A DNA stretch of 64,000 bases from Laetmonice hystrix (GCA_965235115.1 OZ249436.1:26414001-26478000), one strand, 5' to 3'; positions 1 through 64,000 are shown, numbered from the stretch's first letter. Made by a program: numbers and translations. Notes: generated by a model not told the origin, from the letters alone.

Positions 1-56
1 GTCCAAATAGGACAGTGTTTACATACTCTAACACACATTACTCAGTCAGAATTGTT

Positions 57-878
57 TCTATACTCACAATTGGCGCACGATCAATTGCGACCGAAATGGC
101 CAAACCGGTCGTGCGATCGTCCGACAAATTTTTGAATCGCAACTGAATCGCAGTAGCTTTCACAAATGCGATCGTGTTCGTGCGTCCACATGCGACTGTT
201 GCACGACCCAGTCGCATACGCTCGTGCGATCGATCGTGCGTCCACATGCGAGTGTTGCACGATCCATTGTGAACGAGCTGACGTCACTCGTGCAACCAGT
301 GCGACCGATCGCATGCTCGTGCGACTGGTCGTGCGAGCATGCGATCGCTCGCACGTTTAGGGGAGACCTGTTGCACGAGCATGCGATCGCTCAGGCCGCC
401 ATGACGACGACTTCTCCTTTCAATGCATGCATGTATACACTCGCGCAATGGTGGCACAACGTTGCACGATGAGGTGCGACTTGTCGCACAACAGTCTCAT
501 GGTCGCAGGACACATTTTCCAGGACGCACGACTGATCGCCAGTGGTCGCTAGCACTCGTACGACTGTTGCACGACCTCCGGCCGATCATGTGCGAGCTTT
601 CAGTCGCACACGGTCGTGCGATCGATCGCACGACCGTCTGCAACGGTCGTGCGACGGTCGTGCAACGGTCGTGCAACAGACTGCGATAATTTTGGTCGCA
701 CCAAGTCGCCTCTGAATTTTTGACATGTCAAAAACCCAGCCGCGACCGGTTGCGAGCGCTTGCGACCCTGCAACGGGGGCGATCACTCGCACGACACCAT
801 GCGAGTGGTCGTGCAACGGAAGCGATTTTCCGTTGCAGGTGGTCGGGAACTGGTCGTGCAACAATTGTGAAAGGGGCT
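57..878. mobile_element. PIF/Harbinger-like non-autonomous element (MITE), left end degenerate
   Basis: The right end CAATTGTGAAAGGGGCT is followed by TTA. The left end only partly matches (TCACAATTG at ~64-72). The interior is full of GTCGTGCGA/TCGCACGAC motifs and has a central palindrome TTTTTGACATGTCAAAAA (717-734), like the other TWA-flanked MITEs in the window. Confidence 0.55.
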
Positions 879-2198
879 TTAACTACTTGACCAATGGTGA
901 GTTTAATAAAGTAGGGGCCTATAGAAACACAAAATAACGGTGTTCAGAAGGCGATGACTAGTATTGTAAGGTTGATCTTAACAATACCGTAATAAAAATA
1001 AAGTTAATGAAAATAAGCAATTCTCTTGTAAGAGCAGTGAAATATAGTGGATAACGGCACACCACCACATGCTTTTATTCGCTCACCAGTGCGAATTATT
1101 TTATAATAAAAAAATGAATTGGCTTTTTGTAATTCGTTTCCGTTCTTGCTAACCCCATGCAATTGATCGTCTGTCGTACAATTGTGACCGGTATTGAACT
1201 AATTATATGGTAAGTAGCGCTGGCGCCTATATAGGGGGCCTACGTAGTCCATGCATGCAGCCAGTCACAATGTCTGAGAGAGACGTACGGTAATAAAGTC
1301 AAGGACCAGTACGAACTATACAGAATAAAGGACGTAGGTCGTCACGGATTTCATCCGGGGGTTGGTAGTTGTGAACGTGAAGGATGACCAATGAAAACTG
1401 TTAAGTTAATATCAAGTATATCAAAGGAAGGTTTTGAAGCAAGATGTTATATATACAGTGACCGGGATAGGGGCATCCAATGCCACTTTTCAGAAATCCC
1501 CGATTCATATTGCGTACATAAAATAGTAGGCCCTACTGTAGCCAGCCCCTTGTGAAGCCTCTTTGAATGAGTCCCAACTCTCTGCCCCAGTTTCCAAGCC
1601 TGCATGGTACCCCGTATAGCCAAACACACACAGGAAGTGGCTCAATCACGTTTGAGATTTATTTGACCATTTTCGAAAGGTCCAGTTGTTAAGTCTTGTA
1701 GAACTAATTTCACGACATAGTTTACAGAATAAAACCACCCAAAAGTAGAACTAAAGTCGCGTAGACCCAACATTCCTCGTCTCTGGTCGTCTGCATCTAA
1801 TCTTCTTCTTTGAAAAAAAGATATGGCGATGAAAACTCTGAATGATTAGAATCTCAAACCTTCAAGTCATGGTCTTTATGTGTTCCACAGGATCAGAGTG
1901 CATAGCTATAAATATAACGCAGGGAGATACGCAGTATGTAAAGTTGGGTCTGGTTTGGTCAAGCTTGAAGGCACCTACGCTTGACACCATTGGAAGGCTA
2001 GCCACTTGGAACTTCATGTTTCTTTTCTGAGAAGTGTCATAGTTTCTCAGCATAAGTGCCGCCTCAGTAGTCTAATCCATATATCATAATACTTGTCTCT
2101 GGATACTGTCGTTGGAGAGGTTCTGCAGTTAATATTCAAGTGGAATTTTATTCATAATATGTTGATGAAGTTAAAGGAATGAGTCGGTCGCTGCGAAA

Positions 2199-3297
2199 GC
2201 ATTCCTGGTATCATACGACTCGGCACCGAGGGTGGCAGGCATTCCTGGTATCATACGACTCGGCACCGAGGGTGGCAGGAATTCCTGGTATCATACGACT
2301 CGGCACCGGGGGGGCAGGCATTCCTGGTATGATACGACTCGGCACCGAGGGTGGCAGGCATTCCTGGTATCATACGACTCGGCACCGAGGGTGGCAGGCA
2401 TTCCTGGTATGATACGACTCGGCACCGAGGGTGGCAGGCATTCCTGGTATCATACGACTCGGCACCGAGGGTGGCAGGCATTCCTGGTATGATACGACTC
2501 GGCACCGAGGGTGGCAGGCATTCCTGGTATCATACGACTCGGCACCGAGGGTGGCAGGCATTCCTGGTATCATACGACTCGGCACCGGGGGGGGGGCAGG
2601 CATTCCTGGTATCATACGACTCGGCACCGAGGGTGGCAGGCATTCCTGGTATCATACGACTCGGCACCGAGGGTGGCAGGCATTCCTGGTATCATACGAC
2701 TCGGCACCGAGGGTGGCAGGCATTCCTAGTATCATACGACTCGGCACCGAGGGTGGCAGGCATTCCTGGTATCATACGACTCGGCACCGAGGGTGGCAGG
2801 CATTCCTGGTATCATACGACTCGGCACCGGGGGGGCAGGCATTCCTGGTATCATACGACTCGGCACCGAGGGTGGCAGGCATTCCTGGTATCATACGACT
2901 CGGCACCGAGGGTGGCAGGCATTCCTGGTATCATACGACTCGGCACCGAGGGTGGCAGGCATTCCTGGTATCATACGACTCGGCACCGGGGGGGGCAGGC
3001 ATTCCTGGTATCATACGACTCGGCACCGAGGGTGGCAGGCATTCCTGGTATCATACGACTCGGCACCGAGGGTGGCAGGCATTCCTGGTATCATACGACT
3101 CGGCACCGAGGGTGGCAGGCATTCCTGGTATGATACGACTCGGCACCGAGGGTGGCAGGCATTCCTGGTATCATACGACTCGGCACCGAGGGTGGCAGGC
3201 ATTCCTGGTATGATACGACTCGGCACCGAGGGTGGCAGGCATTCCTGGTATGATACGACTCGGCACCGAGGGTGGCAGGCATTCCTGGTATCATACG
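2199..3297. repeat. 40-bp minisatellite, ~27 copies
   Basis: The unit GCATTCCTGGTATCATACGACTCGGCACCGAGGGTGGCAG repeats head-to-tail, with a few variants (TATGATAC; poly-G replacing GAGGGT). Confidence 0.97.
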
Positions 3298-3708
3298 GAA
3301 GCGCAAAAAGGAAGCGCATATAATCGGTACCCTGACACCCAAACATGGTAGTAAACAAGATATTGTTTAACACGATATGAAACCTAAATCACCCCATTTA
3401 GCTGATTATTTCTAGCTTAGAGCTGTTTTTTTCGTGCATGAACGCACATGGGTTTACCTTTATACGGGTTGAGCTTATTACAACATGAAATATGCAGTCC
3501 AAGTCACTGGGTGGGCGAATGATTGTTTGCGTTAGAACCTTGACACACTGTTTAAAATAAATTATAAATTCAACCCAGTTGTGATAATGATGCAGATATT
3601 AGACAGTAAACTCTGTGACACGATATGGCGGCCGTACTTGATGTACTTGATCATAGCAAAATTGCGGAATAAAGTATTTTCAGTCAAATATATTCTCACT
3701 CCACTTAA

Positions 3709-4238
3709 AGGGGCATATTATGAGGAAACGTGAAAAATCGGTATTTCAAAGAACTTTTGCTGTTTTCATAAAGAGATCCTTCATTAATATTGCTTGGTAA
3801 ACAAAGACAGACTTATCAGTTTCATTTTGTGTGAGAAATCGAAGTTTATGAAGCTCCCTTGCCCGCTTTTCTGCCGATTTCGTAAAATATTTTTTGGGTG
3901 GCATTCTGATACCGGACGATCGAGTGCAACTGCTGAATTGTTTACAACTAAGCGAAGCACGTGACTAATCACATGCAGAGAGTGCACACGCAGGATGTGA
4001 CACAGTATGCAATTACACGGGTTGATGGGAGGTTGTCTATAGCAAATTATGGCGGGAGATGTGCTATCGGGAGAAATCTATAGGTTTGGTCGTATAGAAA
4101 TTACTTGTGCTGCATACGCAGCGAAAATACGTCGGAGGACAAAATGCTGTGGTAGGATTATTTACTTGGATCCCTAGTACACGGTCATGTTGGATAATTG
4201 CCGGAAATCCTCCAAAACGTGTTTCATAGCATGCCCCT
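3709..4238. mobile_element. Kolobok-like MITE (TTAA TSD)
   Basis: TTAA|AGGGGCATATTATGA ... TCATAGCATGCCCCT|TTAA; 13/15 TIR match; AG..CT termini with a TTAA duplication. Confidence 0.75.
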
Positions 4239-4395
4239 TTAATCCAATGTCACAAACGGGCCACCGTATGGGATAAAGGTTGTCTTGTCAGATTGTTCCA
4301 GTTTGTTCTTGTATCATGGCCGCCCCTCTTTAGTATTTTCCTTCAGTTATTTGCTATGCGACTACCTTGACCATGACTGTCTGCATCACACATGT

Positions 4396-5155
4396 GCACG
4401 GTCGTGTCTGGCCTGGTTACAATAACGGAGTTACTGAGCTCGTTACCGGTTACCTGCACGGTCGTGTCTGGCCTGGTTACCAAGGCCGTAGTCTGGCCCA
4501 AATACGCAGGGAGCAGTGCCTCCTGAGCAAGTTCCAGATGTCAATGTTGGGGATCCAGGCCCAATAATAATTTTTTAAACCATGAAAATCCCAGGGGCAG
4601 TTGCCCCCTTGCCCCTGTAGGCTACGGCCCTGGTTACGATAACTGAGCTGGTTACTCGTTATACTGCACGGTCGTGTCTGGCATGGTTACAATAACTGAG
4701 TTGGTTACTGCACGGTCATGTCTGGCCTGGTTACGATAACTGAGTTACTGAACTCATTACTGGTTAACTACACGATCGTAACTGTCCTGGTTACGATAAC
4801 TCAGTTACTGAACTCGTTACTGTTAACTACACGGTCGTAACTGTCCTGGTTACGATAACTCAGTTACTGAACTCGTTACTGTTAACTACACGGTCGTAAC
4901 TGTCCTGGTTACGATAACTGAGTTACTGAACTCGTTACTGGTTAACTACACGATCGTAACTGTCCTGGTTACGATAACTGAGTTACTGAACTCGTTACTG
5001 GTTAACTACACGATCGTAACTGTCCTGGTTACGATAACTCAGTTACTGAACTCGTTACTGTTAACTACACGGTCGTAACTGTCCTGGTTACGATAACTCA
5101 GTTACTGAACTCGTTACTGTTAACTATACGGTCGTATCTAGCCTGGTTACGATAA
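4396..5155. repeat. ~59-60-bp tandem repeat, degenerate on the left, interrupted by a MITE
   Basis: Unit ~GTTACGATAACTGAGTTACTGAACTCGTTACTGGTTAACTACACGATCGTAACTGTCCTG, clearest at 4730-5155. Confidence 0.85.
4481..4632. mobile_element. Short CA(A/G)GG..CCCTG MITE with 5-bp TSD
   Basis: GTTAC|CAAGGCCGTAG ... CTACGGCCCTG|GTTAC, inserted into a tandem-repeat unit. Confidence 0.75.
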
Positions 5156-5578
5156 CGTACTGAGCTGATTTCTCAAAAATTCCCAAACACGTTTCACCCA
5201 GCGCATTCATCATACAGAACAGTCAGATGGAGGAATTTTACCTCTCTTGTATTAAAGCAAACTATGAGCCTTTCCCTTGGAGTGACCGTGACGTTAGTCC
5301 GGCAGTAAGTATACACGCAGCAACAAATATTATTCAAGATATGACAAGTTTGAGAAGGACCAGACAGCACGTTGGTTTTAATGTATAATGATCACACAGT
5401 ACATAATGTCGTGAACGACATCCAATTGCTTGGATATCACAAATCTTGTTGCTAGCCATTTTAAGTGTTCCCTGCATGCTTAAATGGAATGTGCATTCCT
5501 TTAAAAACTTATGTTTATCCAGGTCAAGTAAGAGTCGGACTAAAGAAAATTGGCCATTCTTCTGTCTACAGAAAGTAC

Positions 5579-6443
5579 ATGTGAACCCCTGGCAGTACCA
5601 CGTTGATATATTGAAGCATACAACATGTAATTCTCCATAATAATCATGTGGAAACGGACAGACGTTAAGCCTCATCGCCACGGACCGGGAAACTGTTATT
5701 AACAACCTCATTTAGTTTGACTCTGTTTCATCTAGCTGAGAGACTATATCAGTCACTGCGCAGTCTGACTTGATAATAATTCACGGAAACTGGTGTTACT
5801 TGGCCTGAATCGTGTTATTATTGTGACTAACCTACTTGGCGCCTGATTTCATGGGCACTATAACACAATACAGCTTTTACTGTAGAGTCTAGACCATGAC
5901 TCGCAGTGTTGCTAAAGTTTTATGCTGACATACGCATAAAGGGATGAGCAGGAAATATGGCGCTACGACTGGCCGAACCCCCAACAGATTATGAGTGCTC
6001 ACGGCCAACAATTAAATAATCAACACATGATGCAATAAATGTGAACCCCTGGCAGTACCACTGACAGACGTTAAGCCTCATCGCCACGGACCGGGAAACT
6101 GTTATTAACAACCTCATTTAGTTTGACTCTGTTTCATCTAGCTGAGAGACTATATCAGTCACTGCGCAGTCTGACTTGATAATAATTCACGGAAACTGGT
6201 GTTACTTGGCCTGAATCGTGTTATTATTGTGACTAACCTACTTGGCGCCTGATTTCATGGGCACTATAACACAATACAGCTTTTACTGTAGAGTCTAGAC
6301 CATGACTCGCAGTGTTGCTAAAGTTTTATGCTGACATACGCATAAAGGGATGAGCAGGAAATATGGCGCTACGACTGGCCGAACCCCCAACAAATTATGA
6401 GTGCTCACGGCCAACAATTAAATAATCAACACATGATGCAATA
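5579..6443. repeat. Local tandem duplication (381-bp copies at 5657-6037 and 6063-6443)
   Basis: The two copies are identical except for one visible substitution (CAACAGATT vs CAACAAATT). The junction 6039-6061 repeats 5579-5601. Confidence 0.92.
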
Positions 6444-8338
6444 TATTTACGCAGTTTGGTAAGAATATGTACAACATGATTCGTTCTCCCAAAACCTTTG
6501 GTGTACGCCGTTGGGTTGACGCTAAAATGTAATAGCAGAGATCGTGCCAGCCAACGGTATCGTCGTCATATAGGAAATTCAATGTGTGCAAAGATTTAGC
6601 TTTACATTTAGGAACGTTCTTCGGCAAAAGCTGTAGTGAAATGGGTTCTTTTTAATTTACACGTATGTGGACCTTAAAACATATAAGACAAAACGTTTGT
6701 AAAGATACATTTGCTTTCGTGTAACTGAAGGAATACTATGAATATGAAAAGTGTTCATATAAGTATGGAAGCCACGTTTTATATCAGTCTATTATCATAG
6801 TATGTTTAATAAAATTCATCTACTGGAAACGGTGCTTTATTTCTTGGCCTGTCCTATATAAATATCTAAAGGCATAGACATACAGACCATTTTCTCCTTC
6901 AAAAACCGTGTTGACGTATTTCAAAACGGACAATTTATATTTGAATAACATTGAATACAATGAAGCAAATGTATATTTATGATGGAGCCATTAAAGGAAG
7001 CATAGCTGATCTTCTCCCCTCTGTATATAGCATCACACCGCAAAAACTACAGGCGATACTCTCGTCATATCCAAATTCTCATAAAGCAATGATTAATTTA
7101 TTCCATTTATCTTATAATTCGATTATTTGTAATAACGCACGTATACACATTGATCACCTATAGATGTTCTATTATAAGGAGAGATTGTAACTTGAACCTC
7201 AGACCCATATCACTAATAGTTATATTGAATATAATCACGATGGTAAGCCTCCTTATGTCTATCACATTAGTTTGTCTCGATGCTTTACAGGAACTGCGCC
7301 CCAGAAAATTAATACATTCTTTGCGGTTGTGTATTCATTAGCTATTGTCAGTGAAAGTGAATGGACGATATATTTTGTACCCACAATTTGATTCATTTGA
7401 CCCTGCGTTGTTCCAAATAAACTTAAAATATCTAATTATCCAGACACAACCCAGCCGTTGTTAATGTTCTCACCACCTGGATTAGGGGCGGTAGGGGCAG
7501 GAATATCTGGGGTATGAAGATTTCTTTGCACATTTTCAGATCCAACCCCTTTTTTCAATCATCCTGTAAGCCAGAAGATGTTTTTAACCATCGAGAGATA
7601 GATCCTGAGCGAGTTAACTTCAGGACTTCAAAAAACCCACAATGCTTTCTCCACTGGATAGGGCACATAGTTACACAACATTCAAATTACACACCTCCAT
7701 ATCCACATTCGAAACACGCGGTGTTCAAACGGTTTCTATATTATGAACATATGGATATCAATAACTATCGTCAAAAACTGAAGACTTTGTGACATTTCTT
7801 TGTCAGTTTCTATGGTAGAGATGACGTTGATGACCTTACAGTATTAGAAAGGAACTCCGTTTTTAATTTGCGGTAGCCAGATAGCCATGGGGTTTCAGTA
7901 ATAATTCATAAATATGTATTAATACTTTTCCTTCATTCCTAAGGTAGTAAAGCTTTGTCGGGCATTAAGCAAAAGATTTTTTAAACATACAATATGGCAA
8001 CAAGTATGAAATGAAAGGTGAAGAATTTCGAGGTGACAATCCTCCTGAAGCCCATTGTACAGTGTGAGACTGATTAGTATTTTCGTAATGATTCGTAATT
8101 CTGTTGCACGTACATAGAAAACGTAACACACCGTTTGCAACAATGATCCTTAAGTTACTAAAATTATCCGAGGGAATCTTGCAGACAGCAACAACATATT
8201 TAAGCAAACAACACTGACCACTTATTCTATAGATACATGGCCGGAGTTAACACTTCATGGTCAGCACGCACAGATGTCAGTTTACACTTTTGTCACAGGA
8301 ACCTGTTACTTACAACCGACCGAGACCACAGGTTTTTT

Positions 8339-8453
8339 TACGGAGGCCCGTTGATGCCACAATGTGAAATATTTCATATAGCGGCCGCCAGACAATTATG
8401 TTGCGGCCGCCAGATAAAATATATCGACACTATGGCACTAACGGGCTTCCGTA
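8339..8453. mobile_element. Short TACGG..CCGTA MITE (same family as 57192-57563)
   Basis: TACGGAGGCCCGTTGATGCCACAATGTG ... TATGGCACTAACGGGCTTCCGTA, with internal GCGGCCGC repeats; flanks GTTTTT(T)/GTTTTT. Confidence 0.7.
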
Positions 8454-8736
8454 GTTTTTCGATACCGGTGTCAGAATAAACTTTGTTATACATGTATAGG
8501 CCTACATGGCAGGCTTTAGGTATTATGCAAGAGTGCAGGGCCCGGAAAATGGTTGAAACACCAAAAATGACGAGTTTGTTCAATAGAATCACCTTTGACT
8601 CATAAATCCCTATCAAATATGTTGTTTCCTGAAGACATTGGGCCCCTTAATAAAATTTTACGTTGGCGAGTAAAGTTCGGCGACTACACTGCCGGAAGTG
8701 TACAGTTCGGCGACAGGAAGTCACGTGATTTCCATG

Positions 8737-8793
8737 TCATGGAATCAGGCATTCTGGAACCAGACACCGGAACTTGGCACCCTTCTCTTCGAC
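8737..8793 (-). CDS. IGFBP-domain secreted protein, exon 4 (terminal coding exon: VEEKGAKFRCLVPECLIP*)
   Basis: Acceptor ATTTTATTTACAG| is phase 0, matching the exon 3 donor; 18 codons plus TGA; supplies the last two Cys. Confidence 0.8.
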   Translation of the reverse strand, partial: VEEKGAKFRCLVPECLIP

Positions 8794-11700
8794 CTGTAAA
8801 TAAAATACAAACGTTATGGCCAGTCTTATGTGCAAAAAAGGGGGGGGGGGGGTTCATGTGTAGGGCCTGGTGTATTATGTCATTAATTCCATACGTTTCC
8901 AGCAGGAGAACGACAATAGGTGGCCTACTATAGTGACGATATCTTCTCTCGGCTATACGTAACTGTAATCGTCTACTTCCGTCAAACCGGGAGTTCGCCA
9001 ACTATTTGTACGTTTTCGGTAGTAGGCCCCTACTATACTATAGTGGCGGATACCCATCATTTAAATGATCTAAGTACGCCTATTTCTGCAGCTGTTTGTG
9101 CAAAGGCCAACTCATATTGGTCCAATCTTCAACCTCATGGAACTATCTTACGTCTAATGGGAAAATGGGTCAGGCCATACAATAATGCGGTGATCTGTAA
9201 GAGGCACACGATGTAGGTCTATATCCATCAATCAACCCGAATACAACCGGTGCCTCTATATCGTAGCTCAGATGTTTGGAAATGGCCATAAATCTGTGGA
9301 AAAAGGAGTCTTTTGGCAAGAACACAGAACTATACACATGTTAATATACGTAGGTACCAAATCGGACCGAATTGAAAGTTTGGGATCAATCACATAAAGA
9401 CATTTAATTGTGGTAATATTTATTAATGCAGGCCTATTGGTTACCAGTAAAATTCTACCTGTATTTTTTTAGTTTCATTCGATGTGCTGTAGTATTCAAC
9501 AACTGAGATTAAACAATCATGTCAATCAAATTTACACAGATTATAGTAAGTCTCATAGCACCCTTTTATAGGTTCACCATGTTTTCGCCGTGACAATGGC
9601 CTTATGTACAATTTACATGCACAATTTCACTTATTTAAGTATCTTCTAAGGCTTCTCAATGTAAATATACGTTTACTCAAGGACTATTTATATGCATGCA
9701 TGCAAATCTGTTCACATGAAAAGTATAAAGTCAATCACTGCAGTATGCTTCCAGACAAGTGCGGACTCCCTTTATTCGGAGTTTCACGGTTATACTCCAA
9801 CAACCTTGGAGGTAAAGGAATCACAACTTTACGAGATAGCATCTCTATAGTCCGATAAGCACTATAAACATTACAATAAGGCCGTTTTCATACTCTGGTG
9901 GAATGTCTGGGCCGATGACCGCACACGTCGTCATGCGCAATAAAAATATTAATGTTCTATAAAAGGTATGATGTGGAATCGAGCACTTCAAAAACCCGGA
10001 GGTCAAATACACTCTCTTTTCCATAATGTTTTTAAAAAATCCAATAAAAAAATAGGAACCCCCGAAAGCTCCTATATATACTTCAAAGCGTACATAGCGG
10101 ATCCATCAGTCATGACGTTAACGAGGCGTTGCGGCTCTGCCCGTCTCAACGAGGGGGTTCAGTGATCACATCAGGTTTGAAGGGAGCCCGCCTTCAGTTC
10201 GCCATGACAAGGCAAACATGACAGCCAGCCAGGGCACACCTTGGATTTATTGGACAAGGACAGACATTAATTTATGGAATCACTAGGCGTTCACGCACTA
10301 AATTACGTGTCTCAAAGACCTTTAATTTTATCTTAGAGCATCTTATGCATTTTGCCACCACCATGATTCTCCAATAGGCCTATAAGGACAGGCCAAACAA
10401 CAGTACGTTTCAAAGTTACAATCTCTTTTCTATCACCTTTCTCGCGGGAGGTCTGAATCCATATTACCACATGGAATGGAATGCTAATTTCGAAGGAATC
10501 GGGAGTGTACGTTTGTGTGATCAAAAGCTGCCAGCATCACCCATGTGGTACAGGAGATAAGCAAAGATGCCAGGCCCTGACCCATAATGATCAGGGAGAC
10601 ACTCAACCCCCCCCCCCCCTCTCCCTTCAACCAAAGTGTTACAACAGAAGTCGCGTGCCCTGACACATACACATCCGTTGGTGACGGCAGTCCTTAGCTG
10701 CCCCACCCCCACAGAGATAACTCGATGTAAAGTTTTACCTGCGGGCATGCGCACCGATTGAAGTAGAAAGACTGCTGTCTCGAATAGCATGGTGTGTATA
10801 TACCTTATAATAGAGGGTGGGGGAGGACTTTCTTTTGCAGCGCATATCACTGACGACAACTGCCTTTTCAAATATAGACATAACCCAGATGAACTTGGCC
10901 ATTCACAGCCCACTTGATGAACGGTTCGAGTTGGACTCACCGCCTCAGAAGTTTGCGTTCGACATGTAGTTAAACTAACTCGTGAACATCACTTGGGTAC
11001 ACGATCCCATACCACGTTCCGAACATCGAAAATGAAAAGAATTCGCAACATTTAAGAGTACGTGATCTTGACTCGGTCATAAGGGAAAGGCCCCTTCCTA
11101 CATTAAATGATCATAAAAAGGTTCGGACAATATAATTTGTGTTGCTATATTCATCTCATGAGGATATACAATTTGTATGGGACATGGGCGATACTGGCAT
11201 TTAATGGGATTGACACTTTAACACTACCGACTAGTTTGGTAATACCTGTATGTCTTTTTGATTATCCATTTATGATAGAAAAAATAATTTTGACAAAATT
11301 CGATTAAAATTAATATTCCTGCATTCCCAGGACTACATTTTGTTATGCCCAGACTCTGTAAGTTTTCCTTACACTGGGCGATCATCAAGTCGATGGCCAA
11401 GTCATCAGTAATGTGGCCAGTTGCCGAGCACGACCACACCGTACGAGAAGGTGTACAAAATGTAGTCGACTTTGTGAAGCGATCCGATTTCTGCACACAG
11501 GCAGTTACGGACGTATACGTCATCGGACAGTTCGCGACGAGGGTATAATTGGGCATGTTGACATTTCCAAAGACCCACCGGAGAGGCCTGAAATTGTTCC
11601 TTTCGGGTGCAGGCGAAAAGAAACCGACAAGATGCAGAAGCGTTTTCTTTGAGCGGTTTCGGTTAAAAATCGCCGGCGTAGTCAGTGTTTAATGGGCATG

Positions 11701-11906
11701 TATTAAATGGGCGTCAACATTATCAGGCTTTCATTGTGGCCTCTTGTGGGGTGGTGATGCTTGGCTAACCCCCTATAGCGCTCCTGGTGGGAAGATTAGG
11801 GCCGGGCAGCCTTTGAGGTTAGCCGACGGAGTTGGCCGTTTGTCAACTTCGCCATGTGCTTTAGAAAGCTAATGGGTTAATCATGTGTGCATTGGGATTC
11901 AAGAGC

Positions 11907-13140
11907 GTAAGACTTCATTCTGAACTGGCCATCGTGTCTCCCTGTGAGTAAGACTTCATTCTGAACTGGCCATCGTGTCTCCCTGTGAGTAAGACTTCAT
12001 TCTGAACTGGCCATCGTGTCTCCCTGTGAGTAAGACTTCATTCTGAACTGGCCATCGTGTCTCCCTGTGAGTAAGACTTCATTCTGAACTGGCCATCGTG
12101 TCTCCCTGTGAGTAAGACTTCATTCTGAACTGGCCATCGTGTCTCCCTGTGAGTAAGACTTCATTCTGAACTGGCCATCGTGTCTCCCTGTGAGTAAGAC
12201 TTCATTCTGAACTGGCCATCGTGTCTCCCTGTGAGTAAGACTTCATTCTGAACTGGCCATCGTGTCTCCCTGTGAGTAAGACTTCATTCTGAACTGGCCA
12301 TCGTGTCTCCCTGTGAGTAAGACTTCATTCTGAACTGGCCATCGTGTCTCCCTGTGAGTAAGACTTCATTCTGAACTGGCCATCGTGTCTCCCTGTGAGT
12401 AAGACTTCATTCTGAACTGGCCATCGTGTCTCCCTGTGAGTAAGACTTCATTCTGAACTGGCCATCGTGTCTCCCTGTGAGTAAGACTTCATTCTGAACT
12501 GGCCATCGTGTCTCCCTGTGAGTAAGACTTCATTCTGAACTGGCCATCGTGTCTCCCTGTGAGTAAGACTTCATTCTGAACTGGCCATCGTGTCTCCCTG
12601 TGAGTAAGACTTCATTCTGAACTGGCCATCGTGTCTCCCTGTGAGTAAGACTTCATTCTGAACTGGCCATCGTGTCTCCCTGTGAGTAAGACTTCATTCT
12701 GAACTGGCCATCGTGTCTCCCTGTGAGTAAGACTTCATTCTGAACTGGCCATCGTGTCTCCCTGTGAGTAAGACTTCATTCTGAACTGGCCATCGTGTCT
12801 CCCTGTGAGTAAGACTTCATTCTGAACTGGCCATCGTGTCTCCCTGTGAGTAAGACTTCATTCTGAACTGGCCATCGTGTCTCCCTGTGAGTAAGACTTC
12901 ATTCTGAACTGGCCATCGTGTCTCCCTGTGAGTAAGACTTCATTCTGAACTGGCCATCGTGTCTCCCTGTGAGTAAGACTTCATTCTGAACTGGCCATCG
13001 TGTCTCCCTGTGAGTAAGACTTCATTCTGAACTGGCCATCGTGTCTCCCTGTGAGTAAGACTTCATTCTGAACTGGCCATCGTGTCTCCCTGTGAGTAAG
13101 ACTTCATTCTGAACTGGTCATCGTGTCTCCCTGTGAGTAA
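11907..13140. repeat. 41-bp minisatellite, ~30 near-identical copies
   Basis: Unit GTAAGACTTCATTCTGAACTGGCCATCGTGTCTCCCTGTGA; the only variant seen is in the last copy (GGTCA). Confidence 0.97.
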
Positions 13141-13464
13141 AACTGTGTGTAACCAGCAGACGGTTTGCTCTTCTTATCTACCTGTGGCTTCGCTGTCTTC
13201 TGTTTATAATAAGAACACACGGGCAATGGTCGATACATCCTTACGCGTATGGTATTTTATTTCCCTGTTATTGTCATTCCCCGATTGTATTGAACTCTTA
13301 ACTTTACGCCAACTTCATGAAAAGGACGTAAAGAGAGCACCTATACTCTCCGAGGAGCAGGAACTGGCGTTGCTAATTCTGTTCGTGAAATTCCCTGGGC
13401 GTGGAGACAATTTAAAGCTTTTGTCACATTCTTATCATGTTTTACTTCTGGTTCCCACAGTGTT

Positions 13465-13662
13465 CTCTAGCCTGGTTTCCTTCAGTGTAATAATTTCTCT
13501 AGCCTGGTTTCCTTCAGTGTAGGCCTAATAATTCCTCTAGCCTGGTTTCCTTTAGTGTAATAATTTCTATAGCCTTGTTTCCTTCATTGTAATAATTTCT
13601 ATAGCCTTGTTTCCTTCAGTGTAATAATTTTTATAGCCTAGTTTCCTTCAGTGTGATAATTT
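13465..13662. repeat. ~33-bp degenerate tandem repeat, ~6 copies
   Basis: Unit ~CTCTAGCCTGGTTTCCTTCAGTGTAATAATTT. Confidence 0.85.
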
Positions 13663-14577
13663 TTGTCATCGGATATGGGATCAGCACGCGCCCTGGTTGT
13701 GTCTTCACAATAGGATAGGATCTCATTTGATCTGCATCCGTCTGTGCCAAGCTGCTGGGGTGTAAAATGGGAAATTAGACAGCGTTTTAAGGTTATCGAG
13801 TGCAAGGGGATAGGTTGCTCAAGGGATGACATTGTCAGACAATAGACAAACGTTTCCGCCTGCTATAGAACTGTTTTTTTCACAATGGGTCAGTGATACC
13901 TCCAAAATTTGATGGGAAATTACATTTTACAGTTGGCTGGAAGTTTTTAAAATAACAGCTATTCTAGTGTTGTGCCCTAATCGTACACGCACTTTAAAGG
14001 ATCTGACGCTTGCCTAATAGCGGCGCAACCAAACGGTTGGAATGTCACTTTTGTCATTGAAATCCAATCTACTATAAGGAACAACAAGGCGACCTTTCTG
14101 AAATATCCGACGGTTCCGTGTTTTTATATTAGGGATATTACATTCCAAGACAGCCCTACAGCAGGTGCCTGTAATGTACAGGAGTGTTCTCCAGCCCATC
14201 TTCGCCTGCCAGGTATCCCACACGATCGACCAGTGACACCAAGTAGGCAACCCCCAGCCCAGGATCTCCGTACATCCTGCTCTGTCTGCTGGCCCCCGCC
14301 CCCGGCATTCCATCCAGGAAGCCAGAGTTATCATCTCTGATTCTCGCAGCAGTCAAAATCCTCAACGGTTGTCAGTAAGTGGTATGCATCGAGAAACTCG
14401 GCTACATTTCAAATTATCAGCACTTCTTGGGGCACTCACAACACATGTGTTCAGCGAATACAGAAAACGGGTGAAATATTCCATGACATAATAAAACGGT
14501 CAATTTAAAATACTGAGGTGTAAACTTTGTCATATAAACGCTGGGAGTGTAGAAAGGGTTTCCATATTATATGAATT

Positions 14578-14749
14578 CAGGCGCGTGTGCAGGATTTTTT
14601 CGCATCGGGGGGGGGGGGTCGACTATGTGGCGGTCAAAGCCCCACATCAGGAGCGCCGAAGGCGTGCGTCAATATCAACCTATAAAAAAAATTGGGGACC
14701 TGAGAACGGGGGTTTCGACCCCCGAGGGCCCCCCGAGGGCACGCGCATG
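14578..14749. mobile_element. Short CAG..(C/A)TG MITE with ~5-bp TSD
   Basis: GAATT|CAGGCGCGTG ... CACGCGCATG|GAATG, with internal poly-G. Confidence 0.6.
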
Positions 14750-15048
14750 GAATGATTATACATGATAATATTGAATCTTAACCTATAGCACAGCATCTCC
14801 TCATTATTTATTCCGAGTCTTAACTCGCCCGAGGGTTGGCATATTTCTTTCGAACTTTCAGTTGAAATTTCATTTAGTATTTTGTCAGGGCGACAGGAGT
14901 AAAGGTTGAAAACTTGGCCCAGACGTAAAACGATCGATGGGTCGGCGCAGTGACATAATTTGGCAGCACCATTATGAAGCCAGATCATCTGGGTCCGGTT
15001 TCTTGGTGCAGCTGCTTGGTGCACAGTCCCGTTCCGCGCCAAATCTAC

Positions 15049-15238
15049 GGTACATCCCCCGTGGTAACTTAAACCCCACGAAATTTAGTCTGAAGTAAAG
15101 ATCCATAGCCCTGACCTTATCCCTAATCCCTAACCCCGGTCCCTACACCTCCCAAAACATATCCCTATCCCTATCTCTGACCTTAACCCGAACCCCTGCC
15201 AACAAAAATTGTGGGGAAGTTACTATGGGGGAATAGCC
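15049..15238. mobile_element. MITE with 8-bp TSD and telomere-like interior
   Basis: AAATCTAC|GGTACATCCCCCGTGGTAACTT ... AAGTTACTATGGGGGAATAGCC|AAATCTAC; the interior has CCCTAA/CCCTGA/CCCTAT-like hexamers. Confidence 0.75.
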
Positions 15239-15751
15239 AAATCTACAGCACGTGGGGCATGATCTTTTTTATCTTTTTGTGGCAGCATCGCTTCTCTGAT
15301 CTATCAGGCCAGATGATCTGGTATATTTAACACCTTTGGTATGCGACATACCGCTCCGATAATTTCCCGGACAATTAGTCCTATATAATATAACGTCGTC
15401 TATATTTCTGAAAGGATTACATGTTGCCATGGATGAATTGACAAAACGTCTGCCACGAGTATACTGATGGACGAGAAACTTTCACTCGGTGATAGCCCAA
15501 TTAAATGAAAACAGAACTCTGCCATGCTAGTCGATACTGCGTATAGATCATAATTATACCACTGCAAAGATTGATGTTATACACAAGGTGTTGCTATACT
15601 AAAAAGAAGAACGCGCGATGCATTGGGCAAGAAAACCTTTTCAGGTTTATGGTAAGAAAGTTGCGGCAGACATTCTGACGACAAATTGATCGCGGAGTGT
15701 ATATGTCTAGGTGTCATGCCCGGTCTCGGTTTGAGTCTGGCCTCAAAGCCG

Positions 15752-16575
15752 TGTTACAACCGCTAATGTAATAACGCCCACTATTGTAATAACTGGGGTG
15801 CTAGGGAGGTACCAGGGAAGTACCACCAGAGTACCGGACAGGACCAGGGGAGCATTTTTGGGGTACCCTCTGAGTACCCTCTGGGTACCCCCTGGGTACC
15901 CAGAGGGTACCAACCGGGGGGTACCAGGGAAATACTACTGGAGTACCGGACAGGACCAGGTGAGCATTTTGGGGGTACCCCCTGAGTACCATCTGGGTAC
16001 CCCCTGGGTACCCTCAGGTACCGATCTGGTCGGTAGTCCTTGAACAAAGTTTTATTACAATAGCGGTTGCGAATTCTGGCGAACGCAACCGCTATTGTAA
16101 TAACTGGGGTGCTAGGGGGTACCAGGGAAGTACCACCAGAGTACCGGACAGGACCAGGTGAGCATTTTGGGGGTACCCCCTGAGTACCATCTGGGTACCC
16201 CCTGGGTACCGTCAGGTACCGATCTGGTCGGTAGCCCTTGAACAAAGTTTTATTACAATAGCGGTTGCGAATTCTGGCGAACGCAACCGCTATTGTAATA
16301 ACTGGGGTGCTAGGGGGTACCAGGGAAGTACCACATGGTACTCAGGGGGTACCCCCAAAATGCTCACCTGGTCCTGTCCGGTACTCCAGTAGTATTTCCC
16401 TGGTACCCCCCGGTTGGTACCCTCTGGGTACCCAGGGGGTACCCAGAGGGTACTCAGAGGGTACCCCAATAATGCTCCCCTGGTCCTGTCCGGTACTCTG
16501 GTGGTACTTCCCTGGTACCTCCCTAGCACCCCAGTTATTACAATAGTGGGCGTTATTACATTAGCGGTTGTAACA
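15752..16575. mobile_element. Foldback element, TGT..ACA termini, 6-bp TSD
   Basis: AAGCCG|TGTTACAACCGCTAATGTAATAACGCCC ... GGGCGTTATTACATTAGCGGTTGTAACA|AAGCCG. Near-perfect inverted arms of ~240 bp, an internal ~199-bp duplication and many GGTACC motifs. Confidence 0.85.
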
Positions 16576-16780
16576 AAGCCGCCATTCCCATCTGATCCCC
16601 ATTTCGTCAATAAATCTTGCTCATTAGAAATCCTTAGGTCTTCCGAAAATATGATAAAAATGTCTAGTGTCCAAGACGGCGCACAACATTTAACCAAGGT
16701 ATACTTATGAAAGAGCGGCGCACGGCCCCCACTCCAAAACAAGACCAGTTGAGATGTATAGAGGATAAGACTGCACTCAC

Positions 16781-16973
16781 CCCGTGCCGTTTACATGGGT
16801 ATTTTTGGCGGGAGCAGTACGTCTGCTTCACACATTTCGCGAATCTTCTCATACAGGAAAAGTCGTCCTTGCGGCATTTCACGCAGTCGGGCTCGTCGCG
16901 GACGAAGCGGCAGGCGCTGCATGACGTGTGTTGACAATCACCTTGGCAGTCCTGCTTCCTATCAGAGATATCC
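16781..16973 (-). CDS. IGFBP-domain secreted protein, exon 3 (DISDRKQDCQGDCQHTSCSACRF...YPCKRHG)
   Basis: Strong acceptor TTTTGCCTCTCTGACTTTGCAG| and donor GGG|GTGAGT. The 193 bp equal 1 base plus 64 codons, phase-compatible with exon 2 (phase 2) and exon 4 (phase 0); 10 Cys. Confidence 0.88.
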
Positions 16974-18565
16974 CTGCAAAGTCAGAGAGGCAAAATGACA
17001 GCCACATCGCTATCAATGAAGTATGCGCATTCCTACTGTATCCATGCTTCCATCGGTGTGTGTATATACAAACGCCTACATCCGGTTGGGTCGTTCACCT
17101 TGAAAGCCCGATTTGTTAACCACAACAAACAAATGTTGTTTATCCATTCAAGGAAGGATCTGCCCTTAGACTGGCCCTACAAACAAAGAGTGAATAGTAT
17201 GTGGTCATCCTCTGAACTATCAACGAGACACAAGGATGTCGTTTGGTAGTGTCTAATGTCTACAAATAAACGCAGACTTTCTGTCCACAGGCTGATGTGA
17301 AGAGCAGCACCTTTAATAGGATGCACGTGCAGAAAGAAATACCTGCAGATAGTTCTTTATGTATACACGATGCTGGTTTGCTAATTACTAGGAAACCTTA
17401 CTGTCTCATTGACAGCTTTTGGTAAACACACCAGCGTAAACACCGGCAACGAACACAATAAACACCCGTAACCCTTTACAGCACATCCTATACACTGCCC
17501 AAAGTACGCCATACCTCGGACTGACGGCAAGCTTTTCTTTCAAGGGCGTAGGTCCAAGGCAAGGTTACTCTAGCTCTGGAGAACCGCTTCACAGTTTGAA
17601 TGTGAAAACACTCCGATGACTGGAGGCTAGGATGGACCAATTTTGCAGGTGATTACTCGCAGCTGGCCCTAATCATATTGCCAGTGGCAGAAGTGGCAAG
17701 GCCTACTCGTTGTCAAGAGGTGCCGTATCTGGGTTTTAATCTGTCTGATATTCGCGGACATTATACCATCTGTTCCGGCACTTTTATACGTGATTTATAC
17801 TGATCGCGCAGAAGATTGGCATGTGTGATTGTACGAATACTTGCACAGTAAATATGATCCTATAATTACTTTTATTCTCTATTATACCTGGAATATGGTA
17901 TCTGCACACAGATATTTGGTGATAAAGAAAATTACAACGACGAGAGTGGAAGTAACCTATAAAAAAAGGTCAAAGGTGGTGAATGATGATGGGTTTGGGT
18001 TGTCTTACATCCCCCTGCTCATGAACATCATCACAAAATAAATAAAAATAAAATAAAATAAAAAATGAGGTCGGAACTAGAATTCGGCATGGTATAGTAT
18101 TCCTGATACTATTGACGATGAACATTGAAAGAAGAGAATTGCGAATAAAGATACTGGCCTATACCGACGTCAGTATAACGGAGCTTGGTGTAGATAAAAT
18201 TAATTCTGGCGTCCTCCCTCTTCCCGTGAACCCGGATCGAATTTTTCTCTTATGAAGCTATTGCTTACTGGCTGAACCCCCTCATAAATTGCTCAGCATA
18301 TTTTGGCATCTGGTTTTACTAATGAGCATATGATTAAAGCCAGGTGCTGACTACCTATGAACATTTCCAAGACTATACAGACTAACGTGGCCCCGACTGT
18401 ATCGGGTTATAACCGGCGTCGTATTGAGTATACTAGTCAGAATGGAGATATCTTTATGTGTCTACAACATTTACACACCCTGTCACTATACGGGTAAGTT
18501 TATATAGGCCATTTTAATTTGTTAGTAACTAAAGGAATCCAGAGTATCAGTGGTTGAAATTAGTG

Positions 18566-21500
18566 CTGACTCCCACCCACCGCCACCCTTCCCCGTGTGT
18601 CTGACTCCCACCCACCGCCACCCTTCCCGTGTGTCTGACTCCCACCCACCACCACCCTTCCCCGTGTGTCTGACTCCCACCCACCGCCACCCTTCCCCGT
18701 GTGTCTGACTCCCACCCACCGCCAACCTACCCCGTGTGTCTGACTCCCACCCACCACCACCCTTCCCCGTGTCTCTGACTCCCACCCACCACCACCCTTC
18801 CCCGTGTCTCTGACTCCCACCCACCGCCACCCTCCCCGTGTGTCTGACTCCCACCCACCGCCACCCTTCCCCGTGTGTCTGACTCCCACCCACCGCCACC
18901 CTACCCCGTGTGTCTGACTCCCACCCACCGCCACCCTCCCCGTGTGTCTGACTCCCACCCACCGCCACCCTACCCCGTGTCTCTGACTCCCACCCACCGC
19001 CACCCTCCCCGTGTGTCTGACTCCCACCCACCGCCACCCTTCCCCGTGTGTCTGACTCCCACCCACCGCCACCCTTCTCCGTGTGTCTGACTCCCACCCA
19101 CCGCCACCCTTCCCCGTGTCTCTGACTCCCACCCACCGCCACCCTCCCCGTGTGTCTGACTCCCACCCACCGCCACCCTTCCCCGTGTCTCTGACTCCCA
19201 CCCACCGCCACCCTCCCCGTGTGTCTGACTCCCACCCACCACCACCCTTCCCCGTGTGTCTGACTCCCACCCACCGCCACCCTCCCCGTGTGTCTGACTC
19301 CCACCCACCGCCACCCTCCCCGTGTGTCTGACTCCCACCCACCGCCACCCTCCCCGTGTGTCTGACTCCCACCCACCGCCACCCTTCCCCGTGTGTCTGA
19401 CTCCCACCCACCGCCACCCTTCCCCGTGTCTCTGACTCCCACCTACCGCCACCCTTCCCCGTGTCTCTGACCCCCACCCACCGCCACCCTCCCCGTGTGT
19501 CTGACTCCCACCCACCGCCACCCTACCCCGTGTGTCTGACTCCCACCCACCGCCACCCTCCCCGTGTGTCTGACTCCCACCCACCGCCACCCTTCCCCGT
19601 GTGTCTGACTCCCACCCACCGCCACCCTTCCCCGTGTGTCTGACTCCCACCCACCGCCACCCTTCCCCGTGTGTCTGACTCCCACCCACCGCCACCCTTC
19701 CCCGTGTCTCTGACTCCCACCCACCGCCACCCTTCCCCGTGTGTCTGACTCCCACCCACCGCCACCCTTCCCGTGTGTCTGACTCCCACCCACCACCACC
19801 CTTCCCCGTGTGTCTGACTCCCACCCACGGCCACCCTTCCCCGTGTGTCTGAATCCCACCCACCGCCAACCTTCCCCGTGTCTCTGATTCCCACCCACCG
19901 CCACCCTTCCCCGTGTGTCTGACTCCCACCCACCGCCACCCTTCCCCGTGTGTCTGACTCCCACCCACCGCCACCCTTCCCCGTGTCTCTGACTCCCACC
20001 CACCGCCACCCTTCCCCGTGTCTCTGATTCCCACCCACCGCCAACCTTCCCCGTACCTCTGACTCCCACCCACCGCCACCCTTCCCCGTGTCTCTGACTC
20101 CCACCCACCGCCACCCTCCCCGTGTGTCTGACTCCCACCCACCGCCAGCCTTCCCCGTGTCTCTGACTCCCACCCACCACCACCCTTCCCCGTGTCTCTG
20201 ACTCCCACCCACCGCCACCCTTCCCCGTGTCTCTGACTCCCACCCACCGCCACCCTTCCCCGTGTGTCTGACTCCCACCCACCGCCACCCTTCCCCGTGT
20301 CTCTGACTCCCACCCACCGCCACCCTCCCCGTGTGTCTGACTCCCACCCACCGCCACCCTTCCCCGTGTGTCTGACTCCCACCCACCGCCACCCTTCCCC
20401 GTGTGTCTGACTCCCACCCACCGCCACCCTTCCCCGTGTCTCTGACTCCCACCCACCGCCACCCTTCCCCGTGTCTCTGACTCCCACCCACCGCCACCCT
20501 TCCCCGTGTGTCTGACTCCCACCCACCGCCACCCTTCCCCGTGTCTCTGACTCCCACCCACCGCCACCCTCCCCGTGTGTCTGACTCCCACCCACCACCA
20601 CCCTTCCCCGTGTCTCTGACTCCCACCCACCACCACCCTTCCCCGTGTCTCTGACTCCCACCCACCACCACCCTTCCCCGCGTCTCTGAGCCCCACCCGC
20701 CACCCTCCCCGTGTCTCTGACTCCCACCCACCGCCACCCTTCCCCGTGTGTCTGACTCCCACCCACCGCCACCCTCCCCGTGTCTCTGACTCCCACCCAC
20801 CGCCACCCTTCCCCGTGTGTCTGACTCCCACCCACCGCCACCCTCCCCGTGTGTCTGACTCCCACCCACCGCCACCCTTCCCCGTGTGTCTGACTCCCAC
20901 CCACCGCCACCCTTCCCCGTGTCTCTGACTCCCACCCACCGCCACCCTTCCCCGTGTGTCTGACTCCCACCCACCGCCACCCTTCCCCGTGTCTCTGACT
21001 CCCACCCACCGCCACCCTTCCCCGTGTCTCTGAGCCCCACCCACCGCCACCCTCTCCGTGTCTCTGACTCCCACCCACCGCCACCCTTCCCCGTGTCTCT
21101 GACTCCCACCCACCGCCACCCTCCCCGTGTGTCTGACTCCCACCCACCACCACCCTTCCCCGTGTGTCTGACTCCCACCCACCACCACCCTTCCCCGTGT
21201 GTCTGACTCCCACCCACCGCCACCCTCCCCGTGTGTCTGACTCCCACCCACCGCCACCCTTCCCCGTGTGTCTGACTCCCACCCACCGCCACCTTCCCCG
21301 TGTCTCTGACTCCCACCCACCGCCACCTTCCCCGTGTCTCTGACTCCCACCCACCGCCACCCTTCCCCGTGTCTCTGAGCCCCACCCACCGCCACCCTCC
21401 CCGTGTCTCTGACTCCCACCCACCGCCACCCTCCCCGTGTCTCTGACTCCCACCCACCGCCACCTTCCCCGTGTCTCTGACTCCCACCCACCGCCACCCT

Positions 21501-22458
21501 TCCCCGTGTGTCTGACTCCCACCCACCGCCACCCTTCCCCGTGTGTCTGACTCCCACCCACCGCCACCCTTCCCCGTGTCTCTGACTCCCACCCACCGCC
21601 ACCCTTCCCCGTGTGTCTGACTCCCACCCACCGCCACCCTTCCCCGTGTCTCTGACTCCCACCCACCGCCACCCTTCCCCGTGTCTCTGAGCCCCACCCA
21701 CCGCCACCCTCTCCGTGTCTCTGACTCCCACCCACCGCCACCCTTCCCCGTGTCTCTGACTCCCACCCACCGCCACCCTCCCCGTGTGTCTGACTCCCAC
21801 CCACCACCACCCTTCCCCGTGTCTCTGACTCCCACCCACCACCACCCTTCCCCGTGTCTCTGACTCCCACCCACCGCCACCCTTCCCCGTGTCTCTGAGC
21901 CCCACCCACCGCCACCCTCCCCGTGTCTCTGACTCCCACCCACCGCCACCCTCCCCGTGTCTCTGACTCCCACCCACCGCCACCTTCCCCGTGTCTCTGA
22001 CTCCCACCCACCGCCACCCTCCCCGTGTGTCTGACTCCCACCCACCGCCACCCTTCCCCGTGTCTCTGACTCCCACCCACCGCCACCCTCCCCGTGTCTC
22101 TGACTCCCACCCACCACCACCCTTCCCCGTGTGTCTGACTCCCACCCACCGCCACCCTTCCCCGTGTCTCTGACTCCCACCCACCGCCACCCTCCCCGTG
22201 TCTCTGACTCCCACCCACCTCCACCCTCCCCGTGTCTCTGACTCCCACCCACCGCCACCCTTCCCCGTGTCTCTGAGCCCCACCCACCGCCACCCTTCCC
22301 GTGTGTCTGACTCCCACCCACCGCCACCCTCCCCGTGTCTCTGACTCCCACCCACCGCCACCCTTCCCCGTGTCTCTGACTCCCACCCACCGCCACCCTC
22401 CCCGTGTCTCTGACTCCCACCCACCGCCACACCTCCCCGTGTCTCTGACTCCCACCCA
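18566..22458. repeat. 34-35-bp C-rich minisatellite, ~110 copies, in intron 2
   Basis: Unit CTGACTCCCACCCACCGCCACCCTTCCCCGTGT(G/C)T; explains the 1000+ aa repetitive minus-strand ORFs. Confidence 0.97.
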
Positions 22459-23706
22459 GCGTTTCTGGTTTGGTCAACGTGTTGGCCATGAGTGACCCAT
22501 TCGGCTTCCAACGTTCTGTTTGACCCATCGACCGACGAGTTAGGTATCTGCTCCGTTGGTCGATCTGAGCATCCATAGGCCGTAATAATATTATGGAGTA
22601 ACCCAATTAACATAATTAACTCGGTGAAATCCGATATTAATTGTTCTTTTTGCTTGTCGAACATTCTCTGGATTACAAACAGATGTAAGACTTTAAAGGT
22701 GGTACAAAGCAGCTTATTAAATAAGCTGAAAAATACCATTCGTTACACCCTCAAATTGGTACAACGGGCCATCATAGAAGGCGGGAGGGGTAGGTGGGCA
22801 GAGATTGAGATATTTCTGTGAAATCATGAAACTTAACTTCATGATAAACTTGGTTTTTGTATAACTAACGTTTTCACTTTCGATTTAATTACCAGCCATT
22901 GACCGATAGGTCCGCCCTGTCGACCAATGGGCCACGACTCTAGAGGTCACCTGGCTTTCACAGATAGGTGACCCGTTGGCTGTTCTACCCGTCCCCATTG
23001 GTCAATTGGTCTACCGATGGCACCTGTCATTATATTAGCAGGAGATTGTAAGCAAACAATTATTAAACCTCGAAGCACGTCAAACTATAAAATGAAAACA
23101 CTCCTAACCTCATAATCAGCTGCAATTAGTTTACCACAAAGTAAGGAATAACATCTATGCAGTCCGTTTGGGCTTCCAAGTAAGCTCACGATGTACTTTT
23201 CCCTTTTTTCCGGTTAAAGAATGCTCAACCAAGTATAGTACGGAATGGTATCCTATTCAGGAGAAAGCACTAAATCAAATCGCGATGTGTTTTCAAAGGC
23301 GGAGGACAAGCTGCCTTTGTGGTCTTTGTCTGTGGCGGTCACGATCATTGACTACTTGGAGCGTAAGAAAAATATACTTCGGCTTACAACTTCATCAAAC
23401 ATTTGAACAACTGATCTTTTCCATGGACTATGATAACATTCTATCTTGACTTCACAACAGGCTATTTGCGACCTCGAATAATAACCTTACAAACGACCTT
23501 ACCAAGATGAATTTTTAGATGTGAAACAAGGTTCAGACTACTGTTTATATAGGGTGCTCAAAAAGAAACTGACCTATGCCTAAATATGACAACAATAAAG
23601 CAATATGAATGTCATAACATGAGCAATATGTATTACAACAGTGTGACTCGTAATGAAATTGGCATTGCTAAAACGCTGACAAAGGAACAGCTAATAAACC
23701 CTTTAA

Positions 23707-24145
23707 AGGCAGGGTAAACACCCGGCAAATAAGGTTTCGTAGACCAAATGAAACACCAGCATTTACCTCAGGGCAATAAATGCCACAATTACGTTGTCTG
23801 AATGAAGTAATTAACGTGTAACTGCCCGATGTGTGACGCCGCTGGTTCTGCTTGTGTGTTCAACACTTTGGACGTTTACAAACGTTGGGACTCCAAGCAT
23901 CGTGTAGACAAGGTCTGTGAGCAGAGTAACACGTAATGTTACGCAATACGCCGCGGTGTGCAGCATTCGGCTCTGATGAACACACAAGAAGGTCAAGGTA
24001 AGAACCAGCGGCGTCATACATCGGGCGGTTACACGTTAATTACTTCATTCAGACAACGTAATTGTGGCATTTATTGCCCTGAGGTAAATGCTGGTGTTTC
24101 ATTTGGTCTACGAAACCTTATTTGCCCTGGGTGTTTACCCTGCCT
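23707..24145. mobile_element. Kolobok-like palindromic MITE (TTAA TSD, ~143-bp arms)
   Basis: TTAA|AGGCAGGGTAAACACCC ... GGGTGTTTACCCTGCCT|TTAA; the arms 23707-23849 and 24001-24145 are near-perfect inverted repeats. Confidence 0.88.
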
Positions 24146-26115
24146 TTAATACATGCAGGCTGTCTAACTGTCTGGCTAAAACTGCAACAATCTCACCTTA
24201 TAAAATGTCTATTTATTCAATAATGCATATTGTTACTGTCGATATTTCCTGAAACCTTCCTACAAACATAATGTCTCTATGCACTGGATACATATTTAAT
24301 TCCGTTGCTAATAGAAGTTTTCTGAAGAAAATTAGGTGGGTCAGTTTCTTTTTGTGCAGTGTAGGCCCTATAGATCTATGTTATAACCCTGAAGCCCTGA
24401 ACCCACTATGCGATTTCTGCTTGCGACACCAGTTCCAAGCATGGCGACGCAGCTCGTCGCAAGGCTTGCGACGAGCCTGTCGCAAACCTTGAGACTCAGG
24501 GACCCGAACCCACTTTGCGACCAATTCTTGCTATCAGCGTCCCAGGCTTTGCAACTGAAAGCCCTTTATTGCGTCGTATGCTAGGCCTACATACGGACGT
24601 ATTTTGGTCACATGATGTTATTGCTCGCCATCTGATTGGTCATTGCCTAGCGACGAGTCTGGCGTTGGTTGCAAGCCTTGTGACAAGAGGGGGAAATATC
24701 AAACATGTTTGATATTATCGCAAGCCATGCGACTCAATTCTTGCGACTAAGGGCTGAGTTGCAAGGCTCGCAACAAGGGAACCCACTTTGCGACTGATGC
24801 TTGCCATACCAATATTGCAAGCCTTGCAATGAGGGACTTTGTTACCGTCTTTTCCGCGTGGCGGCAGCACTATCAACCCGGTCCCCTTGGCCACATTATT
24901 ACGTTAGATAGGTCGACGAAATGCTAATCTGTCGCTGGGTGCCGGTGCGAGATGCAAAATGGACCCCCCATAATATATGGACCCCCGGTCCATATTTCAC
25001 AGTGAAATATGGACTCCCCCCATACGATATGGACCCCCCTCCGTTTTGCCTCTATTTTATATACAATGACTTGCCAAACTAGCAATATTATACAAAACAA
25101 TCATTTCTGTCAGTTTCCATAAAAAAGTTGCTTATTAGTAGGCCTAGGATTTAGGCCTACATTATGCCCTAAGCCTGGACTCCCACCACTCATCCAACAT
25201 TGTTTATGGCAGCTGGGTCCTGAATTAAAGACAGTATAAATGTGTTAAAGGAGCTATACTATATTACTAGCTTTGAGTAGCATATGAAGTTATCCCTCTA
25301 TTTTTCCGGGATGTGGGTCGAATTTAAATAGCGGAATGTGGACAATGACAATTTTGACAATGAGCATAATCAAGTACCAAGGAGACGCGGAGTGCCAAGG
25401 AGTATACCAAGTGACAAGGGGACACGAATGCTTCCGTCCACCATATATATTTGCTTTTGGCTATCCTAAAAACGTTTCCTCCTGATGTATTTTCGTTAAA
25501 AAAAACCATTCGTAGTCACATCTGTTGAGTACAACATTATATCGTATTGCGAAAACACGTACGACACGGTCAGTGTTATGGAACCTAATTTGTATTAACA
25601 GTGATGTTAACGGAGCCGTAGACGACCATTGTGTGTACAGTGTATAGGTACAGTGCACGGTAGCTCCTGACCAAACATGAGGCACGTGCCGCAATCAACG
25701 ACTTGATCAGTGTGTTAAATTCTTGACCCCCAATAATAAGTGAGGCTTTTGACCAATCGAGGTAAAATTGTTGGCAAGAAAAGCAAATTTCTGACTAGAA
25801 GGACTTCACTCTTTGGTGGAGGCCACTTCACTTGTTTAAGAACACAATGCCAGTTATATCACTGTTTTAGGCCCTTTTGTAATTGCCCGCTAAATGACAC
25901 TAAGTTTATATATAATCAAGTAAGTGACAGGTAGACACGATTGCATCCGCCATAAAAATCGTTGATTGTCCTCTCAACCAATATACAAGATGGCGGCATA
26001 GGTGCACAGCCAATATGGTGCTGAGGGTGAAGACAGCCTATTTGGATGGATTATAATGGTGGCCTCTTGCACTCACAATGGGATTTAACTCATACTGGAT
26101 CGGGTACCTGGGACA

Positions 26116-27390
26116 ATGAGTAGAATTTCGACAAGGAGCCGCGGACATCATGAAACAAGCAAGTTTCCTAACATAGCTTCACCTAAAGGCGACAATATGG
26201 CGGACACGGATCTCCTTCTTGAAATTCGTAAACTCCACATTGCAAACGACGAAATCAAAAAGGCATTGGACTCTAAGTCAAAGGATACCAGGGACGCTAT
26301 CGATCAACTAAATGAAACTGTACTACAACTCAGCAGATCCATTGAAGGACATGTTGGAGAAACAAAACATCTGTTTGGAAAAGTGACAGAACTGGAAAGC
26401 AAAGTAGGAATCCAACAGCAGCATATCAACTCACTAGAAGAAAGACTGCAGAGACTAGAGGACTCAAACAGAAAAGGTAACCTAATCATTGATGGCATTC
26501 GTGAACTGGAGGCTGAAAATTTGAAAAGTACTGTTTCTGCCTTATTGAAAGATCTGGAGGTCAGCTTTGATATTGATGCTGTGGAGTCCATGTTTAGGAC
26601 AGGACCAAAACGTGAGAATAACACTGGACGACCTAGACCAATCCGAATCAAATTTCGTTCTGCTCAATCCAAAAGTGAAATTTTCAAGGGTATTAAACAT
26701 TTGAAAGACAAGGCGAGGTGGAAAAATGTGTATCTGAACGATGACCTATCTCCAGAAGAGCAGTCTAAGCTCAGAGAGCTACGGTGCATTGTAGCTCTTG
26801 GAAAATCGAAGGGTATAAACTGTAGACTGAAACACAGAAAGCTTGTAATTGAGGGACAACACTATTCATACAACGACATTGACGACCTTCCACATGGCCT
26901 ATCTTTAGCAGAAGCCAAAGTTGTCAAGGTCAAGGACGGTGTTGCATTCCAAGGCCAACATGCCTACTTATCTAACATGTATAGGGTGGACATCAAATGT
27001 GAAGGGCATGTGTACACGAGCGCGGAACAGCTGTTCCAGGTCAAGTGTGCTGAAATGTGTAACAATCAGAAACTGGCTAATGAAATGAAACTGGTAGACG
27101 ATCCATATGCAATAAAGAACATGGCCAAAAGAGTGAAGAAAACAAGAAAATGGCAAGATGGGAAAATTGAAGAAATGAGGAAAATCATCCGAATGAAATT
27201 TGATCAAAACAACAAAATTAGAGACATGCTATTACAAACTGTAGGTTGTCTGTATGAAGCGACGTCAGATAAAGTGTTTGGATGTGGGCTCACGTTGTCG
27301 GATCACAACAAAATTGACCAAACCTCGATTACCGGGGATAATCACCTGGGAGTGATCCTGGCTTCGTACAGGGATAGCTATGGGAAGTAG
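26116..27390 (+). CDS. LINE ORF1p: coiled coil + RRM/CTD (L1 ORF1-type) fused to a C-terminal NADAR/YbiA domain
   Basis: Heptad region followed by LEDSNRKGNLIIDGIRE..RPRPIRIKF..VYLNDDLS, typical of L1-type ORF1. From aa ~276 the NADAR motifs follow: YLSNMY, YTSAEQLFQ, P..IK, W....MRKIIRMKFDQN, LLQT, LYEATSDKVFGCG, GDNHLG. Confidence 0.9.
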   Translation: MSRISTRSRGHHETSKFPNIASPKGDNMADTDLLLEIRKLHIANDEIKKALDSKSKDTRDAIDQLNETVLQLSRSIEGHVGETKHLFGKVTELESKVGIQQQHINSLEERLQRLEDSNRKGNLIIDGIRELEAENLKSTVSALLKDLEVSFDIDAVESMFRTGPKRENNTGRPRPIRIKFRSAQSKSEIFKGIKHLKDKARWKNVYLNDDLSPEEQSKLRELRCIVALGKSKGINCRLKHRKLVIEGQHYSYNDIDDLPHGLSLAEAKVVKVKDGVAFQGQHAYLSNMYRVDIKCEGHVYTSAEQLFQVKCAEMCNNQKLANEMKLVDDPYAIKNMAKRVKKTRKWQDGKIEEMRKIIRMKFDQNNKIRDMLLQTVGCLYEATSDKVFGCGLTLSDHNKIDQTSITGDNHLGVILASYRDSYGK

Positions 27391-27763
27391 AGATTTTGAA
27401 CTTTCTCTGTATACACTCCTGTTACCCATATAAGCGAACTTGATGAAAACCTTGCATATTGAGTTGAATAGAGGGATCTGGGCTGTTTTCCCCCTCAGCA
27501 CCACCAACAAATATACATAAACTAACATCTCTACACTAGAAGAATCCGGGCAGTTTGTTGTCTGAAGGCCAAAATGGCTTATTCCAATGTTAGTCCCGGA
27601 ATTGGGTCTCTTACTGCACTTTACTTAACCATACTTGTTGTGTTATACTGTATTATATGTTTGTCTGGAAAATTGAACATTGTTGAAAGGTATTACATCG
27701 TTGTGCTCTGCAGGTGTATTATTAATTTAAGGACAAGAGGGATGATTAGTGAGAGAATAAGGG

Positions 27764-30631
27764 ATGGCTAATCAAACTAGCAGTCTTATCAGTGGTAGAG
27801 GACTCCACATAGGACATATTAATGTATGTAGTTTGTATCATAAAATTGATTTATTTCGTCACATAATGAGCTCTGTTAAATTAAGTGTGTGCGGGGTATC
27901 TGAAACGTGGTTGAATGACTTAATACCAAATGAGCTTGTAAACATACCAGGTTATAACCTTGTTAGGAAAGACAGGACTTGGTTTTCAGACCACGGACTC
28001 CAGAAAAAGAAAGGGGGTGGGGTGGCGACATATATAAAACAAGACTTGACTTTTTCTGCTCATGAACTCTCCCAGCTGAATTCTAGTAATCAGGACATTG
28101 AGGCACAGTGGATTGTTATCTCTCCTGCCTTTCAGAAAAAAATAATTATTGGCAATCTTTACAGGCCCCCAACGGGAAATGTTGAGGTGTTCTGTAATTA
28201 CTTAGATAATTGCCTGGACATACTAAAACGTTATAAAAGTATCAATTTAGTTATAATGGGTGACATGAATATTAACTACATAAATAATGACTGCCCTAAA
28301 ACTAAGCAATTAAAAAATTGGACTAGAGTAGCCGGTTTGAAACAGTGGATCAATCAGCCTACTCGGATTTCTCAGAATAGTTCAAGTTGCATAGATCTTA
28401 TACTCAGTGACTTACCAGATGTCTCGGCACATGGAGTAATTAATACAAATATTAGTGATCATGACCTGGTATATATCACAAAATGTAAAATTAAAAAAAC
28501 AAAAACAAAAACTACATTCACAGGTCGCTCATATAAAAATTTCGAAGAACCTAGATTTATTGAATCTTTATTAAACCAAGATTGGTCAACGTTCGATCGT
28601 GCCGAAAGTGTAGACTTGGCCTGGGACAGGATGATTGAAAACATAAGAAAGAGTATTGATGCACTTTGTCCCCAAAAAATCTTTAGAATAAATAAAGTTA
28701 AGGATGTGTGGATCTCAAACGAGATTCTTGAATTGATCAAGGACAAAGACCGAGCTATGGTAAAGGCTAGAAGAACCGGAAATGTTGAAGACTGGGCCCT
28801 GGCTAGAAGTCTAAAAAATAAATCTATTAAAGTAACACGTAAGGCTAAGGCTGATTATATAAGAGAAAATTTGGTGACCCATAGTAAGAACAGTAAGAAG
28901 TTCTGGAGGTCTCTCTCAGAGCTACTGCCTTCTAAGAAGACGACATGTAATGGGAAAATTCTACTAACTAACAAAGAAATAGGAACCTTGGTCCCAGAAG
29001 AAGGGACTGCTGAGTATATCAATGAGTTTTTTACTAATATAGGCCCAAACCTGGCTAAATCTCTCAATACACAATGGCGATATTACAGCCGGAAGGTTAA
29101 TAGTAACTTACCACAACTGCAAACCACTATCACTGAGGTTGAAAAGATCATTAAGGAAATTGACATCTATAAATCTTCGGGCATAAATGGAATTTCATCT
29201 AAGGTGTTAAAGAGTGCGTTTCGAGCTCTGTCCTCTAGGCTAACATACCTCTTCAATATGTCATTTGAGAAAGGCATCTTCCCCTCTGATTGGAAAATAG
29301 CCACAATACTGCCAATACCGAAAACCGGAGACCCTTCTGACGTATCTAACTACAGACCAGTCTCCCTACTCCCACTACCGGGTAAACTTATTGAGAAAGT
29401 AGTTCACCATCAAATCTATGCCTTCCTGGAAGATAACTCAATTCTTGACGAAAAGCAAGGAGGTTTTAGGAAAGGGCGTTCTACCACGTCGACTATTGCA
29501 CAATTCACAGAAGATTTATTTCAGGCGATTAATAATAGGAATGTTACAGTGGCCATGTTTATAGATTTATCCAAAGCGTTCGATACTGTAGACCATACGA
29601 TTCTTCTCAGCAAACTGAAACATATGGGAATAAGGGGTGGGCCTCATAAATGGCTTTGTAGTTACTTATCTAATCGGAAACAAAGGACCCTGGCAAATGA
29701 TATCCTCTCTAATCAGCTAGAAGTCAGATGTGGAGTTCCTCAAGGGTCAATACTGGGCCCACTGCTGTTCTTAATTTATATTAACGACCTGGGAAAGGCG
29801 CTGGGTAGCTGTATGCACTGGCTTCACGTCGACGACACAGTCATATACCACTCAGGGAATGATGTCTCCGTAATCGTAGAGAAGGTTCAGAATGACATTA
29901 CGAAATTACATGACTGGTGTTGTAGTAACAAACTTACGGTAAATTCTAAAAAAACGAAAGCCATGATTGTAGGTTCTAAATCCTGTGTTATACACTGCAA
30001 TCCGTCCAAGATTAAGCTAGGGAAAGAATGCATAGATTATGTTAAATCCTATAAGTATCTGGGGCTTACTTTGGACCAAACTTTGTCGTTTAATAAACAT
30101 GTTAATAATGTCATTAGTACGGTGGCACATAAAAGTTATCAAATGTCACTGATCAGAAGGTACATTAATGAAGAAACCAGTGTAAGAATCTTCAAATCTA
30201 TGATCAGTCCTTATTTCGACTATGGAGACACCATCTATGAGGCCGCACCATTGAAACTATTAAATAAGCTGCAGCGTATTTAAAATAAGTGCTTAAGAAT
30301 CTGTGATTATGGTAGAACGGATCTTTCCACTGTGGAGTTGCATATTAAATATAGGATAAGTAGTCTGGAAGCTAGGCGCTTAGGCCACCTAAAGAACTTC
30401 ATGTTTAAGCAACAGAATAATTTAAATTTGATTGACAGTAGAAACCTTCAGACAAGGGCTCATGGGGCTATTTCTTATAAAGTAAGCTGTCCAAAATGTG
30501 AAAAATATAAACGAAGTGTATTATACAGAGGAGCGGTATTGTGGAACCGACTTCCATCTGATATTAGAAATATTCCTGAATATTCAACCTTTAAGTACAT
30601 ATCGAAAACAGAAATGTTAAACAACAACTGA
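27764..30631 (+). pseudogene. LINE ORF2 (apurinic endonuclease + reverse transcriptase), disrupted
   Basis: APE motifs (HIN, SETW, YRPP, GDMN, IDLI, SDHD) and RT motifs (YRPVSLL, QGGFR, DLSKAFD, GVPQGSILGP, YLG). The catalytic motif reads HVDD. An in-frame TAA at 30281-30283 is followed by an open frame (NKCLRIC..WNRLP) to 30631. Confidence 0.92.
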
Positions 30632-31785
30632 CTTGAATCATCTTTAGACACAACATGACAATACTACTTTGAGTATATACTATAGAACACAGGTATAACA
30701 CTCGCATCTCTTGCTGTATACATATGTTTCAATTTTTGCACTTTCCCGTTTGCACTATGCTGTTAGATGAGAAAGGGATTTGACATGCCTCGATATTGTA
30801 TAACTCTGGTTGGTAATTAAAACCGACTGTATAGCCGATATCAGCCAGAATAAAGAACTTAAACAAAAAAAAAAAAAAACCCAATAATAAGTGAGATGGG
30901 GGGGGGGGGGTGTGTGTCCATATTTCATAGTGTAATATGCCCCCCCCCCCCGAAGAATGAGAGGGTTCCATATCCATACCAGCTCACTGCGAGATTGAGG
31001 GGGGGGGGTCTATATTTCATAGTGTAATATGGACCCCCCCCCCCAAAGAATAAGAGAGGGTTCCATATTCATACCAGCTCACTGAGAGATTAGGGGAGGG
31101 GTGGCCATAGTCACCTAGAGATTGGGGGTGGGTCCAAATTTCATAGTGTAATATGGACCCCCCCCCCCCCCACCCACCCGTGAAGAATGAGAGGTACCCA
31201 TATTTCTACCAGCTCACTGTGAAATTGGGGGGAGGGTCCAAATTTCATAGTGTAATATGGACCCCCCCCCCCCCCCGAAAATATGCCAATGTTCGCCGGC
31301 GACAATATTTGCACGGCGCAATATATATGCCGTAAAAAAGTACCCATATTTCTACCAGCTCACTGTGAGATTGGGAGGGGGGGAGGTCTATATTTCATAG
31401 TGTAATATGGACACCCCTCTCCCAAGAATGAGAGGGTTCAATATTCATACCAGTTCACTGAGAGATTGGAGGGAGGGGTTCCATAGTCACCTAGACATTG
31501 GGGGGGGGGGGGGTCCAAATTTCAGAGTGTAATATGGACCCCCCTGAAGAATGAGAGGTACCCATATTTCTACCAGCTCACTGAAAGATTGGGGGGGGGG
31601 GGGTGCATAGTCACCTAGTGAAAATTCCCCCCAATGAGAGGCTTCCATATCTATATTCCGACTATATTCCGACTAACATGACCATCAAGAAATTGCTTTC
31701 GATTATCCTATGAACCTTCAACGTTAGTGCAAGAGGTGGGTGTTATGGAACTTAATTGTGTTAACGGTAATGTTAATGGAGCCAT

Positions 31786-31938
31786 CAGGGGCGGATCTAG
31801 CTTTCAGAAGGGTCGGGGGTGATGTTTGAGTGAAGGTGTCGAAAAGGGTCTGGAAGCATGCCGCCCAGCTAGCCTGTTGTCTAGTTTTTTGGCTCCATTT
31901 TGCAACCCCCCCCCCCCCAACCCTTAGATCCGCCACTG
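31786..31938. mobile_element. CAGGGGCGGATC-type MITE with 5-bp TSD
   Basis: GCCAT|CAGGGGCGGATCTAG ... AGATCCGCCACTG|ACCAT; the paralogous segment at 25573-25737 lacks it (empty site). Confidence 0.8.
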
Positions 31939-32581
31939 ACCATACGACCATTGTATAGGTATACGGTGCGCGGTAGCTGCTGACCAAACTTGAGGCACGT
32001 GCCACAATCAACGCCTTGCTCATTGTCATCTCAACCCCAATAATGCTTTCCTGTGGTTGGTTGATCATTGTCCATAAAATGAACAAAAAATCGAAGGGGT
32101 CCATATTTCATGGGGGGAGTCCATATTTCATAGTGAAATATGGACCGGGGGGTCCAACTGTCACTATGAAATATGGACCGGGGGTCCATAATATGGGGGG
32201 TCCAATTTTCATATCACACCGGTACGTCTAGGAGTTCTACAACATGGTGAAGCCTATCAAGTTATTATTTTTCATAACAAGTAGTCTAAACACATCCTGT
32301 CACAGATTAGCATTTCGTCGTCCTATCTAACGTCATACTAATGTGTAGCTATAAGATGACCGGGCGACAGTGCTGCCGCCACGCGGATATGACTGGAAAT
32401 GCGCCGTTGCGCATGCGTCTCAAGGAGTGTGAAGTCCCTCATTGGTGTTGCAAGGCTTGCGACTGGTGTCGCAAGCAGAAATCGCATAGTGGGTTCAGGG
32501 CTTTAGTCTTTTAGTAACATCCAAGGGTAATATTAATACCCCAATACTGACTTTACATATGAATACATACACATATATATA

Positions 32582-33179
32582 CAAGGGTGGACCAGAATTC
32601 TTGGTGTTTATGATTTTGTCCCTCATATTTTCATTCTTAACGCAATCTCTTGTTCCTTTTCAGGGTGTGTCCTTGTGTCTTGGGGTCATATTTACTGCAC
32701 GTTTGAACAGTATTGAGTGTATTTTGTCATTTACAGTGGATAAGCGTAGTAAGATGGTGGAGTGGTACATAGAGAACAACTCGATCAAGAATCGCAGCTA
32801 CTTTCCGTGGACTCTGCATGGGTGACCGATTGTAATTGCTTGAATGTTTTGCTCAGTACGCACAGTCTTTTTCCGACCTGAAGAACCTTTGTGTTGGTTA
32901 TGCACTATTCAACAGAGTCGGAACTTAGTTCTCGCTTGGTTGTGTCCCCACTCCTAAATGGTCTTCTGGATCGAGTCGATCTCTATGTATACCACGCTAC
33001 CATTTTACTATACGCTCATCCACTGTAGTTGAAATCATACACTCAATACTGTTCAGACTTTTAGGAAAGATGCTCAAAAACACAAGGACACAACCTAAAA
33101 AGGAACAAGAGATTGAGATTGCATTACGAATGAAAATATGAGGGACAAAATAATAGACCAAGAATTCTGGTCCACCCTG
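32582..33179. mobile_element. Tc1/mariner-like MITE (TA TSD, long diverged TIRs)
   Basis: TA|CAAGGGTGGACCAGAATTCTTGG ... CCAAGAATTCTGGTCCACCCTG|TA; inverted similarity extends ~200 bp. Confidence 0.8.
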
Positions 33180-33206
33180 TATGTATATTCAAGCATATGT
33201 AACGGA

Positions 33207-33450
33207 CGAGATTGGAATCCGGCCCGATTCCGAACTGGGCCGGCCCAGATCGGAATTCCAATCTGGGCCGGCCCAAAATGCATGGGATTCCGAACTCGGC
33301 CGGCCCAGTTCGGAATCGGGCCGGCCGAGATTGGAATTCCATTCTAGGCCGGCCTGGAATGGAATCGACATAGGATTCCATTCTGGGCCGGCCCAGATCA
33401 GAATTCTGATTCTGGCCGGCCAAGATGGGAATCCTCTAAAGACCTGGCCC
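33207..33450. repeat. Cluster of palindromic CTGGGCCGGCCCAG / GGAATTCC motifs (probable transposon subterminal remnant)
   Basis: About 6 copies of GGGCCGGCC(C) interspersed with GGAATTCC/GGATTCC; no termini identified. Confidence 0.55.
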
Positions 33451-33496
33451 ATACATACAGTAAGCAGAAATTGTACTTGCGAATTGCGCTCGATTA

Positions 33497-34135
33497 TACC
33501 CCCATCACACTAGACGGCGTTCTAGCTGCGCTCTAGAAAATGGGCCAGATCGCCGTAGAGCGTGGATAGAGTGCCTTGAGGTCCTTCTGAGCGTCATAGG
33601 AGCGAGATAGTGTCTCCCTGGGTCGTCATATGGTCACCATGAGCGCCATTAGCGGCGACCAATTTTGAACATGCACAAAATTTACGCCGCAGGGTCGCCG
33701 TGGATCTAAAAGCGCAGTTAGATCGAAATGCGATCACCATCAGCGTCGTAGGAGCGCAGTACCAGATTCCTGAGAGCCTTCCCGTCCCATGGCGCTGGCC
33801 CGGCGCTCTTACCACGCTGCTACCGAGACCTCGGCGACCCCAATGAGCCCTTTACACGCTCTGCAGGGTTCTGCCGTTGCGCTCACGACGTCAGAGCTGC
33901 GTTCTTGCTGCGCAGTGAGCGCAGTGTGATCGTATAGGACCTGGTAGCAACGCCATACGACGTGGTAGGGACGGCCTAAATTGTCCGAGAATTGTATTTT
34001 TCCACATCGTGGCAGCAGGGTGGGAGCGGCATGGCAGTCACACTTGGAGGGGTTTTCTGATGTTGACGGTGACCAACGGCGATCTGTGAGGTCGCCGTGG
34101 TCGCCGTAAGGTCTTTATCCAGTGTGATGGGGGTA
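33497..34135. mobile_element. PIF/Harbinger-like MITE (TTA TSD)
   Basis: TTA|TACCCCCATCACACT ... AGTGTGATGGGGGTA|TTA; 15-bp perfect TIR. Confidence 0.88.
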
Positions 34136-37100
34136 TTAGGTGCATTCCAAAAGTCACGATGGAAACAACACCAACGCATTATATTTGTGATACTATGATT
34201 CATTTGACGAATCATAAATCTGGGAGACAAATAGAGACACTCACGAAGGGAGTTAGCAAGTAGGTGTTTGTCCACAAATCCACTGGCCGCTCACGCCTCC
34301 GGGCCAAGCATGCAGGCGATGGGGCGGAGAAGAGAAAATTCCCCCTTAGAATAACACATGTGTCAGGTGTCTCCGTAGGTCGGCTTACATCAAAGGAGAG
34401 AGGAGCATACTTGAGCGGAGACAAGGGTGCAACGGGAGTGTCAAGTGGAATAAGCGTCATAATAGCGACCATTACAAGGTGACCCCGTAGTTCACACCTG
34501 ACTGCGAAATCGCGTTTGTGTGTGCGTCAAGGCGGTGCTGACCCCACCCAACCTTTCCCGGTGAGGACCCTCTCGGAGCCGCTTCCTTCCCCTCCCCTGT
34601 ATGCCTTCCCTCTCATCCGCCCCGAACTTGTCGGCGTTTCGGATTGTGGAAACCGAAAACCAATAACGCCCGTGTCCTTCAAACGGCAGCAAACAGTACA
34701 AGTGCTTGGATACCGGACTGCCCCGACACACAGCTCGCAATGCAAAACCGATCCCTCACAAATATGTACAATTCTCAATGAGTTTGTGTTTCTCAAGGCG
34801 CTGCAGCTGAAAAGACTTTAATCCTATATGTGCATTTCATTTGTATGCCCGTGGCGAAAGTGGTGGACAGTTGAAGAACACGATCCCGGCAGATGAGCAT
34901 ACCGACAGACATTTAACCACCTGCGGTTTTTGAAACGAGAACCTCGACAGGTTCAGAATTCTCTTTGTTTCTGTCCTTTTATTCACGAAGTCTTTGGGTA
35001 TACTCAGAATGAGACGCCATTAAAAAATCTGAAGAGGAAAACAACCTTCTTGAATAATCTAATAATTCCGCAGAAGTCGGGTGAATCGGAAAGTCTTCAG
35101 CAGAAAAAAGGCCTTCAATTGCGAACATGCAGTTGTTACAAGAAGGAAATCAATTAAGGAGAATTACAGAACCTTTTTAATCTCACCTATGAATTATTTG
35201 ACTTGCCAAAGCCGGTTCTCTCTGACCTCATCATCTGTTACCAACGCCCCTTTTACTACTCCGACTTACTGCTCATGTAAGCAGGAGAAACGATCTAAAA
35301 GAAGCAGTGGAGTTGGGTTAACTTTGTAATCTATCCGTATATCTACCCTTGTTGTGCTATACTCGTCCAGTGAACACAAAACTAGCTTACTGAAAGACAT
35401 AACACATGCAGCGGGCCTTGGACCAGGAAACATACACTACCTCTTTGTCTGAGATCAAGAGATTTCCTTGTGTAAAATGTACATCCTGAGCTGTCAGCGG
35501 GCCTGTAGGAGCCCGCTTACAACACTCACATAGATCTCTAACCCAACTCAAAGTAGGGAAAGAAAAAAAAACACATTAAAGGGTTTTATGCGACTGGCAA
35601 GAATGCATGTACCCTGCAGTCTTCAATTGGCAGAATAAACTGGAATAACGGGCCTGTTTTTTTCTAATACATGGTATACTATTCAGACAGGGCATCATTG
35701 GCATCATTTCTTCTTCTGAGTCAGGAAAGTAAAACATAATCATCACCGGGCATAAATCATTATGTCGGGTAAAGTTAATTTTCATTGTTCGGGTGCCCCA
35801 GTGAATTAACATTTTCTGAAAGCACCGCTTCCCTTCGCTGTTTGAAAATAACCAGAGCGGCAAAATATGACAGCCTCTGTGAATTACAACTGGTCCAATG
35901 GCCGGCGGTCACGGGGCCTACTGTAAAGAAATGATGCGAACACTTAGTCAGCGGTAAATTGCTCGGTACGATTCGTACTTTGAAACTCGCTGCCAATAAT
36001 ATTCCAGTAAATCTTTGACAGGAGGAAGCGCGGTAATAATAAACGTGAATATCGTTCAATCTGGAGAAACCGCCGCAGGCGATCTGTGCACGAGCACGTG
36101 GGTAGACCCCTCAATTTGTTTCTATCTATACCCTCCAATCTGACCGACACCAAAACAAACGAGATCAGTAGAGTTCATAATACTCAGAACGACTCGAGAA
36201 CCCCATGAGAATAGGGAGAACATTGCAGTGGTGCATGGGCTCCTGAAGGAACTCGGAATACTATACAGTATGTATATAATTAAAAAAGGTCCCTCCTGCT
36301 ATGTAGTGCATCGCTTGGTGATGACTTTTTCTGGATGACCCGTATTTCGTTCTTCACATAAAATGGACGGCCGGGCATAGGTAAACCCGTCGTTGTTTAA
36401 AAATATTTATTGATCCACATCCGACAAAGGACACTCGGTAGTGTGGCGTCTATCCAAACATATGAATGGGGAGAAAGTGTACATATAGATGTGTTCTAAT
36501 GAAAATGTGCACGCACGGGCGTTAGAAGGAAACGGTAGAGAGAAAACGGCAAAGCAAAATTACCGTCTGGCAATTTTAAGATGTTTTATGGCAGTTTTGA
36601 TTTAATAAACCTCACTCACTTAAGCGTAAAAGGAATATTAACTTTAGGAGGTATAGAAAAGATGTCTGCATAATCAGACAATGAACCGCAGATAGGTAAC
36701 ACCTAGGGTGTGGGTGTGTCACAATGCATCATCATCACCAACGACAGCAGTATTAAATAGTTGAATTGTTTACGAAAATGTCAAATTTCAAGTTGACGCG
36801 GAGGACTCATTGGCTTTCAATTGTCCGGTTACGTATGTATCTAAAAATAACATTACATAATAATATTTTTTCAGTTCTGGCGCTGTATGGGAGGAAACGA
36901 TGCACTATGTGACTTTAACCCAGAAGCCCAGAGACTTTGTCTATATAGCGAAAGACAAATAATATATAAATGACTGGCAAAATTTACGTCGACAAAAGAG
37001 ATTTCTCGAAGCCACATATAGCGAGGCCATTACTGCAGTGCAACATTGCGTCATTGAATTGTAAATTGAACTGACCTGTACTGCGAACCATTCCTGAAAT

Positions 37101-38068
37101 TCATCGATAAATTAAATATTTTGAAAATTTGCTTCGGTATTGCAAAATGGTTCGAAAGAGAAATAGTAATGAACATAAATTTCCAATTGTTTGTAAAATA
37201 ATTATTTTATTCTGCATGGACCGGGTTTTAGCCGTTGTCTTCATAATCATTAATGAATAAATTATGTTGCCCTTATGAGCGAACTCTTTATAAAGTTGAA
37301 AAATTAAAAGACGTAACGGGATGAGGGTCCTTCATCGCGCGAAAGTATATATGGAACAAGGTGCCTGGCGCTTGAATACGGCACGACACGGAAGGTGGAG
37401 TGGCGCCAAGCATCGAGTTAATTTGTATGTTTAATTTAAGGAAAACAAACAACATTAAACAAAAATTAGGAGTCACAACGCTTTATAAAGACTTCCAGCA
37501 GCATAAGTTTGGAACTCGGGAGGTCATCCAGTTCAACCCCCATTTGAAACTTTTCGGTACATGTATACCGTTCTAAGTGATACTAGTGTGAGGGGTTAAT
37601 CTCGCATAATATATCCCACTATTTTGCAGTCTACAACACTACAAAGGTCAAAAGATATTCTCAGAATATTATAGTATTATAATACCTCTGTAAATATTAC
37701 TGTAGGCCCCTGATCCGACAGAGCTAGATTGCAACCTGGCTATCTGCAGGCTCGCTAAAAGAAACACATCTGCGGAGACGTGGGGAATAATTCTGGGTAC
37801 TTTTTTGAATAGCGTCGTCGCGACAACTTTTGCGTGGCAAGCCCTGCCAGGCAGAAAGATCACAAGTTTTCAGGGGGTTAAAATACTTTTTTGATGGTTT
37901 CAAATGGTCGTACGAAAAATAATCGTTGAATATATTTATTAAATTTCATACTGAACAAAAGCCAAATATGTATAGTTTCTTTTGCAGTAATTTCCATTTG
38001 AATCGATTCATTATTCCCACCCCGAGCGCGTTTTGAAGCACCCGAGTTCAGAAAAACTATAGCTTTTA

Positions 38069-38800
38069 AGCCCCCGTCACACTTTCCCGGATCGCACGAC
38101 GGTTTGGAATGATCCGTAGCGCACGGCGATCCGGCAGCTTCCGTGACCTGGAAGGGCGATGATGCGTGAAACTCCGTATCCAGAACGGGTTGATAAGGGT
38201 TGACACGGTTCCAGTAGGGGTTACTACGACATTGTTATGGGTTGAGAAGAATTGTTAATAGCTTCCCGGGGCTACTCCGTATAGGTACGGCTTACTATGG
38301 CTCACTACGGCTCTCTTACGGGTTGATGCGGTTCCACTACGGCTTACTACGGGCTGTTACGCATCTCCGACGGGTTATTACGGATTGAACAGGTTGGGAT
38401 GCTCGCCAATATATAGGCGAGCGTCACCACATGACACACGCGTTGGCCACCTTGATTTGAAGCAACCCGTAGCAAGCCATACCAACCCGTCACCATACGT
38501 ATCACCTGTAGCATGCCGTATCAACCCATATCAAGCCGTAGTGGATACGTACCAATACTTGGTGTGATCCGTTCCTATACGAACCAATACTTACTTATAC
38601 GTACCAACCCGGGAAGGACACCTAACAACCCATAGTGGATCCGTCACCGATCACGTGATCACGGCTTACTAGGGAAGCGCTAAGTGTCCACTAAGGGTTG
38701 CTACGTATCGTCTACGGGTTGATACGTGTCATCTACGGTTTGGTACGGGTCCGCTACGGGGTTTTTATCCGTGGTCGAAATCGAAAAAATTTTGAACATG
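38069..38800. mobile_element. PIF/Harbinger-like MITE, right half missing
   Basis: Left end TTA|AGCCCCCGTCACAC; interior rich in TACGGG/CCCGTA; ends at AAATTTTGAACATG, the centre of the family-type palindrome. Confidence 0.6.
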
Positions 38801-39584
38801 TGTGCGTAGTGCGTAATGTGTGTTTCCATTGGTTCTGATTACGCACTACGTAATACGCACTACGGACACATGGATTCCTGCTTTACACGTCGATAGCCTA
38901 TACCTGAAGCATGAGCGTCAGTCCTCCGGAAACTTTCCAGATGGTCCGTCCTCCTACTATAAAGGTCAAACCTCCAGGAGATCAGTTCAAACAGGTTACT
39001 ATAAAGCTCGGACAGTGTAAGCCTGACTGAGTCTAACCATGGATAAATTTAGTCACATTACGGGGAGTGAATAAGTAGTGTAAACTGTGAAATTCCTGTT
39101 ATCAAACAAACCGAAACACCTTTTTGGCCCCTTGCTTGGATTCTTTTGTTTTATTTGCATTTGGAGGGTTACCCATTTATCTGCTGATTGTTAACCCCAC
39201 ATTAACCCCACATAATAATTGCACAATTTATCAGTAATACCCGTGATTACACTCTCCCTCATGACTACCCTCTGACTAATCTGTGTGATGACGTTATCTC
39301 TATTTTAATAACTCGTCATCACTACAGTATAGGCCTACACGTGAATAATTCCAACCCTTTAGTGATGTCTTCATTTCAGAACTTGCTCAAAGACAAGGAT
39401 CCACATCGAAACCCTTGTGGCGAGTCAGTCCCGAATCGTAAGTCAAATCACAGCAAATCAAGACGGTTCAAATATATGCTTAAGTAGCCTATACCTACGA
39501 TCTCCTACAATAATAGGTATGTTCATATAAAAAATTGTGAAATGTCTATCAATAAGGATACACCTTTAAATAAAGGTTCACCTT

Positions 39585-39947
39585 TGGCCGTATGCAAGGA
39601 CGTTAGTCCCGATAATGGGTTAATCCAGTGTTTGGGTTAAACCAATCTCCAGACTAACTTTTTGTCACTGGATTAAGGCAGTCAATTTCGTTCCGTATTA
39701 CTCCATTGTAATCTATATTTTCCATACAGCCTAATGGTGGTTTTGACCTTTGAAATAGAAGGAAACTTGCTTTACCTGACATATTTAAATCAGTAACAAA
39801 AAAATAGTACAAATGCAACCAACTTGCAATAAAAATGTGGCCGTATGCAAGGACGTTAGTCCCGATAATGGGTTAATCCAGTGTTTGGGTTAAACCAATC
39901 TCCAGAGTAACTTTTTTTCACTGGATTATCGTCCTTGCATACAGCCA
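39585..39947. mobile_element. Small MITE (39838-39947) plus a partial upstream copy (39585-39675)
   Basis: TIR TGGCCGTATGCAAGGACG ... CGTCCTTGCATACAGCCA; the first ~90 bp are duplicated 253 bp upstream. Confidence 0.7.
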
Positions 39948-39995
39948 ATTATGTCTACAGCATTATCGCAAATTGAGGTCGCATCGTCGGCCTAA

Positions 39996-40807
39996 AGCCT
40001 AGGTCCCACCAGGAGATACGACAACTTACAACAGGGTACGACCAGGCTGTGACTATAAATCCCAGGCAATCTTATAAAATCTTATAAAAGTCCTGCCACA
40101 AGTCCTGGGTGGTCGTGGGTAGTCCTCCATAATTCTCCATAAACGCACGACCAAATTGCACATGATCAACAACCTCCCTGCGACTGAAGTAGTCTCAGTC
40201 TGTCGCAACCCAGTCGTCACTTGTCGTGCGATGGTCGTGCGATGGTTTGGGGACAAATCTCTGGTGGTCCTTCATTGTCGTAGGAAACTGTTGTCGTAGG
40301 ACAACCGCACGACTGCCCCCCACCACTGGCACGACCTGTCGTGCGACCAGACCTGATTGGAAGACAAGTCTGCAACTGGAGGACAAGTCGTATGACTACC
40401 TGTGAGTTGTCCTGCGCTGTTCCTGCCACTGGCCAAGACTAATCAGCAGGGTATATAGTGGCCTCGGTCTGCAGGCATGTCAGCATCCACCTCGGTTGCA
40501 GCCCTGCTCCACAGTGCACCCTGCGGTCGCGGGCAGTCTCTCTCAGTCCCACGAGCAGTCCCAGGAGGTCGTGGCCAGTTGTGCGACAGGGCCTTATCAC
40601 TCGTGCGTGGTCCTGGGTAATCGTACCGGAGTCGGGCGATTAGTGGTGCTATCAGTCGTAACAGGCTTTCTACAGGTCTCACGACAGGTCTTACAATGTG
40701 ACCGGTACATTCAAATCGCAAAAAATATGGACGACTACCCACGACCAGCCCTAGTCGCACGACTGAACTGATCGCAGGGAATCGCAGGCCCTAGTGGGAC
40801 CTAGGCT
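39996..40807. mobile_element. PIF/Harbinger-like MITE (TAA TSD)
   Basis: TAA|AGCCTAGGTCCCAC ... GTGGGACCTAGGCT|TAA; GTCGTGCGA-rich interior like 57-878. Confidence 0.88.
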
Positions 40808-42779
40808 TAAATCATGGCTTTTCATGAAAACATCAATGGGCCTCATGCATATTCCAATATGCTGGCGTGATTGTCACACACAAACGTGATTGTCACAGAC
40901 TGAGACAAAAAGATAATATCGTATAGGCTACTTATATATAGGCATGGCGTCCCTGAAGGGTTATGAAAATTCTTAACTTTTCTTTTCATGATGTAACGCT
41001 ATCTCTGAAGCAAGGATGGACAATTCAAAATTTTAAAGAATTGGGGCTTTACAGAGGGCATGCTGAACCTGTATAGGGGATATTTGAAACTGTTACACCG
41101 ACCATTACCTGCGCAGCATATCATGATAAACTTATATATTTAATCAATAAAATGGTAGACCACATTTCGTGCGAATATTACTTAGAACGCGAGGAAACCC
41201 GACCTTTCCAGTCGCGTTACTTGAAGAAAACTATAACCCTTTTCGGGATGTGTCTATAGAGAGTTGACATGGGGGAGGCTGTGATTTTTACATCTGATGA
41301 TATTTCACAAGTCCCGACTGAATGGATTGAAGATTTGCCCACAACTGCCGCGACCTCTACGTTCACCTTTACACGAGCGGTCTGTGTGAAACTGCCTTTT
41401 TTACCCCGACTCCCTCTATTGAAGTTGAGTTTTTATAGAATCTCTCTTTGAGACACGCTGCATTACCAAGTGTTTGCTTAGTCCAGTCAATGTTTATCTG
41501 TTTACATATGTATGCTCCAAGTTAAGTTTGCTTGGCTTTGGTTTACTCGCTTTGCATGACCGTCTGGTGCATGCAGTAGCTTCTCTCGTTGCTCGGACAC
41601 ATCTGGTGCACGTATCAACCCTGTTAACACTCTATACACTAACTGGGAACGTGTCCGCGCCATCTTCAATGCGCACGTGCTTTGAGACGAACAGCAAGGT
41701 GAGGAGATTCGAAGATTGGGTAAAAAAAAAGACATTTCCTCTGCGGCGCTCGTCTGCGTTTGCAGCATTTGCCGCATTGAAAGCAAATACTCGCAGACGG
41801 CGCGGAAAGTAGTTGGTCGTGTGCGTTCCACCATCAACAATGGTTGTCTAACGGCAACCTCGCTCCGAGGGGGGCTGGGCTTCCTGGGTGCTTTATATCG
41901 CATAGCTAAGTGAATTAGCTTTGAGTCAAAGCTCTACCTGTGTGGGAATCATGTTTCCGCGTGTATATTTGCTCCTCATGTGATCTGTGTGCTCATCATG
42001 CGATATGCTTGATGTCACCCACTGGCGGGACACTCTTCAGACATATTCGGTAAGTCAGGGACGGCATTTTGAAATCTATCCTCATAAGACAAATTTATAT
42101 TTCTATAAAATATCGAGGACAAAAAGTGCAAAGCATTCAGATATACAGTTCATGTCTGCACCGAGCCCAGCTAGAAGTGGCGAGAAGCGGTAAAGTTCAG
42201 TAAGTGGACATGATACGACCACTCAGTCTATAGCAGACTGCTGGGGCAAAGTCATACTGTTCGAACGACACATAAGGGCTGCAACGAGGCCCAAGGCTGC
42301 GCAACAACAACTTCTAAAACATTTGTTCATACTTTAAGCATGTGATTCTAGACATTAAAACGACATTTTTCTCATATGAAAAAGAAAATGGGGTCCTTAT
42401 ATAGAAGCACCTAAAGTTAGCAATTTTCCATAGCCAACCCAAAAGTAAAATAACAATTTAACTGGAGCCATTATTCCAATTCGGTACCAAGTGGTACATA
42501 TTTACAAACGCTGCAGCCAATTTCGACATGTTCTTCTTTTGTTATTCCCAAATACATTTTAATTAACATCAAGACTACGATTGAGAGACTGATTGACTTT
42601 TTGATTGTATTGATGGATATATGCTATGTGCTGTTAAAATAGCTATTATTTCCTTAAAAAAGTTTTCAGTTTATGTACCCAAAGACCCTTAGTATTTCAG
42701 GTAGGCGTATGCCTGTGTGGAGAGTATAGGCTACTATTGGAACAATTAGTAATGGAGTTGATGACAAGGGTATACTTAC

Positions 42780-42879
42780 ACAGCTGCACATATCGCCTTA
42801 GGGTTTAGTCTGCAGTACTCGGCAGTACATTTGGGTTGGCAGTAGGCTGGTAGTCCTTCGTCCAATAACCCGCCAGGCA
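42780..42879 (-). CDS. IGFBP-domain secreted protein, exon 2 (VPGGLLDEGLPAYCQPKCTAEYCRLNPKAICAA)
   Basis: Acceptor ATTGACAG| and donor GT|GTAAGT. The 100 bp (2+96+2) join phase-1 exon 1 to phase-2 exon 3 without stops; 4 Cys. Confidence 0.88.
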
Positions 42880-43171
42880 CTGTCAATAATAGGCGAAAAC
42901 ATATCTATATTGTATTATATGAAACTAATTTTGTATACAGTTTGAAATAAATCAGGAATGCGAAAATTAAGATTCATATATTATCAGTTAAAAGTGAGAC
43001 AAATTAGTTCATATAACAGGACTTAATACGACTACAAGTTTCCGAACAGATTGGTGCCCTTTAACATGGGTTGGGGTTGGGGCACAAAGAGATTAATGAA
43101 TCACTCTAAATATAGCCAGTGCGGATTAAAGAAGGACGGACTAACGAGGTGATGACTGTGCATACACTTAA

Positions 43172-43394
43172 AGGGGCAAAGTTTGAGGAATCGCAGTTTT
43201 AAAAAATATTTTGCATCTTTTGTCAGGCATTTTATAGTTAAATGTAAAGCATAAAAAAAATCACGTTGGGGGCTGTCTGTGGCTTGATTACAGACCAATC
43301 AACGGTATTTTCAGGGTAGAAATATTTATTTTGGACTTCTTTACGCTATCATAATGAGAAAAACGCAAACATTCGAAAAACTGCATGTGCCCCT
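43172..43394. mobile_element. Kolobok-like MITE remnant (TTAA TSD)
   Basis: TTAA|AGGGGCA ... TGCCCCT|TTAA; short TIR only, with the same terminal heptamer as 3709-4238. Confidence 0.55.
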
Positions 43395-43783
43395 TTAAAG
43401 GCGGGATACCTTTTAAGGCGTTTTTATTACTTAACAATGTTCCTATCCTACGGCAGAACGTATATAAGTATAATTATAGAGTACATGCCCTATAATAAAG
43501 TTAGTTATATGAACACATGTAATAACGTCTCTTTAAAATGTAAAAAAAATGTAATTCAAACATTGTTACACGCCATAAAAATGGAGAATTCAGACTCAGG
43601 TACAGGTGGAGAGTATAACCAGTAAAGCAGGGAGACCTGCGGTGTATGTATGTGTGTGTGTGTGTGGGGGGGATGTGGGGGTGGGGAGCGATATACGCCA
43701 GCACGGGAAAGCCGCGCACTATCGTATGACTTCACTTCCCGTCTGAACAGATTAGGAGTCATGCACGTTCAATTTGGATTGCA

Positions 43784-44548
43784 AATATTACTACACCCCC
43801 CTGTATCAGTGTGAATGTTACTAAACACCCCTTGTATCAGTGTGAATGTTACTAACACCCCCTGTATCAGTGTGAATGTTACTAACACCCCCTGTATCAG
43901 TGTGAATGTTACTACACACAACCTGTATCAGTGTGAATTTTACTACACATACCCTGTATCAGTGTGAATGTTACTACACACAACCTGTATCAGTGTGAAT
44001 GTTACTACACACCCCCTGTATCAGTGTGAATGTTACTAACACCCCTGTATCAGTGTGAATGTTACCACACACACCCTGTATCAGTGTGAATATTACTACA
44101 CACCCCCTGTATCAGTGTGAATGTTACTACCCCCTGTATCAGTATGAATGTTACTACACACAACCTGTATCAGTGTGAATGTTACCAACACCCCCTTTAT
44201 CAGTGTGAATGTTACTACACACACCCTGTATCAGTGTGAATGTTACTACACACAACCTGTATCAGTGTGAATGTTACTAACACCCCCTGTATCAGTGTGA
44301 ATATTACTACACACCCCCTGTATCAGTGTGAATGTTACTACCCCCTGTATCAGTATGAATGTTACTACACACAACCTGTATCAGTGTGAATGTTACCAAC
44401 ACCCCCTTTATCAGTGTGAATGTTACTACACACACCCTGTATCAGTGTGAATGTTACTACACACCCCCTGTATCAGTGTGAATGTTACTAACACCCCCTG
44501 TATCAGTGTGAATGTTACTAACACCCCATGTATCAGTGTGAATGTTAC
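43784..44548. repeat. ~30-32-bp minisatellite, ~25 copies, in intron 1
   Basis: Unit ~CTGTATCAGTGTGAATGTTACTACACACCCC. Confidence 0.93.
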
Positions 44549-45777
44549 ACATCCACATTCTCTGCTACAATATGGCTTGCCGTGCAGTATACCACTGTAA
44601 AGGTTAGGGATTATCTGCTTTGAATATAATACCACTATGAGATGAGGCTTTATGTTATTTTGCTGTATACAGTATTCCAGAAACTGCAAACAGATTTCAT
44701 CTATACAATAATGAGGTGCCTAAAAAAGTATAACTGTTCACGCAATAGGCGCTTTGGCATGGTTGTGAAAAATTATGTAGTGCCTAAAAGTATACGTATT
44801 TTTGGTAACTCAAACCTATACAGAAAATTAAGATTTATCCTGGCTATTTGATCCAATTTGATTACAAACTGATATATATCGAACGGATTCTTAGTGAACA
44901 AAAAAATGGAAGCTCGCTGAAGCATCATGTACCCTCACCCTTCAGTGGTACGAAATATAGAGACTTGATTTTTCTAGTCCTTTCAGCGAGCCCCTGTTTA
45001 AACCCGAGTGTTGCCAGGATTATGGAAACTGTGAGACATCGATGAACTGGTGCAGTTTTTAACTTGGCCGGGTTACAAGTCTGACAATATGTGGGCCACA
45101 TACACCCGAATGGTTGGCCTACACTCAGTACTTGATGGCTCAGTAGGTACACTGGCAGAGGTTCGTACGGCATGCACCACCCTGCACCTTTGCTCTGCCA
45201 ACGCTCGTATCTTTAATTGGGAGTCTGCAAGGAATTTATGTGATTTTCACATAAACCCCCGTTTAACAATGATGTTGGCTTTAAAGAATTATCACGGTCC
45301 CTATTATGATGGGGTATACCTTAACACTGCATGGATAAGGACTCCACCGTTAATTTACGCTTTAAATGTTTCCCGATTGATCAAGGATAAAGTCTGAAGC
45401 CACCATGTTCTGTGAATCGTTCCTGAGATTCTACCCATTATATCTCATTCTGGGGTGGATCACACGAAAGGAGGAGTCGGCTTTTCCTTACATATGGGGA
45501 CCGTGAGTCTACATGTCGAAACACATCCCTAATTCATGTACACCAATATATACCATTTAGATTTTTCCTCACACCCGATACATGTCACGACATTAAGCAT
45601 GACCCTATGTTTGATCCAAACACCACGTGAACGCGAAGCTCTGATCGCCCCCCACCCCCGTGTAGACCGGACTGCTCATTTTATGACCCGCACTGCGTGT
45701 ACAGAATGAGAGGCGGCGATTATTAGATCTCAGAGGTGGGCGGCGCGGTTCTACACACCCCGGCCGTTTGATCTGGG

Positions 45778-46160
45778 CATAGGCGCCAGAAGCGGGGGGG
45801 CAGGGGGGTCGACCGCCCCCTCAATAATCTGGTTGGGGGGGCATCGCCCCCCCAATAATCTCTGAACATGAATGAAAAAAGGCAGGTTTTTCCACATACA
45901 GTAGGCCTGTTGAAACCATGACTTGGGTGCGTCAAAGAGTGGGTCGATTGTCCTATTGATACATTGTAATCTATTCATTCACGCCATCAAAACATAAAAA
46001 ATCTTGCCTCAAAATGGTGTAGAAAAGCGTTTTAGGCCGTGTGTAGTTTTCAAAAATTTCTCGGGGAGGGCATTCGACCCTGCTTGTTGTAGCCTCTGAC
46101 TTTCGGGTTTCGCTTCAGCTCTCTTGCCCCCCCAATAATAATTTGCTTCCGGCGCCCCTG
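45778..46160. mobile_element. hAT-like MITE (8-bp TSD)
   Basis: GATCTGGG|CATAGGCGCCAGAAGC ... GCTTCCGGCGCCCCTG|GATCTGGG. Confidence 0.8.
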
Positions 46161-46831
46161 GATCTGGGTCCGCCCGTCTGCTGCACCGCCCGTATAGCCG
46201 CTTCTCCCTTACACCACTGATTGACAGCGCTATCGATCATATCACGGTAACTGATCAATGTGTCTCACTGAGTGACCAGCCGCCCTGATGGCGCTCAAAG
46301 TGGTACCCCTGCCGGACAACTGTCTCCGCATGTGTGAAATGTATAACTCATGACGTTTACTTATATAGAACAGAATCATGCATCAAAAAATAAACAGCAG
46401 CGTTTCAATAGGTGCACCGCGTTTTTCGTGCTAGCATTGTCTAAATATACCTACAGAAACTGTGATACTGCATGGGTTAACAAAAGTCCTGAAGATGTAT
46501 GCAGTTATTACACCTGAATCTAGATTACGTAAGAAGGGAATCATTTAGACGGGTGTGTTACGTAATGTGACTTAATCAGGTGCACGTTGTTGATCTCAGT
46601 ATATATATCGCCAGAGTATAGTGACATACACCAAGCGGCACCGCTATATCGATAACCCTGCTTTGATCATCAATCAGCAACGTGTGATCAGAATTTACAG
46701 GATGAAACGTATAGGCCTAATGCTATAGTTGAAAGAATAACTTTTAGTTACCTTACCTAAATACCGTACCCCAGGTCATAGGCATACAAGTAAATGTTAT
46801 AGTGCACTCGTTTTGATATACTTATACCATA

Positions 46832-46992
46832 CAGAGGCGGATCTGGGGGGGGGGGACAGTAAACCTGGAGATTTATAAAGATTGAAATTTATATAAAACA
46901 TGATTTAGTTATCAACAGTTCAGGACCAGCCGCCCCTTTCTGACTTCGTCCCGGTGCCCCCCCCCCAAGCGAAAATCCTGGATCCGCCCCTG
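46832..46992. mobile_element. CAGGGGCGGATC-type MITE with 5-bp TSD
   Basis: CCATA|CAGAGGCGGATC ... GATCCGCCCCTG|CCATA. Confidence 0.82.
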
Positions 46993-47608
46993 CCATATAT
47001 CATTCCTACATTCAGGAGTGCCCATCTTCTATAGTGCTCCTAGTTTCTAGTATAAATAATATATTGACTCAATAAACAATAAATTTAACGTTACAATATA
47101 TCCGTCAATAGATAGACCAGTGGCATTGAGTTCCATTATACTATATGACATTATAAGGAAGATGGTCCTTTATCAGTGATAAGGTCCACCACACAGAGAT
47201 AACGTAGAATTATAAGATAACTAAGAATATTAATAAGACGGGGGCGTGTAGCAATGCCGCCAAGTAATTGGTATAGGGCCTAGACGGTGTCGGTCAATAT
47301 TACCTTTGATCACTTCAAAGTTATAAGATAATATAAGTTAAACACCACAGGCCCCTATATAATATGTTATAACTGAACGCCTCACAGAGTGTGAGAAGTC
47401 CGACTCGTCAACTACGGAAATTATACCACGATTACGTTCACACCCCCTGGGAGATTTTCTTGAGCGTGTCCCGTTCTCAGCTTTGAGCCCCTATACAGGA
47501 GACAGTGCATGCCCTGCCAGTGTGGGTGGCGCCTTGTGAGTAATTAGTACCCCTTCCCTAATAATGAGTGAAGTTAAAGACCGTGGTGGCCTGGCAGCGG
47601 TCACTCAC

Positions 47609-48005
47609 CTTTCTGACACGTGCCCTCGGCTGTTTTCCCCTTAGGTACCTGTTGCTCGGGCCTGGCCTGGCAGTGCAGTCCGCGGTCACATTTACCCAGG
47701 TATTGCCAGGCCCCTCCGCACGATTCTCCTTCGGTTTTTGCACACACAGGACAACAATTGCAGATCCCGCGCGTCGTTCCGCCTTTGCATTTCAGTCTCC
47801 GGGGTCGGCGGGGTGTACAGTGGATTTTTTCACACGGCGGGCACTGAAGGCCCAGAGAGTCCTCCACGGAGGGGGAATCTTTGGCGTGGGCCAGCAGCAG
47901 CATCCCGCGTCGGCGGCCCTGCAGCCCGGCCGGACCGGACCACGACACCGGGCTGAGCATCACTACGGCCCCGTACACGACGGCCAGCACAGCCCGTAAC
48001 AGCAT
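47609..48005 (-). CDS. IGFBP-domain secreted protein, exon 1 (signal peptide + IB domain)
   Basis: GCCGTC-ATG start, hydrophobic signal peptide and a 12-Cys IB domain (CPPC..C..C..GICNCCPVCAK.EGESCGG....GKCDRGLHC...C); donor AAAG|GTGAGT, phase 1. Confidence 0.93.
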
Positions 48006-48720
48006 GACGGCCAGGAGAACCCGTTCACGGGTAGCAAGTCTAGAATTTAATCCCGCGGGCGAGTTGGACGGCCGAAGGGAAGGTTCCTTTCCGCCGCTTG
48101 GAGCTTCCGTGCCCGCCTTCTGTCATCAACACTCGGCCGCATTCATTGTGCTGATCGCATCCTGTCATTAACCAACCGACGGCTCACCTTCTCAAACCCT
48201 CACCTCTGGGTGTCACATCGGTGCGGGCCGGGCGGCCATGAGGGTGCAGTAGGTCTCGTTTAGCACCCTCGGTAAAAACCCCTTCCTTGATCACCACTCT
48301 TAATCCGGCGTCCTATATGTTACCGACTGGTGAAGGAATTCTTTCATCCGAAAGCAGTGGTCGTGACCAGCCCCTGTGCTGGCTGGCTGGCTGCCTGTCC
48401 CCTCCTGTCCGTCCGCGCCTGTCTGCGCCAGCGGTGCGCCGCGGCAGGGGGAAGAGTCAGAGCCAATCCCGCCGGAAAGTCCGAGTTAAAAGTGAATGGG
48501 CAATAAATTACGGCTGTAATCAGGTGATCAGCGAGGCACGTCAGGCCCACCGGTGGTGGTGGCCCTTTAAGTGTCCGACCGGCCTTATCGGCTGCGGTGA
48601 GGCAGCTGACAACACGGCTGAAGCGTAGAGGCTGCGACCATCAACGGCCAACTCTTAAGGCACCCTCCTGTCAACTTTGCCGGGTCGCCGCCGCATGGAC
48701 CCCCACCAACCAACACACAC
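48006..48720 (-). promoter_or_regulatory. GC/CpG-rich putative 5'UTR and promoter of the IGFBP-domain gene
   Basis: GC- and CpG-rich stretch with no recognised TE, immediately upstream of the ATG; CCAAT at ~48463; TSS not determinable. Confidence 0.4.
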
Positions 48721-50074
48721 ACACCCCAGTCAGTGGGTAACTTCAGCCAATGCACCCAGAAAGCTCTCCGTGCAAACGGTCAGCAGAAACGGCCCTCTTC
48801 TTCTGGAAACCAATTTCACTCCGTTTTGCCGTTACGTTCTGCTGCATATAGCGAAAGCACTCAGGTATGCAGTTCGATGAAGGTGGAGCTTTTAATTACC
48901 TATAACATGTAGTTAAAAGTTCTGATCAGCCGGTATAACGAGTCTTTTTATCCGCAATCCCCCCCCCTCGGGCACGGAATGGTATCGTCCAAAACACCAT
49001 TCCGAGGAGATCGACCCAAGGAGAACGCAACCATGCGAGTGATGTTCTTTTTATACTGACGTCACGCCCATCGAGTCGTTTAATCACCAATGGGCTCTAA
49101 GGTCCGTAAAACCACGACACTATGTCTTTATAAGAGATGAACTAATGTGTGGATGTTCAGAGATATCCCCTGCCCGATTACTGCTATAGTTAGAGTCTGA
49201 TGTCGACAACCTGGGTCCTCGTAGAACTGAATCATTACATGAATGTCACGATGTAGTTTGGTAGTTGAGCCAAACTGTTTCTGAATTAACATCGAGTGAC
49301 GTTCTTTGATGTTAGACCTCTTCCAAAGAGCACAATACTGCCTGGTAGTCATTTTCCATTTCTGCCTACTGTGCAGGGCTTAAATTAGTACCATTTCTAT
49401 CTTCAGTAGGGTCGCTTATATATTATAGGCCTACATTTGGATGCACTAAGACATCCTAATTAAGAACCTTGACCTAAAAGTCTTTTTACCGAGACATTGC
49501 CGACTATAATGTACAGCGCCTCTGGAATATAACGCGTATATCACATTATAAATACATGTGAAGGTTTATTTATGAATATTATTTTGAATTTTAGACTCAA
49601 ACAGGAAGATATTCTGCACCTGGTTAGGACTCCGGACTCCTCCCAGTAATGTGCTTCCATACATATAAAACCATCATAATTTACTTTTCAGTCAAGATAA
49701 TATAATAGAAATAGGCTACTATAATACAAACATAGTTTTTTTTAAATGACCAAAAATGCGAGATTAGTAACCTAGTGACCATGCCTCCATCATAATGAAA
49801 TATGGACGGGCACCTGCATGGCCTTCTACATAGTCACCTGTAATTATCTAGAATATTTTTCTTTAGCAGGGGCGTACCTATAGCCGCACTATATTTTTAT
49901 ATAATAGAGTCTACAATAATTGTGTTTCATGTGCGAAATAGGATTCAACCTGGAATAAACTTTTTAACATGCCATTTTTTGTGGTTCACATGTGGTGCGT
50001 GTAACAAAGCGCCCCTTTAGGCCCTGTTATAACAGCTCGTGTTGTTATTACCTTATGACTGACTTAGTTTGTTA

Positions 50075-50253
50075 GGCCAAGTTCACACTGCTGTCCTGAC
50101 TCAAACTGACCCCGGGCATCCTTCTGACTGAAGTAACTCAGCCGTCTATCTGGGACTTAGTTACCCCAGGGTAAGCGCGTTCACATACAGATCCCCACCG
50201 CTGACCCGGGTAGGCCTATTACCCTATAGGGGAATCTTCAGTGTGAACCTGCC
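50075..50253. mobile_element. Probable Harbinger-like MITE
   Basis: TTA|GGCCAAGTTCACACTG ... CAGTGTGAACCTGCC; the TIR is imperfect and the right TSD is unclear. Confidence 0.45.
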
Positions 50254-51121
50254 GCTATATTTACGGTTTACCAAAGCATAAACTGTAACATAACATAAAG
50301 AATACCCACTTCGAAAAATAAGAATAATACAAAGGTGAACAATGTGCCCTGTTTCCTTGCGTTTTTGAACTTTATATCTATTTCATAAGTACCAGAAAGC
50401 CGACGTTTCCGGTAGCGAGCGGAACTACTCGGTCATTTTCTTCAACATTCAACATTATTTCAATACGGAAATGGCCGAGGAGTTCCGAGTGGACGGAAAA
50501 CTCGCCACTTTACGTACGGAAGGCGAGTGGGTCGGAGCGGCGGTTCGACCACGGGCCGCCCCCCCCCCCCCAGTCGAAGGTATCCCGATCGCCTCGGGCC
50601 ACCGCCGCCCGACAATGACCGACAGCGCTGCTTGTGCCAGCAAAATATCATTTTAGCGCAAACGGTTATCGTGGCCTCGCGTTTAGCAATGCAACCACTC
50701 GGCTGTTATAAATGCAAACGATTTGACATCAAAGGAACCGCCTGCGGCAAGATATATATGTTATAAAATACAAACTGTATTAAAGCATTAAAACCCTATC
50801 ATACAATGCTAGATTTAATGTTGGACTAAGTATATACATTCTATATCCGTGCCAGAACGTGATATCACCTAAGGACGACTACTAATAAGTTGTTTTATGA
50901 TTCGAACTCCTTATAGCAAAGTAGGGGCTATCATGACAGATGATTCAGATCTATAAACACATCACGTGGAGTAAACGGAACACAATTCACTGCAGTGATA
51001 AATGTCTGTGAAAACATGTTCTTATAAACGTGCAACACGGATGATGGACACAAGAGAAAGCCTAACAGAATCCTACACGATATTAATATCGGGTGGATAA
51101 AAAAAACGCCCCGAACTTTAA

Positions 51122-51648
51122 AGGGAGTCGTAAAATTCATTTTTTTCGATTTATGGCAGTCTTAGAAACATATGATTCGCATACCTTGGACTCCCAGTAA
51201 CATCATGTGAGACTGTTATGGCCCAGCGACCAGTATTTAGTAAGGAAAATATGCCAAATCTCTCGCAAATACGTAGCTCAGAATTAGCGAGCGGCCCACA
51301 GGATATTTGAGTTGGCCGCGGTCGGGCGATGATGACGCGTGATCACGTGACTTCCGGGTGTGGAAGGGAATCTCCCTCTAGTCTAGTGTTGACCTAAATA
51401 CCGCATGTACACCCGGAAGTCACGTGATCACGCGTCATCATCGCCCGACCGCGGCCAACTCAAATATCCTGTGGGCCGCTCGCTAATTCTGAGCTACGTA
51501 TTTGCGAGAGATTTGGCATATTTTCCTTACTAAATACTGGTCGCTGGGCCATAACAGTCTCACATGATGTTACTGGGAGTCCAAGGTATGCGAATCATAT
51601 GTTTCTAAGATTGCCATAAATCGAAAAAAATGAATTTTACGACTCCCT
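51122..51648. mobile_element. Kolobok-like palindromic MITE, 240-bp near-perfect arms
   Basis: TTAA|AGGGAGTCGTAAAATTC ... GAATTTTACGACTCCCT|TTAA; arms 51122-51361 and 51409-51648 with one mismatch seen and a 47-bp spacer. Confidence 0.93.
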
Positions 51649-53526
51649 TTAAACTTCAATATTTCAAAAAGTAATGATTGTAATTTAATGAATTTTTTCT
51701 TAATATCACTTCATGATGTTGTCTCTTAGTTGTTAATGTTACAACTCAATAGCTTGGATAATAATGCCGTGGGGCTAAAAACAAAAATCATTGTACAAAA
51801 GCGCAATGCCGGGCTAAAGCGAGTTGTAGTCGCACCCAGAGTGCCTGGCCTCACACTCGAGTAGGTGGTCAATCGGTCCCCGGCTTTCTCTTCATGCTGC
51901 TGTCAGTCTCTTTTTCCATGAGTCAATGCACTTCCTGATCTCTGATAGGGAAATATCTTCCCAACATTGGGAAATACGCAACGTTCTGAACGTGTTGACG
52001 TGATAATGATACGATTTCCCTTGAACTTCTGGGCCCTGTTTCATAAACCACGACCAAAAAAGAACGATAATTCTTAAAAAATCGTAGCAGGAGTGATAAT
52101 CGTTACGATATATCGTCGGTTTCGTTTCATAAAGTGCATCGTTGAAGAAAATTAAAATCGTTACATATTTGAAAATCGTTCCTCGTCGACCCTGGGTAAG
52201 ACCACCGGGAACCAGTTGAATGAACTGAATAGTGACGTCAGGAGGGAAATTCCGGGAATACCCCCTTGAAACATGCTTGTTCTGCCTTATGCACGTACAT
52301 CCGTATGTCCGTAGACAGCGATTTCTCAGAAGTGTATGGGTCGATTTCTTTGAAACTTCACACAGTGATCAGGGATGATCTGAGTATGATGCACGTCAAA
52401 CAGTTTTTTGATATTATTCAAAAAATGGCCGCTTGGCGGCCATCTTGGATGTAAACACATTTTCATCAATAGCTCAGCTAAAACAATCACGATTTCTTTC
52501 AAACCTGGTCCAGGGAGGAGGCATAATGATGACCAATATGCATCGCAATACAATTTCAATTCAGATCCAAAATGGCGACATGGCGGCCATATTTGTTTCT
52601 TGACTCCCCACAATGACACTGTTTTGGCTTATATCTCGAAAACGGTGCAAGATGACGCAATAGTTACTATAATTGATAGATAGGAAGTCATATATGAAGT
52701 TTCATTTGGCGCCATTTTCCATGACCTTGAGCGACCTTGAAGATAACAACCTCTTGCATGAAACATTTCATAATAACCAGGGACAGTCTAAGGAGGACAC
52801 AGGTCAAACATATCATTAAAAATGGCAGCTTGGTGGCCATCTTGGATATGAAGAAATTCGAAACAATAACTCTGACATTTTCTGTCCTTCTTTCTTGGTG
52901 ACAGAAGGCATGAGGGGCAACAAGCGTGCCAAAAGTACACATAGTTCCTGAATAATTAGTCCCTACTCAGTTGGTGGGTTGTGACTCTGACGGGGTCTGG
53001 TGAAATTTACTAATATTATTAAAAATTGAGAGAGAAAATCATGAATTTCCATGAATTTAACAAACCTCCAAAGGTCAATCAAGGTCAAACATATTTGCAA
53101 TTGCCTGTATCTACAAAATACTTCACGCCGGATAACGCTATCAAACTTTACATAACTGACCTCTAAAGGTCAATCAAGGTCAAGCATACATGTATTTGCA
53201 ATTGCCTGTATCTAGACAAAACACTTCACGTCGGATAACACTATCAAATTGTACATAACTGCATAGTTACTATAAGATGCGGACGAAGTACATACGAAGT
53301 TTCATTTGGCAATATTTATTTTCTTTGCCCTTCAAAGATCAATTGAAGTCGTGCATCGTTTCTTCAAGAATCCATAGTTCTTGGTGGGAGCTATAAGCTT
53401 CCCAAGCTTGTTTATAATGGGCTGGTATGGTAAAAAAACATAAGTAGTATTTCTGCTGAATGGAAAACACTACACCGTATAGACCTATAGTAGATACCTA
53501 GCTAGGGCTAGTACTAAGACTTAGTG

Positions 53527-53875
53527 GGGACCGGGGTGGCGCAGTGGTTAGAGCACGGGACCTTTGATCCAAAGGTCCTGGGTTCGATCCGCCGCCGCGC
53601 CGGACTTTCCTGCATAAGCAGTGCTGCCGACTGCTTTATCAAAGGCCGGCCGTGTCACGATACGTCTATGTGGAGGGGCACGTTAAAGATCCCTTGGCAC
53701 CTATCGATAAGAGTAGGGGTTCGCCCCGATTCCAGGTTTCCTCCTATCATCTCATTATCACCCAATGGATTTCACCGACTGAGTTAGTTACCTTGTTCTC
53801 GCCCTGAAATAGCTGAAATACTGCTGACTGGGCGTTAAACACCAACTACTCACTCACTCACTCACTCACTCACTC
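53527..53875 (+). mobile_element. tRNA-derived SINE with (CACT)n tail
   Basis: A box TGGCGCAGTGG (53537), B box GGTTCGATCC (53581), central CACGTTAAAGATCCC motif, (CACT)n tail and a 14-bp TSD ACTAAGACTTAGTG. Confidence 0.9.
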
Positions 53876-54894
53876 ACTAAGACTTAGTGCTTGTTATCCG
53901 GTAAATAAAGGATAAAATCATGTAGGCCTACATTGTAGGCATACATGTCTTATGTTTTGCCCTCCACAAGAAACCCCATGTCCCGGATGCTCCCAGTAAA
54001 GAACACAAAGAACACAAAGCGAAGAAAATTTCATCATCTCCCAAGATAAAGCGCCAGGGCCCCGTTGCATATTTTTTTCCCTTAAGGATCACTAAAACCT
54101 TTACGATCCTTAATTTTTTGCGACTACTAAGGGCCCTACTGACCGTGCCGTTGCATATCAGATACCCCATGTTGTCACAAGGGTTAGCGCTCGCAATGTT
54201 AGAAGTCGCTATCTGCAACGCGCCCAATATTAGCAGTCGTTACACAATCCCCATTAGTGGTCGTAAAAGTACCTGAGAGCAACACCTCACTGCGACACCA
54301 GCTTCTTGAGGAAGGTTCCCTAATTAGTCGTCAGGGGGCGGAATGGGTAGACCGGACTGGACCTTGTATGTTGCTTTATGTCAACAATTGTCCATGTTCG
54401 TCACAGCCGGTCTTTTATGAGTTGTAAAATAACACATAAAAATACATACAGACATTTTTGTAAGCCTGTTGACCCATAGGCTACACGACGAAGATTGATA
54501 TGGAGAGCGCATTGTGGAACCATTAGGCCTATGTCAAATTTGACCAGGATAATTGGAAGAGATCTACTTCAAAATCGTACATTAATTTTATGTGAGATGT
54601 GACGTGTGACCCAGTCCTTACGAAGGTCAAAAGTCATCAGTAAAATATTGGTAAAAAATGTACTAATTAGGAACCAGCTCACATATTTTAGTTGCATTCA
54701 TTTGTGTGGTCAGAGCCCTTTAAATAGTGAAACTTGTAGGTCACGTAACTTATATCAACAAATCTATACCAAATTGGGCTAAACCCCACAGTGTATGGGA
54801 ACTCATTGGAAGGAGTATTCTCCCTGGGTTAGCGGTCAGCTGTGGGGATGGTTTTCAGAATAATTTGGAGTTACGAATAAAAATCAGAAAAAAA

Positions 54895-54957
54895 GTGGGA
54901 TTCGAACCCATGATGTCCAGCTTTTCGTTCGGGTGTGTTACCCACTCAGCCATTGAG
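54895..54957 (-). other. Degenerate tRNA-like/SINE-head fragment
   Basis: The minus strand reads TGGCTGAGTGG ... GGTTCGAATCCCAC (A and B boxes); no convincing acceptor stem or SINE body. Confidence 0.35.
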
Positions 54958-56022
54958 ACACACATACCTACAAGTACGAAGGTCCTATCTAGAATATGTG
55001 AATGACGTCATGACGCGAAAAAGTCATGTCACAGGAGACACTTTTCATAAATTTGGCTTATCATCCTACCTTCTTTAAGCACAACAATTTTCATTAAGAT
55101 CTGTTGAAAACTGCCAGAGATATGACCGTTTTGGTAGGTGATCCCTCCCCTAAATATAAGAGAAATGTTTTGTGTGTCTTGACACATAGGCAGCAGTGAC
55201 ACCTTACGATCACAGCTGTCAAATTTACCTGTGAGAGAAAGTCTGTCATTTTGTCTATATCGGTCAACAACTAACGTGGATTACTAGAACCCCTCCAGGT
55301 ACGTATTGTTTTTCACTTTCCCCTCAATTGCCACACAAATGTCCAAGCCACATGTCACAGTTTTAATACAGAAAGTTGGAATTCATGTATACGAATATCC
55401 CTCCCACACAAAGTCAGGGACTGCAGTGGAAACAACCAAAGTACGTTAGCCACCAGCAGCTGCGGTGTCAAGAGCACACAGCCTGCACCGTAATCTTGCA
55501 GTTGTTAAGCAGGGAAATAATAATACATACCGTCTTCCCGCGAGAGCTCCGGCCCCGTTGCATATTCAAGAACCGGCCGATAAGGATTGTTAAAATGATC
55601 GAAAGTGTTGCACAGATTTAGCAGTCACTAAAATCAGAGTGTTGCATAAGAAAGAGGTCACAAATAGTGGTCCTTATAGGCGTTGCACAAAGTAGCGCTC
55701 CTTAAGCGAGGTCTCTCTGTACGATTGCTAAACCGCCTAACAGTTGCTAAAATGGTTGCTAGAGGCCTCCGATAAGGCCCACCAAAAAGGTGCGCGCTAA
55801 AGGCTGGAAGAGTGGAGTGTCTCATCTACCTGGAGCCTACACGAGTGACATATGGGGTATACGTTGTATTTATGGGTCGGAACTCTTTGTAGCATGTATA
55901 ATGCAAGTCCAGATACTGATACTGAATTAATTCATAAATTTAAGGATGGTCAGTTTATAGTAGAATGGGGGAGAAGCTGAGAAATTAGGTTATAGCAAAA
56001 ATACCGCCGTTAAAATCGTTTG

Positions 56023-56201
56023 CAGGGGCGGATCGAGGGGGTGGGGGCGCACCCCCCCATAAAAATGGCTTGCACCCATACTTTGCGTAGCGCACAGTTT
56101 ACCACTCAGACTCCACGCCCCCTCCACCCCACGCCCCCCTCCACCCCACGCCCCCCTCCACCCCACGCCCCCCCCCTACAAAAATCCTGAATCCGCCCTT
56201 G
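56023..56201. mobile_element. CAGGGGCGGATC-type MITE with 5-bp TSD
   Basis: GTTTG|CAGGGGCGGATC ... GAATCCGCCCTTG|GTTTG, with an internal 17-bp C-rich repeat. Confidence 0.8.
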
Positions 56202-56341
56202 GTTTGTTCACTGATAACAAAGGATAACATGGAGCTAACAAGGATAAAGCTGGCCAGCACACAGATGGTTGTGAAAAGATTTACAGGGATCGTATAGGCC
56301 TATAGATGTGTGAGTCACTGGTTAGACACTGATCACCGTAC

Positions 56342-57130
56342 AGTTGTATCCTCACTGGACGCGTGCGACGCGAGCGTTTATTTTAGAAGTAATGGAAATG
56401 AATGGAGCCATCTGCACTGGCCGCGCGCGACGCGCGCGACATTCTTTGTGACGCGCTCCATTCATTTCCATTATTTCTTTTAAAAAAAACGCGCGCGTCG
56501 CTCGCGTCGCACGCGTCCAGTGAGGATACAGCTTGAGCCATCTGCACTGGCCGCGCGCGACGCGCGCGTCATTTTTTGTGACGCGCGCGTCGCGACACAG
56601 ATAGGACTGGTTCTATTTTTGTCGCGACAAAAGACATCTTGACCAATCAGAAGTGAGATCTACGCGTCGCGACACAGATAGGACTGGTTCTATTTTTGTC
56701 GCGACAAAAGACATCTTGACCAATCAGAAGTGAGATCTACGACCTTAAACTTTGTTCAAGAGCGTCAAGAGACTAATATACACCTATACACGCCTATAGC
56801 CTACTCATTTTTAATTAATTTTAACACTGTATCTCAGGGAAACCCCGAGCTATTATGTAGGCCTATACCTCTAGAACTCTCATTCAAGAGCACGAGCTTT
56901 AATTCGTAATGCAAAAAATTATGAATTGTTTTCCTGTGCCCCCTTCCCCTTTAGGCTTTAGTGATATCCTGGACCCGCAATTGATAGACACGCATAATGT
57001 ATACGTATATGTTCCCAGGCCCGTAGCCTATACGCAGACGTATCACGCGCATCTGGTGAGGATAGAAAAAATATCGCGTCGCACGCATCGTACGCGTCGC
57101 TCGCGTCGCACGCGTCCAGTGAGGATACAG
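56342..57130. mobile_element. Rearranged CG-rich MITE cluster (foldback 56342-56533 plus an adjacent copy with a ~78-bp internal duplication)
   Basis: The end motif TGTATCCTCACTGGACGCGTGCGACGCGAGCG at 56345 recurs inverted at ~56500-56530 and ~57098-57129. AGCCATCTGCACTGGCCGCG occurs twice. Confidence 0.65.
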
Positions 57131-57191
57131 GAGGATCTCGATACTCGCTTCGCGTGTTTTTGTCCAAGTTGCAAGGGTTACGGTGCATCAA

Positions 57192-57563
57192 TACGGAAGC
57201 CCGTTAATGCCACAATGTGAACATATTTCATATAGCCGCCGCGACATAATTATGTGGCGGCCGTGACATAATTATGTGGCGGCCGCGACATAATTATGTA
57301 GCGGCCGCGACATAATAACTGGCGGCCGCGACATAATCATGTGGCGGCCGCCAGTTATTATGTCGCGGCCGCCAGTTATTATGTTGCGGCCGCCAGTTAT
57401 TATGTCGCGGCCGCCAGTTATTATGTCGCGGCCGCCAGTTGTTATGTCGCGGCTGCCAGTTATTATGTCGCGGCCGCCACATAATTATGTCGCGGCCGCC
57501 AGTTATTATGTCGCGGCGGCTATATGAAATATTTTCACATTGTGGCATCAACGGGCTTCCGTA
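57192..57563. mobile_element. TACGG..CCGTA MITE, 6-bp TSD (IS3EU-like termini)
   Basis: CATCAA|TACGGAAGCCCGTTAATGCCACAATGTG ... CACATTGTGGCATCAACGGGCTTCCGTA|CATCAA; the interior is an inverted array of 21-22-bp GCGGCCGC units. Confidence 0.85.
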
Positions 57564-57654
57564 CATCAACAACATCAGGACAACGTCTAAATAACATGAT
57601 AACAGCGTAGACTGCCGTTTGTCTTATTTCAGGGTCCTACCGTGCAGGGCTTAA

Positions 57655-58229
57655 AAGGAAATGTGAGTGTTCAAAGCGCCACCTAGTGAGTCGCGTTGGT
57701 ACCACGGGGGAAATGTGAGTAATCAAAGCGCCGCGTAGTGAGCTTTAACAGAAAAATGTTTGGCTTATTTATGCAGTCAACTTTATAGTTTGATGTGGAA
57801 ATCGGTAGTATTTTTTAAACGATGAACCAAACTGTGTGCCAGAACCTGTCTACTCCATTGAATGCTATAGTTAAGACCCGTGTTTTACCAAGGCACTGAC
57901 TGTTTGGCAGGCTGTAACTTTTTGTTGATTCGGTGACCCCCAATTTATTTTGTTTTAAACTATTAGTCCTGATCCACTTTATCTTGTCACCGAGTTTCAG
58001 GAGAAAATTGGTGGTCATTTTTTCACTATTAGTCAAAATGTCTGAAAAATCCTGTTTCCCCCATTGAAACCTATAGTAAAGACCCATTTTTTACGGAGGC
58101 CTGTATAAAAAAATCTAATTCGGTGACATATGATTTTTTTTGTTTCTTTGTACTCCTAAGGACAAAGGCTATCCCCCATAAAAATATTTTGAAAATTCTA
58201 GTGGTCGATTCGAACACTCACATTTCCCT
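57655..58229. mobile_element. Kolobok-like MITE (TTAA TSD)
   Basis: TTAA|AAGGAAATGTGAGTGTTC ... GAACACTCACATTTCCCT|TTAA; the rejoined flanks resemble GTGCAGGGCTTAAATTA at ~49371. Confidence 0.8.
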
Positions 58230-61200
58230 TTAAATTAAGAGAAAATTGATGCGGCAATGATACCCGTAACGCCAATTTAACACCAATTTAAGTTGGTGAA
58301 ATAATAGACGGTGAATCTTAGACTTATCATTTCAAACTTGTTTGATTTTTTGTTTGATTTTGCCAAGCCTTAGGGCCTAAAGGGAATTGTACCTAGGGCT
58401 AGGCCTACACCTTTTTTAACATCTGCGCCTTTATAGGCGTCCTTCAATATAAAACTATGATACAACATAAATATGGGTTCTCTTTGTTGTCAATGCAGAG
58501 AAATTGAACTGCTTGAACTACACCTAGTTTTAGTTGAAGCGAGACTTCCTTCATCTCGGATCGGCGTAACGCGCGTTACGGTGATCAGTGTCATAACCAG
58601 TCATTGTGCCGTTGTTGTCTCAACTTGATTGACAGATCTATAACAAACCACTCTGAAAAAATTGCGCACTTTAAAAAATATTTTCAAAATGCGTTAAATG
58701 TTGAACCACCTCAACGCACTATGATTTCTTTTTCAAAGTGCGTTAAGATTCGGGTCCACTTCAACGCACTTTAAAAAAGAAAACTGAAAGTGCGTTGACG
58801 TGGACCCAATTCTTAACGGACTTTGAACAATGTTTAAGTGCGTAATTTCAAAGTGGGGTTGTTACACATGCACCTTGGCGACAATAGTTTAGAGCCGGAG
58901 TGAAGGGTTGGAAGGCCATTTGGGACTGACAAAAAGTGGTCACAATGCGGAGTAGTCTTAATAGGAGTGCCCGCTATTGTGGGGTTTTGACAAACATTAA
59001 ATAGATAAATACATTTAAAAAACATTAAATAAAAAAAACGGGACTGAGCCAAACTGGCCGTAATTAAGGGTAAATATTACTGGCGATTGCTCGTAACAGA
59101 CAGGAACACGATCTATCTTTCGATACAGGCTATATAGACTTTGTGTAGGAGATGAGGGGTATTCCTACATGAATTCAAGCTTTCTGTATAAACTGTGACA
59201 TCTGGCTTAGACATTTGTGTGGCAATTGGGGAAATATATAATAAAATATAATAAAATATAATGTCAACCTTTAGCAAAAAATCATTAAAATACTTTGAAT
59301 TAACACTAAAAGTACTTTATTATTATGTTATTTTACGACTCATAAAAGACCGGCTTTGGTGAACATGGACAATTGTTGACATGAAGCAACATACAAGGCC
59401 AAGTCCGGTCTACCCATTTCGCCCCCTGACGACTAATTAGGGAACTGCCTCAAGAAGCTGGTGTCGCAGTGAGGTGTTGCTCTCAGGTACTTTTACGCTA
59501 ATATTGGGCGCGTTGCAGATAGCGACTTCTAACATTGCGAGCGCTAACCCTTGTGACAACATGGGGTATCTGATATGCAACGGCACGGTCAGTAGAGCCC
59601 TTAGTAGTCGCAAAAAAATAAGGATCGTAAAGGTTTTTGGTGATCCTTAAGGGGGAAAAAATTAATATGCAACAGGGCCGGGAACTGCCTGGTGTTGCAG
59701 TGAGGTGCTGCTCTCAGGTACTTTTACGACCACTAATGGGGATTGTGTAACGACTGGTAATATTGGGCGCGTTGCAGATAGCGACTTCTAACATTGCGAG
59801 CGCTAACCTAGTCGCAAAAAAATAAGGATCGTAAAGGTTTTAGTGATCCTTAAGGGGAAAAAATATGCAATGGCGCCCTGGTAGATGGGACACACTCCAC
59901 TCTTCCACTCTTCTCCACTCCACCTTTTTGGTGGGCCTTAGTGGAGGCCTCTAGCAACCATTTTAGGAACTGTTAGGCGGTTCAGCGATTGTACAGAGAG
60001 ACCCCCCTAAGGAGCGCTACTTTGTGCAACACCTTTAAGGACCACTATTTGCGACCTCTTTTTATGCAACACTCTGATTTTAGTGACTGCTAAATCTGTA
60101 ATATGCAACGCTTTTGAACATTTTAACGATCCTTATCGGCCGGTTCTTGAATATGCAACGGGGCCCAGATGAGAGAGGCACAGTATGGACTCCCTCAATA
60201 TCCATCACCTCCCCTACGGCCCGGCTAACGGTGGGCTTGCTAACGTCCTATAGAGGTCGCTCAGAACTCTGTAGTTGGGCCCTGTCGCGTAGTAGCACAG
60301 GGCCAAACACATCTGCAAAATGAGGAAGGGGTTATTAACATATTTTTTAGTGAGTTAGTTTTAGGCCTACACAGCTGATATAGGCATCTTAATTACTTTA
60401 AGAGGAATGACCTTATTTAAGAAGTATACCATATTTATTTCTAAGTAATACATTTGGGAAATTTTGAATAAATGTTAGGTTCTTGACACAAATTCAAGCT
60501 TTGACTATATGCATGATACTACTCGGGTCGCCGGACGTTGAGCAAAACGGCGAGTCTTCATATGTTCTTGAAAGGGCGATCACTGTGTCCAGCCGATACC
60601 GTTTCCCGAATAAGTCGCCGTCAAACCTATTAATTGGGTTTATTCACGCGAAGAACCACCGACGCCTCCTTCTCCCCTCCATAAATGACGGTTGTAATAA
60701 AATTCCGCCAAAATTCACTCATTTCCTGCTTTTATATTATCCTACGACAACCCTCGGGGTGGTCGTGGCCAACGACGATATTTTCGAGGAAATCACGATT
60801 GAAAAAAAGCCAAGAACGATTTTATGAAACACTTGAGCGATTTTTCATTTGGTCGTGACAAATTTATCGTTCTTCGACAAGAACGATCTTTTATGAAACA
60901 GAATCTATCGTACATCGACAATATGATTAAATGTAATGCAAGATTTTTTATGAAACAGGGCCCTGGTACACAGTCATATCGTCCTAATGTTGCAGTTTCT
61001 CTATAGGGTTTGGCACATTAAACATCTGGTTTTCTCAAGAAGTATTAGGAATAGCACATAATTTATTATATCTAGTGGTCCACAACATTAGATCTATACA
61101 TACTGTAAAACATGCAGAAACTAAATATTGATTTTTTTTACGCAAGGTACAATGCGGTGCATCAAACAGGTGTTAAATCGCACACCTGGCAGCCGCATGA

Positions 61201-64000
61201 TATTTGACTTAATTCCGGCATTGCGCTTTTAGACAATGATTTTTTGTTTTTAAGCTCCACGGGATTAATATCAGAGCTGAAACTTTAACATACCAGAGAT
61301 AATATCATGAAGTGATACCAAGAGAAATTTTATTCAATTATAATGCATAGTTTTTGAAATATTAAAGTTTGAAGTTCGGGGCGTTTTTTTTATCCACCCG
61401 ATATATCCTTTATTATATATTTAGAATACATTTATATTTATAGGTATCTTATAGGTATCTTATAGGTTTCTTACATTTATATTTGTCTTATTATGTAACA
61501 TTGCACATCAAAGGTAATATGAACGTTATGGTGCCACCTAGTACGTAAAATTAAATTAGACGTTATGGAGGTAGTTTAGTATTATTCACCTCCACGTGGG
61601 CCAACATGAAATATTGGCCCACGTAATTTTCTAACTGGTAGGAAGCCAGCGCTCTTGGGAATCGTCAACTAAAAGCCCAAGTACTCTATCCTAGATAATA
61701 TCTGCGTTTTGGCCCTGCAAGATTGTTTTCATTGTTGAGTTAGCGTAGTTTATCAATCAAATATAATAATGAAATAATTTATCTTGTTTATTTGCTCTTC
61801 ACATCTTAAATCTGAGATATTCCACGGACTGCATTATTTCATAGCCTATATAAGACATGATTATAATGATGCCATAAAATAATGCAGACATACGGCAATA
61901 TTCCACGGACTGCATCATTTCATAACCTGTAGCTATGGAATATTGCAGCCAGGAAAATATTGCAGCACGAAGCGCAAGACTCCAATATTTCCTAGCCAAT
62001 GGCTATATGCAAAATTGTAGTCAGGAAATAAGACCACATTTTGAGGCACTCCTGCAATATTTCATGGCTGCCATATTTTATGGTACACCTGTAGTTGATA
62101 AGAGTAAAACGATTTCAATGTGTTGTGTCATAATTTGGCATACGGATGAAGGGTACATCTCCGGAACATAATCGTTACCTATTGCCAACAGTTTTGTCAT
62201 TATCCTACAGACGTCAGACCGGTTTCGAAAAAAACACTCATCTTGAAATGACCTTTGGCCCGAACTTTTTCACAGCTAACGGATATAGCTGTGTTGACAT
62301 TGTACTATGTGACACCTTGAAGAGGGTGTGAACATCAAAGGGATACTTATATCCTCTATGGGGGATATACTCCATCAACAAACAACAAAACAACCAATGA
62401 AGGTCTCAATGGAGACTCTCAATTAAAAGTTTATACCTATATGCAGGAACAAGGATAATACTTGTATTTATAAACATTAACGAATTCAAACCGAATAGAA
62501 ACAGTAAGATTTTTTTTTTCAAACTTGGGGCGACTTAATGGCTGTGTTTTTAAATTGTATACATTTGGGTTCGTGATGTGATGTGAAGTTCGTGAAGTGC
62601 AATGATGAAAGCATAATAATGACTAAGCTGTAATGCATTCAATATTAGATTAATAGGAATATAGAGCAAACGTTCAGCCTAGTTTGGTCGGAAATACTCC
62701 TTGAAATTTCGACCAAGGTTTTCAAATGACGAGGAGGTTCGGGGGGGGGGGGGGGGGGGGGTTCGCGTGGAGAGAGGCGAATTCAAGGCATTGAGAGGGA
62801 ATCCTGACATTGTGCAGTCGAGATGTGAAAATAATGCATGCTGCCTGCCAGGACAACCAAAATGGCCGTTGGGAAGTGTCGGCTTTCACGACTCAGGACT
62901 TAAAAGTTCGGATAAATATCTGTGATAGTCTAATAGCACATGGAAAGTGCACATAAATGCGTATTTAGAAGGACTTGATCAGTTGTGATAGACAAAATGA
63001 CTAAAATTTCGACAGTTTGTCCACATCGAGTAGTGAATGAAGACGCCCATTGCGGCTAGGTTTTTAACCAATGTTATCCATGACATCATAAGGATGTCAT
63101 GAATATTTCCCTAGGGCTATAACTAGTAAATGGTGGAAGGTAGAGCCATAGTTACTATACACTAATAGGAAGTAATATATGACCTTTCCTTTGACACCAT
63201 TATTGTTTAAGTCACTTGTAAATGGTTGAAGTCAGTGCCTCAGTGTAAAGGACTCGGATGACGTTTCAGTAAGGTCATCCAACAGGCTTTTTCTTTTTGG
63301 TAATGGGACAGGGTGTGGAGCGAAAGGCATGGATGAAGTGTAGAAATCGTGGATGGGCTGCTTGTTACAATGCTGACATAATCTAGGGTGATCTGCTACA
63401 ACTCGTTTATCAATACAAAAGGCAGTCAAGCCACTTGGATGCTACTGCCTTTTAACATGATTTCAAATTGCACAACTTATGCTTTGGTCTCAGAAACGAA
63501 TGACACACAGTTTGATATTAGGTATATCATAGGCCTACCTTGTAGAATAGTCGTTCTTTTTTGCAATTCCCAACAAACGGAATAGAATTGGTAGATTGGC
63601 CATAACAGAATTTTATTTAAAAGAGTTCTACTGACTATCCCGTTCGTTTCAGGTGCAGAGCATAACCTTGTTTGCAGACAAGTGGTGGCGAACTTCTGGC
63701 CTCGACTGATCTTGACGACATGGACAAAGTTTTCAATGTGAGATATAGTATAATGTTACGGTTTGCAGATAATGTTGTAGTTCATGAAGCGCCTACCATA
63801 TTTTTGTGTGTTATATTCCATTAGATCTACGAGTGTGAGGACACGGAACAGTTTACGCCATAAGTTCATTCAAAACATACGGCATTGACCAGTCAGCCGG
63901 CTTCCATCGATTTGTATAAAGTCTGGTCTGTGAGGTCCTTAGCATTTATTAACTTTGTTTTAGAACATCAAGCTAACAAGATCTTGCTCACCGCCCTTTC

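Follow-up and report, generated by a model that had tools for sequence, protein, structure and literature searches.

The locus raises the question of whether a LINE can encode, at the end of its ORF1 protein, a genuine NADAR domain, and what such a domain would do for the element. The window analysed here is a 64,000-nucleotide stretch of the Laetmonice hystrix genome (GCA_965235115.1 OZ249436.1:26414001–26478000), in which an earlier note had described an intact 424-aa ORF1 composed of a coiled coil, an L1-type RRM and CTD and a NADAR. Profile and predicted-structure matches agreed on this composition. The Pfam NADAR profile (PF08719) matched aa 281–420 significantly (E = 1.6e-22, 80.9 bits versus a cut-off of 35.1), and the only solved sequences matched by the last 154 aa were 8BAU, a Phytophthora NADAR, and 2B3W, E. 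coli YbiA. An AlphaFold2 model built from a 55-row alignment (mean pLDDT 92) placed a 90-residue helix, the RRM, the CTD and the NADAR after a disordered start (aa 1–29), with the limits given in Table 1.

Superposition of this model on 8BAU gave Z = 19.9 (rmsd 2.2 Å, 159 aligned, aa 263–424) and on YbiA 2B3W Z = 16.3 (rmsd 2.5 Å, 141 aligned). The remainder of the protein resembled human L1 ORF1p, both in the 2YKP structure (Z = 10.7, rmsd 3.8 Å, 186 aligned, aa 75–270; 10.4–10.7 across the trimer chains of 2YKP and 2YKO) and in the isolated RRM 2W7A (Z = 11.5, rmsd 2.6 Å, 89 aligned), and the ORF1 family profile matched human L1 ORF1p 2YKO (E = 1e-14) and 2LDY (E = 4e-9). Given the open frame, the Pfam match, the fit of the model to 8BAU, 2B3W and L1 ORF1p and the profile match to L1 ORF1p, the described architecture is real: this is a type II (L1-like) ORF1p with a C-terminal YbiA-family NADAR. 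Its membership of the YbiA family follows from a profile score above the curated cut-off, the YbiA fold and the presence of equivalents of both E43 and the last-strand E125.

Table 1 Features of the LINE and its insertion site (positions counted from the first base of the window).
Feature	Position	Strand	Basis or remark
Full-length non-LTR retrotransposon, ~4.9 kb, CR1/L2-type ORF2	25986..30879	+	Comparison of 5' and 3' ends
YY1-type site CAAGATGGC, first bases of 5' UTR	25986..25994	+	Sequence; putative internal promoter
ORF1, intact, 424 aa	26116..27390	+	Single open frame
ORF1 coiled coil, aa 30–119	26203..26472	+	One predicted 90-residue helix; aligns with L1 ORF1p coiled coil
L1-type RRM (aa 120–210) and CTD (aa 211–267)	26473..26916	+	Structure and profile comparison
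YbiA-family NADAR domain, aa 268–424	26917..27387	+	Pfam, structure comparison, alignment to 8BAU
Inter-ORF spacer, 373 nt	27391..27763	+	Contains 3' arm (27481–27503) of 23-nt inverted repeat; 5' arm at 26016–26038
ORF2, APE endonuclease and reverse transcriptase, 955 codons	27764..30631	+	Pfam APE and RVT_1
3' UTR	30632..30879	+	AATAAA at 30849, A15 tail at 30865–30879
Probable short target-site duplication, CCAATA	25978..25983; second copy 30881–30886	+	Length uncertain: C run differs from empty site
High-copy repeat with terminal inverted arms; host site of the LINE, not part of it	24939..32225	.	Arms 24939–24976 and 32188–32225

The 5' end of the element was placed at the point where other insertions diverge (25986/25987, loose ends), in keeping with the flanking host repeat, which is unbroken at an empty site elsewhere (L133). 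Most 5'-truncated family copies stop at 30867–30882; they are 94–99% identical and mostly share this common 3' end, and the family is young. The assembly yielded no further member of the family that has ORF1. A 16-bp target-site duplication (25729–25744 and 30880–30895) was rejected because its left copy is part of the host repeat: both at the empty site and in other copies of that repeat, the repeat sequence continues unbroken as far as 25979. The host repeat itself is represented by 40 scored copies that are 91–100% identical. Around the LINE (24382–32513) we also observed nested pairs of inverted arms (24382–24448/32447–32513, 24842–24874/32366–32398, 24897–24941/32293–32337 and 24939–24976/32188–32225), which are probably several non-autonomous DNA transposons, one inside another. 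Elsewhere in the window there are minisatellites at 18566–22458 (35-bp unit), 2199–3297 (40), 11907–13144 (41) and 43784–44548 (31 bp); long minus-strand ORFs at 18.5–22.7 kb (1000 aa) were spurious products of the 35-bp array.

We assigned the element to the CR1/L2 type from the length of ORF2 (955 codons) and its domains, the expectation for CR1/L2 (Jockey superfamily) being ~950–1050 aa with APE and RT and neither RNase H nor zf-RVT, and Pfam matched neither of these last two in the window ORF2. The L1/Tx1 form (~1250 aa with a C-terminal zf-RVT) does not describe it, and its RT is only 28% identical to that of L062, an L1/Tx1-type element of the same genome. In an RT tree anchored only on elements from this genome, the window RT fell apart from the RNase H-bearing I-type RT and from the zf-RVT-bearing L1/Tx1-type RTs. 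As the I-type anchor we used a LINE of the I group whose 1145-aa ORF2 includes RNase H; it lies opposite ORF1-NADAR elements at two loci, L036 (minus strand, 5200–8634) and L065. ORF2 has an in-frame stop at 30281–30283, after the RT domain. Three public runs from a single sample lack this stop in their main contigs, so it looks private to the window copy.

By analogy with mammalian L1 5' UTRs, which start with a YY1 motif according to the accessible text of PMC5381506, CAAGATGGC at the start of the LINE would be an internal promoter. ORF1 is also flanked by a 23-nt inverted repeat with 21 of 23 positions paired. Two ORF1-less family copies start within its 3' arm, at 27484–27486, and read depth in public runs rises stepwise near the same arm. 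Truncation may be favoured there, or ORF1 may be looped out in the RNA. As a general feature of such elements the repeat was rejected: the window family scored 17 versus at most 10 in shuffles, and the other 36 families scored 8–14, at or near their shuffle maxima.

The ORF1-NADAR fusion is not confined to the window copy. Searching the animal's own genome with ORF1, we scored 99 of 975 candidates, a choice biased to top scorers, and obtained 102 matches, 91 of which were stop-free within the match; in a Pfam NADAR search, all of the 150 candidates scored, out of 741, exceeded the cut-off. For 60 of the 99 ORF1 places, picked to limit near-duplicates, we looked at 9.5 kb of surrounding sequence. 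An APE or RT domain lay downstream on the same strand at 56 of these 60 loci, so that the predicted recurrence of the fusion upstream of an APE-RT ORF2 was observed, and 25 of the 60 retained an unbroken ORF2 of at least 940 aa. Loci L031–L120 yielded 75 two-part ORF1s, which together with the window copy fall into at least 45 families (<85% NADAR identity). Of the 150 public protein clusters (50% identity) that the family profile matched best, 145 combine RRM/CTD with a whole NADAR, and a protein atlas lists eukaryotic NADAR-bearing clusters of 415–489 aa with 53–124 members, for which the top phylum was Annelida (phylum recorded for 1–3 members only). The fusion is real, old and widespread.

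Several variations on this layout were seen. Across 37 families (L031–L090), inter-ORF spacers ranged from 178 to 2357 nt, some inflated by broken ORF2 starts. An ORF2 subgroup of 1027–1057 aa (L065, L066, L074, L076, L082, L083, L085 and L086) has ~80–100 extra residues before the endonuclease, for which Pfam gave no match in the two members scanned (L066 and L076). In 28 of the 145 public ORF1-NADAR proteins the NADAR is followed by a low-complexity tail longer than 60 aa, and 8 of the 145 have a long N-terminal extension (P0060, P0064, P0080 and P0098 are among the cases with a tail or extension). Four other public proteins (P0014, P0015, P0108 and P0118) carry 3–7 tandem NADARs without an RRM, and the P0015/P0118 group shows substitutions at several pocket positions.

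Might the domain have been picked up a single time and then retained neutrally, as a passenger? ORF1 modules are freely swapped between LINE lineages, both in this genome and in the published record (PMC4120745, as far as its accessible text goes), which would make such a history conceivable. Set against this are the conservation data. Mean pairwise identity across the 45 families was higher for the NADAR (35.7%) than for the RRM-CTD (29.9%). Between family pairs at 60–70% identity, NADAR dN was 0.19–0.33 and dS exceeded 1.7 or was saturated; where computable (Nei–Gojobori; best 71 pairs, not independent), dN/dS was 0.06–0.15, the purifying selection between subfamilies that the earlier note had proposed as a check. 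Near-identical copies differ by few changes, and their ratios scattered between 0 and 1.3, which is what admixed post-insertion decay would produce; one pair, L045/L057 (87% identical), gave 0.99. The domain has moreover been kept by 45 families whose mean identity is 36% and by 145 of the 150 public clusters. These comparisons of coding sequence argue that neutral carriage is excluded at the family level, and we regard a passenger as extremely improbable.

Most carriers in the genome have a CR1/L2-type ORF2, and the fusion also occurs in other groups. L060 (1237–6583) and L062 (G000:C2:37633734–37643234) join an ORF1-NADAR to L1/Tx1-type ORF2s; that of L062 has 1249 aa and a zf-RVT (E = 1.6e-7). 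Their ORF1-NADAR modules are 54–64% identical to that of L070 and their RTs only 26–28% (for L070 versus L062, 62–64% in both ORF1 parts and 26% in the RT), and the RT of L070 is 53–57% identical to CR1/L2-type RTs. The linkage seen in L070, from the NADAR region into ORF2, was repeated at a second locus. Our comparisons thus point to an ORF1-NADAR that moves as a block, with ORF1 swapped between distant LINE groups. A conflict between ORF1 and RT was also backed by AU tests, which covered 18 of 36 rows, for L035, L039 and L063 (p = 4e-50 and 0.0016). For L060, L062 and L070, grouping in the RT tree was not rejected (p = 0.48; long branch), so the case for this swap rests on the identities and the second copy. 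Reticulate ORF1 histories, with modules exchanged between LINE lineages, are known for CR1 and L2 from the accessible part of PMC4120745. Because a YY1-like 8-mer lies 120–200 nt upstream of ORF1 in 17 of 37 families, L060, L062 and L070 included, promoter and ORF1 may travel together.

An LTR element carries the domain too. In L131 (G000:C1:23017500–23024500, frame 1815–6797), a Gypsy-type element with a 1660-aa Pol, a NADAR lies between protease and RT (Pfam E = 1.3e-29) and has His at the E125 site. The Pfam search also returned a second NADAR frame, of 1649 aa, at G000:C8:28856722. The earlier note had suggested a tree as a way to find the donor; no donor or direction emerged. Deep nodes of the NADAR trees were weakly supported, stand-alone clades separated the LINE-type NADARs into two parts, again with low support, and the Gypsy NADAR was placed among LINE-type NADARs without firm support.

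We then consider what the domain could do, starting from its active site, with residues mapped to 8BAU (the PDB sequence number minus 2 fits nine residues named in the accessible text of PMC11543638). Retained in the window protein are E304 (nt 27025; E43), E381 (27256; E125), D385 (27268; D130), W346 (W89) and K361. Changed are C311 (27046) at the K50 site, K338 (27127) at R79, A337 at G78 and F388 (27277) at W133, those at R79 and W133 being conservative changes at pyrophosphate contacts. The earlier statement that the conserved Glu, Lys, Glu and Asp are all present thus holds for E304, E381 and D385 and appears to be wrong for the lysine, because in this alignment K50 corresponds to Cys311 and not to K310, one position earlier. 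The counterpart of K50 in the E. coli C7 NADAR, K95, is described as essential, with Arg but not Ala tolerated in vitro (PMC11543638, accessible portion). Having lost this phosphate-binding lysine and carrying a lysine at the R79 site, the window protein probably has weak or re-tuned enzyme activity.

Across the fusions, the two glutamates are nearly invariant: E43 is Glu in all 45 genome families and E125 in 43 of 45, and both are Glu in all 145 public fusion clusters. The K50 site is K or R in 33 of 45 families and 128 of 145 public fusions. Arg at the R79 site is found in only 5 of 45 families and 7 of 145 public fusions (the commonest residue is Asp), compared with 68 of 82 sequences in four clades composed only of stand-alone NADARs, which also retain K50 (82/82) and W133 (80/82). 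Because Cys at the K50 site is common to 8 of the 45 families and to P0002, P0004 and P0005, Cys311 is not a private mutation, and the variants listed from public runs include none at its codon. Loss of K50 is concentrated in the clade of the window copy (31 of 45 sequences versus 2 of 66 other LINE-type sequences), where the R79 site is mostly Lys or Arg. Among the 45 genome families, K or R at site 79 accompanied loss of K50 (10 of 12 K50-less families versus 7 of 33 others; Fisher p = 0.0003). No such association was seen in the 145 public fusions (p = 0.13) or within the K50-losing clade (p = 1.0), and compensation between the two sites, which rests on one clade, is a hint only.

These substitutions bear on the possibility that the NADAR has been repurposed as a mainly binding module, whose ligand could be a host protein, the ends of RNA, or a mark made of ADP-ribose or phosphoribose. 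It would then serve the RNP as one more accessory domain, comparable to the PHD or esterase that other ORF1s carry. The widespread loss of R79 from LINE NADARs fits this idea, as does the disappearance of K50 from most of the window clade under selection that is still purifying (also in the K50-less pairs L045/L046 and L046/L053). There are precedents in the ZfL2-1 ORF1 esterase, whose turnover is low and whose binding to liposomes does not depend on the active site (PMC3905857), and in C. elegans SNA-3, whose three NADAR domains have a reported role in trans-splicing (PMC11125620, accessible portion). A purely structural module, however, would not obviously need two glutamates that are invariant in 145 of 145 public fusions, nor the basic residue kept at K50 in most of them. 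For LINE NADARs in general we judge this explanation possible but rather unlikely; it is most likely for the K50-less subfamily of the window, and for the window copy itself binding or weak catalysis seems, from the residues present, at least as likely as full activity.

For the domain as a whole, we tentatively favour, at somewhat less than even confidence, an eraser of base-linked ADP-ribose tethered to the RNP, probably weakened or re-tuned in the window subfamily. L1 ORF1p trimerises and coats its element's RNA, and if the present ORF1p did likewise, many NADAR domains would be carried along the transcript. In most families these would act as N-glycosidases, taking ADP-ribose off guanine N2 or cytidine in element RNA or nascent cDNA, and removal of the adduct would relieve a block to translation or reverse transcription. 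This reading accords with the fold and profile matches, the near-invariant glutamates that contact the distal ribose, the basic residue at the K50 site in most fusions, the better conservation of the NADAR relative to the RRM-CTD, the purifying selection between families and the presence of NADARs in a Gypsy Pol and in invertebrate RNA viruses (PMC9503650). In the accessible portions of the relevant papers, NADARs cleave N-glycosidic ribose bonds, and all those tested, a sponge enzyme included, remove N2-guanine ADP-ribose from DNA and RNA, some also acting on cytidine (PMC11543638, PMC11125620, PMC11833690, PMC12945103). On the other side stand the rarity of the pyrophosphate-contacting R79 in LINE NADARs and, in the window copy, the loss of K50 and the Phe in place of W133. 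Guanine-ADP-ribose activity in vitro is also common, in the same accessible text, among NADARs of unrelated roles, so a positive assay would not prove the eraser role.

The simplest version of the eraser reading is further constrained by substrate. NADARs are described as inactive on phosphate-end and 2'-OH ADP-ribose marks, and one tested NADAR leaves the N1-guanine mark of human PARP15 in place (bioRxiv 10.64898/2026.03.31.715305). The writer needed would therefore be a CARP-1/pierisin-like enzyme, either of the host or of its microbes. CARP-1 homologues are reported chiefly from bivalves and also from Cnidaria, Porifera and other Bilateria (PMC12945103, accessible portion), which favours the eraser. 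In this genome, exon-by-exon searches with PF22596 and PF01375 (Scabin-like, Enterotoxin_a) gave 0 matches; with no positive control in either search, and no match in the controls that were run, this negative is uninformative. To our knowledge, no cognate transferase is known for a NADAR-bearing LINE.

In a narrower form of this reading, unlikely overall although it accounts for most of our confidence in the eraser, the marks would stem from a putative host defence that ADP-ribosylates retroelements. In its fullest form, marine invertebrates would restrict retroelements by base ADP-ribosylation, two distant LINE groups and a Gypsy element would have taken up NADAR as a counter-enzyme, a promoter-ORF1-NADAR cassette would have passed between lineages, and the pocket would have been re-tuned to the mark of the host, with R79 widely lost and K50 lost in the window clade. 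We consider this scenario doubtful.

The domain may instead be an active N-glycosidase with a different substrate: it could process the RNA intermediate, or act on a damaged base, on protein-linked ADP-ribose or on some small molecule derived from NAD, and no defence that marks nucleic acids would be involved. We know of no such substrate for any LINE, and most LINEs, human L1 among them, move without a NADAR; on balance we think this explanation unlikely. Stand-alone eukaryotic NADARs likewise have no physiological substrate, and ORF1 accessory domains few functions, that we know of. In favour of another substrate, the catalytic ribose site has been kept, and the remodelling affects the side of the pocket that faces ADP (R79, W133). 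YbiA works on riboflavin intermediates and stand-alone NADARs are without known targets in the accessible text of PMC11543638, and RNA processing has been proposed in PMC12477816.

Within one genome, dozens of LINE families from two LINE groups, and a Gypsy element, retain a NADAR under selection. This strongly suggests that the invertebrate retrotransposon cycle involves base-linked ADP-ribose or some related ribose adduct, and variants with and without K50 occur naturally for comparison. The fusion has already been mentioned briefly in the literature; the earlier note knew of no characterised example. PMC12477816 (Genome Biol 2025) reports YbiA-family NADARs in ORF1 of several Crassostrea gigas Tx1 LINE families and, in Ectocarpus, at the N-terminus of Pol in Gypsy lineage IV. 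It suggests RNA processing, and its accessible text offers no analysis of architecture, of selection or of the active site. Among the matches listed, no other report bore on a NADAR in retrotransposons. In the openly searchable literature we found no description of the CR1/L2-type ORF1-NADAR, its scale or its pocket changes, although other mentions may exist.

The published carriers resemble the L1/Tx1-type elements L060 and L062 and the Gypsy Pol of L131, the last being an animal parallel to the Ectocarpus case. Compared by published description only, in its accessible part, the C. gigas Tx1 elements differ from the window LINE, which has a CR1/L2-type ORF2 of 955 codons without zf-RVT. With human L1 (2YKO/2YKP) the window LINE shares the coiled coil, RRM and CTD of ORF1p, a bicistronic element, an A tail and a YY1-type start; the difference is the extra 155-aa NADAR after the CTD. 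Type II ORF1ps occur in the L1, CR1, L2 and R1 clades (PMC4120745, accessible portion), and the word 'NADAR' is absent from the main text available for that paper. The ZfL2-1 ORF1p (PMC3905857) likewise places an enzyme domain, an SGNH esterase, on a LINE ORF1 with no established physiological substrate, but its fold is unrelated, it binds lipid and it has no L1-type RRM-CTD.

Among NADARs, 8BAU (Phytophthora nicotianae) and YbiA 2B3W share with the window domain the fold, the family-defining Glu (E381, E125) and the counterparts of E43, W89 and D130; unlike them, the window NADAR is fused to an RNA chaperone and has Cys for K50, Lys for R79, Ala for G78 and Phe for W133. Mobile or selfish carriers for which ADP-ribose erasure is proposed or shown include invertebrate positive-strand RNA viruses, whose NADAR and Macro domains are proposed to counter host ADP-ribosylation (PMC9503650), and DarG1 of DarTG1 (PMC11543638, accessible portion). 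Our search of the searchable literature found no report of a macrodomain in the ORF1 of a non-LTR retrotransposon. In DarG1 (BC4488) the family-defining residue is Asp, and the gene has a partner in its operon; the window protein has Glu381, and its neighbours are the LINE ORF2 and repeats, with no DarT1 partner. If the counter-defence reading were true, these elements would point to a new animal defence against mobile elements, analogous to bacterial DarTG.
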